Assembly: GCA_039545335.1 (NCBI GenBank)
Contig: BCIN01000002.1
Span: 1,908,484-1,972,483, forward strand
DNA: 64,000 bases
Reading direction: 5' to 3'
Source: Kondoa subrosea
Taxonomy: Eukaryota
The notes under the pieces: model-generated
Seen by the model: the letters and a program-made list of their open reading frames with translations, nothing else
Database searches by the model: none
Told to the model about the DNA's origin: nothing
Program-made: the position numbers and the translations under genes
Shown here: positions 1-64,000 of the stretch, one piece after another
Layout of the letters: every line of letters begins with the position of its first letter
Position numbering within the stretch: the first letter of the stretch is position 1

Positions 1-1551
1 CGCACCTACAGAACAGAAGACTGAAGAAGAACTAAACGCTTTAGCAGATAAACGAAGGGAAAATATGCGTCGAATGCAACAATTGCAGAAATCTGCTAGA
101 TTGGAAAAATTAGCTCAGAAGGAGAAGGACCTGATCTTGTTCCATCAGTTGATGAAAGATAAAGAAACAGATGATCCAAAAGAATGGATTAGGAAACTAG
201 AAGCTGAAGGATTCATGGCTGAAGAAGAGCTGGAGGAAGCGATTAGCAAAACTGAAAAGAGCCTGAAGCGAAGCAGAGATAAAGAAGCTGGTGTAGAAGA
301 AGAAGACAAGGTGAGTTGCCGTCGAAGTCATTTTTTGCCGAATCAAGCTTATGCAAACATGCAGGGACCACCTACTTTTCCTCTTATCGATGTAGCTGAT
401 CATCTACTGACTGAAGAGGATCTGAAGGAGAAGAGAAGACAAAAACTGATGAAGGCTGGTTACGATGCTCGAGAAAGAGCCAAAGTAGAAAAAGAAGCCG
501 AGCGTGTGCGCAAACAAGAAGAGGCAGAAGCAGAAGAAGCGAGACGATTAGCTGACCCCGAAGGCTGGCTTGCCGAATTGAGGGAACAACATGATGTGTG
601 TCTTGACTCTACATCTACCGCTTCAATTGACCCTGCATGTAACAGTTAATGCTGTCACGAATCAAAGATCGCTCGAAGCACAAAGCAGCTCTGACGGATA
701 GAAAAAGTTTGGCTGCTCAGAACCGCATGAAATCAATTACGACATTAGCAAGTGATGTTGCTTCAGGCCGAAAGCGCAAAAAGAAGGGCGGCGACGATAT
801 GTTTGGAGCAAATGACGCAGATTGGGCCGTCTATAGAGAGATAGTATGTCTGCCTTCCATCACCTCAATTCGGAACTTACATCCTTACAGGGTGGAGATG
901 AGTCAGAAGACGAAGAAGACGAACATACCAGACTATGGACGCTGGAACAGAAGCTTCTAGAGTACGATCCGACTTTTGGCGAAGACGATACAGCAGCGAG
1001 ACAAGCGATATTGAAAAATCAGCTTCTAAATGCTTTCACGCGAGGCATGAGACCCACCGATTCTGCAACATCTTACAACCCAGCTGACCCAGAGCAAGCT
1101 GCACAACTTCACGTTAATATAGAGCGTATCAGAGTCCCAGAAGCTTTGTACCAACCGCAGATGGCAGGTGTGGATCAAGCTGGTCTACTGGAAATTATCG
1201 GACATGTGCTCAAGCAATTTAGTCCTGTAGAGCAAGATCGTATGACAAAGGTGAGCTTACATATCGAACACCCAAAATTGCTATCTAATTTGTCCTCAGA
1301 ATGTCTTCGTTACTGGTGGATATACTCTGACGCCTAATTTCGATGTCCGACTTGCAGCTGGTCTGCAATCGATACGACCTACTGGTTCCGAAATACGTAT
1401 ACGAAGAGCAGCGGACGTCCAGCTCGATGCTTGGAAAGGATTGGCCAAATGGAGCCAGACGGATGCATTCGTCTCAGCTTCTTTAACCGCTCAAGAGTAC
1501 TACGAATCGGGAGATAGCGGTATCAGGCAGAATGCAATGCTGCTTACCTAA
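1..1551 (+). CDS. ARP5: Actin-related protein 5 (INO80 complex), 3' part; 5' end outside window; multi-exon
   Basis: ORF pieces KEKRRQKLMKAGYDARERAK, DRKSLAAQNRMKSI, DDMFGANDADWAVYREI, HVNIERIRVPEALYQPQMAG, then NVFVTGG...DAWKG match the Arp5 insert and actin-fold C-terminus. Exact stop uncertain. Confidence 0.9.
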
Positions 1552-1717
1552 GGCAGCCGTCCGATCGACACAATGCCGCTTTGTTTTCTTTACTTTTTTG
1601 CCGTTCCGTGACTTCGAAGAGATCATGCGCTTTCTCTGCTAACACCACAGTACATAACAAGGGGACTTGAAGCGCATCAGATCACGCCTGGACGAAAGGG
1701 CGTGCAATTTGGGCGGC

Positions 1718-3220
1718 ATGTCGGAGATAGTCAACGATCCGACGCTGGAAGAGCTGAAAGCAGTCTTGAGACAAGAGTGAGTTATACGGGACACAAACTG
1801 CCTCTATCATGAGCTGAGCATCGTGCAAAGGTACGCGACACGCATCCTTGGACCTTTGGCGTTGTCGGATACACTGCTTGTTCTGCTCTCGTACGTTTCT
1901 ATCTCCTCCGACTTCGACTCCTCTGGATGCTCATAGTTGTTCTTTGCCTGTAGAGGTTGCTGTGTAGCTACGGCAATTGTCATTTGGTCGACGCAATGGC
2001 CACGTTTATCCCGTTACAACAAGAACTCCTTGAAGATCATCATCGTTATGCAACTTGCGCTTGCAGGTATCTGCTTCGAGGACATTTTCTTCGTGAGCCA
2101 TTAATCGTCCCAATACTGTTCCGCTGAATTCTTTGAATGGGGTAGAACAGTGCAAGCACGGATAAAAGCCTCAAGGGTGTTCGACGCTATACTTATGCGC
2201 AAGCATTGCAGCCGCTTCCGGGAGGCATAGTAATGCTTGTAGCTCAACTCTTCTTTCTCAAGCGATGTCGCTATGTTCGTCCCGTGGCAATAACTTTCAG
2301 CTTGACTAACAGTTACTGGTAGTTTCTGTGGGAAAGGTTTCGCTGGCTAACATTTATTCTCTACTTCCTGGTGATCACTGCTGCACTTTCGGTCATTGTT
2401 GTCACCATTACCAACTTCCTTTCGATTTGGTAAGCTGTCTCTGGACAGCAGATCAATTGTCTAAGCCGCGGTTTGCAGGAATATCGGAAACAAAGATGTC
2501 TACTTGACGATTGTGAACCTTATTTGGTTCATTTCGAGCCTGCTCGGTGAAATTGGCATTGCTGTGACACTATCATGGAGATTATGGACCTATAAGGAAA
2601 CAAATCAAGTGGATGAGACAATAGCTATTGGATTGGAGAGCAAAGTGAATCGCATTGGTAAGTATACAGCTGTATCTGGTTCGCAAACTTGACGAAGTTT
2701 GATAGTCCGCGCCATCCTCGGATCAGCTGCTCCAACTGCCATTTCTGGTGTGTTAGGTGCCATTTGCTACATCATCTGGCGAGATACGTGGTTGTATTGG
2801 TGTGTAAATCTCCAATCGGATCAAGCTTGTATACTGACAAGCACAAAGCCTAGCATATGTTTGTAAGTGTCTATGGTAGCATCGCAGCTCATGGCTAATC
2901 TATTGCGATAGTCTTATTGCCGGTGCCTGCCATGGAAACGCTCTCTTTCCTCTATGTAAGCAGTGCTCTCATCGGATCATGGGTATAACATGCTCACGAA
3001 GGTTCACTGCTATTCTTTCAGGCATTGGCTGGCTATCCTGCTTTGCGGAACTGGCCTGATGCAGAAATCGGCCCTTCGGCCAACGAAATTGCTATACCAG
3101 CGTCAAGGAGTAGACAAGACGCTAGTGATCATCTCTATACCAAACAATGGCAGTGCAATGAGGTTCGTTTCTTACAACAGCCGAAGAGTAACTTTGACTT
3201 GTGCCATCAGGGAAACTTGA
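1718..3220 (+). CDS. Multi-pass membrane protein, DUF6534-like basidiomycete family; many introns
   Basis: MSEIVNDPT...ILGPLALSDTLLV start and several hydrophobic exons: LIWFISSLLGEIGIAVTLSWRL, VRAILGSAAPTAISG, PVPAMETLSFLY. Family assigned by pattern only. Confidence 0.5.
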
Positions 3221-3490
3221 CACTGCCTCAGATCAGCAGCGGCGAAAGAGCAAGGAACAATAACGGCAGTTATGATTTGGTTTGGGGTAAACAGCTTTGT
3301 TAGCAATCCAAGGGCCGTAGAAAACTTGGTATGTAAAGTAGTGTACTGTATGTGGATGTAAGTGTATGCAAGCGAGTACAGGAAGCATGGAACGCTATTT
3401 CCGGATAGTAATCTTGACATTAAGAAACATGCAGTCTGAATGCCCGATTATGATCTGTACAAGCTAAATGTCCGTAAAACTGATTGGTCA

Positions 3491-6400
3491 TTAAGCAGTG
3501 TTACCAGCGCTGTATCTGTCGATGTTCGGAGGATCACCTGCAGGCGGTGCATATTGCATGGACTGCCGAGCTGGTGTTGGCTGAGTTATCCCAGCACTAT
3601 GATCCCAAGCATTAGATGGTGGAGCAGGAGGAGGAGGAGGGAAAGCAGGTGCTCCAGGAGTGAAGCTATTGCGATTGTTATGCATAAGAGATGTTTGAGA
3701 ATTGTTGTAGCTTCCAGGTGTCGACTGCTGTTGAAAAGAAGGGGCAGGAGCAGCATAGTTTTGTTGAGAATAAGGTTGGGGTGCATAAGTTGGCGATACA
3801 TGAGGACTGTTATGTGCTTGTGCCATAGCTGGTACGACCGGAGCTACGTTGTTCCGTTTTGAACGATGGGCATTGTACGCTGCCGAAGGTGCAGTTTTTC
3901 GGGTTTTGCTTCTTCTACAGCATGCTCGAACACAGCTGTAGATTATTGCCAATACTATAAGACCTGCCACAACAATGACCGGGATAGCTGGAAATCCTAG
4001 TCAGATAGGAATGATGGCGCTGCAGGATGCTCACAAATCTGTTTATTATTGGTGATCCAGCTTGCAGCAGCTTCTTGCCATGGACCATTTTGACATTCGC
4101 CGCCAGTACACTGTCAAAGAAAGGTAAAATTCAGTTTCTTCAGCTCATTCAAGCTTCCATAGGATCCCTCACCCTTCCCGCAAGCCCGCATGATGTGCCA
4201 TCAGCGAAATTAGAGTCAAGTATTATGCATTGGCTACTTGATTGCCCAGGCGCTTGACAAGTCTATATTTCAAAAGTAGAGGTTAAGCGGCTTTACGGAA
4301 CGACCAAAGCAGTTAACTGACCACTTGACAATTTGAGCTAGCTCCTCCACAAGCTCTGGTAACTCCCAGAGATGAACCCTGCGTTTTACATTGCAGGTCT
4401 CGACTGGTGCAGATTCCATTGGCGCACTTGAGCCCTTGACCTGCCTCGCCACAGCTCGTTCCTGTTCCAAGATGTCAGGGACATTGATCCGATACAAGAT
4501 TGAGAGTATCGGACCATCTTTGGTAGTCTGATCTTCAGGACAGCTTGCAGAAGAGCCAGTACAATTCTCGGCTTGATCGCACTGCGCATTCACAGATGGA
4601 CGGCAGACTTTCGACGAGGATGAGAATTGACAGGATTCTTCACAACAGCTAGAATTGAGAGGATCGCAGACAGAACCCTGAGTGAACTTGCACTCAGAAG
4701 TGCAGCAGCTACTACCTCCTTGATTTCCGCTGCATGAACGCCAAAAAGCGTCAGCGAATCTCACATAGAGTCAGATCGAGTACTGACGGATCACATTGTT
4801 CCCCTATGGCAAGAAATGAGCTTGGATAACAAGGAATAGACAGAAAGCTGACCAGGCTCAAGAATACCATTTCCACATTGAGAAGTACTCAGAGTGGAAC
4901 GTGTACCAGGTTCGTAGAGACATGTCGTGTTCAAGGTGGATTGCAGAACAGAACAAACGTTGCCGATAGTACACGGACTGAAATCGCTGACGTTCTGAGT
5001 ACTGACGGGCGACATGATGTAAGCGCTGCCCGAATTGCAATTATTGCTTGTCAAAGGACAACAAGCTGAACCGGATTGAGAGGTTCCTGAGCAACCAGAA
5101 ACGCAGCTGGTTCGACAGTTAGATGACGCGGGTTGATGATTGTATTGACCAAACTTACTCATGCACAGCTATGATATGCATAGTCAGACGTGATTCACTT
5201 GACAGAGCAGTAGAAATACTGACCACCGAAATTATGCCCAATTTCATGAGCGATTGTGGTCCAAGTTCTATTTATGAGATGCTCAATTCAGCCTCTGCAA
5301 GACGCTGGCTTTGAATATTACCCACCGATCCGTCAAAGCTGTTACCGCAGTGCCGGAAGTACTTTGGCTATTTGAGCAAGACATGAACTAGAGAAAGCAA
5401 TGGCAAGACAACGATTGAAAACATACCCTTGACTGCTTGATGTTTCGACCCTACACAATTGACCTAACCAAGCTACACCGACTTCTTGTCCGGTATTGCA
5501 TGCCGTAAGGAGATGCCAACTAAATAAACAGCAAAGATAAGCGGTTCGGTTCAACGCAAAGGAGATTGACTTACAGTCCCGCACCGTCTGCACCTCCTTT
5601 ACTACCTCTCCATTGACTGAAGAGACTTAATCTCGCATTGAGATCAACCCCACCTCCACTTGAGCCTGAACATGCAACATTCCACGCATTATTTTGATCC
5701 GCTGTAGTTGGGCAAGAAGCATCCATGACGTTCATCTCTCTGAATTCATAGGGTCAGTCTGGTACTCGTCAACAAGGCGGAGAAACTTACACTACACCAA
5801 TTGAAACATTAAAGGTTCTTTGGTAAAGCCCGCTGACTGTATTGATCTCTGCTAGGATTTGTCCTATTATTCTTCATATCAGCTCGCGATCTGTGAAGAG
5901 AGAAAAATAGCAACTGACTTCTAGCAGCATCTTGTGATCCATAAGCTTGAACAGCCGTACAATCTGCTGCGACGCCAATGAAGAGGACTCGTTGATCTTT
6001 GGGGCACCCATTTGTTGATCCTATTGTGTTTACAAAAGAACTGCTGCTGTTCTGTCCGCCAGCTATATCTTGTCGTTTTGCAAATTGACGCGGATGACTT
6101 GCCGGAACGGGAAGAGGCAAAGAAGGATGGCTGAGAAGACCGCTGAGCCATGAAGATTCAGCCGGTCTCGAGAAGCCAAAGATAGAGTCGTCGAATGCTA
6201 GTTGTTGAGGAGTATTATAGACTGGATTTGATAGATCATTGTTGAAGTCGAGCGAGTCGTGAGAACACGAATGATGTTGTAGCTCGTCGTCTTCGTATGT
6301 ATCCATTTCGCGAGCTATGATAGTTGCACCACCAACTCGACCTCTTCTGGCCAAGGCAGATTTAGGTGGTTCAGGATCATATTCCGAGCGATCTCGTAGA

Positions 6401-6969
6401 TAGGCATGTAAGGGCTTGAAGTGATGTAGCTGGCCATCTATTGACATTGCTCCATCCCAAGCATCATCTTCCGTAATGGTTAATCTAGCCCAGCCTCTGG
6501 TCCTTTCATCTTCATGTTGATTCTCCCTCACTAGACCAGCTGCTTCTTCCTTCCACCAGCCATTCACATCTAATTCATGCACTACAACACCATCGAATGC
6601 TCTCACATCTTGACGCAACAGCGGAACCGTTTGAACACCTGATTTGCCCTGTGAATCAATAGAATAGAAATTGACTTTGGCATCCGAAGCTAGAAGGTCT
6701 GGAGTTGGCTTGAGTACTACAGAGACAGGTTTATCGTCTATATTGAAGCGCAAGAGTAGGGTATCTGTATGTTGAATCCATGCATCGTTGCTGAATGTAC
6801 TCCTTTTGACAAGCGTCAGAGGGTTCAATTCTCTTCTGAGTATACGTATTGAAGGTGCTTGAGGGACATGTATCCTCTTGAAAGGCTGATTGCGCTTTGA
6901 TGAGCCTTCACTAGACTGAACGAAAAGAACAACAAAGGCGAGTAGCAGCAATCTGCCAGACGTCAGCAT
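3491..6969 (-). CDS. ADAM-family (reprolysin/disintegrin) membrane metalloprotease
   Basis: Signal peptide [12 protein letters not shown], prodomain ending AKRQD, GVAWLG, spliced Zn motif [12 protein letters not shown] (about 5160-5250), Met-turn [14 protein letters not shown], Cys-rich disintegrin domain, TM helix, Pro-rich tail. Confidence 0.93.
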
Positions 6970-7209
6970 GCCTAGTCGATGCTGGGTATTGTAAAGAGTG
7001 TATGTACGGTCGGAGCGAGAAAAGCTGGTTGGTAGTGGCTGAGCAGCGCGGCACTGCTTTGCTGCCAAGACGAAACTTGAAGATCGTCAACCAGCTCGGA
7101 GGCCGAGCCTTTGCTGTCTATACAGTTGCAGAGGCGACAGTACAGCAAGGCAGCAAAAGAAAAGACGCTGGAAGAAGGCTTCTCCTTTTAGTCAGACCAG
7201 TTTTAAGCA

Positions 7210-8620
7210 ATGGCAATCAGATCAGAGCAAGGCTCAGCTGCAAGACTACTCTTCCCATCTACGAAGTCTCTCCCTAATCTGCTGCGGGATCGAGCATTTG
7301 GCGACAAGGTTGATGCACAGATCTATGAATTGGTTGGATTGATCTGGCGGTTTGTTCTGCTCGTAGCTCTGCTTGCATCTCGCTGAACAACAATAGAGAG
7401 CATGTTCTGCCATGGTACAGCAAACTTACTCGAGACAAAACTCTCTCGCTCGACATTGTTCGCATTGTATCTCATGTCGTCAGAACTTTGGAAGATCATG
7501 TCAAAGAGATGGATATAAGCGCATTGCTGCTAGTCGATATTCCAGAAGTGTTGACACAGCATTATCGAGATTACCAAACCGCTCACGAACGCGCTGGGAC
7601 CCCTTCTTACGGTGACTTATCCTTACATCAGCTCTATCACTCTTTACACCCACATATTGCTATACAAGCATCGATGCAGAATCCCGTTGATCCAAAACTC
7701 CCTTACATTGCTGCTCCCTATATGCTCGCGATGGTGGAAGGCATTCTTAGAGCAGTTCTTCCACCCGAAGATTCCTTAGCAGAATCAGAACTGACTATCA
7801 TAAGAGAAGTGCTGGTCTATGTAGTCTTTGGCAATTTGTTCACTAAATTGGCTCAACCTTGGTTTATCCACAATATGATCGTCAAACTTCTTGGCACCGA
7901 TCCGTCGCATGTAGCTATTCCAGTCAGCATCCCATCACCACCTCCTTCTATTTGGGAACGCTCTCAGAGAACACTGAAGCAAACGATCTCACTCCTTGCC
8001 GCTTTCAACCCTTTTCTTCACACCTCTGCTTCTGCAACCGTGCCAGATCTCTGTCTGCCGAGCATTCGATTGGGTGCTACTGCGCTGAAAGTAACTGACC
8101 GACCAATGTTACAACAAGCTTTTTGGTGGATTGAGATCTTGTCGGGTTTATTCAGCGGAGCTTTGAACAAGTAAGTAATACACATCCAAGGTACATCACA
8201 ACCAGTAATTCAATTTCAACCTACAGAATTATCAGAGATCTCTTCAGCGAGCACCTCATAAATCCGAAAACTCTTTCCAAAGTTCTTACCATTGTTGAAC
8301 ATACGCTCTTCCCGAATGGTCATCCAGCACCAGCGGTGCCTGATCCTACAACAGAAGAACAAATTCTACTTAAAGATCAAGCAGAAATAGTTTTAGCAGA
8401 ACTAATACCTCAATCTTCTCTGCTACATTATGTTTTTCCCGGCGATCAGTCCCCAGAAAAGCAAAAGATGAGGATCGCGAAAGAAATCTTGGATCCTTGG
8501 AGTACCTGGGAATGCAACATTGTTGTGATTTTGGAGATTGTGGAGATAGTGGTAAAAGCTTTATTTCCTGAGCTGACAATTGTTGAGAGATCGGGCCAAG
8601 AGGATGCCGGCGAAGAGTGA
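7210..8620 (+). CDS. PXA-domain protein
   Basis: RVLPWYSKL, LLLVDIPEVLTQHYRDY, HPHIA, ILRAVLPPEDSLAESELTIIREVL, KLAQPWFI, TLFPNGHPAP: typical of stand-alone fungal PXA proteins. Confidence 0.8.
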
Positions 8621-8916
8621 GGATCGGAGCATAGTCAATACTCAGGAAGACTGTACAGATCACGAGGCATTGGATTGGCCGATTGGAGGCCGTAAAGCAA
8701 GAGATCGAAGAGTGTGGTGATGTCCTCAAATCACGCTGAGGTCCGTTGTCACGATGAATCCCCGTTGGCGTGGTCTGATTAATTTGAGAGCAATACAGGA
8801 GAGTGGATCCGCGATCAGACTAGATGATGTTACTAGAAGCGAATTTTCCCTGAAGAATATTACCCCTTCGTCCGGTCGCTATTGAAGATGCTATTTTACA
8901 CTGCTATATGTTACTT

Positions 8917-14037
<5,121 letters not shown>

Positions 14038-14112
14038 TCGAGGCCAAAGAGTGAGTGCTGCTTGTAACGGAAAAAAACAAATGTAATGCACAATCAACAG
14101 TAACGGCCTGAG

Positions 14113-15305
14113 ATGAATCAATTGGCTCGACTTGAAAGACCTAGACAGCTGCTAGCTTCTCTGCTCCTAAAATCACAATCTTTGTATTCTCCCAGACTTC
14201 GCATAGCTTTTTATGTCCTGTTGCTTCTCAATTGGCGAAACCTGCCTTTACTTTGGCATTTCAAGATCTTCACACCAGTAGTCAAGATCCTCTTCAAGTT
14301 CCACACTGGTCTGTTTACACCAAGTCCGCACTCGAGAGCCGTCGAGCTTGGTTTTCCTCGGAGAGACGCTGTGAATGAAGCTATTGGAATCAATCCTTTC
14401 GCGCCAGCTGCAACTGTGGTTACCAGATATAGGTAAATGTGGATTGCGATCGTTTAAATACTTGCTAATCAAATGTCCACAGTGTTGGCTTTTCAGATTC
14501 GGATTTCTACTTGCATCATTCCAATTCAGTTTATGCCAAGTTAGTCGTCCTCTAGTACTATGGCTTACAAGACTAAAGTCTGCTCAGAAACCTAGATCAT
14601 GCTCGCATGGAGATCTCGATGCGTATGGTTGCGCCTTTATTCGCCTTGAAGGGCTTCGCCGCCCATGTTGGCGGTTTGTCTTTTATATGGATCAAGGAGG
14701 TAAAGAGATTGTCAGATCAAACTTATTGCGTGACCTTTTGTTGACTTTTAACGCAGATTCCAATGTTTACAACATATCAAGTAGACACATGTCTAGTAGC
14801 ATGGAATGATCGGTGGTGCTTCGAACGTAAGCAAATCCCTGACGTACTGGCTGTTCGGTACTCATGAGTGCACCCAGTGCATAAATTCACACTTCCGCTT
14901 TCAGCAAAGAAGGAACGCGATACAGTCATTAGAACGGCAAGAGGCGACCGAACGCTATGTACTCTAGCTTTAACAAAGTTCACTTGTCGGTTACAAGGCA
15001 AGCCAATCGATTTAGGAAAAGGAATCGCCTTTAGTGGTTTTGGAAAGTAAGAAGCTCCTCCTCGCTTTGTGTTGTAGCTGATGATGATGCTTAGAGACGG
15101 CGCAAATTGGGCTCGGACAAAGGCATTGAGGAAACAAGGGCCGAAAGCTATCAAAGACTTCCTCACATCTGGACCGGAAGATTCTGGCATAGAGATGTAT
15201 GAGGAACAGAATCGAAAGGCATTGGCTATTATTGATCGACTGGGTGGACATGAGAAGAAGAGTGTTTGGTTGGAATTGGCCAACATTCATGCTGGTCAAG
15301 AATGA
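14113..15305 (+). CDS. Hotdog-fold thioesterase-like protein (THEM6/YBR096W family)
   Basis: Manual splicing gives LLLNWRNLPLLWHFKIF...DSDFYLHHSNSVYAK|NLDHARM...GGLSFIWIKE|IPMFTTYQVDTCLVAWNDRW, which matches the family motifs. Confidence 0.8.
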
Positions 15306-15934
15306 TTCTGCAGACCCAACATTACATGTCGCCAACGAGCTTGAATGAGTACGTCCTATTCTCCTGTCCAGCAATGTAATAACATCTAAAGTATACTTCT
15401 AGACGAGTACTCGTGGTTGCATTACCAAACCTGATTCATCAGAGCGTCATTCGTTTGCCTAGTTGCTGCTACTCTGGTAGCCCATACTGTTCTCCTTGTG
15501 ACCTCACTGAGTGAAAGCTGTCTCTGTCTGGAAAAGCAATACTTTAGATCTGTTGCTGATCTTGCTGATCCATCGAAGGTGAAGCTCAATGAGGAGCCGT
15601 ACCGAAGTGATGAGGGCTCAACAGCTGCAACTGATCTGGTTGAGCTCATTCTATACGCCGCAGTCTGCAACGTCGTGACCGGCGTGACTGAAGACTGACT
15701 GAAGATGTTGTCGAGCCTTCTGGCAAACAAACAGAGAAACTGCTTACCTAAGACAACCACTTGAGCATCAGGCCTCAGCAAGTAGGTCATCATCCACAAC
15801 GGTAGCAGCAACATCGACTTCGATACCATACGCAGGCTAAACTGTGAATATTTTCTACTCGCTTGCTTCTCTCTTTTGGCAGATTCCATAATTCCGATCG
15901 CATTCAGGCTTTTCCTCTTAGTGTAACGCGTCCA

Positions 15935-16876
15935 ATGCAGAACCCTCAGAACGAGATCAGAGATGTGCGGTTCTCTACTCATATGCCTTTTGTCTCCCTC
16001 AAATCCTGTCTAAGGTGGTTCGGTCAATCACTGAGCCGGCTTCTTCTGTTGAGATGCTGAGAGGAGTAGACAAATACTTCACCAAGGACTCGTACATCAT
16101 TCATCCTATGTTCAGTGCGGACAATTCCCGGGTCTGGATATGCTCTGCTGATCTTCAGCAAAAGATTCTCCGCCAGCTCTAGGTCGGGAAGGTGTGAAGG
16201 CAGGCTACAAGATGCTTCGAGGTTTGTTATATTGACCAGTGCTACGAAGCTAATAAAAGACATCTAGTCTTGACTATCAATAACAGCATTTTGTTCCACA
16301 CTGTTGCTTTTGACGAGTTCCAGTGTGTTCTATCAGCGCATTTCGTCGGATTTGATGGAACTTTCTGTAGAATCGATAAAGATCATCAAACCACCTGCCT
16401 TCTCGGTCTGTCTACCTCTTCTCGATTTTGCTCTAAGCTTATACATGTGACAGATATTACTGAGCAGCTTCAACTTCGATTAATGCCTTGGCCTTTACGC
16501 TCTGTAAGCTTGACTGCCATATCAAAGATTGACTAATTTTCTCAGTAGGTTATAAACATTCGTTTCTTCATATCAGTCAGATTGAGGAGAGAAGAGGATA
16601 ATTTATGGCGCATTGAAGAACAGATCGAGTATGCCAAATCTCAATATCCACTTGTCGCTACTAATGCGAGTTTCAGCAATTTACCTACAGATCTAGGTCC
16701 GTCGCTGGTCTTGTTCAGCCAAAAATCAGCTAATAGTAGTGGCTCTCGTAGGCCTGGCTGTCACCGGAGACAAATTCTTCAGGCTTGTCAACATGGCCTC
16801 TGATCTCGTCAAATACGCATGCGGCTATGCGACATTTGCTGTTGGCTCGACTTTAGCTAAGTACAAGATACTCTGA
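15935..16876 (+). CDS. Fungal NTF2-like (SigF-like) domain protein
   Basis: Spliced MQNPQNEIRD|VVRSITEP...VDKYFTKDSYIIHPMF...QLQLRLMPWP...WRIEEQID, stop after KYKIL. Matches the M-x-NPxxEI...KYF...HP pattern of this fungal family. Confidence 0.65.
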
Positions 16877-17068
16877 AGGACAGCTCGAGATCAACAAGCA
16901 AGAGAGTTCACATGATATATATCAGCAAACGATATTCTGCATCTATACATATTATCGCATCTGGAATGCGTATAGCGAATCATATTTGACCCTCAAGAAC
17001 GATCAGGTAAACTAAGTGTGTACCGCCTTGTATTTGAACGGCCACAAATATACCTTCCAAGGAATACC

Positions 17069-18312
17069 ATGCTGCTATTGCGTACAGGCGGAATACCCTG
17101 TGTGAAGCGAATGCTTATCAATCCTGCGTTGGCCAAAGGTGTAAAGAGGAAACACAGTACACACTCGCATTCAAAGGAGCCTGTGAAATTATGGAAGAAA
17201 GTACTAGGAATCAGCGGACATCATCACCATCATCACGCACTTCCGGTAGCTGTCAAAGAAGGCGAAACCGACGAGGCGAGCAGAATAACCTGGATTGGAT
17301 TTGGTTCCAACATAGGGTTGACGGCAGCCAAAGCCTTTGCAGGGTTGCACTATCATTCAGAGAGTCTACTGGCTGATGCTGGACACTCTTTATCCGATGT
17401 GAACTTTGCTCTTTACTTTGGTCTCATGCAAGCTTGATGAAGTGAATCATAGATTCTCAGCGACCTAGTTACGCTCGCAACTCTAAGGCTTTCCAACCGG
17501 ACTTTGGTCAATTTCCCTAATCGGCAAAGATTTGATGCTCTGGGTTCAGTGATTGTTTCTTCGTTGCTCTTCGTACGCTTCGTTACTTCTTTCTGGTGTT
17601 CGGTTGTGTTGAGTCGTCAAAAACTAGACTGGAGCAGCGGCTATGGCGAATCACTCTTTCAGAAACATGCTCCAGATCATTAATAGCCCTGAAGCTCTAC
17701 AGATAGACAGTCATCTGACTTCACCTGCCGCCCTGTACATCGCATGCGGTACAATAGCCATCAAAGAAGTCCTGTTTCATGCTACTATGCGAGTTGCCAA
17801 ACGAACCAACTCTAGCGTCCTGATCTCTAGCGCTTGGCATCATCGTAAGGACATACATCGGAATTCCCACATCGCTTGAAAAGAAACTTGTGCTGACAGG
17901 ATCTGATTCGCTGAGTACATTAGTAGCCGTCGCGGGTATAGGGTGCTCGTCAATCTTCGGCATTCCCTATGCAGATCCATTGGGTGGTTTAGCAGTCTCT
18001 TTACTTCTCCTTCGCACCTCAATATCCAATGCATACCATCCTTTGCTTTCCTTACTCGACTACACACCTAAATCAGAACATCGCCTGAGAGATTCGCTGC
18101 AACGAGCAATCGAAGGATGCAATTCTCAAGATGGACTTCAGAGAGTATTCAAAACAGAAGGGACCGTTGTGCTGGCAGATGATGGGAAGAAGCGAATTCT
18201 GGCTGCTATAGAATATCCCTGTGCGACTTCAACAGAACAAATTATTTCGGACAAAGTGGATCTGTTAGGAGCGGTCAAAGAGGAATCCAATGATCAAGAG
18301 AAGGAACTTTGA
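17069..18312 (+). CDS. Mitochondrial cation diffusion facilitator (Mmt1/Mmt2-like)
   Basis: Basic presequence, His tract, SRITWIGFGSNIGL, SLLADAGHSLSD, AIKEVLFHAT, AWHHR-SD, ADPLGGL. Confidence 0.85.
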
Positions 18313-18695
18313 AGGGCGGAACACAAGAGAAAGAGAAGGCAACAGTGTTCTGATATTGGTTGCATGCTTTGGCCCAAGACCATCCTGGATAGCGGAGCTC
18401 AATGAAGCCGGGCCATTGCTCAAGCGTATGCCATAACAATTAAGGTAGATCTTATCATTCCGCAAACTCAAATAAGCTTATCTCAGATCCTGATAGGTCG
18501 GAGAGTGGTCGGAGATCCAATAACTCGAATGCGAAGCAGGGGAACAAGAGTCGATGGCGTATTGTGTGATGCTATATGATGTTGAATCTGCGAATTGAAA
18601 GACCAGTACTTATTGGTACTTGACTTCCGCCGCGTCATTTGTCATCTACTTTTTTCGCGCTCCACGACCATCAAAGAATGTAATTTGCGAGCACC

Positions 18696-20615
18696 ATGAA
18701 TACCAGCCACAGTATACCATACAACAACAATAACCACAATTCAGCAAGCTCGTTCGAATATCACCAGACAGAATGCCCTTCTTTCGCACAGAGTTCATCA
18801 TCTCCTATGGACTCGCCTAAGGCTATGACTGAAGACGATTATCTAAATCAGGCTCTAGATCAATCAAGAGCTTCAGCGGTTCAGGAATGCGCTGTTGAAA
18901 GCTTAAACCTAGATCGTATCAGAATGGAGTCTTTGGACCTGCGGCGAGCCCTGCAAGAATCTCAAGCTGAGGTAGAAAAGGCTGAGAGAGCCAAACAGCA
19001 AGCAAGAAGGGAAGAAGAGGCCTTCGCTCAAGCCATTGCTGAGAGTTCAAGATTAGCTGAAGCAGAGAGGGTCAAGCGAATTCAGGACGAGGCAGAGTTT
19101 CAATTGGCCTTGACAAGAAGCACACAGCAGGTGTATCGATGGCAGCAGGCCGAATCCAATTCCACAGCCTCTACATCTCGTTATCGACCTGAAGACCCAG
19201 AACTTCATTCCGTGCACAGAAATGGTTCTACCTCGCCGCATCTATCGCATGTTGCTTCTCTTCGTCCCCTCCGCCCATCTGCAAGACCAGCTACTACTTC
19301 TGCGACTGTAAGCAGGCCAACGTCTGCCTACGCTTCTGGTGCCTATGCGAAGCCTCTTCCTAAACCACCAAAGCGGGCCGCATCGAATGACACAACTGCA
19401 CGTCATCCGTTACCGGCAAATGATGAACCTTTCCTTTTCGAAAGGAGCCGGCGCGCTTCTGCGCCAGCTAACAGCAAAGCTCGACTTCAACCTACTAGGT
19501 CACCTCCTCCGCTTCCTTCCACGTTTTCTGACGAAGAAGAAGATCGAGACCCGTTTGACGACTATTTCAGTATTGGACAAAGAAGCATGTCAGGCTCTCC
19601 CAGCTTACAAAGCGTGCCGGAACAATCGCAATATCCGATGTTGTCCACTAGCCTGCCCCTTCCTTCAGACCATTCTGTCTACTCTTCTCACACACTCTCG
19701 GCCAAACCATCATCGCTCTCTTTAGCTGACAGCACATATAGCCAGACTTCACCTGGATCGGGCGACAGTGACATTGATCTCACAAAAAGGGATAGTCAGC
19801 TACAAGAGGACTTCAAGGGAGTGCGGTTGGGCTTCCCTTCCATAACGCCCGAATTGCAGTACGTTCAATCTTACCGAAAGGGAGATATCTAATCTCTTGG
19901 CCAGACCTGGTAGTCGATTTCCAGATCTTGTGGAATTGTCAACTTATGCGGATCAAAGGCTGGAAACATTCTCTGTCGAAGCTTTCTCCTACCGCAATCT
20001 CATCGAATACCTTATGTACTGGTTCGAAAACTCTATAGCCACTACTCCAGCTGATATTCAAGCTCTGGCTTTGGATAAGCCTATGCCAGCCGCTCTTTCC
20101 TTTGAATTCTTTTCGCCTCAGCCGGCTACATCCAGACCAGCTACTATTCGACTTTCAATCACCCTGCATCCGAACAAACGAAATCCACTGAGAATTGTCC
20201 CTTGTACACCGCCGCCTCGTATTCGCATCCAGCTCAACAAGACTATCGATCTACCAATTTCCCTATATGCTCTCGCAGAAAGATTGCGAGATGTGCATGC
20301 CGAAGCTGTAGAAGCTCTTTCTTCAGGCGGCGGGACTATGTTTGATTTAGGCAAAGAAATTGAATTATTGGCGCGATCACGATGCGAAAAATCCCACACT
20401 ACAGCGGATTTGCAAAGGATTGTTTCCGTGAGAGGATGTCGGGTGATGAAGCGAATCAAAAGGCTGAGGAACCATGGGAAGAAGGAACCAGTCAGGCAAG
20501 CTTCGGCTTTGGAGGATTCCGCATACTTCATTACAGTAAGTGTCATTTGGCATCTTGTGCTCTGCTTGTAGCTTGATGTTCCGTGCAGCCTTTCAAACTA
20601 GCAGAGTACGGCTGA
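18696..20615 (+). CDS. Multi-UIM protein with Ser/Pro-rich linker and uncharacterised C-terminal domain
   Basis: 398-aa and 224-aa ORFs joined by a short intron; four acidic-LxxALxxS helices in the N-terminal part. Confidence 0.6.
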
Positions 20616-20791
20616 AATCTGAAGGCAGAGGTAGACAGATGCGCGTCAATCGAGTTGTAAACTACGGACAATAGCTTCAAGCAAGTTGTACAATACTGCG
20701 TTAACAGACAATAGCCTCAATAAGGTTGTACAATGCATTCAATAGCATTTCGCCCCGCAACAATCTTCTAATCCTCCGGCCCTAGACCTCT

Positions 20792-23700
20792 TCATACTTT
20801 AGGTAGTTTGCTCATCTCGGTTTCTTCGCTCTCCCCCTTGTCGTCCATTCCAACGCTCATGTTTGCCTTAGAATCGTTGATTGTCGGCGGCATATGTTGA
20901 TTCTGCTTGGAGCTACCAAGTTGAACGGGTGTGTGGTCACTCTTGAGGTGATGAGACACATCTGGCACAGAAATGGTGAGCATTCCATGAGAGCAGAGTC
21001 AAATCAATCACTAACCGATAGTAAAGTATGAAGCAATAAGACCCAGGGTGCAGAAAGGAATTGTGACCAGATAGACGATCCTGAACAGGCATGAGCTATA
21101 GAGAATTGGAGCCAGTTAAAAAAGAAGCTCTCACTTATAAGCGTCCGAGAAACCCTGCTTTGCCGCGACAGTGATGACTTGTGCAGCTTCTGGTGTGACT
21201 CCCGCGATGTTCGACAAGGGAGTTGACGCGAGCGCTCCTTTGACCAGATCGTCGACGATGGCAGTCGAATAGCCAAATTGTGATGCAGCCTGAGTGACAG
21301 CGCTTGGAACATTCTTGGCAGTGAAGCTTGAAAGTACAGCGACTATATCAATCACATGTCAGACACAGATCGCTTGGACAGAAGAATGCCAACCATAGAC
21401 AGCAACCTGTTCGTGGCTGAGTGAGAAGTATCGACTAAAGTAGGTATACACGTACAGCAATAGACCCTCCAGCGTTTCTGACGGATGTTGCAAGCCTGGT
21501 ATGGACCGAGTCAGCTTAATATTGCGGCGATGAACAAGGTGCGCACCCAGTCGCGACGCCGATATCTGCCTCTCGACAGGCAAATTGCACTTGTCTGACG
21601 AAAGCCAGGTTCAGTAAAGGCCAGTCACCCCAGATCAACGCTGAGCTTACAAATAGGTTAAATTCATGATCCAAATGCTGTAGGTGATTCTGATGATCAG
21701 ATATAGCAGCAGATTGTGAAAACTCGACTCGCAATGGTACGTTGGCAATGCTAGACGAATGCTTTAGCTTGATACATCATACGGCGGAGCTTAACTTACA
21801 ATATAACCACCAAGGCGGCTGCTTCGGACCTGGGTGTCACTGGTCATAGCGTTCAGATTTAATTTATCAGACAGACCTGACAAGAAGGAAAGCTTACTAG
21901 CTGCCATACAAGCGAATCCAACTGTTTGCATCAAATTCGCAAAGACTGTTTGCCATCGGGTTGACCCAAGATATGGAATAAGAGCACCGAGAATGACTCC
22001 TCCCTTTATACCGATAAAAGTCGATCAGGACTCAGCAGAACAGAAGAAGAGTTGTGCATACGACGAAGATTCCGAAGCCTTGGGTCAACTGCGGCAGATA
22101 AGACGCATAGATATGAGCGAATTTTTTTGCTACCGAAGAGGCCCTTGACATACACTGAGGATGCCCACTTGTTCATAGCTTGTAGCATAGAATTGATTCA
22201 GCTGATTTGGCCACAGGACAGCTCCGGAGAAGAAAGCCATGCTGTGCAAACCTTAAGTAAGAGGCGCGCAGACTGGCTGCAGAGCTTACCCGGCGACTGT
22301 AATACATGTTCGTATTTAGACATATACTAGTTCAATAAATAAAGCGAACCTGTTGCTATAATCAAGTTTGAAGTATAGCCCTTGAAGCTTTAACAGATGT
22401 TTCATCAACGCCAGGGTGAGATTGCTAGAGCCTGTGCACTCACTTTCCTTTGAACAGACGCGGAGGCGCTAAAGCTCTATCGCCCATACGATATTCCCAA
22501 AAGCCAAAAGCGACCAAAGTGACGAAACCAGCAACCACGGGAGCAAAAGTTCGAGGATTCGTCCAAGAATATAATCCCGATCCATAAATTATACCGATGA
22601 GGAAGACACTGAGACCACCGGTGAAGAGAACGAGACCAATCCAATCAATTTCACGGAATTCTTGCATCTTAGATTTCCCGTCGTTTATCGGGTGCGACGG
22701 AGGCCAGTAGAAGACTGCGGTTTAGACTATAAGAATAGGAGAGGACAGGGGAGGATAACACATACGAATGATAAGTAATAGGCCGATTGCTGATTGTAAA
22801 ATAGAGAACTGTTTTCGAGAAGCAGTGAGTGACCGAATGAGCGATAATACTTATGCCTGCTCACATAGTAGATCCACTTATAGCCAGCCCTGGCAACAAT
22901 GATGCGCGAAATTCCGACTCCTCCAACATAACCGAAGGGCTGAGGAGAAATTTGTGTTCAGTCCAGAAACATGATGAGACATGCTGACTTACAGCGATAG
23001 AGAGTTCCAATAGCGCGATTGTTGCTGCTCTCCATTTGTTACTGACGATCTCAGCTCCAGCTGCCTGCGATAGAGTGAGCTAATTCTATGAGCTATTCAC
23101 TATTACTTACCAGTGCAAGATTTGCCATGCCTTGAATATGAAGATAATTAATGATAGTACTTTCGGCAAGGCGAAAAGGGAAAGCAATCTACCTCCTGCT
23201 ACACCACAGAGTACGGCTATATAAGACAGATGAGTGAGAGAGACGCGTCAGAGATGTTGTCTTGCTTACATCCTCCAATCAAGACCGAGAAGGAACCGGT
23301 CACAGCACACATAATTGAACCAACCAAAGAGATCAGGTTACATGCCACGAAGAAATATCTCCTTCCGAAGATATCTGAAAGACGGCCACTGATGAGAACC
23401 TACAAATAGAATAAGAAAAAAAGTTGGTTTAAGAGCCAAAGAAGGTCCGGGGAGAATGGGATCGTACAAGAATTGCGCAACCAACTATTTTTCGTTTAGT
23501 ATGCAGACGCCTTGACAACTGAAGAATCTACTCACGAGTCCAACCAGAAGAGATCCAAGAATATTGAGCCGCGCCTGTCGGCCCGAATGAACCAGCAATG
23601 AAAACGGAAGTATCTGTTCGATGTTTAGATTGCATCGGTACTCTGCCAGCATGATCTTACAGGCAGGCATGTCCGCCGAGACGGCCTACCAGCATATCAG

Positions 23701-23919
23701 CCTTCGATCAGAATCACAAAACACGCTACATACCAATTGCATGCCATATCTGATGCACATAAGCTCAGGGATCGTGTATGCAGGATGCATAGAAGACCTA
23801 CGTGAAGCATAGCGACTACTTGCGATCTCAGCATGTTACAATGCGAAGAAGCAACAACTCACTAGGACTGCCAAGGAAGTCACGACATTAGAAGAACCGT
23901 TGCGGAGACCCTCAAGCAT
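20792..23919 (-). CDS. MFS transporter, TRI12/siderophore-transporter-like 14-TM type; many introns
   Basis: Spliced GRLSDIFGRRYF motif (about 23350-23395), FYWPPS, EIDWIGLVLFTGGL, PPRLFK, DIGVATG, AAKQGFSDAYK. Start MLEGLRNG inferred. Confidence 0.85.
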
Positions 23920-24014
23920 CTTTGCTGAAGCAGAGGAAGAACAAGATGGGAGAAAAGAAACAGAAAAAGAGGGGCTGCAGGACACCTTGCGGAGCCAACG
24001 CGGATCGCACCTTG

Positions 24015-24036
24015 TCGGTGCCCACCGAGTTGGGAA
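24015..24036. promoter_or_regulatory. Candidate TF site in the MFS/Dabb divergent promoter: TCGGTG-CC-CACCGA palindrome overlapping TGCCCA-N6-TGGGAA
   Basis: Read directly from sequence. CGG-N6-CCG is a Zn2Cys6-type site geometry. Confidence 0.5.
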
Positions 24037-24086
24037 AATATGGTCCAGACGATGCCTTGCTTGGTTCTATATATCACTACATCAGC

Positions 24087-24657
24087 ATGGTCATCGGTCA
24101 TATAGTGCTGTACAGACTCCGAGAAGGGATAAGCGAGGAGACGTTTAAGCAGTTCGATGAAGCCGTGGCCGAATTCCCGTAAGCCTACACGCGAGCGCAG
24201 TCCGATGTTCACTGAATGTTGTATGTAGGAACAAGTATCCAGGTATCTTGCATCAATGGCAGTAGGCAAATTCTCCAAGTTTTAAGGATCTGTTTGATGG
24301 GTTTTACGCCCTAGGGGCAAGTGCTTCAACGAGCCTTATGACGCTGAGCCGTACAAGGGATGGTATGGTCCCAAGGGCTGGGATTATGTGAGTGTTGAAG
24401 ACTCAATGCCAAGAAAACGTCGCTGACCCGAACTTAGATAATTAATATGATCTTCGCAACCAAGGAGGATTTGGACAACTTTGCCGTCCACCCTGATCAT
24501 ATCAAGATGTCGGACGTACATAGTGAGGCGGTTTGTGATAGGAAAAACGGTCAGTCTTCTTCGATTATTTAGCATGGTCCAATTGAAGTGATACTCTGCT
24601 CTACCAGATCTCATGACATTCGACTGGGTTGATAACGTAGATCGGGTGAAGAAGTGA
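24087..24657 (+). CDS. Stress-responsive A/B barrel (Dabb) domain protein
   Basis: Spliced MVIGHIVLYRLREGIS...KGWDY|IINMIFATKEDLDNFAVHPDHIKM...LMTFDW. The HIVL...F...HPxH...D pattern is characteristic of Dabb proteins. Confidence 0.8.
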
Positions 24658-24710
24658 TTGTAAACATAGCATTTGAACTGTCTTAACCAATCTTAACATG
24701 ACCTGCCCTC

Positions 24711-27700
24711 TCATGTGCCAACATCTGGAAACAGATTCCAAGAAGCGTCATTGAATAATTGATGCGTTGATAACATAGGCGAAGTAGGTTGCTGCCAGTC
24801 TATCTCCGATAGGTAGTTCTGCAGGAAAGAATCTGTGGGGATAGTCGGTATTTCTGGTAAGCCATACAGGTCAAGATCGCGGTTCGAGGACTGCTGGATT
24901 GCTTCTGCAGGAGTGTTGACGCCAGTTTGTCCACTGGCTAGGCGACGTAGGGCTTCACTGAAGGTTTCATTTGATGGTTGACCGTTATCCGCCTGTCCTG
25001 TCCATTGGCTTGCTTTCTGTCGCAAGTAGTACTGCATTGATGTCAGAAGCAATCCGAATGCGGTGCAAAGTAGGCTACTAACGCGGAATAGTCTGCTTTC
25101 GGGGTTAGCATAATGACATGGTAATTGCCAAGTTGCACGCACTTTTCGTTCACTCTCGCAACCAGCCTACTCAATTTGGACAGGAATGGAGACACTGCAT
25201 TCTGTGCTTGGTGAAAGTGCTCAGCAGCCTGTAAGACCTGCTGCTCTCGTGCCAGATTTGGTACACCGGTTTCAAGCGAAAGATTCAAATCGCGGAATAA
25301 AACGATGAAGGCCATAAAGAGGTATAGATGTACTGAGAGTCCATACCATTCAGGTCAGTATTAGGAAATAGAGGGAATGACGAACAATCTGGCGATCGCA
25401 TTCAGCTCGTCGGCCGATCATTAGAGGCTGAACTTACAATCAATATTTGCAACTCCAGCACTTCTTAGAGCCGCATGATTATCTAAGAGGCGTACAGCCG
25501 CGTCGATTGCAGCTCTAGACGACACAGAATATGCACCATCACCGCGAGCAGCACGACCAAGGAAAGGGCGATCTGCTTTCGAAATCAGCCCTGACATAAT
25601 CGGCTCTAGTGTTTGAATCCACTGACGCAATCGGATTATCCTATGCAGAATGGCTAGAGAAAACTAAGCATATGCACCACATGTGCGCGCTTGCATTTAC
25701 CTTGCTCCAGTACTATCCTCTGCCATCTGAATTGAGGATGCTCTGTTACAGCACCGATGTATGATGTTTTGAGCCGGTCAGGCATTTCCAATAAAAGGGT
25801 TTGAAAAATCTAATACGTTTGATTTCAGCTCAATAAATGAAACTGAAATCGCAGCGTACTGCGTCCATTTTGATGACATCCTCAAGATACCTTAGTCTAG
25901 AGACATTGCAGATGAACAGCATATGCTCACTTCGTAAACCATTTTCTTGCCCACTTGTTGAACAAGAGTCATATATGCTCGATGCGCCAGAGCGAGTTGA
26001 TAGCGACCCTTGCAATGGTATCAGATCGCTCACGTCGGACACAAAAGTAGTCTACCTGTTCAATGGAGAGATCGGTCATCACGGAATCTGGATATGGCTT
26101 CGGACAAGATCCGTGGGCTAGATCCAGATCGTTGAGGTTTGAAGGAAGCGCCGTATCATCTAAAAAGGGAAATGTAAGATGCAGACCGATCTAGAGCAAG
26201 AGAAATACAGGTTGACAACGTGACCAAAGGCATAGTGGCACTGGATGACGCGATAATGGAGTCCAAGAAGACCAAGTAGTACCAAAGTCGCTGCGCCAGT
26301 TCTCTTCTCAGTTGTGAGACTCTGGACACTATTATGAGCTTCTATACACTAGAACAGCGATTACATTACCCTGACGGTAGGGACTGATCCTCGGCAGGCA
26401 TGATGCTGGAATCAGTACCTAGTTGATGAAAGCGCAAGAGGTGTGCCATGCGAATACCATGAGCGATAGAGATCATAAAAACGTTAAGTTGTTCAGCCGA
26501 ACTATGAGAGCCAGTGTGGAAGTAGTAATGACTGATAATTGAATTAACATGAAGCAACTGACTATGCAGCTGAGCAGCTCACGCTCTGAGCACACGATAA
26601 GCGGACATTACAGATTAGCCTATACCTACTGACTGAAGTAGAATAATCTGAATGTTCCGATACGTAGGCAGTTTCTCCAGTCCAGACAGCGTCAAGATCT
26701 GCATGCTCGCCATAAAATAGCGTTCAGGTAGTAATTTGACGGTTTCTGCATCTAGCCCGGTGGATCGAGACAGTGTGTCTACATCGCAGCAATGATTCGC
26801 GGAAAGGGACAGCACGAGTAACAGCAAGCTAATGTAACGAGGATCGGCTTCGTGTAATCGCGATTGCTGATAGAGCGTGGAGAAGCTTTGAAAATCTTCG
26901 CGAAAGGTGGTCTGATGCAGAACATGCCAATGCCATGAGACTGTCCGGAAATCTATATCAAACCAACAGAGATGTATACACATGAGCAAATTCGGAAGCT
27001 AACATTGACCAAATTCTAAGCGTACAATGATCGACGAGCCAATTAGTAGTATTGTAGTCGAGAATCAATGTGGTCAATAGAGACTGAATTTGAAGCGCGT
27101 TTTGGTTTTCGATCTGCTCTTGCATGCGAAACGGTAGTGTTCCGTTAGCCGCTGATTTAGTAGCCAGAATACGATGCATAATTCCGCCGCCTTCTTGCGC
27201 AGGGTGCAAATGATCTGCCCGATCTGGACCATGTACATTGTCGACACGATTTTGCTTAAGAGCCATTTCTACCGCACAGTCTAGAATCAGCATGAATTCA
27301 CAGCATTGTGCTATCACTGTCACTGACCCTCAAGAATAGTTGCAGCGTCTTCTGTTGCAGCGTCTTCCATGTCAAATTCACCCGTAAAGCTTTCGTTTTG
27401 ACCGACAATACTCCCTTCCAGAAATCCAGCACTTTGGGGTTCGCACTGAATATCGTCTTCCAATCCATTCAGAGGTAAAGTATTCTGGCTTGTAAAGGCA
27501 GAAGGAAGAGCTTGAAGAGATAGAAGACTCTCGATGCGATCCAATCGGGCTTTCACTTGCGAGAATTCTTGCATGGAGACGAAGACACGCCTGACACTCA
27601 TAAGCGAAGCAGTCGAACTGAAGCTTTCACAGCTTACTCTGGCCCTTCGTGGTAAATATTATCATACTCACACTCGGTCGGCTTTCCTCGCTTGAGACAG

Positions 27701-27914
27701 CGCTCGCATGGGAGCTTTCGATTACACTACGAGCGCAGACATCAGCCATAGAAGCATCCTTTGATCTTGACCTTACCTTGACCTTCGCTCTTTTGCATGC
27801 TTTGCATGATAGAACGATTCTGCGGGATTTTGCAACATCCTCGGCTCCCTCAGGCTCGCTACCTTCAGTACGACTGCGCTTGAGAGTGGATGGTCCCGCA
27901 GTTGGGGCAGACAT
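24711..27914 (-). CDS. Zn(II)2Cys6 transcription factor with fungal middle homology region
   Basis: SCKACKRAKVK|CDRKLPCERCLKRGKPTECEY binuclear cluster, RLDRIESLL coiled coil, WHWHVLHQTTF, LPSNLND, DRPFL. Confidence 0.92.
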
Positions 27915-28089
27915 GAGCGTATGCGAAAGAGAGGACTACAATATGCCAGGGCGAACAGAAGTACTCGGGTGGGCAAGAGTCCAGTTTGAGGTTAGCTGTG
28001 TTTCAGTCGTCGATTGTAAATCTGACAGATGCTGCTGAACCGTGGTCGTAGCAAGAAAAAATACATTGTGATGAACGGCTTATGTAATT

Positions 28090-29258
28090 CTATTGAGCAG
28101 TCCACCCAGCATCAACAGACATCATACTTCCAGTAGCGAAGGACGCTTGCGTGGAAGATAACCACAAGCATACACTTGCAATCTCGTCAGGATGACCAAA
28201 TCGTCTCCTAATAGAAATTTAGCTCAATTCCGTGGGTGTAGAGAATGGATCTGACATCTCTTGCATAGTCAGATAGTTCTGCTCTGCCATCTTCAGATCG
28301 TAACCCGGTGTTTCGACTGATTGCAGGAAAGTTAGTAATGCGTTTGTTGAAATCACTTGGACCCACGGATTGGCGTCTAAACAGATCTATCAGTATTGTT
28401 CAACCGGAAGACAGAAAAAAGCTACCATAACGATTCCAGGACACACGCCGTTAACGCGAATCAAGCTAGAGCCAAGTTCCAGTGCTATGGACTTGACGAG
28501 ACCGGCGACGGCATGTTTCGAAGCGGCTATTGAAGCATGTATCAGCTTGATGCTTGCATATCGCTGTGACTGAGACACACCATAAGGACTGAACATCTTG
28601 CAACCAACGAGACCTAGAGCACTAGCGATATTGACGATAGAACCGCGTTCTTTGATCAAGCCCAATTTTGGACCATTATCGCGGACGACTCGAGGCTCTT
28701 GCGTCAGCATAAGCTTGACAAAGTACTTGTCCAGCAAGAATAAGCCATAGCTGTTGATTAGGTTCACATTCAAATAGTCTTCATCTTCAATATCTTGAAT
28801 CAACTTTGTTGGACCGCTGACCTGCGACGAACATGAGGTGGCTATCGGCCGTGAGGATGAAAGAGCTCACCCCAGCAGTGACAATGAGATAGTCCACTCG
28901 TCCAACGAGCTTAGCGCATTCTGCGACTAGTGCTTTAACGCTCTCCGGTTCTGTGATTTCAACTGGGACAAAGTATGCTTGTTGGTTGCCCGTGAGGGTA
29001 GCTTTCACTTCATTGAGCACGGCGGAGCCCAGTTCCTGTGAAGCACGATCAGTTCCGCTCGAGTATGTAGATGACTGTCCAAGAACCTTGGATCTATCCG
29101 CAATGACAACATTATCACCTCGAGCAACTGCACCTAGTACTGTTGCTCTTCCAATGCCACTAGCGCCCTGGAAATCAGCTCTAGCGTCAGCAGGTGTTTA
29201 GAGCTCCGAGGTGATCACAAACCCCGACAACGACGGTGTTACTTGGTAAATGAGCCAT
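28090..29258 (-). CDS. Classical short-chain dehydrogenase/reductase
   Basis: VVVG|GASGIG Rossmann motif, GSIVNIAS, spliced Y-AASK catalytic motif, IRVNGVCPG, C-terminal TGSMMSVDAGWTAQ. Confidence 0.92.
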
Positions 29259-29417
29259 TTCGAAGAGATGTAGAGGTTTGTATTGGTAGCTGCTCCACGA
29301 ACGAGAAAGGTAGAAGATAGTGCAAAACGGAGATCGTCGGTGGCAGGCGAAGTGCGAGGGGAAATACAGTTGTGCCTAGCTCGAGCTGAGAGATAACCGG
29401 ACGCGACATATAATATA

Positions 29418-29437
29418 CTGCCCAGTACATTGGGCAG
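29418..29437. promoter_or_regulatory. Inverted repeat CTGCCCA-GTACAT-TGGGCAG immediately upstream of the SDR TATA-like element
   Basis: Perfect 7-bp arms, adjacent to the AT-rich TATA-like element at about 29408-29417. Confidence 0.5.
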
Positions 29438-29751
29438 GATACTAGCGAGCGAAAGTTGTCCCTGCAAGGTTTGGTATGATGGATTGGGCTCTTAGGGTAT
29501 ATCCATCTCAACGCGATCATACCATCTTGGGATTGCCCATATGACCGCGCAAAGGATGCTTAGGCGTGGTGTGCTGTCTGCATCGTGGTGATCGAGTCTT
29601 TGGCAATGCGTTGAATCACCCATTGGAATGCAGACGTGCGAGAGAGATCATGCACAGAAACAGATTCAAGGATACATTCATGAGCTTTCACACCATTGTC
29701 AGCAGAAAAGCTGCAAATGAACGAAATTAGCGATTTCTTTGAACAGCCAAC

Positions 29752-32700
29752 ATGGATGGGGTCATACAGAATCTCACAATTCTGTGCGTCTAGCCTACCA
29801 GCAACGCAGCACGCGCTGAGCAAACAAGCAGGTACACGAACAATGATCCAGCAGCCAAAGCAGCGGCCAATACTTGGCTTCAAGGATTTCAAAAACAGGT
29901 GCGTAGAGCCGCTGCTCAAAGGGGTATATGTAGTGATTGGCCAAGTCTTATTGACAGCCTGAAGCTTGGGCTACGGCAGGAGTGATTCTGGCAGCTCCAG
30001 ATGCACCTCAAGAGCCAAAGTTGTTTGCGGCTCAAACTTTCAGATCAAAGGCAAGCTCTTGCAGATCCTTCCTGTGCACATGCTGACGTGATCAATGCAT
30101 AAAGATCACGTATGATTTGCAAGATTTAGCAGTACCAGATCGCTTGAGCTTGCGCGACTCCATACTCAATGCACTGAAAGATCCAAGCAACAGCGCTCGC
30201 ATAGTCATGAGACAGATCTGTCTGGCTTTGGCTGATCTTCTCCTGCAACTGCCTGAGTGGTCTAATGCTGTTCCGCAAATGATTGAAAACTTTGGCAAAA
30301 CACCAGAAACGGCACCAGCTCTACTCACTTTCCTTACGGTCTTGGCTGAAGAGATTACAGATAACGGGAGAATTGAACCTACAGTATGTTAATCACTCAA
30401 TCACACGGCGATACGCTCAGAATCTTGTTGTCAGAATCACGATATCGTTACTGAGGGCAACGCATCTCAAGTACTCAACCTTCTGTCTGTCTATATTCAT
30501 GCTGCAGGTCAGCTCATTCCCTTGTATACCTTCATTCGGTCTGACAATCACTTCAGGCATTACTGCAGCTTTGAGAAAGCAAGTCTTTGAATGCCTGGAT
30601 GCTTGGCTGAGGGAAGGAGCTGTCATGGCGAACACAGTTGTGACGATGCCACTATTCTCTGCTGCCTTTGACGCTCTTGCTAGCGATGATCTTTTCGATG
30701 AAGCTGTCGAAATCATTTGCACTCTCATCCACGAAACGCAAGAACTGGATGACAATGTAGAGGCAATTCAGCAGATTGTACCTCGTCTAGTCGCTCTCAA
30801 CAGTCTTATAGCAAGTTCGCTGGAAGACCACGACCGAATGCGAGGTTTCGCGAAAATCTTGTCGGAAGCTGGAGAATGGTATATTCCTTTGATTTTGCAA
30901 CACCAAGACACCTTTATGCCGATTGTTCAAGCCTTGGCTCAATGCGCACAATGTGAAGATCTCGATATCGTTGCTATTACCTTCCCCTTCTGGTATCGCC
31001 TTTCCAAAGCTGTCTCGAAGAGCCCAGACAACCCTTCGAACCAAACTTTCTTGAACATCTTCATCAACTTGGTCGATACTATCTTTGGTCATCTGAAATA
31101 TCCCGCTGACATCAACACTCTTCTGCCACAAGAGCGAGATGATTTCCGCGAATTCAGACACAATATTGGTGACACACTCAAAGATTGCTGCTCAGTGCTG
31201 GGTACAAATGCTTGCCTATCAAGGGCATTCGAGATGATGACTGGAGAACTGAATAAGGGCAACAGTGCTCAATGGCAAGCGATTGAAGCACCTTTGTTTG
31301 CTATGCGGTCAATGGGTGCGAAAGTGGATCCGAAAGATAACAGCATTCTACCTCAGATTATGGAAGTCCTTGCTAAACTTCCCGCTCACCCCAAAATTCG
31401 TTATGCTGCTATTCTGGTGATTTCGAGATATACCGAATGGACAAATCAACATCCAGAACATATACCGTTTCAACTCACTTATATATCCGCTGGCTTTGGA
31501 GACCAAGATCAAGATGTCTGGCTTGCTTCTTCTTCTGCTCTGAAATACCTTTGTGAAGATTGTCAAAATGTGCGTTTTCTCGTTGTTTGGATTTGGCATA
31601 CCCTTTCAAACGCTCAGTATTGGTATTTGATACTCACAGCATATGATACCATATCTACCTCAATTACATACCTACTTGCAAGATCTTGGTAGTCGTTTAC
31701 CACCGGATGATCTGCTCACGATTTCTCAAGGCATTGCTCATATCATTTCTGCAATGCCTACTAATGATGCCATTGATGCACTGAACCTCTTCTGTAAACC
31801 TCTTCTTCAGCAAGTGATGCAACTCTGCAGCCAAGACAATGTTGATCGCGCTACCATGAAATCAGCCGAAAGTAAGCGATTAGCTATCTTTGTCAATCAC
31901 ATCTCGCTGATTATAATACGAGATATGCTCGAACGGCTGGACGCCTTCTTGAACATCTGCCGTCTGCCTTATGGATCTCTTCCACCAACATGTCAGCAGA
32001 CTTGTGCTGAAGCCTGGTCAATATTGGATAATATTTTTGCTCGACATGGTCACACCCGATCAGTTTCTGAATCTGCTTGTGCTGTCGTCCGTCGTGGTAT
32101 GGACTTCTTCCATGATATGATTCTACCTATTGCGCCAGCTATCATCAACAGAATGGCTACATGTTTTGGAACGACTGGACAGTCTGGCTACTTGTGGATT
32201 ACGAGTAAATTGGCGCCATTAGCTTCAAAGCAAGGTGGTGAAGCAGTATACCAAGCATTGGCTCTTGCTTTCGAGTCTGAAAGTCAAAAGATGTTTACTG
32301 TATTACGGGACACGCCAATAAACAGCTGTTCAGATCGTAAGAGCCATCCGTGTTCATTTTTACCTTACCTTGGATCTGACGAATTGCTCCAGTGGTGGAA
32401 GATTATCTTCTGCTCCTCAGTGCCATTTACAGAGGGGCACCTGATCTGCTTTTCCTTTCGCCAAATCTTCCGGCTATTCTCATCGTAACAACCTCTGCTC
32501 TATCTTTGGTCAGTCCGACCGTAATTCGAAACGCAACAGACTTCATTATCGATGTGATTGGTCACGAATGTCTATCAGCTACACCGAATGTACCAAAAGC
32601 GGCCGAATACAGCGCAGCCATTCGTGCAGCAATCGTCCAATCTGGCTTTCAGATAGTTGCTGCTCTACTTCTTGGTCTGATCACAGAATTCGAAGATACA

Positions 32701-33159
32701 GCCACAACTATAACAGCTTTCCGAATCTTTGCAGATCGATTCCCGCAGGACTTTGCTTCCTGGATCCCGGCTGCTCTTTCGCAGATACCAGTCAAGGCCT
32801 TGGGTCAAACGGATAGGGATCTATTCCTAACTAGATTTGCTGAGTACATTCATTCTTCTGCTTGTTTGGCCAAATCTGGATCTGACTGAATTATTCGCGT
32901 GCAGCTCTATGAACAGCGGTAGTTTGCCAAGTGTCAGAGAAGCATTTGTCATTCTCGACCGAGTGTCCCGCAAAGTAAGTAGTCTCTATCTCATTGAACG
33001 GAACTCGACTTATCAAATATTGTTCTAGGCAAAAAGCAGAGCGTATGTCGCATTCTGCGCTTGTGAAAGCCTGTGATGTGTACTGATATGTCTTGCAGTT
33101 GGGCGGAAGAGCGCGAGGCCCGCAAGCTTGGGATGCCAGCCTTAATACGTGGGTGCTAA
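29752..33159 (+). CDS. MTR10: Transportin-SR / Mtr10 importin-beta family nuclear import receptor
   Basis: MDGVIQNLTILYTNNDPAAKAAANTWLQGFQK, LFAAQTFRSK, ITYDLQDL, FREFRHNIGDTLKDCC, WQAIEAPLFAMRSMG, HPKIRYAA. 3' end uncertain. Confidence 0.92.
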
Positions 33160-33683
33160 CTCTTACTCTGCTCTGCAAATGCTGACAGAGCCTTGGCTAC
33201 AGCTGCTACAGATTAATGTTAGAGAAAGAGTAAAAGGGAGCATAAGGACTCGTGAGCAGAGCAGTACGAGCACAGAGCAATATAGACGTATCTTGTCCCG
33301 GACCATGAGCGCTCGAAACAGAAAAGTCGAAGAAGTAAATTCTGCTCTTCCGGCTCTCACCAACCATCTCAATGTCATCTAGACCAGGCCATCCAAGTCC
33401 ATCACAGCATCAGAGTGGTCTGCCAAACTTGAAGCTGCTAACGTGAACAAAGAGTAAGTTTCTACTCTGCGATATCTCTGTGCTGTAGCTTTGCGCACAA
33501 GCGCATCGAGTGCAAGCTGCTGTCGTGGGCCTGCAACGTGTTGTCTGCGGCTTTGGCATCTCCAAGCTGAAAGTCAAACACTTTTGCCTAACGCACCTCT
33601 GTGCACACTCGTTCAATGCATCATATGATGACTTTCAAATGGGAATCTCTTGCCTGGAAGCGTACAAAGCTACGAACTTTCAA

Positions 33684-34729
33684 ATGGCGTCAACAATCAT
33701 TGTTAAATATCTGAATCAACTTTTCTTGAAATGTCAACGGCCTTCGAGGACCGAGCTCATTGCTTTCTCGCACAGGGATCTCAATCGATTAGTACTAGAT
33801 TATTTGGTTGTAGAAGGCTATAAGAATGCAGCGGAAAATTTCACTCGCGAGTCTGGCATGGAATCCGTCAATGTCGAAGCGATAGATCAACGAACAGCTA
33901 TCCGCAACGCCATACATCGAGGAGATATCGAATCTGCGATAGAACAACTGAACGATCTGAACAGCGAGGTAGCTTTCCACCTCTTCTTTCTCTGTGTTTC
34001 CTCTACTATGATTCAACTTTTACATGCACCACTCTCAGAAAGCTTCCCTGTATCATCTCTTCTGATGTTGGGGTTCAAGCTTTCCTTGATGATTTGTGAC
34101 ACAACCAAAACCGTCCGAATGAGTTCCCCTTTTTCTTAGTATCAAAGTCTTGTCGCGGGAAGAACCTTAGCTGATCATTGGCCTGCGCACAGATTCTTGA
34201 CACAAATCCTGCACTTTATTTCCACCTTCAGCAGCAACGGCTGATCGAGCTGATCCGTCAAGGCAAAATTTCGGACGCTCTAATTTTCGCTCAAACGGAA
34301 TTAGCACCGAGGGGAGAAGAGAATCCAGCTTTCCTTGGAGAACTGGAACGAACTATGGCACTCCTGGCATTCGAACTACCGAAGCTAAATGTCGTTTCTT
34401 CTGCCAAATCAGCTCCAGCACCGACAAGTAAGGGCAAGAGCAAAGAGACAGACGCATCAGCTTCTGTTCTGCCTGCCTCTCTCAACGCACTCTTGCAACC
34501 AGCACAGCGACAGCGAACAGCAACAGAAGTCAACGCTGCTATTCTCAAGAGCCAAAATCATGGATCGGAACCTAAATTACCTAATCTGTTGAAGATGTTG
34601 GCATATGGCGAAGATCTTCTTCAGACAAAGGTAGTCAGCTTTCCCCGTTTGGACATGAATGACCTCCTGTCCAAGAGCAAGCCGAAAGTGGATGAGAAGG
34701 AAGACGCGGTGCAGGATATGGAGTTGTAG
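33684..34729 (+). CDS. GID8: GID/CTLH complex subunit Gid8 (LisH-CTLH-CRA)
   Basis: DLNRLVLDYLVVEGYKNAAENF, AIEQLNDLN, ILDTNPALYFHLQQQRLIELIR, ELAPRGEENP, LERTMALLAF. Start codon uncertain. Confidence 0.9.
34005..34125 (+). ncRNA. Intronic box C/D snoRNA, snR40-like (predicted guide for the 18S Gm1271-equivalent)
   Basis: Inside the 224-nt GID8 intron (33969-34192): C-like ATGATT 34008, guide CATGCACCAC 34023-34032 antisense to 18S GUGGUGCAUG, D'-like CTCA, stem GAAAGCTT/AAGCTTTC, C' TGATGA 34087, degenerate D box near 34115-34122. Confidence 0.7.
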
Positions 34730-34924
34730 TTGTTCTGGGATGCTTTGTTGTAATACGTGCTTTGTAATATTATCCGCATCATGCATTTCACCCAAAGCGG
34801 CATTGCAATGCCATGAACTCCTGATTTCATTTAACATTCCTTGTCAACAAACGTCGGAGAAGCTCATTATACCTCTGGAAGCAATACCAGTGTCGTGGAC
34901 TGTAGTGGATGCCCTGTCTGCGCG

Positions 34925-37900
34925 ATGACCTCTCTGCCTTCCGAACTCTCAACATATGTTGACGATCCTGGTGCACGCGTCCTCACGATTCAGGCTGCAC
35001 ACATGCTAGCGGCACATGAATCGGCGCTCGTTCCCACCCTGATTCCTCAACGCTGGGCAGCTCTGGTAAGCAATAGCTCGATTGTCCTGAGGTTGTCACT
35101 GCGAGCATCTTCTTTCATCGGTCGGTCTTCATCTTCTGTTGCTGAATAAGTCACTGATATGTCCCGTAGTGGATAATCTGATCGAAGCGGCACGAATCTC
35201 TACACATACTGGAATCGGTCTGACCAGACGGGCCTTGATCGCAGCTCTCGCTTCAGCACAATTACATCATGAAACGTCGAATGCTCTCAGTAAAGTACCA
35301 CATCAAGACAGAGACTACATTAGCGCAATAGAAGACTGGACGACGTCCTTCTCGGTAAACATAAACTCTGCCCTCTCGCTCGTCGAGCTCTTTGTGGCTT
35401 CCGGCTTTTCCCTCACATCTTGCTTCATTGGGAATGCATTCATGGCTGCTGAAGAATCAGTTAGGATGATTGATAATGTCTTTGGATCAAACGATACTTC
35501 TCGAGCCATATCGTCGATTGTATGTTTTTATAAGGCATGAAAGGCAAAGAGGAACATCTGAAGCTCTATCTGAACAGATTTTGATGACGCAGCGCGAGTT
35601 TCGACACTCAGAAGATCACCCAATAGCTCAAGCTGGCACATTGGTCTCGATCACGGCTCTGACGAAAGCCATTACAGCTTTTGCTTGCCTTCAAGCTGTC
35701 ACACATAATCGCAGCATGTCCAAAGTGAAGCATAGTGTTCTTTGTGATGCGATTGTAGGATCTGCCAGATCGGAGAATGATACCAAGCAAGAAGTCTCAG
35801 ATCGGCCAAAGCAATTCACGGTCGAATCACGTCGACTCCTGCCACAAGACGTCAAGTCAAGACCGAGCTCGTCAACAGGATCAAAGTTTCGTAGGCGCAA
35901 ATCGTTCATGGACTTGAAAGAAACAGAAGAAATCTCGGAAGAACGTAGCGCAATTATAGAAGCTACGCCTTGGCCATCGAAATCCCATCCATTCATCCGA
36001 CAACAGAACGCAAATTGGAATGACCTTGCCAATGAATTGGCTGCCGCGGAAGATCTCTCTTCTCAGATACAGCGTCACAATGAATCGCTTAATCGCATGC
36101 CGGAAGACCAGCGATACCATCTGACTCTGAAGTCTGTAACTACTCGCATTACGAAGAATCGCAAGCGAGCACACGAAGAGCAGTACCTTGGCGAATCAGA
36201 TACTGATTCGCTACGATCTGTGGAAGTAGAGAATCCCGGTGAACCACCTCCAAAGTCAAGTGGTCTTTTCAATCGTATCCGAGGAGCATTTGCAAGAAGC
36301 CCAAGGAAGAGAAGCAAAAGCGGAGAGACCGTTAATCAGGACATTGCGAATTCAGAACAGCAGACACCAGCTTCCTTTGTTACGTATGAAGAAGATCGTT
36401 CAATAGGGACTGATCAATCCAGCTCGAATAATTCACCAGATATTCCAAACGAAGAATACGAGCATGCCACTTTTCCACAAGGCCATTATGCATTCAATCT
36501 GCGCAAATACATGAAATATTCGTCGTCTGCCTATGGTCATCTGTTCATGAACCTGATGGGTATCAATCGCGAATACAAGAAAGAAGCAATGTCGCCACAT
36601 CACGCAAATATAGTGAGCTGCTTGCCGCGCAGTAGTATCGCTCCCGCTGATGCTTGTTGCAGCACGCATTTTGCCTACATAACGGAATTGAGCTGCAAGA
36701 TGTCCTTCTATCTTCTTTCATGGATGACTCTTTTGGCGGTTTTGGCGATAACGATAGACACCGGATTATTTCCTACGTCAGTTTGGATCACGAAGCCAAG
36801 GCAGTTGTATTGACTTGCAGGCAAGTCTTTACTGTTCAGCAGCTCTCACATGCTCGAGCTGACTGAATAATCCAGAGGTAGCTGGGGTTTCAGCGATATC
36901 GTATATTAAGGCTTCCTGACGAGAAGATCTGAAATGCTGATGATTACACTTAGTTAACCGACTTATGCGCCGACTTCCAACTGGTTTCGCTACCCGGGTC
37001 ACCTGAAGGGTATTTCTTTGCCCACAGTGGGATATTGCGCGCCGCTCAGCATCTGTCGTCGATTCGCAACTCTGTGCATCAAGTCATCACGAAAGCTTTA
37101 TCTCGATATCCAGATTATGGACTGTGAGCTGTTCTGCTTGCCGTGTGTCTCTGAGGCTGATTGCTGCCTCTAAGGATTCTGACCGGTCATTCTCTGGGCG
37201 GAGCTGTTTGCACTTTGCTCGGCCTGCTTTTGGCAACACCTGCAACGACTTATTATGCAGATGAGATCAACAAACCTCGCCGTTCCGCATTTTTCACCGG
37301 AACAAGTTCAGGCCTACCTGCTGGTCGACCAATTCATGTATTTGCTTATGGTCCTGCTGCATGCGTCTCTTCCGATTTAGCGGCTTATTCTTCTGGATTG
37401 GTCACTTCCGTCACGCACAATAACGACATTGTGTCGTTTCTTTCACTTGGAACGCTAAGAGATCTCAAAAGTATGGCTGTCACCCTCTACGATGAAAAGA
37501 GTGAGCTATACTTCTATTGCTGCGGCAGTCACTTACATACAGCATAGATCTGGCCGAGCACATTATAGCAAGAGTAATCGGTTTCCAACGCAATCGTTCG
37601 CAAGTCAACACTCCGTCGAGTGCAGACGAGGGCAATTACAACACTAGTTCCGAAGGGCAACTCACTACTAGCAAAAGAATGCCAATGAGTGCTGCTACGA
37701 ATCATCAAGATGAGGTGGATCTAGACAATTATTATTGGTCGCTGTAAGTGTCCTTTGGTCTCATCAGCATGCCTTACTTATCTGTACTGCAGCATTTCTA
37801 CTATGAGGGCTTCCAGCTCGCACGAGAAACTTTATCCTGCTGGCAAGGTTCTGAACATTGCACTGCAAGAAGCGTCCAGGACAATTGAGGTCGATGGTCG

Positions 37901-38148
37901 TGTGGTCTCACAACAGGCGTAAGCCTTCTCAGCGTTAGTTACTGTTGCGAGTTTTGCTAATTCTACTTAGATTACGAGTGATTCTCAAATCAATTGACGA
38001 TGTCGAGACCGCCTATCGAGAGCCTCTGTTCGCTCGCAGTATGTTGTTAGATCATAGGTGGGTAGTATTGCCTACAAATATATATCTGCTAACCATATAT
38101 CAGTCCTGTTGGCTACGAACGAGCATTGAACACCTTGTACGTATTTTA
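34925..38148 (+). CDS. Class 3 lipase (diacylglycerol-lipase-like) with long N-terminal region
   Basis: YMKYSSSAYG, SLDHEAKAVVLTCRG, AHSGIL, GHSLGG nucleophile elbow, HVFAYGP, DIVSFLSLG, KLYPAG, MLLDH. Confidence 0.88.
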
Positions 38149-38279
38149 ATCCTGATCTATCGCAGCACTAATGGTTTCGACATATAGGGTCGAAGCTGTG
38201 TATGTTTGAATTTCTTTTGTAGTGTATTACTCGGTGTACATTTGCATGTCATGTAATATATAGCACCTCGAATGGGGAG

Positions 38280-39082
38280 TCAGTGTTGTGCTTTCCCTGC
38301 AATCTGATCCAGACGGGCTGCTAGCAACGGTTCCAGGACCTTATATGTACTCTCGAAACCTTCCGGCTCGTAATAAGGATCCTTTGCGAAAGTATTAGTA
38401 ACGCACAGCTTCAAGCTCAACCTCGCGGACCTTAACAGCTGAAGTAGAGGAATCAATTCAGGATGTTCTAATACATAGCCTGACGTAGATCTCACCATCT
38501 TCACCCAGCATTTCAAGCTTTGCCTTGCCCTCTGGAACACTGGCTTGCAAGTGCTTCAGATCTTCCAAGTTCTGTTCATCGAGAGCGAACTAAAAGAGAC
38601 GTCAGAAGCTGAATGTAAGGTAAACTCGCATGGAACTTGCAATATAATCAAAATCTCGGAAGTGTTGTTTCGTCGTTTGTTGAGCCCTAGAATTGATTTC
38701 TACTCCATGTTCTGCACAGACTTTCCTAGAGCGACCATCTGGCATTTCTCCGATGTGGTATGCAGAGGTCCCAGAGCTCTCTGTTGATCAGTTTCAATTA
38801 GTACATCAACGTGTCTCCTGCTATATCGCGAGACTTACCTACCTATACGATCGAACTTGTCTTGCAATCCTCTTTCATTGACCATATGCTTGAAAAGCGC
38901 TCCAGCGATTGGGCTTCGACATCTTGAGAAGAAGGTTCAGAGCATGACTCTGTTACAGAAGAAAAGGACATGAAATACATGTTGCTGCAAGCAAGACACA
39001 TTCAATTGAGAAACATAGCCAGGCGAGAAGAACACTAGACAAACCCAAGACAGACAAACATCACCGATTGTTTCGCGCTCAT
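38280..39082 (-). CDS. LTP1: Low-molecular-weight protein tyrosine phosphatase
   Basis: Spliced MSAKQSVMFVCLG-NI-CRSPIA P-loop and C-terminal DPYY motif. Confidence 0.9.
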
Positions 39083-39142
39083 TTTGTCAAGCACAGCGAA
39101 GCAAGGCAGAAGAAGCGGTGTTGCTGGCACGGCCACGCAGGA

Positions 39143-39441
39143 ATGAACACGGAGACTCAAAAGGACTCGCCTGCAATAGCGCAAGTCAGGTCACTGTTAC
39201 ACTCAAGGGTTTTGGTGCAGGTTAATGAAGACGACAGGCGTATCGTTGGAACCTGTAAGCTCTCTGCTGCAGTACAGGACAGTGCTTGCTTATCATATTT
39301 TGAGCAGTCATAAGCCTTGATTCCGATGGGTCCGTCGTGCTCGACAATGCAAGTCAGACATCATCAACAGGGGTCTCGAAGGACATTGGCATGGCTCTAC
39401 TGAAACGATCGTCTATTATCGCTATGACCAGAAGCGATTGA
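39143..39441 (+). CDS. Small Sm/Lsm-fold protein, probably NatC subunit Mak31/Naa38
   Basis: VRSLLHSRVLVQVNEDDRRIVGT|FIALDSDGSVVLDNA...IGMALL after removing intron 39255-39308. Confidence 0.65.
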
Positions 39442-40112
39442 AGCATTGGTCTTACATGCAATCCGTTATTGGGAATACAAGCTCAGTTGCAATTATTGAT
39501 GTGCGTTAAATATCTTTATTCTGTGAACTGCTCGGCTGAATATTATTCACTCTTACATAGCTTCTCTTAATGTTCGGATAATGAACTTATGTGTCAGATG
39601 CAACCGGAAGTGTACAGCGACTCGAGCAATGCTTCAAGTAAACTTCACCCAATTTGCAACATATCGAAGCTGGTTCTGTTGTTTTCAGTCAGCGAGGCAC
39701 TTCACCATGCAGATAAGCCAATACTCTTCTCGAATCGCCGCAGACTTATATTTGCCTTCCTTTCTCGTCCTTACTCTGTATTTCTCCTGATCGCAAACGC
39801 CCACGTTCCTCCGCGGAGCATTTCGGGTTCCGCTGACTAGTAATGCTGCGATGGTGCTGTTGCACGCTGTCCATCTGTATTGCCAAGAGTCCAGGTTACT
39901 GGTTAAACTTCAGGAGAGTTTCACCGAACAAAGTCCACTGGGGATTTATTGCTTGGCACTCACAACTTAAGGGCCCCAAGTAGGGTGCTCCACACTCACA
40001 ACAGGCTCGTTGCTTCCTCTATAGTCTGCGTCTTTCTTTCTTCTTTCTTCATCTTCCTCTCAATATCTCCTTTTCAAACTCTCTACCTTCTTTTCAACTC
40101 TCGCGAAAGAAC

Positions 40113-42340
40113 ATGTCTCAATTAGAACACAGAAGCTCCGACATAGACGAGAAGCAGTCCGACGCCCAGTATGAACATGCTGGCAAGTCGCAGGTACCAC
40201 GCATCTCCAGTACATGCAATATGTAACTTATGCAAGATCTGTTAAAGGCTGTTGAAGACCCTGCTCAGATAAAGAGAATCTTGCGGAAATGTGATTTAAG
40301 AATCCTTCCAGGTATGTTTCTTCCGAATCCTGCGCATAGAGCTGATGTCTTCGTTTCCTAGTCATGTCTATCCTCTATCTGCTGTCATTCTTGGACCGTA
40401 CTGCGTATGTCTTTCTCCAAAATATCATGCCTCTTCCGTTTACGTTCTGGCTCAGAATCGGAAATGCACGAATTGCAGGCTTGGCGAAAGACCTTAAAAT
40501 GACTCCAATGCAGTACAACATAACTGTTACAGGTAAGATTGCGAGCGCTGCAGAAGAAGACCTAAGCTGAACATGCTTCTACAGTCTTCTTCATTCTTTA
40601 CGGTTTACTCGAAGTCCCATCAAACTTGATGTTGAAGAAATTCGGAGCTTCCAAGTGGCTAGCATTTATCATGTTCTGGTGGGGAACGATCATGACCCTG
40701 ACTTCTCTCGTCAAATCATACCATGGTCTTTTGGTCGCTCGCCTGTTCCTTGGTGCAGCTGGTGCGCTGAGGGTTTTCTGAGATCAGGAGGCTTCTTGCT
40801 AATCTGTATACTTGACGTCTGTAGAAGCTGGACTTTTCCCCGGAGTTACTTACTGTAAGTAAGATCATGCTCTGAGTACGACAAGGCTCATCCTCCCTTA
40901 CAGATCTGACTTGCTGGTACAAACGATCTGAGTCGCAATTCCGTGTCGGTTTCGTATGTTACACTTGTTGCGTACATTCTTTTCGGTAGCTTACGTGCGT
41001 CTCTACACCAGTTCTTCGGCGCTGCAACGATAGCCGGGGCTTTCGGAGGCTTGTTGGCATTCGGTCTGACCAAAATCGATGCTGGCTCTATAAAAGGCTG
41101 GTGAGTCACTTGTCATCAGTAGCTTTCACGTCACTTACCCGCTCTCAGGGGTTGGCTCTTCTTAGTCGAAGGTCTTTTGACCGTGGCAGCCGCTATATTC
41201 GCGTACTTTGCAATCACCGACACCCCTAGACAAGCCAAGTGGCTCACTGAGGAAGAGAAAACTATCATGGAAGAGCGTCTCAAATACGATGGTGTCGATG
41301 TTCCTATGTCCAGTCACTTTGCGTGGAAATTTGTCAGAGCAGGTATCTTTGACTGGAAGATCTGGACCACATTGTAAGTCAAGAATTTCTTCAGCAACAA
41401 CTTCTTTGTTCGTTAATATTCATACTTCTTCTCTCAGCGTCATCTATGTTTGCACTCTCACGCCAGTCTACTCTGTCGCCCTCAATTTGCCTGCTATCAC
41501 CGTTGGTCTGGGCTACACAGGTCCTCATGCGCAGTTGATAACCGTAAGTACTCTTCTCTCTGCATTGCCTTCCCTTGCTTATTTCCTTGTAGGTCCCCGT
41601 CTACATAGCTGCTGCCATCTCCGTTATCGTCTTGGCTCTCATTGCGGACAAGTATAGAGTTCGCTCTCATATCCTTGTGTTCGGTATGACCACGTCAATG
41701 TGAGCCAAGTCTATCGTAAAGATGTTCTTACGTTTTGACTGAACAAACTCTTTTAGGATCGGATATATTATTCTATACGTCTCCTACACCAGTGGAGTGC
41801 GATACTTTGGTGCCTTCTTGGCTGCATGCGGTGCCTATGGATGTTTCCCTGCTATCGGTGAGCACTACTCCAAGAAAAGGCAATTTTCTAAGCTAAACTT
41901 CTTATCCAGTGGTCTTGGTTGCCAACAACTCAGGGGGGAGCACCAAGCGAGCTACCCAAATAGCTATTCTGGTCGGAATCGGAGGCAATGCGGGAATGAT
42001 CTCGTCAAACATCTGTAAGGCTTTTGTTCTTCAAAGGATTGCCGTTTGGCTTACGCCTTCTCTGCTCCTAGTCGTCGCTAAAGATGCTCCTCACTATGGT
42101 CCTGGTGTTCTTATCAACATCTGCCTTTGCGCATCGGCCGTAGTCGTCACACTCCTCAACGCGTTCTGTTTACGCGCTGCTAATGCTCGAAAGCAACGTA
42201 TGATTGATTCCGGCGCTGCTGCGAAGCTCACAAACGAAGAACTTGCTGACATGGGTGATGAAAACGTATGTCATCAATTTGCTGAAGATCGCAGTTTACT
42301 TATTCGTTCCTCTTAGCCATTCTTCAAATACACCATCTAG
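40113..42340 (+). CDS. MFS transporter of the allantoate/nicotinate permease (Dal5/Tna1, ACS) family
   Basis: RILRKCDLRILP, LSFLDR, IGNARIAGL, EVPSNL, EAGLFPG, WLFLVEGLLT, AKWLTEEEK, ANNSGGSTKRA, FKYTI-stop; highly intron-fragmented. Confidence 0.9.
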
Positions 42341-42584
42341 AATAACTTAGACTAGACGGACGAGGAAAAAATCTGGGAGGAAATCATAGTGTGTTTAGGG
42401 TTGTAACTTCTTATGCAATGTATAATTGGTCGTTCTCTGGTATTACATTCGGAACCTTTACAATACAAATGGCTTACTTCAGCCAGGTAAATACCCTCTG
42501 CGATTCTGACAGGGTTACATCTCACAAGACACTAAGGTTGATGCGTGATTCCGCGTTCCTTCACTGAACCTAAGCTATTTCAAT

Positions 42585-44464
42585 CTAGGATGGTACTGGG
42601 ACGCACCATATAATCCGGCTTCTCACATGCAGAGTACTCCGATATCAAATCTTGCACGACCTCCCTATTATGGTAACGTTGAGCGATTGATGCCCAAGGT
42701 CAGGAAATAAGAGAGACCTGGAATCATCAAATTCATCCAAGTTATTCTCAAACATGCTCTCCTTCTTGTATTGTTCCAAGAAAGCGTTCCTCTTTCTTAG
42801 GCGATCATACTGTTCTACAGCTCGTTTGAAAATCTATCTCCCAGCACATGAGCAATGAAATGAGATTTGACTTGGACATTCTGCTCACTGTACCAATAGC
42901 CGTATGGTTTGCCAACATCAAGCCAGAAACTCGATGCGAAGTTTGCATGTGCGGACTCCGTTTGGTCAAGGCTACTTGTATCGAAGCAGGACCCCAGGGA
43001 ATAAAATTAGCCAGCTGTCTCTCTCTTATCCTGAGCAAACTCTTGTGTACCTGTTGATAACCACAGGTCAAACTTTGTCTTCTGCAGCAGAGGGATAGGG
43101 AAAGATGTACATCACCAGGATCGACTTCTCCTTGAATGATGTTCATTATGGAAATATAACAGCTACTGTTCATCTTTGTGCTACCCGGAGCACCGACAGA
43201 TCCAATAGAGACCAGTCGATTTTTCGGTTGAAGTAATCTTCGCATGACATCCAGAACAGTTGTTTTCCGTATCGATTTAGCCTTACGAGCTAGATGTCAG
43301 TAAAGATTAATAAATGTAGACTGAGAAAGACTCACATTTTCTACAATATCGGAAGTGAAAGGTGTATAGGAAGTCATAAGGAAATGACATCGCGGTGTTG
43401 GAATCAAAGAGGCCAGTATGCTGACTAGATCGTTGTTCATGTAACCAGGATATCTAAGCGTTTGAGTTGAAGCAGCCATGACTGTTGCGACGAGTTGATT
43501 GGTTTGACTAAAAGTAGCATTTTGGATATGTAAGCGATCCGCTGCTATTCTTGCTAAAGCACTGTTATCCAGTACAACTACTGAATCGGCATGCTGAACC
43601 AAACGTTTGATAGCCAAAAGTGAATTGTAAGGTTGAACAACGACATCTCCTTCTGATGTGTTTGGAAAGACGGAATAGGTTTGAATAAGTTTCTTTGGGT
43701 AACGATCGTTGAGTCTTTCGAGTAAGTAGGAACCAAGACCTGATCCTGTTCCACCAGCTATCGAATGTAGCATCATGAATCCCTAATCATTCGTCAACCA
43801 TAATTCTCAGAATATTAACAGAGAGACATTTACTTCCAAGGAATCACTACCATCTGCTTCTCTATCAATGATTTCCAACAAGTCTTCGTAAAGTTTCTCT
43901 CCGTTTGAATAACCCATTGCCCAATTATTGCCCGCACCACCACCGTCTTTGGACATGTAAACGTTTTCAGGATTGAAGAGTCCACCATAAGGACCAGTAA
44001 GTATAGAATTGATTACTCTAGGTTCCAAATCAACGAGAATAGCTCTAGGGATATAATGCTAATTCAAATCATCAATTATGAATATCAATCTTAATCTGTG
44101 AACGAGGACAAAGATGACTTACCTCATCATCTGCTTGGTAAAAGAAACAATCTTTTCTGTCGCCTTGTTCAGCCATAGCGAAATCTTCCAAGACTCCATT
44201 TGGTGAAATGCCATGCTCTTGACAAAGTCTAGGCCAGAATTCGCTCCCAACTGTGATAGATATGGTCATGAGAAACTTCGAATGAAAGGCAAACGGAGAA
44301 CTGACTCATGTTGCCTGCTTGACCGCATTGTAGAGCTGCATTTCCTGTAATCAGCTAGCTGTTTCATTTGATCGTTTGTGACAGAACGCGTACTAATGAT
44401 TTCACCTGAAGTAGCATTGTATTAGATAAATCAACTCTGGTCAGTACGAGAGCCTACGAGGCAT
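42585..44464 (-). CDS. TUB4: Gamma-tubulin
   Basis: MP-R-EI start, [59 protein letters not shown]. Confidence 0.97.
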
Positions 44465-44769
44465 TCTGAATGTTCAGGCCTATTACTTGGTCGTGTTGAT
44501 TTTTCTGGTTCAAAGAGGTCGCACTGAAAACCGCGGAAGTCTTGTAGCAGGTGCAGGAATATCACTTCTAGGATATCGTTCGTCTAGGGGGTATACCAGA
44601 ATGAGGCTGCTCTGAATGACTGCTACTGCTCAAGCTTGCTTAAATGTTGATGTCAATTGCTTTTGGCTCTCTATGCATTGTGTTTCTGTATAGTTGCTCT
44701 GCTCAAAGCATGCAGCAAGTATGTGTCAATCCTACGGGCATTTCGCACACCGCGCAAGGAGTTTATGTC

Positions 44770-45319
44770 ATGCATGCATTCAATCATTGCTTTACTTGAT
44801 TCGCTACTTGAATTGGCCTTTCTCTGCTTCTGCATCTCGCTCTCCCGCTGTAAATTTACCGGATCAAACTTGTGCCTCCGCGGTACAGAGAAGAGACGAC
44901 GTACTCTGGTTCGCTACGCTAAATGAATCTCCCTTTTCGTTGACTCCATAACCTCCGCTGTCCGCAGCTGGTACATACCGTCATGGACTTCCGGTTTGTA
45001 GACTGCTTGCTGATTTTACTCACTATCAATTGACCCTTTTACATCTTCTACTCCAGAGCCATCTGTTTGTGTAGAACCTAGCGATTCTTGTAAAGGATCT
45101 TGAGAGGGAGGTTGTTGTTGCTGAGGTTGAGTGTAATCGTTGCCTTGTGCTAGAAGAGAAAGAGAGGGAGGGACTTCAGTATCATCGAGTGTTGGATCCC
45201 GCCCATATGTACATACTTTCATTGCCATCGTCGATCCTGTCCTGCAAGGTCATATCAGTGTTGCGTGAAGTGACTCCTATCTCTCACATACGCCTGATCC
45301 GTACTCGCCTGTTGACATG
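44770..45319 (-). CDS. Hypothetical small low-complexity protein; model uncertain
   Basis: 70-aa Q/P/D-rich minus-strand ORF flanked by plausible splice sites; no family recognised. Confidence 0.3.
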
Positions 45320-45464
45320 ACTGCTGGCAAACAACTTGCATCATTTATTCTTGACCTGGTACTTCCACGCCGCTATCCTGCTGTTGTCCTTCGACTGTCT
45401 CATCTCATCTGTTCTTTGCTGTACATTCCATTTATACACACTGCATTGCACAAGCACACGCGTC

Positions 45465-46822
45465 ATGCCCGCCTATTTAGATTTCAAGTTACTTTCGCTC
45501 GGCTGTCTAGTAGGACTCTTAGCAGTGACTTATCCACAAACATTATCAATCAATGGTCTGCGTTCCTTAATTTCTGGATCTGCTTCTTCAAGCTGGCATG
45601 CTTTCCAACGTTATCAACATCAAGAACCAATTGCTCCAAATTATGATCCTGCTAGTAAAGATTTCAACCCACCTGCAGAGTACCTTAAGGGGTTCGTCGC
45701 GCTCTTCATATTTGCATGTCGAAAGGATGAAGGGATTAATGCGAGGTTGAGGATAGTCCTGCGAAGAAAGTATCAGCTGCTACAAGTCCAATCAAGCACG
45801 ATGATTGTGAAGCTCCTGTCTTCTTCTTAGCATCTAGTCACTTCCTTTGCCCTCAGCTGTGGAATTGCGCTAACGTGTTGAAATAGGCGACGATCCATTC
45901 TCTAATCCATCAACTACTGTTCAACAGATGCTAGATGAGGTATTCAAACATGTAAGTCTACGTTGTGTCTTTCTAGATCGTTACTGATGAGGATGTAGTC
46001 AAAATCGAAAGCGTTGGTACTCATTACTGAGGGATCGAGTAATCCGCAATTGCGCTTAACAAGGTATGTTGGCCAGCCGGAAGTCATTGTTCAGCTCATC
46101 GAAGACGTTCAATAGTCCTTCGGGAAAGGTCGCTTCTCTTGTGGAAAGTCGAATGCAAGAAGCAGGTCTACCTCTTTCGATTTCGCATGGTTTGTTTTGC
46201 CCTTTCTCTTTCCCTTACAGTTCAGCTTAATTCACTCACAATTGTTAGACTGGCCTAATTATTCATTCGAGTCCTACAACTCGGCGCATGTCGCTTCGCT
46301 AGAACTACCGAATGTTGCGGGTTTGAAATCAGCCATCATCACTGGCAAATACCTCAGACAGTGTATATTTCCCTCTTTGAATAGTCACGTCCCAGTTCTG
46401 ATTTCTAAACACAGTGAGGAGAAGCGATAAAATAGCTTTTATAGTGCAATCCTCAAGCTTGAAATCTTCGAAGGTAAGTCTTTTGTTCACAGCGAGCGTG
46501 TGACATCAAGCTCACTCGTCGTGATGTAGGAATCAGCAGCACTTCTTGAACGAACTTTGACACATTATACGGGAGGTGATCGAGAAGAAGCACTTCGACC
46601 ATTAACCAGGAAATCAATGTTTCTTAAACCATCGGTAGGCCTTTGATTTCTTGCCGTTCCATTAGCAGTTCTAATGAATCTGGCACAGGGGTCTTCTCTG
46701 CTAGCTTTGGCGGCGAAATTGGCTGGAAGGGATGAAGCTCATTTGTTACAAGCTGGTTCGAATGATCATGTGAGCTACTGGAATCTGGGTGATCCCAGAG
46801 CTATGCTGATATATGGCTCGTG
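45465..46822 (+). CDS. Hypothetical protein with N-terminal hydrophobic segment; multi-exon
   Basis: MPAYLDFKLLSLGCLVGLLAV start and a consistent series of short GT-AG introns to a stop after MLIYGS; no family recognised. Confidence 0.45.
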
Positions 46823-47493
46823 ACAGGATGTGATATATCGATTTGGACATGCTGAACCTACAAGTGATCAGGAGTTGTAGCACCTTTGAAATCATGCCAG
46901 CTGGCCAAAAGTTTATACCTACCCTTGAATTCGAGAGTCTTCATACTGCCGAAAGTTATTAGAGCGATGTAGCGACTACGGAACAAGAACATCGGATTGA
47001 GTTGTTTCAATGAATCGACTTACTAAGCCACCCTTTAGTCAGCAGAGTCGACTAAGTATTGGATAAGGCAGAGCGGTAACTTTCTCCCAGACGGCCAGTA
47101 GCTATATCTTTTGGAGAGCCAGCAGCCACGCAAGCCGAGTGACACTAAGATCCCAGCTTTTCTCTGACCAACGACTTGGATCGTTTCCTTTTTCCAATTT
47201 TCTCGCTGTTGCCCTCCGCTATAGCAAAGAAGCTCAAGCTACTACATACAAGCGTGTGCAGGACAGTCAACACGTTAAAGCTGCCGCTAATTGGACAACA
47301 ATCGATTTCCACTGTAAAGCTTACCTAAGTTCTCTTTGCTTACATAGCAATTCCTCTGTTGCCCTATCCCTCATCAACCCTCCCCTTCACCCTCCATACG
47401 CTTCCCATTCTGTTGACTCCCGAGGGTTCACTGGGCCTGCTGGCGACTGCAGTTCTGTTCCACCCAACTTCGCAATCCCACAGCAGCGATAGC

Positions 47494-48447
47494 ATGGCGG
47501 CGCAAGATGGAGCCTATCTAAAGGACATTGAATTGCCTCCTAGTATTTCTACACCTCTCCCTTCTACTTCCACCAATATGAACAACAACAAAAGATCGGC
47601 AGCGGCAAGTTTGGCTGATTTATTACCTCCCGAAGATCATCAACTCCTTCTTCATCATTCACAAGCTTCTATAGATGGTCCTGTTGCAAGCCCACCAGCT
47701 AAAAGAACTAGAACTGCAAGAACCAAAGCTGCCAATAACCTTTCTGCGAACGTCTCACAAGCAGAAGATGATGCCTCACCACCTCCTCCTCCTGTTCAAA
47801 GTAACACTACTAAAGGAAAGAAAAGTCGAGCTGTTGATCCAAGTAAAAGAGCTGAACAAAATCGAGCTGCTCAAAAAGCTTTCAGAGAAAGAAAAGATAT
47901 AAAGATGAAGGAATTGGAAGAGAAGGTCGCTCATTTGGAAAAGTTGAACAATGAACAGAATGAGATTGATCGATTGAGATTATCTTTGTTGGAAAGGGAA
48001 AGAGTGTTGGCTGAGCAGGAAAAGAGTTCTGGTGGTTTGGCCAAACATCAGCAGGAAGGTTATGAGAGACGTATCAATGAGTTGGGCGAGGAAGTCAGAA
48101 GGTGAGTGCATTTACAAGTCGAAGATGGTTTGTGCTTAATACTAGACTAGGCTGCAACAAGTACAAGCGACGAATGCACCAGCAGAACTCAATACCGTTA
48201 TTCAAGATATGCAAAAGCAATTGGATAACAAGACTAGAGAGGTCCAAGGTCTCAACACTTTGCTGATTGAGGTGCGCTTTTGTCAAGCTGTCCGGCCTGT
48301 GCTGATGATTGAAACAGACTCGTCGCGCTTTGGCTGATAGAGAAGAGAGATTAGATGCTTTCCAGTATGTGTCTGATATGCTATGTTGTTTCGTGACTCA
48401 ACGTCTGCTTTAGCCGTAATGGTCCCATTCCTGGTATTGCCGAGTGA
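47494..48447 (+). CDS. bZIP transcription factor, YAP/PAP (fungal AP-1-like) subfamily
   Basis: Basic region KRAEQNRAAQKAFRERK followed by a leucine zipper and extended coiled coil. Confidence 0.85.
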
Positions 48448-48756
48448 GAGGGTGGTTGGGCATTAGAGAATAGACTTTGGCAGAGATTATCTCTTGGTTT
48501 CCGTTTCTGTACTAATGACATAGCATGCTCTGAGATGCACGATATAGTTTTCCTGAGCCGTTGCTCTCTTCTTCTTTCCTTCTTCCCTTCTCCTTGCCTT
48601 CCTTGCCTTGACCGGTTAGATCCGTAAATTCCGAGTCGAGTTCGAAGAAATCGCGAAAGACTGACTTCCCTCTAGCATCACCTTACTCTTCGTGAGTGCC
48701 CAGCACGCTTGCATACCGTCTGTTGTGCTCATCTACCGCCTCCTGTAACAGAAGAC

Positions 48757-50694
48757 ATGTCTCACAGAAGTGAGGGCTCTTCTTGCATTTCTTAATGATT
48801 TTCGCTGAACATGCCTACTTAGAATTCGAACACCCTAGGTATGTCAAGGGTCTCTTCAGGAGCAACATGATCGTTTGCTCATATCTGCCATAGACATGGT
48901 TCACTAGGTTTCTTGCCCAGGGTAAATTTTATCAAATGTGCATCAGCAAACGCCAACGGCTGACATCTGGGGGCATGATAGAAACGAGCAGCCCGCCAGA
49001 GAGGTCGTGTCAAGGCTTTCCCAAAGGATGATCCCAAGAAGCCTGTTCACCTTACCGCTTTCATGGCCTACAAGGCGTAAGTCCCAACAGGCAAGCCTCT
49101 GAATGCAACTCATCACTGTATTACAGTGGTATGACCCACATTGTTCGTGAATTGGACCGGTACGCATACATATTCCATTTTTATGTCGCGAATTTAGGCT
49201 GATGAAATTTTTATCGCAGACCTGCTTCAAGTATGTCTATTGCTATGAACTCTTGGGCCGCTCAGATTCTAAATTTGATGCCCTTGTAGAGATGCACAAG
49301 CGTGAAATTGTTGAAGCTGTTACTATTCTCGAAACTCCTCCTATGGTCATTTGCGGTGTTGTTGGATACGTCGAAACTCCTCGTGGTCTTCGATCTCTCA
49401 CCACTGTTTGGGCCGAGCACCTTTCAGACGAAGTTAAGCGTCGCTTCTACAAATCTTGGTATACCTCAAAGAAGAAGGCTTTCACCAAGTATGCCAAGAA
49501 GCACGCCGAATCGAATGGTCAGAATGTTGCAAGAGAACTTGAACGAATTCGCAAATACTGCACAGTCGTTCGTGTTCTTGCCCACACTCAAATTCGCAAG
49601 ACTGGCTTGAAGCAAAAGAAGGCTCATTTGATGGAAATCCAAGTCAATGGTGGATCCATTGCAGACAAGGTCGACTTCGCCAAGTCTCACTTTGAAAAGC
49701 CTGTCGAAGTGTCGAGCGTTTTCGAGCAAGATGAGAACATTGATGTGATTGGTGTTACCAAGGGTAAAGGTTTCGAGGGTGTTACCGCTCGTTGGGGAAC
49801 CAAGAAGCTGCCGCGAAAGACACACAAGGGTCTCCGAAAGGTCGCCTGTATCGGAGCATGGCATCCATCCAAGGTTAGTCTGATTTTTCTGCAATTTGCA
49901 ATTTTCGCTGATTATCTGTGTTTTAGGTCATGTGTACGTCTAATACAGTACAGTAACGTGCACGTACTGACCGGTCCTTCCCATTGCAGTCAGTGTGGCT
50001 AGAGCTGGTCAAAATGGTTATCATCACCGTACATCGGTCAATGTAAGCGCGCAAGAAGGGCGCGAGAGAAGAAAAACTGATCCTCTTCGCGCATTAGCAC
50101 AAGATCTACCGTCTGGGAGCTGCGGACGATGAAAAGTCTGCATCGACCGATTTCGATACCACAGAAAAGAAGATCACTCCGTAGGTTTATTTACGCTTCT
50201 TCCAACCCCTGTGCTCACAGATGATTTAGAATGGGTGGCTTCGTTCGCTACGGACAGGTCAAGAACGACTTTGTCATGATCAAGGGTTCATGTGAGTTTT
50301 TGTGTTTGCACAGTTTTAGTCCATTCTGAACTCTATGCAGGCCCGGGTGTTAAGAAGCGTGTCCTCACTCTAAGGAAATCTCTCCGAGTAGCATCTTCTC
50401 GCAAAGGTACGCTTTCTTATGCGCTCGATTCAATTTCGCTGATTCAGCTATCAATGTAGACCTAGAAAAGATTCAGTTGAAGTTCATCGATACCTCTTCC
50501 AAGTTTGGTCACGGTCGTAAGTCAAGATCCTCCTCAGTAGCATCTTGTTCGCTCATGTTTACGCTTCTTGACTGCCATAGGTTTCCAGACGAAGAGCGAG
50601 AAGAACTCGTATGTTTTTCCCCTATTCTTTTGGGTCATGGTCCTAATCTTTCCCTCATTGTAGCTTCTTGGGCCAGATGAAAATCAAGGCTTAA
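48757..50694 (+). CDS. RPL3: 60S ribosomal protein L3 (uL3), about 14 introns
   Basis: [61 protein letters not shown]. Confidence 0.98.
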
Positions 50695-50724
50695 GTTTGA
50701 AATTGCAAAAGTTTGAAATTGCAA
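50693..50724. repeat. Perfect 16-bp tandem duplication AAGTTTGAAATTGCAA x2 at the RPL3 stop
   Basis: Read directly from sequence. Confidence 0.8.
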
Positions 50725-51171
50725 AGGAAGGATGTAACGTCTCATCACGGAAGTTTGCAATTGAAGCATGCGTTGAGTTTCAATCGAGCAACTTCCGGTC
50801 AGTTTTTGTCTTGCAAGCGCTCTCCCTACCTTTGCGTCTATCTTTTCTATAGTTCTTTGTCTCTGTCCATAATTGCTCTCTGAATCTAAAATCAAAATGT
50901 CTTTTGATACATCATTAGAGGACTATTCATGATGCTCTACCTACATGCTCTGCAATTGTTCGCGCGCTCTCGCGAGATTGCGATTGCGTTGCAGTCTTCC
51001 CCTTCGAGCGAATGCTTAGGGCGATATCGCCGAGCGATTAGAAGTTGCGGGTCCAGCAGAGCTTGATCTGTTTGTTGCTCGATTGGGGTTGGGTTCGTTG
51101 GAAGTTGATGTTTGAAGAAATGTAGTGCAGGCAACGATTCTAGAAATACATATTACACGCTATATATTCAG

Positions 51172-55028
<3,857 letters not shown>

Positions 55029-55066
55029 TAATGAAAGTTTTGAAGTCGATTGTTGAAGTCAAAGAG

Positions 55067-55072
55067 ACGCGT
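55067..55072. promoter_or_regulatory. MCB element ACGCGT upstream of MCM4 (second copy at 55183-55188)
   Basis: AGACGCGTCT palindrome 39 bp 5' of the MCM4 ATG. Confidence 0.6.
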
Positions 55073-55190
55073 CTTTAATTTCATGCAAGTTTATCACGAA
55101 TTGCTAAATCCCTTCATGAATGCTCATCTAGCCTGCCGGACAAGTCATTGTAGTATATATAGACAGGTATAGAGCGTGCCCGACGCGTTT

Positions 55191-57513
55191 TCAATTCTCT
55201 TGCTTTTGGGATTTGCCTTCAACTGCTTCATGATTAGCGGTGATACAGACAACGACTAGCATGGGCTTACTCCTCTGCCGCTTAACGTCAATCTGGCGCG
55301 AGTCAGCTTTCCCCTTGTTGAAAGCGTCTCTGTCAAACTTGCGCGTGTCTTTCCTCTTCTTTGTTACCAATTTCACCTTCTTCTTCTTGAGAAACTCTTC
55401 TGCAATGCTCTCTGCGTTAGCTCGGAAGGTAATAAGCTGCTGAGTATTTGTCCAGACAGGTGCTTCGGGTTCTTCCTCCTCTTTCTTCACCTTTTCCTCC
55501 ATCACAGGAGGCTCTACCTTTGCTACGACAGGTGCAGGACTTTCCGTCTTCACATCAGATGCAGGGATTGGTCCGGGAGAAAGACGTTCTTCTTTGACTT
55601 TATCTTCAGCCTTCTTCATTTCCGCATCAAGATCCATTTCCGGTCCTTCAACATCCATGTCGAAGTCAGCCACATCATCTAACATCAATGATGATTACAT
55701 GAGAAGAAGAGTAAAGTAGAACAAATCGTACCATCATGATTTGCATCAGGTAAAGGACCAAAATCTTCGTCGTCACTTGATCCATGGTCGTCCGGTTTTG
55801 GACTAGCATGCTCTTCAGGTGGTTTGCGCGAAGTTTCTTCAGCCACAAGCTCCTCGGCTTCGTCCTCCACGACGACGCCTGTTAAAGGACCTTGCAATCG
55901 ATCGAGCTGGCGTTGCCTCTCTGCTTCTTCAGCCTTGATCCGTTCTTGCAGAAGTCTGCGTTCTTCTGCTTTAGCTGCTACTATTTCAGCCTGTCCAAAC
56001 CATTTCAGACGAGTACTCATGCTGTGATTATGGAAGTACTGACTTTCTGTTCAGCGATAGCCGTTGCATAGAGTCCGTCCGCAACGCCATCCTTGTATCT
56101 ATATGCGCCGATCAATACTCCAGTACAGCACAAATCATGTGAAGGCCTACGAATTACTGCCAACGGTGCCTTTGAACTCTTTTCCCTTCTTTGCCTCTAT
56201 CGCGGATGGCTAGAATAAGATCCCTGCCTTGTACGAAATCGCTCAGCCTCACCATTCCAGGTCAAAATCTGACTTAGCATGGAAACAAGATTAGCAAACC
56301 CACAGCTGCTTTAGATACACATACTTACTTGAAGCACATTTCGAAAGCGTAAGCTGCAGCAGTTGTGTTACCTGCAATACTAAGGCGGGTAGAATGATTA
56401 GAGTCTCGTTCGCCTATCCTGAGTGTTGACACCTACCCGTAAAAGTTGTAGCGCTGTTTCCTTCGAATCAGACGAGGGAAACTGAAGACAGATAGTAGCT
56501 CACGAGAATCTTTTCTCGCGGCGATGTTTCGGTGTAATGCTTGACGTCGAAAAACTGACACATAGCGGACCCCAAGCGACTCTGCCATAGAGTATTTGGA
56601 GCTGAGCTTAACAACAAATTATCAGCTTGCCGATCGCGACGGCAAATGCACTTACGATAGCTCTTCTTAGCTCCAACATCACGCCATTTGAGAGCACAAA
56701 TGCTCATTCCAGCCCTTCTAGACTGTGCTTCCTTCGTCTCATGCTCAATAACGCTGTAGCTAACTTCAGCAACAAATTCAGAGCAGAATTCTGTAATGAC
56801 TTACTCAGCTTCGGTAATATTGAGAGCTACCATTTGCCTTCGTGCCATTCTCATGGCAGCATTCGCTTCATTGGCACCAGTTCCTTCGTGCAAAGCTAAT
56901 TTGAGCGCTTTGCGGATTTTCTCGAGTGCATTCGCATCCAGCTCGTCCACTAGTATGCTGGAGTTCAAAGAGAGATCTATGATTTGATAACAGGTGAGAA
57001 GCTCACAATCCGCTTTGAGCTTTTCTTCAACAGGCACGGATTCAACTTGTGCGTACATTGTGCTCTTGTTCTTCGCTCCACTAGCTTTACGTGTAACAGC
57101 TGCTGGATCGCCGCCTTTACTTTTCCAGTACTTGTTGACGAGGGTTTTGACCTTGCTGCGGTCGATATTCAGCTCATGCAACTATAAGATGGTGAAGGTC
57201 ACGTACGGCATGTCACATTCTGCTTGCCAGGTATTGTCTTCGGCGCCATATCCCTCCCAAGAGACAAAGTATTCACGATTTCCGTACTATCTCGTAGTCA
57301 GACCAACGCGCTTCCACTTGTGTTGAAAGAAAGCAGAAAGAAAGCAGGGAGAAGGCTAAAGACGAGCGAGAATAGGGATTGGGCGAAAGAAAGGTGTATA
57401 CGTACTTTGTCTTCTCGATGGTCCAGCACTGCTTCGATGATGAAGAGTTCTCCTACAGACTCGCTGTCGCTCTCGCTTTCTGTTGCTTCACTGTCGGTCC
57501 TGTATCTGGCCAT
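55191..57513 (-). CDS. Chromodomain + DUF2786-type domain protein
   Basis: FIIEAVLDHR...EYFVSWEGYGAEDNTW chromodomain, LEKIRKALKLALHEGTGANEANAAMRMARRQM DUF2786-like hairpin, FFDVKHY, FYG, AAAYAFEM, YKDGVADGL, C-terminal AFNKGKADSRQIDV. Confidence 0.7.
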
Positions 57514-57714
57514 TATACCAAGCTATAGCAGATGAATCTTTGGGAGCTTGAAGTCACGCGTCTGGGAAAGCTGGTTGTCTATCTCTGACACACGGCTACA
57601 TTAAAAGGCAGCTTGCTGGTCCGCAGAGAACATTAATTGGACTGGATTGGCCGCTTTGAAGTAAGCTTCATCTTGATCTCAAACAATCAAGTACTTTAGT
57701 AAACCAGAAAACAG

Positions 57715-59426
<1,712 letters not shown>

Positions 59427-59584
59427 CGGAAAGTGACAGAAAATGTACTATAGACACTACTACGGCTAAGCTTGCTCGCCAGTGACTTTCAGCGCTGTCC
59501 TGACAGATCATGAAAATTGCCTTTACAATCTTTTGACCTTGACTACCAATTTGCGTTGCATTCACTGCTTGCGGACCTTGCACA

Positions 59585-62500
59585 ATGTCTGATAGCACAG
59601 TTCCTGTCACTGATCAGAGCGTCAATCACACGAATGGGCTCGAAACAGATTTTGCCGTTGAGACTCCCTCGAATGGAAACGAGACTATAGCTCAATCTGT
59701 CCCTGTGTCTACACCAAATCCTCAGCAACAAACCCTTTCCACCAAGCCTAACTCCTCAACCGCGCAGCACACTTTCTTTGATTCTTCTGTTGTTTCCGAG
59801 CAGACCGAGCCAGATGCTGCGATTTCTGCAACACCCACGGTCACCAACGCAGTCCCTTCTCAGCAACAGCAGACAGAAAGAGCCATTTCACCAGTATCGC
59901 AACGAATAGCCTCAATAACGGGCGTTACTGCTCAATCGAGACCTGTTAGCAACCCAGCTCTCTTACCTAGTTCTCGTCCGGCTTCAAAAGTTCCACTCAA
60001 TGCTGCTGAGAAAGCTGCTCAAGTTGCAGAAGCTCTATCGAAACTCGCTCATGTTGGACCTCCCAAACTTGACGTGCTCAAGGCTAGAATAGCTGAGAAT
60101 CCAACGGACGGAGAGGCTTGGCAAGGCTATGTTCAGCTGACGGAAGAAAGGGGAGATCTAGAAAGGACACGTCAAGTATACGAGGAACTGCTCAAAGTCT
60201 TCCCTGATTCGGTTAGTGAAGGTGGAACTTCGCTGTCAATCAGCTCAAGTCAAATACTGTCCTAACAGGCCCAACATTGGATCTCTTATGCCGATATGGA
60301 ACTCAAACACTCTCATTTCCCTCAAGTTGAAGCTATCTTTGCACGCTGTCTTCGTACATCTACCGCGGTCAATCTTTGGGCTTTCTACCTCACTTACATC
60401 CGGCGAGTCAACAAGATAGAACTCGGAGATCCAGAGAAGACCAAGCATTCTAGGACTGTGATTGTAAAAGCATACGAATTCAGTTTGGCACATATTGGGT
60501 CAGACAAGAACGCTGGCGGCTTATGGCATGATTATATTGGATTTTTGAGGAGTGCAGATGTGAGTGAATCATACATAAGTATAGTCTTAGGCTCAAAACT
60601 CTGCTAGGCGTCCGGACAATGGGAAATGCAACAGAACATGGACAGCGTTCGGAAGGCCTATCAGCAAGCCGTCACTATGCCTTTGAGCAACGTGGAACAG
60701 ATCTGGTCAGAATACAATCATTGGGAGCAGAACTTGAATAAACTCACCGTAAGTCAATCTTTCCAAATTTGCTCTGATCTAGCCTGGTCAGAATGGATCG
60801 GACGCGCTTGGTATTGTGCTCTTACACACGATGCAAGGCATGATGCATTACTCGCACAGCGAAATCGAACAACGCTACGCCCCTTTCCCTTTTTTGACTT
60901 TGACATGTTGCGCTTCACGAGACTATGTTCTGAAATGACTTTGCGCTTTTTTCCTTCCCTCTTCACCCTACTCCTACACCTATGATACAACCACAAACAG
61001 GCCAAGAAATTCATCGGTGAAAGAAGTGCAGCCTATATGACCGCTCGCAGCGCTTTAAGAGAGATGCGTCCTTTGGTCGAACCGATCGAGATCCCCATCA
61101 TCTTAGCTTCACTACCGCACCGACCGGATTGGAGCAATTCTGCAGATCGACTGTACATACAGCAGTGGCGGCAATACTTGAAGTGGGAAGAAGGCAACCC
61201 TTTACAGCTCGAGGATAAGAACGCACTCAACATGCGTATCCTGTTCGCTCATCGGAAATCTTTGGTCCATCTGAGGTTCTATCCCGAAGCATGGTAAGGC
61301 TGCGATTTCGGGCATTAGATCGGAATCTGACGTGCAATACAGGGCTCTAGCTTCGAATTTTGCAAAGTCGATAGGCAAGAACGAAGAGGCAGCAAATATG
61401 CTCAAAAATGGCTTTACAGCCAATGATACGAGGTTTGAAATTGCTCTCATTACTGCTGATACTCTCTGACTACTTCGGCAGTCTGCTCCTTGGTTTTGCT
61501 TATGCTGAAGCAGAAGAAGCCAAGCGGAATTTTGAAGAAAGTCATAAAGCCTACGATTCCCTCTTATCTCGCTTCCATGCCAGTTTGGCCGATTTGATCA
61601 GTAGAAGAGACAAAAGTATAGAGAAAGCTACAACAGAAGCGCAACAAGCTACAAAATCTGAAACAGCTGAGGCTGACGGCGAGAAGACTGTAGGTGAAGA
61701 AATCGTTCAGATTAGGGAAGCAATTACTTCAGAAGCTCAGCCTGCCATTGATTCGCTCAAAAAAGCTGCTGCAAGTGTTTGGATTGCGCAAATGCGGTTT
61801 GCCAGGAGAGCTGAAGTGAGTCAATTCCGAAGTAGTGCTACGTGGTTCTCAATCTCTTCAAACAGGGCATCAAACAAGCTAGAGCCATATTCGGTAAAGC
61901 AAGAAAGTCGGAACACCTAGTGTGGCAGGTTGTCGAAGCAGATGGTCAGTTCGAGTGAATTGACCAGCATTCGAATACCTAATCATGCTGTTGACAGCGA
62001 TGATGGAGTATCACTGGAACAAAGAACCTAAAGTAGCTACCAACGTCTTTGAGCTGGGATTGAAGACCTTCAGCGAAGAACCAGCTTACGTTGTCCGGTA
62101 TTTGGATTTCCTGATCAATACGAATGACGACACAAGTAAGTAACTTCCCGTCCATTCCTATTTATTACCATGCTAATCTACGAAATGTAGACGCTCGAGC
62201 AGTGTTTGAAAGAACCATTGGAAAAATCCCGCCTGAACATGCTAAACCGCTTTGGGATCGCTGGGCACGATTTGAGAATCAGTTTGGTGATCTAACAGCT
62301 ATGCAAAAGCTCGACAGTCGGATAGCGGAGGCATATCCAAACAGTGCGTACCCATTTCCTTTTTTAGTATTTCATCGTGTCTGAATTTGAAACCTAGGCG
62401 AACCTGTATTACGATTCGTTGAACGACATGTTCATCAAGGTCTTACAGAAATGCTCACTAAAGATCTTGGCTTCCTACCACCTGGAGCAGCAGCGAAAGC

Positions 62501-63132
62501 TCAACAACAACCAAGGGATGATGCCAGTTCTTCTCGATCACCTTCACCTGTTCGAGGAGGCGCGGGAATGAAACGAGGTCCTTCTGAAGAACGTATGGCT
62601 TATGGTAGAAGAAGAGTCAGCGTTTCTCCGCCTGGATTTAGAAGACCAGATATGATTGGTGGAGCGAAAAGACTGAGACGGGATTCACCAAGTCCTGTTA
62701 GAAGAGGCGGACAAATACCGCCGATGGGCAGAAGACCAAATAGTCCACCTCCAGGCAGAGGACAAGGAGGAAGAGGAGCAGGAAGAGGCTTTTCACCACC
62801 TCCGCCGCTCGCTGGACCTCCTGGAAGAAGATTTGAAGATGAAGATGGTATTACAGAATTGTTGAGGTATTTCGTTAGTATTTTGCCGTCCGCAAGTGCT
62901 TTCAATGGTCAGTCTACCTTTTCGATTGAGAGAAGAAACAATACTGATAACGCACCAGGACCCATTATCCCTGGTGGAACAATTTGCGAATTACTCAAGA
63001 CTGTCACTGTACCAGCTTCTCAAGTTAGAGGCCGACCTGTAGGAAGGATGGATTCGCCTGTAAGTGTCATTGAGTTATTTCGGAGGCCATTCTCATCGGA
63101 ACTGCTTCTGCTAGTACGGTTACGGACGGTAA
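59585..63132 (+). CDS. RNA14: mRNA 3'-end processing factor Rna14 / CstF-77 (HAT repeats)
   Basis: LWAFYLTYIRR, PLSNVEQIWSEY, NKLT|AKKF, YLKWEEGNPL, LRFYPEAW, WIAQMRFARRAEG, MEYHWNK, VFELGLK; RS/RG-rich C-terminus. Confidence 0.95.
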
Positions 63133-63261
63133 AAATAGAGGCAGTATGGTATTATGTTGTTGTTGTTGAGGGTAATGAGTTGCAATGCTATATATTCTAC
63201 AGATGTACAATCTATGCTACCGTCTAGAGACTTGAAAGTACCCAAATGCCCCAGTCCAAAA

Positions 63262-63748
63262 TCACACCGGCTCGTGAAAAGGACTCCATACACCTCGCAC
63301 ACTCTCGCTGATCGATTGAACAGGATACCTATCCAGCTGCCGCATCTTTGCCCCGCTTGAGTCCAATACTATTGACATCTTTTCCGCTATTTCGCTTGGT
63401 TTCATGTTTTTAACACAAATGGTCTTGTCTCTTCCATTGGCTACACCGATTGACAGATGACAGATAAGCCTAGGGTCATAGCTTCGCCGTCTCGCGATAC
63501 TTACCAAAGCAACCTTTAATATTCGGATGCTTGTTCGCCCGTTTGAGGACTACGAATTCCACACTTGGATACTTGCTGGCCAGCGTAACAGCATTCTTTG
63601 TAAGATATTGACGCATCCCTTGAGATGAAGCCCAAGTATCGCAATAATGCAAAACGACTTTCTGGCAACTTAAAGAGAATGGAGCGGTATAGCCATGAGC
63701 CGTTGCGGAAGGTAGTGTCCTTAAGGAGCCTCTTAAGATCTTGGCCAT
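63262..63748 (-). CDS. MRPL51: Mitochondrial ribosomal protein mL43 (yeast Mrpl51)
   Basis: HYCDTWASSQGMR, YPSVEFVV, HP, NGRDKTICVKN, SESVRGVWSPFH; one intron. Confidence 0.92.
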
Positions 63749-63800
63749 TGATCGCGCTCTTCAAATTCGCTATTGGTGATTGTTGCTCTCCAACCAAGTC

Positions 63801-64000
63801 ATGCAACAATTCATTCGATCATGCTGTAAAGTCAAAGCTCCTGCAAGGGCGTATTCTACAGCAGTACCTCTTCAACCCAAACCTCTAGTTAATCCTATTC
63901 CGCGGCCGCGCAGAAGAACTGGACCACAACCTCGAGAATTGCCTGAGTTGCAGAATAAGCTGCCCCTGTATATTGGCACAGCTGCTTTCGCATGTTCGTC
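63801..64000 (+). CDS. 5' part of a mitochondrial membrane protein, Coa1-like
   Basis: Open from ATG 63801 to window end: MQQFIRSCCKVKAPARAYST presequence, PRELPEL, then start of a TM helix (LPLYIGTAAFA). Confidence 0.5.
   Translation, partial: MQQFIRSCCKVKAPARAYSTAVPLQPKPLVNPIPRPRRRTGPQPRELPELQNKLPLYIGTAAFACS

Follow-up and report, generated by a model that had tools for sequence, protein, structure and literature searches.

Chromatin readers of the HP1/Swi6 type are laid out as a chromodomain, a hinge and a chromoshadow domain by which they dimerise, and CDY/CDYL proteins combine a chromodomain at the N-terminus with a module of different ancestry. DUF2786 and DUF7168, for their part, are sizeable families, found in phages as well as in bacteria and fungi, that have no assigned function. 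A full-text literature search returned five papers naming DUF2786, in two of which it occurs in tables only, and none naming DUF7168 or the accession numbers. Fungal proteins of the DUF2786/DUF7168 type are spread over Basidiomycota and Ascomycota and are all named hypothetical or DUF2786 domain-containing, for example, KZW01489.1 of Exidia glandulosa, EJD50661.1 of Auricularia subglabra, KAH8102617.1 of Cristinia sonorae, PFL1_01930 of Pseudozyma flocculosa and a protein of Calocera cornea. Typical of this family are an acidic, serine-rich N-terminus and a conserved basic C-terminus, together with basic stretches of the KRKR type, a coiled coil and a long insert that is acidic and disordered.

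The window analysed here, a stretch of 64,000 nucleotides from contig BCIN01000002.1 of Kondoa subrosea, carries on its minus strand a gene (57513-55191) whose splice model comprises 14 exons, 13 GT..AG introns of 48-119 nt and an open frame of 521 codons plus stop. The start codon ATG (57513-57511) is preceded, at a distance of 9 nt, by a TAG in the same frame, and the stop codon TGA is at 55193-55191. Probably, though with moderate confidence, this is one intact fungal gene with many introns, likely basidiomycete in origin, and an orthologue of the DUF2786/DUF7168 family that has gained an HP1/CDY-type chromodomain in its N-terminal tail and would act as a dimeric chromatin factor tethered to methyl-lysine. 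The gene and its parts are as follows.

55191..57513, minus strand: whole gene, 14 exons and 13 introns (splice model)
57513-57406, 57286-57207, 57155-57007, 56949-56805, 56753-56656, minus strand: exons 1-5 (splice model)
56601-56504, 56453-56437, 56379-56329, 56272-56253, 56196-56151, minus strand: exons 6-10 (splice model)
56098-56044, 55990-55732, 55678-55271, 55222-55191, minus strand: exons 11-14 (splice model)
57451..57495, minus strand: acidic, serine-rich N-terminal stretch, aa 7-21, immediately N-terminal to the chromodomain (read from the translation)
57116..57450, minus strand: chromodomain, aa 22-76, made up of the last part of exon 1, the whole of exon 2 and the first part of exon 3, the span taking in introns 1 and 2 (Pfam on exon 2, PDB matches)
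57008..57115, minus strand: basic hinge, aa 77-112, exon 3, with Y-A-x-V-E (alignment with relatives)
56807..56938, minus strand: DUF2786 helical hairpin, aa 117-160, exon 4 (Pfam PF10979, phrog_421, phmmer)
55982..56722, minus strand: DUF7168 alpha/beta core, aa 172-292, exons 5-12 (partial PF23771 match on exon 6, colinear alignment)
55883..56058, minus strand: long helix, likely a coiled coil, aa 285-325 (aligned with helix 153-208 of the P0006 model)
55464..55882, minus strand: acidic low-complexity insert, aa 326-447, probably disordered (P0006 model, length variation)
55215..55463, minus strand: conserved C-terminal helices and basic tail, aa 448-514 (13 of 13 aligned relatives, P0006 model)

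A sequence-only reading of this DNA had proposed an N-terminal chromodomain with aromatic cage residues, followed by a DUF2786-like hairpin, and both are recovered by their profiles, Chromo (PF00385) with 25.0 bits (E 1.8e-5) on exon 2 alone and DUF2786 (PF10979) with 25.3 bits (cut-off 23.9, E 1.5e-5) on the exon 3-4 piece. Pfam was run on seven single-exon or in-frame pieces, not on the whole spliced product; besides these two, exon 6 gave a match, and the other four pieces gave none. The Chromo score is just under the cut-off of 25.1 because only 20 of the 53 profile positions (17-36, on exon-2 residues 4-23) fall on exon 2. After splicing, 13 residues remain on each side, so that all 53 positions of the domain would fit gaplessly. 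Moreover, when the 26 residues of exon 2 were compared with the PDB by phmmer, 60 distinct sequences were found at E ≤ 1, nearly all of them chromodomains (best E 4.8e-5), including those of CDY/CDYL, CBX1-8, HP1, Swi6, Chp1 and MPP8, with CDYL and CDY among the best matches. Exon 1 alone and exon 3 alone did not match any PDB entry by sequence and, hence, the first strand and the last helix of the domain are placed by eye and spacing, not by score. Candidates for the aromatic cage are F24 (57444-57442), W46 (57259-57257) and Y49 (57250-57248). The latter two are aligned with W and Y of CDYL in the phmmer alignment against the PDB, and F24 on exon 1 is placed by eye from its spacing, the 13 residues before exon 2 filling profile positions 1-13. 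The Pro63 codon is divided by intron 2, and the D-M-P turn preceding the candidate helix at the start of exon 3 presumably resembles D-C-P of HP1. An intact aromatic cage would be indicative of methyl-lysine binding and of recruitment to methylated chromatin.

Support for the DUF2786 hairpin is not limited to Pfam, as phrog_421 matches the window's hairpin piece at E 4e-5 and a phmmer search among 1.84 billion representatives gave eight matches, all of them aligning at the hairpin. An Atlas search with the same piece led to one DUF2786 cluster at 0.75, which is taken as a lead only. Word-indexed protein searches returned nothing from the exon 3-4 piece (259 candidates) or the exon 5-6 piece (18 candidates), and comparing the hairpin piece with the PDB by sequence gave two chance-level rows only. 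The DUF7168 profile (PF23771) reaches 20.9 bits on exon 6 alone, over 25 residues and below its cut-off of 25.5, and seven of the eight relatives score 40-83 bits with it. The spliced product aligns with these relatives through the DUF7168 region by blastp as well as by profile alignment, and the motifs of the core (FYG, AAYAFE and N-x-Y-x-x-G-V-x-x-G), which the earlier reading had listed among the family motifs downstream of the hairpin, are present in the translation. Further downstream, the motifs W-x-x-x-Q-L-x-x-F-R, A-F-x-x-G-x-x-D-x-x-x-I-D and K-R-x-R-I-E-G are kept in all 13 aligned relatives. In the P0006 model the C-terminal helices bearing them are predicted with pLDDT values of 73-95, and the part equivalent to the acidic insert, the length of which differs between aligned relatives, stays below 50. 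With NCBIfam and PADLOC, none of three relatives matched any family.

In line with a common origin, the fungal family profile matches the spliced product colinearly from aa 81 to 517 with 353.5 bits. By blastp, all eight relatives are matched (best E 4.7e-55), the Auricularia and Exidia proteins covering aa 110-515 at E about 1e-55, and identity to fungal relatives amounts to 34-37%. Of 67 columns common to at least 12 of 13 relatives, 60 are kept in the window protein and seven near-invariant residues are lost; in the tree, the branch leading to it is long (2.45 changes per column), and its placement lacks good support. Judged from these alignments, the DUF part is an orthologue of a widespread, uncharacterised fungal family and not a freshly imported prokaryotic module. 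The earlier suggestion of a newly recruited module of prokaryotic type has thus to be dropped, as the fungal family bears the same N- and C-terminal features. Window protein and fungal relatives have the hairpin, the alpha/beta core, the long helix, the acidic insert, the C-terminal helices and the basic tail in common; what only the window protein has is the chromodomain, placed after the acidic N-terminus and ahead of the basic stretch. Some relatives have an acidic stretch, D-[YF]-[IV]-E, that was considered as the remnant of a lost chromodomain strand, an idea rejected because the stretch is too short and its complexity too low to tell.

A chromodomain was found in none of 19 relatives (0 of 8 phmmer matches and 0 of 13 profile matches, the latter by precomputed Pfam), in none of eight metagenome loci by motif search and tblastn, and is not listed for any of the nearest Atlas clusters, which suggests a fusion specific to this lineage. 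Accordingly, the architecture that had been described as lacking a characterised counterpart was encountered in no other protein or locus examined. As far as the compared sequences tell, the chromodomain is the one part that is new to this lineage, the rest being shared with the fungal family. The phage and bacterial relatives (phrog_421; gp58 of Burkholderia phage BcepGomr) have the hairpin and the alpha/beta core in common with the window protein; the phage proteins, however, are only about 230-250 residues long and come without acidic insert, nuclear-type basic stretches and chromodomain. Phrog_421 matches three fungal relatives at E 4e-19 to 6e-24, 26 BFVD models of uncharacterised phage proteins match at E ≤ 0.001, and tblastn gave matches to 19 phage records, the exon 5-6 piece yielding only three chance-level rows (E 7) in the phage search.

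A fusion confined to one protein on a long branch might also have arisen by capture of a chromovirus (Ty3/gypsy) integrase piece or be a decaying insertion, the chromodomain then being unable to bind methyl-lysine and either a neutral passenger or engaged in RNA, DNA or protein contact. Chromodomain-bearing retroelements do occur in fungal genomes. This explanation is nevertheless improbable, as all three cage positions are aromatic, E-D-N-T-W is retained, the best PDB matches are the cellular HP1, CDY and CBX readers, and two introns split the domain at frame-preserving positions. Besides, a scan of 64 long ORFs, taken from the 89 of at least 110 aa in the window, detected neither a reverse transcriptase nor an integrase nor any other family of transposons.

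Considering a functional chromodomain, the order of parts in the window protein resembles HP1/Swi6, with an acidic serine-rich stretch, a chromodomain with three cage aromatics, a basic hinge and a module modelled as a homodimer. In contrast to HP1, the candidate dimerising part is an unrelated DUF2786/DUF7168 fold, and the window protein is far longer, its acidic insert accounting for roughly 120 residues. A chromoshadow domain was not matched in the seven exon pieces scanned, and the DUF2786/DUF7168 family covers what remains of the protein. The window protein may thus work by analogy with HP1 but is not a member of the HP1 family. It likewise resembles CDY/CDYL in its N-terminal chromodomain joined to a module of different ancestry; according to fold searches, however, this module is unrelated to the crotonase fold.

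The dimer is suggested by modelling residues 1-212 of the Auricularia relative, not of the window protein itself, in two copies; with a score of 0.33 (best of three controls, 0.00), this model barely reaches the mark of 0.32. In calibration, 21 of 30 proteins solved as one-chain pairs came up to this mark, as against 0 of 23 single chains; for eukaryotic proteins the figures were 17 of 29 pairs and 0 of 30 single chains, with just one success among the seven pairs that had no older solved relative. Contact agreement between the runs was at least 97%, and partner pLDDT at least 74. The modelled interface (residues 139-170) takes in the conserved N-x-Y-x-x-G-V motif, which is kept in the window protein. 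We infer from this model that the core homodimerises. In the favoured reading of a dimeric chromatin factor, the cage of F24, W46 and Y49 would dock on a histone lysine that carries methyl groups, H3K9me2/3 or H3K27me3 being the likeliest marks, and the basic hinge would add unspecific contacts to nucleic acid or the nucleosome. Homodimerisation via the DUF2786 hairpin and the DUF7168 core would display two chromodomains together, resulting in an HP1-like bivalent reader on a dimerisation module other than the chromoshadow domain. The putative activity of the family would reside in the conserved helices at the C-terminus together with the long disordered insert of acidic residues.

Natural fusion with a well-understood reader domain is a rare sequence-level clue to the role of a family and points its fungal branch toward chromatin. 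Coming from a single gene in a single genome, it is to be taken as a lead and not as a rule. If the dimer model is true, the HP1 layout would have been reinvented independently on an unrelated scaffold. Extending the fusion as a Rosetta-stone clue, so that the whole fungal DUF2786/DUF7168 family would consist of dimeric chromatin factors, represented here by an HP1-analogous bivalent heterochromatin reader with a phage-type dimerisation domain, is speculative and at present rather unlikely to be correct in full.

As judged by structure comparison of its model, the core is without a solved relative: Foldseek against the PDB gave nothing at E ≤ 0.001, and the best VIA-align match (Z 6.4) is inside the range of unrelated folds, as are the helical-hairpin rows (Vta1, SGTA), which were likewise discarded. 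Among the rows in this noise range, model residues 67-152 resemble KH domains (Z 5.3-6.4; Foldseek E 0.5-1), allowing for a reading in which the chromodomain does bind its mark but the core is a KH-like nucleic-acid binder or a replication/recombination module, not a dimeriser, and tethers RNA or ssDNA transactions to chromatin bearing the mark. Pointing in this direction are Nova-2 KH3 (Z 6.4, rmsd 2.8, 79 residues aligned), the rows of MEX-3C, Krr1, KHNYN and exosome Rrp4 in VIA-align and of PCBP2, FMRP, hnRNP K and FBP in Foldseek, as well as the surroundings of the phage relatives, which adjoin genes for a primase-helicase, a Sak4-like annealing protein, an exonuclease and a helicase, that is, replication/recombination modules. 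However, all these matches remain below the level of unrelated folds (Z < 8; Foldseek E > 0.1), the G-x-x-G loop between the first strand and the helix is absent in the window protein and its relatives, and the latter do not show any KH Pfam match at E ≤ 0.1. A nucleic-acid-binding core appears about as improbable as a passenger chromodomain.

Very unlikely is a merged gene model, in which two genes, a small one for the chromodomain and another for the DUF2786/DUF7168 protein, stand head to tail or the main product starts at Met95 without the chromodomain; it would suit the lack of a chromodomain in 19 of 19 relatives, the start of the Auricularia relative shortly before the hairpin and the in-frame ATG in exon 3, but the last chromodomain helix and the family-homologous stretch lie on exon 3 in one frame with no stop between them, a chromodomain-only product would meet no stop codon ahead of the hairpin, the acidic, serine-rich N-terminus that relatives typically have stands upstream of the chromodomain in exon 1, and the introns in this part, of just 51-57 nt, leave no room for a second promoter.

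One intact gene is also favoured by the splicing pattern. Exon 3 encodes the last chromodomain helix together with the stretch aligned to the relatives' N-terminal region, and the reading frame runs uninterrupted from this helix into the DUF2786 hairpin even if intron 3 is retained (ORF 56801-57181). Skipping of exon 2, which is 80 nt long, would shift the frame, and retention of intron 2 leads to a stop codon ahead of the last chromodomain helix. Two separate genes are unlikely in view of the shared exon 3 and the frame break on skipping exon 2; from exon continuity and frame logic, a single transcript is probable, although an isoform that begins at Met95 in exon 3 and lacks the chromodomain may exist beside it. 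The splice model, Pfam and the alignments agree with the sequence-only reading in placing chromodomain, DUF2786 hairpin and DUF7168-type motifs in one spliced minus-strand frame, and all motifs it had quoted are present in the spliced translation: FIIEAVLDHR in exon 1, YFVSWEGY and NTW in exon 2, FYG in exons 7/8, AAYAFE in exon 8, YKDGVADG in exons 10/11 and AFNKGKADSRQID in exon 13.

The gene for the 521-aa chromodomain-DUF2786/DUF7168 protein of Kondoa subrosea starts on the minus strand with an ATG at 57513, an in-frame TAG lying 9 nt upstream, and ends with a TGA at 55193-55191, in exact agreement with the interval 55191..57513 assigned in the sequence-only reading. Joining of 14 exons across 13 introns (48-119 nt, GT..AG in 13/13) results in an open frame of 521 codons, and this splice model is independently confirmed by sequence homology. 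The claim of a chromodomain and a DUF2786 part in one spliced minus-strand frame was borne out; for the domains, an HMM check on seven unspliced exon-level pieces placed Pfam Chromo (PF00385) on exon 2 (26 aa; E 1.8e-5, 25.0 bits, cut-off 25.1; profile positions 17-36/53) and DUF2786 (PF10979) on the exon 3-intron 3-exon 4 piece (25.3 bits, cut-off 23.9), which spans the open, 57-nt intron 3. Exon 6 alone reached 20.9 bits with DUF7168 (PF23771), below the cut-off of 25.5, and the other four of the seven pieces gave no Pfam match. Among PDB sequences, exon 2 has 60 distinct matches at E<=1 (best E 4.8e-5), nearly all chromodomains (CDYL, CDY, CBX1-8, HP1, Swi6, Chp1, MPP8), with W46 and Y49 aligning with the CDYL cage residues W and Y; neither exon 1 nor exon 3 matched a PDB sequence when searched alone. 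After splicing, 13 residues on each side of the Pfam-placed segment fill the 53-position Chromo profile gap-free. Read by eye rather than scored, F24 would fill cage position one, and the last helix would follow a D-M-P turn, whose Pro codon intron 2 splits.

That the chromodomain and DUF parts belong to two separate genes appears very unlikely, since exon 3 carries the last chromodomain helix and, 20 residues on, a basic stretch containing Y-A-x-V-E, which the alignment pairs with the relatives' N-terminal region (family profile alignment from aa 81), since skipping of the 80-nt exon 2 causes a frameshift and retention of intron 2 an early stop, since the frame from the last chromodomain helix to the DUF2786 hairpin stays open even with intron 3 retained (ORF 56801-57181), and since exon 1, upstream of the chromodomain, encodes the acidic serine-rich N-terminus typical of the relatives. 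A shorter isoform may begin at Met95. The lengths of introns 3 (56950-57006, 57 nt), 4 (56754-56804, 51 nt) and 5 (56602-56655, 54 nt) are each divisible by three; no stop interrupts introns 3 and 5, whose retention would add merely 19 or 18 residues, and a TAA lies at the intron 4 donor.

The fusion is confirmed as real and is apparently new. Full-text searching turned up neither an account of a chromodomain-DUF2786 architecture nor a paper naming DUF7168, PF10979, IPR024498 or PF23771; five papers contain the name DUF2786, which in the passages retrieved occurs solely in tables of a ClpC1 interactome and of methylated sites. The fusion provides a functional lead for DUF2786 and DUF7168, two large families of unknown function.

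Word-indexed protein searches with the exon 3-4 and exon 5-6 pieces returned no relative. Full phmmer with the exon 3-4 piece against 1.84 billion representatives gave eight proteins at E<=0.001, aligned within the hairpin only, seven of them from Agaricomycetes (Arthromyces, Tephrocybe, Termitomyces, Cristinia, Auricularia, Asterophora, Exidia). The database names for all eight are hypothetical or DUF2786 protein; DUF2786 is present in 8/8, DUF7168 in 7/8 and Chromo, at E<=0.1, in none. The spliced product matches all eight by blastp, at best with 36.7% identity over 420 columns (aa 110-513, E 4.7e-55). A six-relative profile search, scoring the 8000 candidates with most words in common, yielded 13 proteins (11 new), among them members from Dacrymycetes (Calocera), Ustilaginomycotina (Pseudozyma, Moesziomyces, Violaceomyces) and one ascomycete (Vermiconidia); precomputed PF00385 occurs in 0/13. 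Relatives are also encoded at eight metagenome loci, none of which has the chromodomain core motif or matches the first 112 residues of the Kondoa protein better than E 0.75, and Chromo is listed in none of the nearest fungal DUF7168 + DUF2786 clusters of the Atlas (51-71 members, mostly Ascomycota). Against a 17-sequence family profile the spliced product scores 353.5 bits over aa 81-517, retaining 60 of the 67 columns common to at least 12 of 13 relatives; in the tree its branch is long and its position not well supported. The simplest reading is that this lineage acquired the chromodomain. As for the DUF part, it is a long-established fungal protein of nuclear type: of the earlier idea of a recruited prokaryote-type module, the new fusion stands, but a fresh prokaryotic recruit is contradicted by widespread fungal relatives and colinear orthology.

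N-terminal tails in the fungal family are variable and repeat-prone. In the Calocera cornea member (P0013), a stretch that combines basic residues with V-E-I-V-S-E and closes on acidic D-E-Y-R-P is repeated twice at residues ~20-70, and in that of Lyophyllum shimeji (P0009) the family N-terminal region recurs C-terminally at ~440-526 (acidic and basic stretches, Y-x-A-R-V, hairpin start); here the database model probably extends into another, tandem copy. Immediately behind the likely coiled coil, 12 of 13 aligned relatives have a V/M/L/I-E-D/E core, usually within a K-V-E-D-V-like motif resembling the sumoylation consensus; the Kondoa protein reads V-V-V-E-D there, lacking the lysine. Sumoylation-like motifs are modest in number (0-6 per family protein).

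The AlphaFold model of the Auricularia relative (mean pLDDT 71, pTM 0.55) runs from a confident N-terminal helical hairpin through a beta-alpha-beta-beta-alpha core and a 55-residue helix to a disordered acidic insert and confident C-terminal helices. The far C-terminal motifs noticed earlier do belong to the conserved DUF2786/DUF7168 family, the acidic insert separating them from the core. A two-copy model of residues 1-212 of the Auricularia relative scored 0.33 (best of three controls, 0.00), with at least 97% contact agreement between runs and partner pLDDT of at least 74; the conserved N-x-Y-x-x-G-V motif falls within its interface (residues 139-170). In calibration, the two-copy mark was reached by 21/30 proteins solved as one-chain pairs and 0/23 single chains, among eukaryotes by 17/29 pairs and 0/30 single chains, and by just 1/7 eukaryote pairs without an older solved relative. 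The modelling supports a core that would dimerise.

HP1/Swi6 provide the reference for part order. The first four parts of the Kondoa protein, an acidic serine-rich stretch, a canonical chromodomain, a basic hinge and a module modelled as dimer, mirror that layout; an acidic disordered region and a basic C-terminus follow. The protein is not an HP1, because the chromoshadow domain is absent. From the shared order of parts we propose that it may be a methyl-lysine-tethered, possibly bivalent chromatin factor, and we infer chromatin targeting.

A nucleic-acid role of the core is kept alive as a rival by KH-like fold rows and by phage gene context. Foldseek found no solved relative at E<=0.001; VIA-align of the Auricularia model gave many KH-domain rows over residues 67-152 as well as rows to helical hairpins (Vta1, SGTA) over residues 9-48, all within the range of unrelated folds (best Z 6.4), and this range, together with the absence of the KH G-x-x-G loop from the family alignment, argues against the KH-like version. 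Viral model comparison matched 26 phage proteins at E<=0.001, all uncharacterised or named DUF2786/DUF7168; the family falls in phrog_421 of PHROGs (function unknown), and three relatives scanned have no match in NCBIfam or PADLOC. Two phage homologues of the core occupy the same place:

5013-5717, Burkholderia phage BcepGomr (L009)
5043-5747, Achromobacter phage ART (L010)

Both adjoin a divergent replicative primase-helicase gene, with exonuclease, helicase and Sak4-like annealing protein genes downstream. ART has a small DnaJ-like gene two genes downstream of the homologue.

The chromatin-factor candidate is encoded on an ordinary fungal chromosome. GC content is even across the window (43-49%), and among the 64 of 89 stop-to-stop ORFs of at least 110 aa that were scanned (the other 25 being mostly opposite-strand overlaps and pieces of the gene itself) no transposon family was found; the survey identified a pentafunctional AROM gene, tubulin, ribosomal protein L3 and a bZIP protein.

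Genes and ORFs in the window

51716-55016, minus strand, MCM helicase gene, directly downstream on the same strand
57880-59400, plus strand, TIP49/RuvB-like gene, directly upstream and divergent
59543-61917, plus strand, Suf/Rna14-like gene, beyond the TIP49/RuvB-like gene
9002-14151, minus strand, pentafunctional AROM (Aro1-type) shikimate pathway gene, five enzyme domains in one frame
4273-5168, minus strand, ORFs with Reprolysin-like metalloprotease and disintegrin domains

The gene shares just a few hundred intergenic bases with the TIP49/RuvB-like gene, and because this stretch is so short a bidirectional promoter is likely. Pentafunctional AROM genes are characteristic of fungi and of some protists; the one found here supports a fungal origin of the window. 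The ORFs at 4273-5168 suggest an ADAM-type protease gene.

Follow-up and report, generated by a model that had tools for sequence, protein, structure and literature searches.

The RNA14 locus and its third intron

The window analyzed here, a 64,000-nt stretch of the Kondoa subrosea genome (contig BCIN01000002.1), encodes an orthologue of RNA14/CstF-77/su(f) at 59585..63132 on the forward strand, where the exons and intron elements of this gene described below also lie. The gene was modelled by hand with 12 coding exons and 11 introns; introns 1-8 were recovered independently by a spliced aligner, exons 2-4, including both exons flanking intron 3, matched Pfam Suf in order, and the closest named homologues of the protein were basidiomycete rna14 proteins. 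In a quick tree, the window sequence grouped with named Microbotryomycetes and with locus L007 (clade support 99%), where exon 3 ends in a match to a named rust protein, which places the window in Pucciniomycotina. Upstream lies a RuvB-like helicase gene (57880-59426), which we take to be RVB1. It ends ~160 nt before the RNA14 start codon, so the terminator of one gene and the promoter of the other overlap closely.

Intron 3 (60749..61000; 252 nt, phase 0, GT..AG) separates exon 3 (60608..60748, ending NKLT) from exon 4 (61001..61293, beginning AKKF), both supported by the gene model and Pfam Suf. The initial annotation had singled it out as unusually long, and rightly so: the remaining 10 introns of the gene measure 48-57 nt each. 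A gene finder trained on 464 kb of the source genome itself predicted 1185 introns with a median of 52 nt, at most 30 of them reaching 200 nt, an upper bound that includes merged genes. Other long introns predicted in the window lie at 3915-4321, 14674-14904, 33969-34231, and 36777-37049, some of which may be gene-finder errors. No long intron was found in the predicted RNA15 and PCF11-like genes of the source genome, whose first exons may be missed. Intron 3's 5' splice site, GTAAGT (60749..60754), is strong, ranking at the 73rd percentile of real donors.

The initial annotation had read the intron as a structured switch, in which an internal acceptor and a 19-nt poison exon were governed by hairpins. 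The motifs are all where it placed them, including the U-rich tracts. An internal branch-like CTCTGAT (A 60777), containing the annotated CTGAT, is followed by TAG 60780-82 and CAG 60789-91 (together 60772..60791), and the 19-nt segment (60792-60810) is followed by GTATTG at 60811 (exon and donor together 60792..60816). Its reading of the frames also held, inclusion of the 19-nt exon causing a frameshift and splicing to the 60791 acceptor leading to a stop at 60936-38. The internal branch site itself is good (58th percentile), with the CAG at the modal 14-nt distance, and a branch-plus-YAG of equal quality at +40 to +66 occurred in 5% of 885 control segments. The 43-nt intron it would define, described as normal, sits however at the size floor, only six of the 1185 predicted introns being 43 nt or shorter (0.5th percentile), and its 29-nt distance from 5' splice site to branch falls at the 1st percentile. 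GTATTG ranks at the 0.8th percentile of real donors, and equally good GTs occur about six times per 250 nt of intergenic DNA. Structure fared no better. Whole-intron folding gave a z of 0.09, with 106 of 200 shuffles folding as well, and the best 70-nt window (60769-60838, z -2.6), which spans most of two adjacent predicted hairpins (60771-60805 and 60806-60839; within 60771..60839), was reached by 8 of 40 intergenic control pieces. The internal branch site is predicted to be paired, but CTGATC finds its partner in 60794-60805 rather than in GGTCAG. In a separate comparison, folding z was +0.6 to +0.9 for the window, L015, and L018, and -2.5 for L003. Neither the internal branch and acceptor nor the hairpins are conserved: intron nucleotides 8-165 could not be aligned to back-translations of the related proteins P0032 or P0027, degenerate data of limited power, and no YAG was found past +23 inside the long orthologous introns of L003, L015, and L018. 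Minor use of the 60791 acceptor as noise is possible.

Intron length and sequence among relatives

Orthologous DNA was collected by a metagenome scan for the best 80 of 275 relatives, and splice alignment of 66 distinct loci yielded 383 introns; no orthologous RNA14 loci were found in prokaryote genomes or viral contigs. The position of intron 3 is widely conserved, and in 41 of 44 loci the intron is shorter than 200 nt. The three that exceed this length, L003 (227 nt), L015 (256 nt), and L018 (255 nt), belong to two clades that are distinct from the window branch in the tree, and their other introns measure 51-83 nt. At five downstream positions, none of 186 orthologous introns was longer than 104 nt.

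A second estimate of intron length was drawn from read-through proteins, given that gene callers often extend the exon 3 translation into the intron. We scored 130 proteins with an intron-like tail for an exon 4 start out of frame, removed 3 near-duplicates, re-labelled 4 by hand, and counted introns of at least 100 nt as long. This proxy gave 28 long, 42 short, and 57 uninformative cases, so that 42 of the 70 informative introns were short. Group labels are based on exon-3 signatures and a few named references, and P0027 and P0032 are related and not independent. In the window clade, seven of eight informative introns were long (257, 193, 374, 326, at least 174, 255, and 120 nt) and one was 70 nt. 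The Microbotryomycete-like group had seven long and one short, the L015/L018 group three long out of three, and two further groups three long each, while all six informative introns in the Rhodotorula-type group were short and all others comprised 5 long and 34 short. The preceding intron measured 54-66 nt in all seven proteins where its length was determined, four of which carry a long intron 3.

Length was also scored at neighboring positions. An Agaricomycete-like clade carries a 228-259-nt RNA14 intron one position upstream of intron 3 (L073:2923-3150, L077:3554-3799, L079:1509-1767, L080:3564-3799). These introns have a normal strong branch site and keep a GU-rich core even where four-fold sites are saturated, a pattern that makes an independent regulatory element possible. 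Long calls at position 71/72 were dropped, that in L010 being an alignment artefact and those in L065, L075, and L076 including coding sequence (the intron itself is ~158 nt by eye). In these three loci the first conserved RNA14 intron (L065:3307-3465, ~158 nt) contains a stretch, AUGUAC-UAUA, similar to the 3' flank of the window's RVB1-like gene.

Sequence is retained less than length. When intron 3 was set against its 257-nt counterpart in the nearest full-length relative, alignment was confined to 60918-60983 (whole-intron p=0.005, 200 shuffles), with the core of that stretch at 60918-60945 scoring 22.6 bits against a null of 12.0±1.8; intron nucleotides 8-165 and the control intron 2 gave no alignment to that relative. 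The core (60918..60945), unique in the genome, comprises CGAGAC, a candidate distant branch site TTCTGAA (A 60933), and ACTTTGC. CGAGAC also scored highest of all hexamers in the clade (8.2, the maxima in 8 shuffles being 4.5-6.3) and is compatible with seven of eight sequences. The window 5' splice site (60749-60756) is predicted to pair with the end of this block (60935-60944) at a probability of 0.8-0.99, a pairing partly kept in the relative, without compensatory change. Between L015 and L018, the 3' 150 columns of the intron are 92% identical compared with 72% at four-fold sites. No motif was found to be shared between groups, and when the window intron was aligned as DNA to L003, L015, L018, and the position-168 introns, only pyrimidine-tract similarity emerged. 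Coding use of intron 3 as an alternative C-terminus was rejected, as it has no Pfam match and a 1-nt frameshift within the intron separates P0032 from P0033. A weak peptide match to P0027 was set aside, not being positionally homologous.

Branch site, AG-free tail, and poly(A) signals

The 3' end of intron 3 is unusual. The branch-like CTATGAT at the normal place (60980..60986, at -16) ranks at the 4th percentile of best sites in the short introns of the source genome, bearing out its description as weak by the initial annotation. TTCTGAA ranks at the 48th percentile; located 68 nt before the 3' splice site, it heads a 77-nt AG-free tail (60922..60998) that includes a pyrimidine tract (60939-60981). 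The same layout recurs among relatives. Among versions of exactly known length, 10 long introns had lower branch scores at the normal position than 35 short ones (medians 0.62 vs 1.8, p=0.002), and the four introns available as DNA scored 0.06-0.63 where 335 short orthologous introns had a median of 2.09; P0032 has a possibly usable branch site at -19. In 11 of 14 introns, 58-85 nt separated the best distant candidate from the 3' end, a range picked post hoc. AG-free tails measured 77, 95, 231, and 230 nt in the window and three orthologues, compared with a median of 17 nt in the other predicted long introns of the source genome (n=31), two of which reach 75 nt. In L015 and L018 (L015:16-271, L018:402-656), ~230 nt run without an AG and good branch-like sites lie at +27 to +40, which suggests branching near the 5' end followed by a long scan to the 3' splice site. 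As in introns with distant branch points and AG exclusion zones (AGEZ), the AG-free zone exceeds 40 nt and a branch consensus lies near its 5' end, with none at the normal place; PMC1431707 reports them for human exons, whereas the branch point of intron 3 is a prediction. It may be that these fungi generally splice long introns by means of AG-free tails.

Candidate poly(A) signals lie upstream of this region. AUGHAH is reported in PMC3990503 at 76% of main poly(A) sites in Cryptococcus, ~20 nt upstream, AUGCAU being commonest. In the source genome, AUGHAH occurs at 4.4/kb behind predicted stops vs 2.5/kb before starts (1.8-fold). Intron 3 contains ATGCAA (60831-36) and ATGCAT (60843-48) in tandem (60831..60848), followed by a U-rich tract; two AUGHAH in 252 nt, where ~0.65 are expected, are a weak excess in themselves, and the first C/U-rich tract (60880..60902) is a candidate downstream element. 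No such tandem occurred in short introns totalling 61 kb, whereas 33 kb of 3' flanks contained 8, the pattern having been chosen post hoc. By analogy with Cryptococcus, cleavage is predicted near 60860-60870. If intron 3 is retained, the first in-frame stop is TGA 60983-85, inside CTATGAT. The open frame before it (p=0.03) has no counterpart in L015/L018; L015 has its first in-frame stop at codon 9.

The intronic polyadenylation proposed by the initial annotation is plausible by analogy with known systems, but the window's AUGHAH motifs do not persist in its nearest relatives, where their presence is improbable (expected counts 0.12, 0.12, 0, 0, and 0.12 in P0027, P0032, P0030, P0031, and P0038, three of them incomplete). 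AUGHAH was likewise absent from the L003 intron. In L015 and L018, the best-conserved block, which holds UGUA and AUGAAU, is also present in a third species (P0076).

Transcript-like evidence came from up to three cDNA-like contigs, those of retained-intron proteins recovered by a search favoring such proteins. P0067 has its upstream introns spliced and intron 3 retained, whereas the near-identical P0073, which shares its exon 3 and the beginning of the intron, keeps the upstream introns unspliced; P0098 and P0085 resemble P0067 with weaker genomic partners. This suggests that intron 3 is removed late. The contigs of P0067, P0098, and P0085 are 670-1040 nt longer than the proteins need, lengths that suggest retention with read-through fits at least as well as an intronic cut. 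A literature search covering few subscription papers turned up no paper on basidiomycete RNA14 being controlled through an intron, and RNA14 was not found in the supplementary files of PMC3990503 (5) or PMC5006051 (11).

Explanations for the long intron

We regard intron 3 as probably functional, with good confidence. The proposal that it regulates RNA14 draws support from its conserved length and 3'-splice-site architecture, although not in the poison-exon and hairpin version. That it is a conserved RNA14 attenuator of the CSTF3 type is our favored reading, an argument from analogy to which we give not quite an even chance. Intron 3 is long in genomes with ~50-nt introns, has no good branch site where one would normally lie, and carries a candidate distant site with an AG-free tail. 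Such an architecture would be expected to slow splicing, and the delay could allow the cleavage and polyadenylation machinery to cut the transcript inside the intron. By analogy, Rna14 would be a limiting scaffold of that machinery, so that a rise in Rna14 would shift output from full-length mRNA toward truncated RNA. Cleavage near 60865 would leave an RNA without an in-frame stop, like the short RNA of fly su(f), and the brake would act at the 3' splice site rather than through a weak 5' splice site as in vertebrate CSTF3.

Feedback by premature polyadenylation is described for both vertebrate CSTF3 and fly su(f), with a convergent origin, in PMC3708835. Intron 3 of vertebrate CSTF3 shares with the intron studied here the gene family, a conserved large size, and a proposed competition between slow splicing and intronic cleavage, the likeness being drawn on these features and not on intron position. 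It differs in that slow splicing there involves a weak 5' splice site and U1, whereas here the 5' site is strong and the weakness lies at the branch and 3' end, and in that its poly(A) site has been mapped and tested, whereas the present one is a candidate predicted from sequence. Drosophila su(f) is similar in that an intronic cut yields an RNA without an in-frame stop, and here both the retained and the 60791-spliced frames are open past the candidate site; the fly case, according to the same source, is genetically demonstrated, whereas the open frame is lost in L015 and L018. In Saccharomyces cerevisiae, RNA14 is itself prematurely cut, in >70% of transcripts in the data set of PMC3787265, with a sensitivity to processing-factor levels, but there the sites lie in coding sequence, without an intron. 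A fungal feedback circuit is therefore already known; only an intronic one, braked at the branch point, would be new.

The same branch-site and AG-free architecture would also suit a retention rheostat without intronic polyadenylation, in which retained transcripts are held or degraded and RNA14 is tuned to splicing activity or environment, possibly via a protein binding CGAGAC. The retained-intron, cDNA-like contigs seem to extend past intron 3, the top hexamer of the clade is CGAGAC, and retention-dependent, NMD-independent regulation that lowers expression is described in PMC5006051 for Cryptococcus neoformans, also a basidiomycete, as a general phenomenon in contrast to the single gene considered here. 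This explanation leaves the choice of RNA14 unexplained, the best-conserved block of L015 and L018 resembles a poly(A) signal, and long weak introns are generally over-represented as retained in total-RNA assemblies; we consider it unlikely. A further reading is an ancestral expansion kept by descent with no regulatory function, the distant branch site and AG-free tail serving only the splicing needs of a long intron. The existence of up to 30 introns of at least 200 nt among the 1185 predicted, the failure of most of intron 3 to align even to the nearest relative, the repeated reversion to short introns, and the lack of a cross-group motif agree with this. Length nevertheless persists despite sequence turnover in groups far apart in the tree while neighboring introns are short, purifying selection is local in L015/L018 and at 60918-60945, and the Agaricomycete-like clade has an independent long intron with a conserved core one position upstream, which together make a functionless intron distinctly unlikely.

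An undescribed snoRNA-like small RNA hosted in intron 3 would explain the conserved extra length, and we consider it very unlikely. A C-box-like ATGATGC (60840) and CTGA (60930) lie ~94 nt apart, a short conserved motif sits immediately upstream of CTGA, and the long intron at a neighboring position in the other clade could represent a hosted RNA that moved. Yet the Rfam scan recommended by the initial annotation revealed no known snoRNA, with no hit at gathering score in the window and none at E ≤10 and 5 for the intron and for five orthologous loci. Against SSU, 5.8S, and the first 2.2 kb of LSU taken from other eukaryotes, no complementarity exceeded that of shuffles and none adjoined CTGA, and complementarity to the organism's own U2 and U6 reached at most 8 nt, short of a 10-nt guide. 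The 5-6 nt between CGAGAC and the CTGA-like site vary in sequence and length among relatives, unlike a C/D guide, and intron lengths range from 161 to 374 nt. An H/ACA reading was rejected, the ANANNA-like AGACTA not being kept in the relative. The rDNA of the organism itself was not found in the source assembly, and viral contigs and plasmids yielded no eukaryotic rDNA. Prokaryote assemblies include at least 49 contigs (L102-L150) with eukaryotic rDNA, apparently by contamination, and the source genome has two U2 snRNA copies with equal scores, inverted and 3.6 kb apart (C8:321925-322112 and C8:325680-325867). Least probable of all is the switch first proposed, in which hairpins would gate the 60791 acceptor with or without the 19-nt poison exon and send the mRNA to NMD: the good, predictedly paired internal branch site with its well-spaced CAG, set against a weak proximal one, and the premature stops in both products speak for it, but the poor donor, the minimal intron size, hairpins within chance, a region unalignable to the nearest relative, and the exclusion of internal YAG from L003, L015, and L018 leave it very unlikely.

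Returning to the attenuator, its widest form would be a basidiomycete intronic CstF-77/Rna14 loop, independent of those in fly, vertebrates, and budding yeast and working via a displaced branch point and AG-free tail, that is old, was repeatedly lost, and reappeared one intron upstream in the Agaricomycete-like clade; this broader history is doubtful and offered tentatively. If true, poly(A) feedback on this gene would have arisen independently once more, and a genome with tight definition of ~50-nt introns would have opened a kinetic window in which intronic cleavage can occur by shifting the branch point instead of weakening the 5' site. If false, intron 3 would still be a clear example in which intron length and branch-site layout are conserved but sequence is not. 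It provides a 250-nt testable unit for the competition between splicing and 3'-end formation in fungi.
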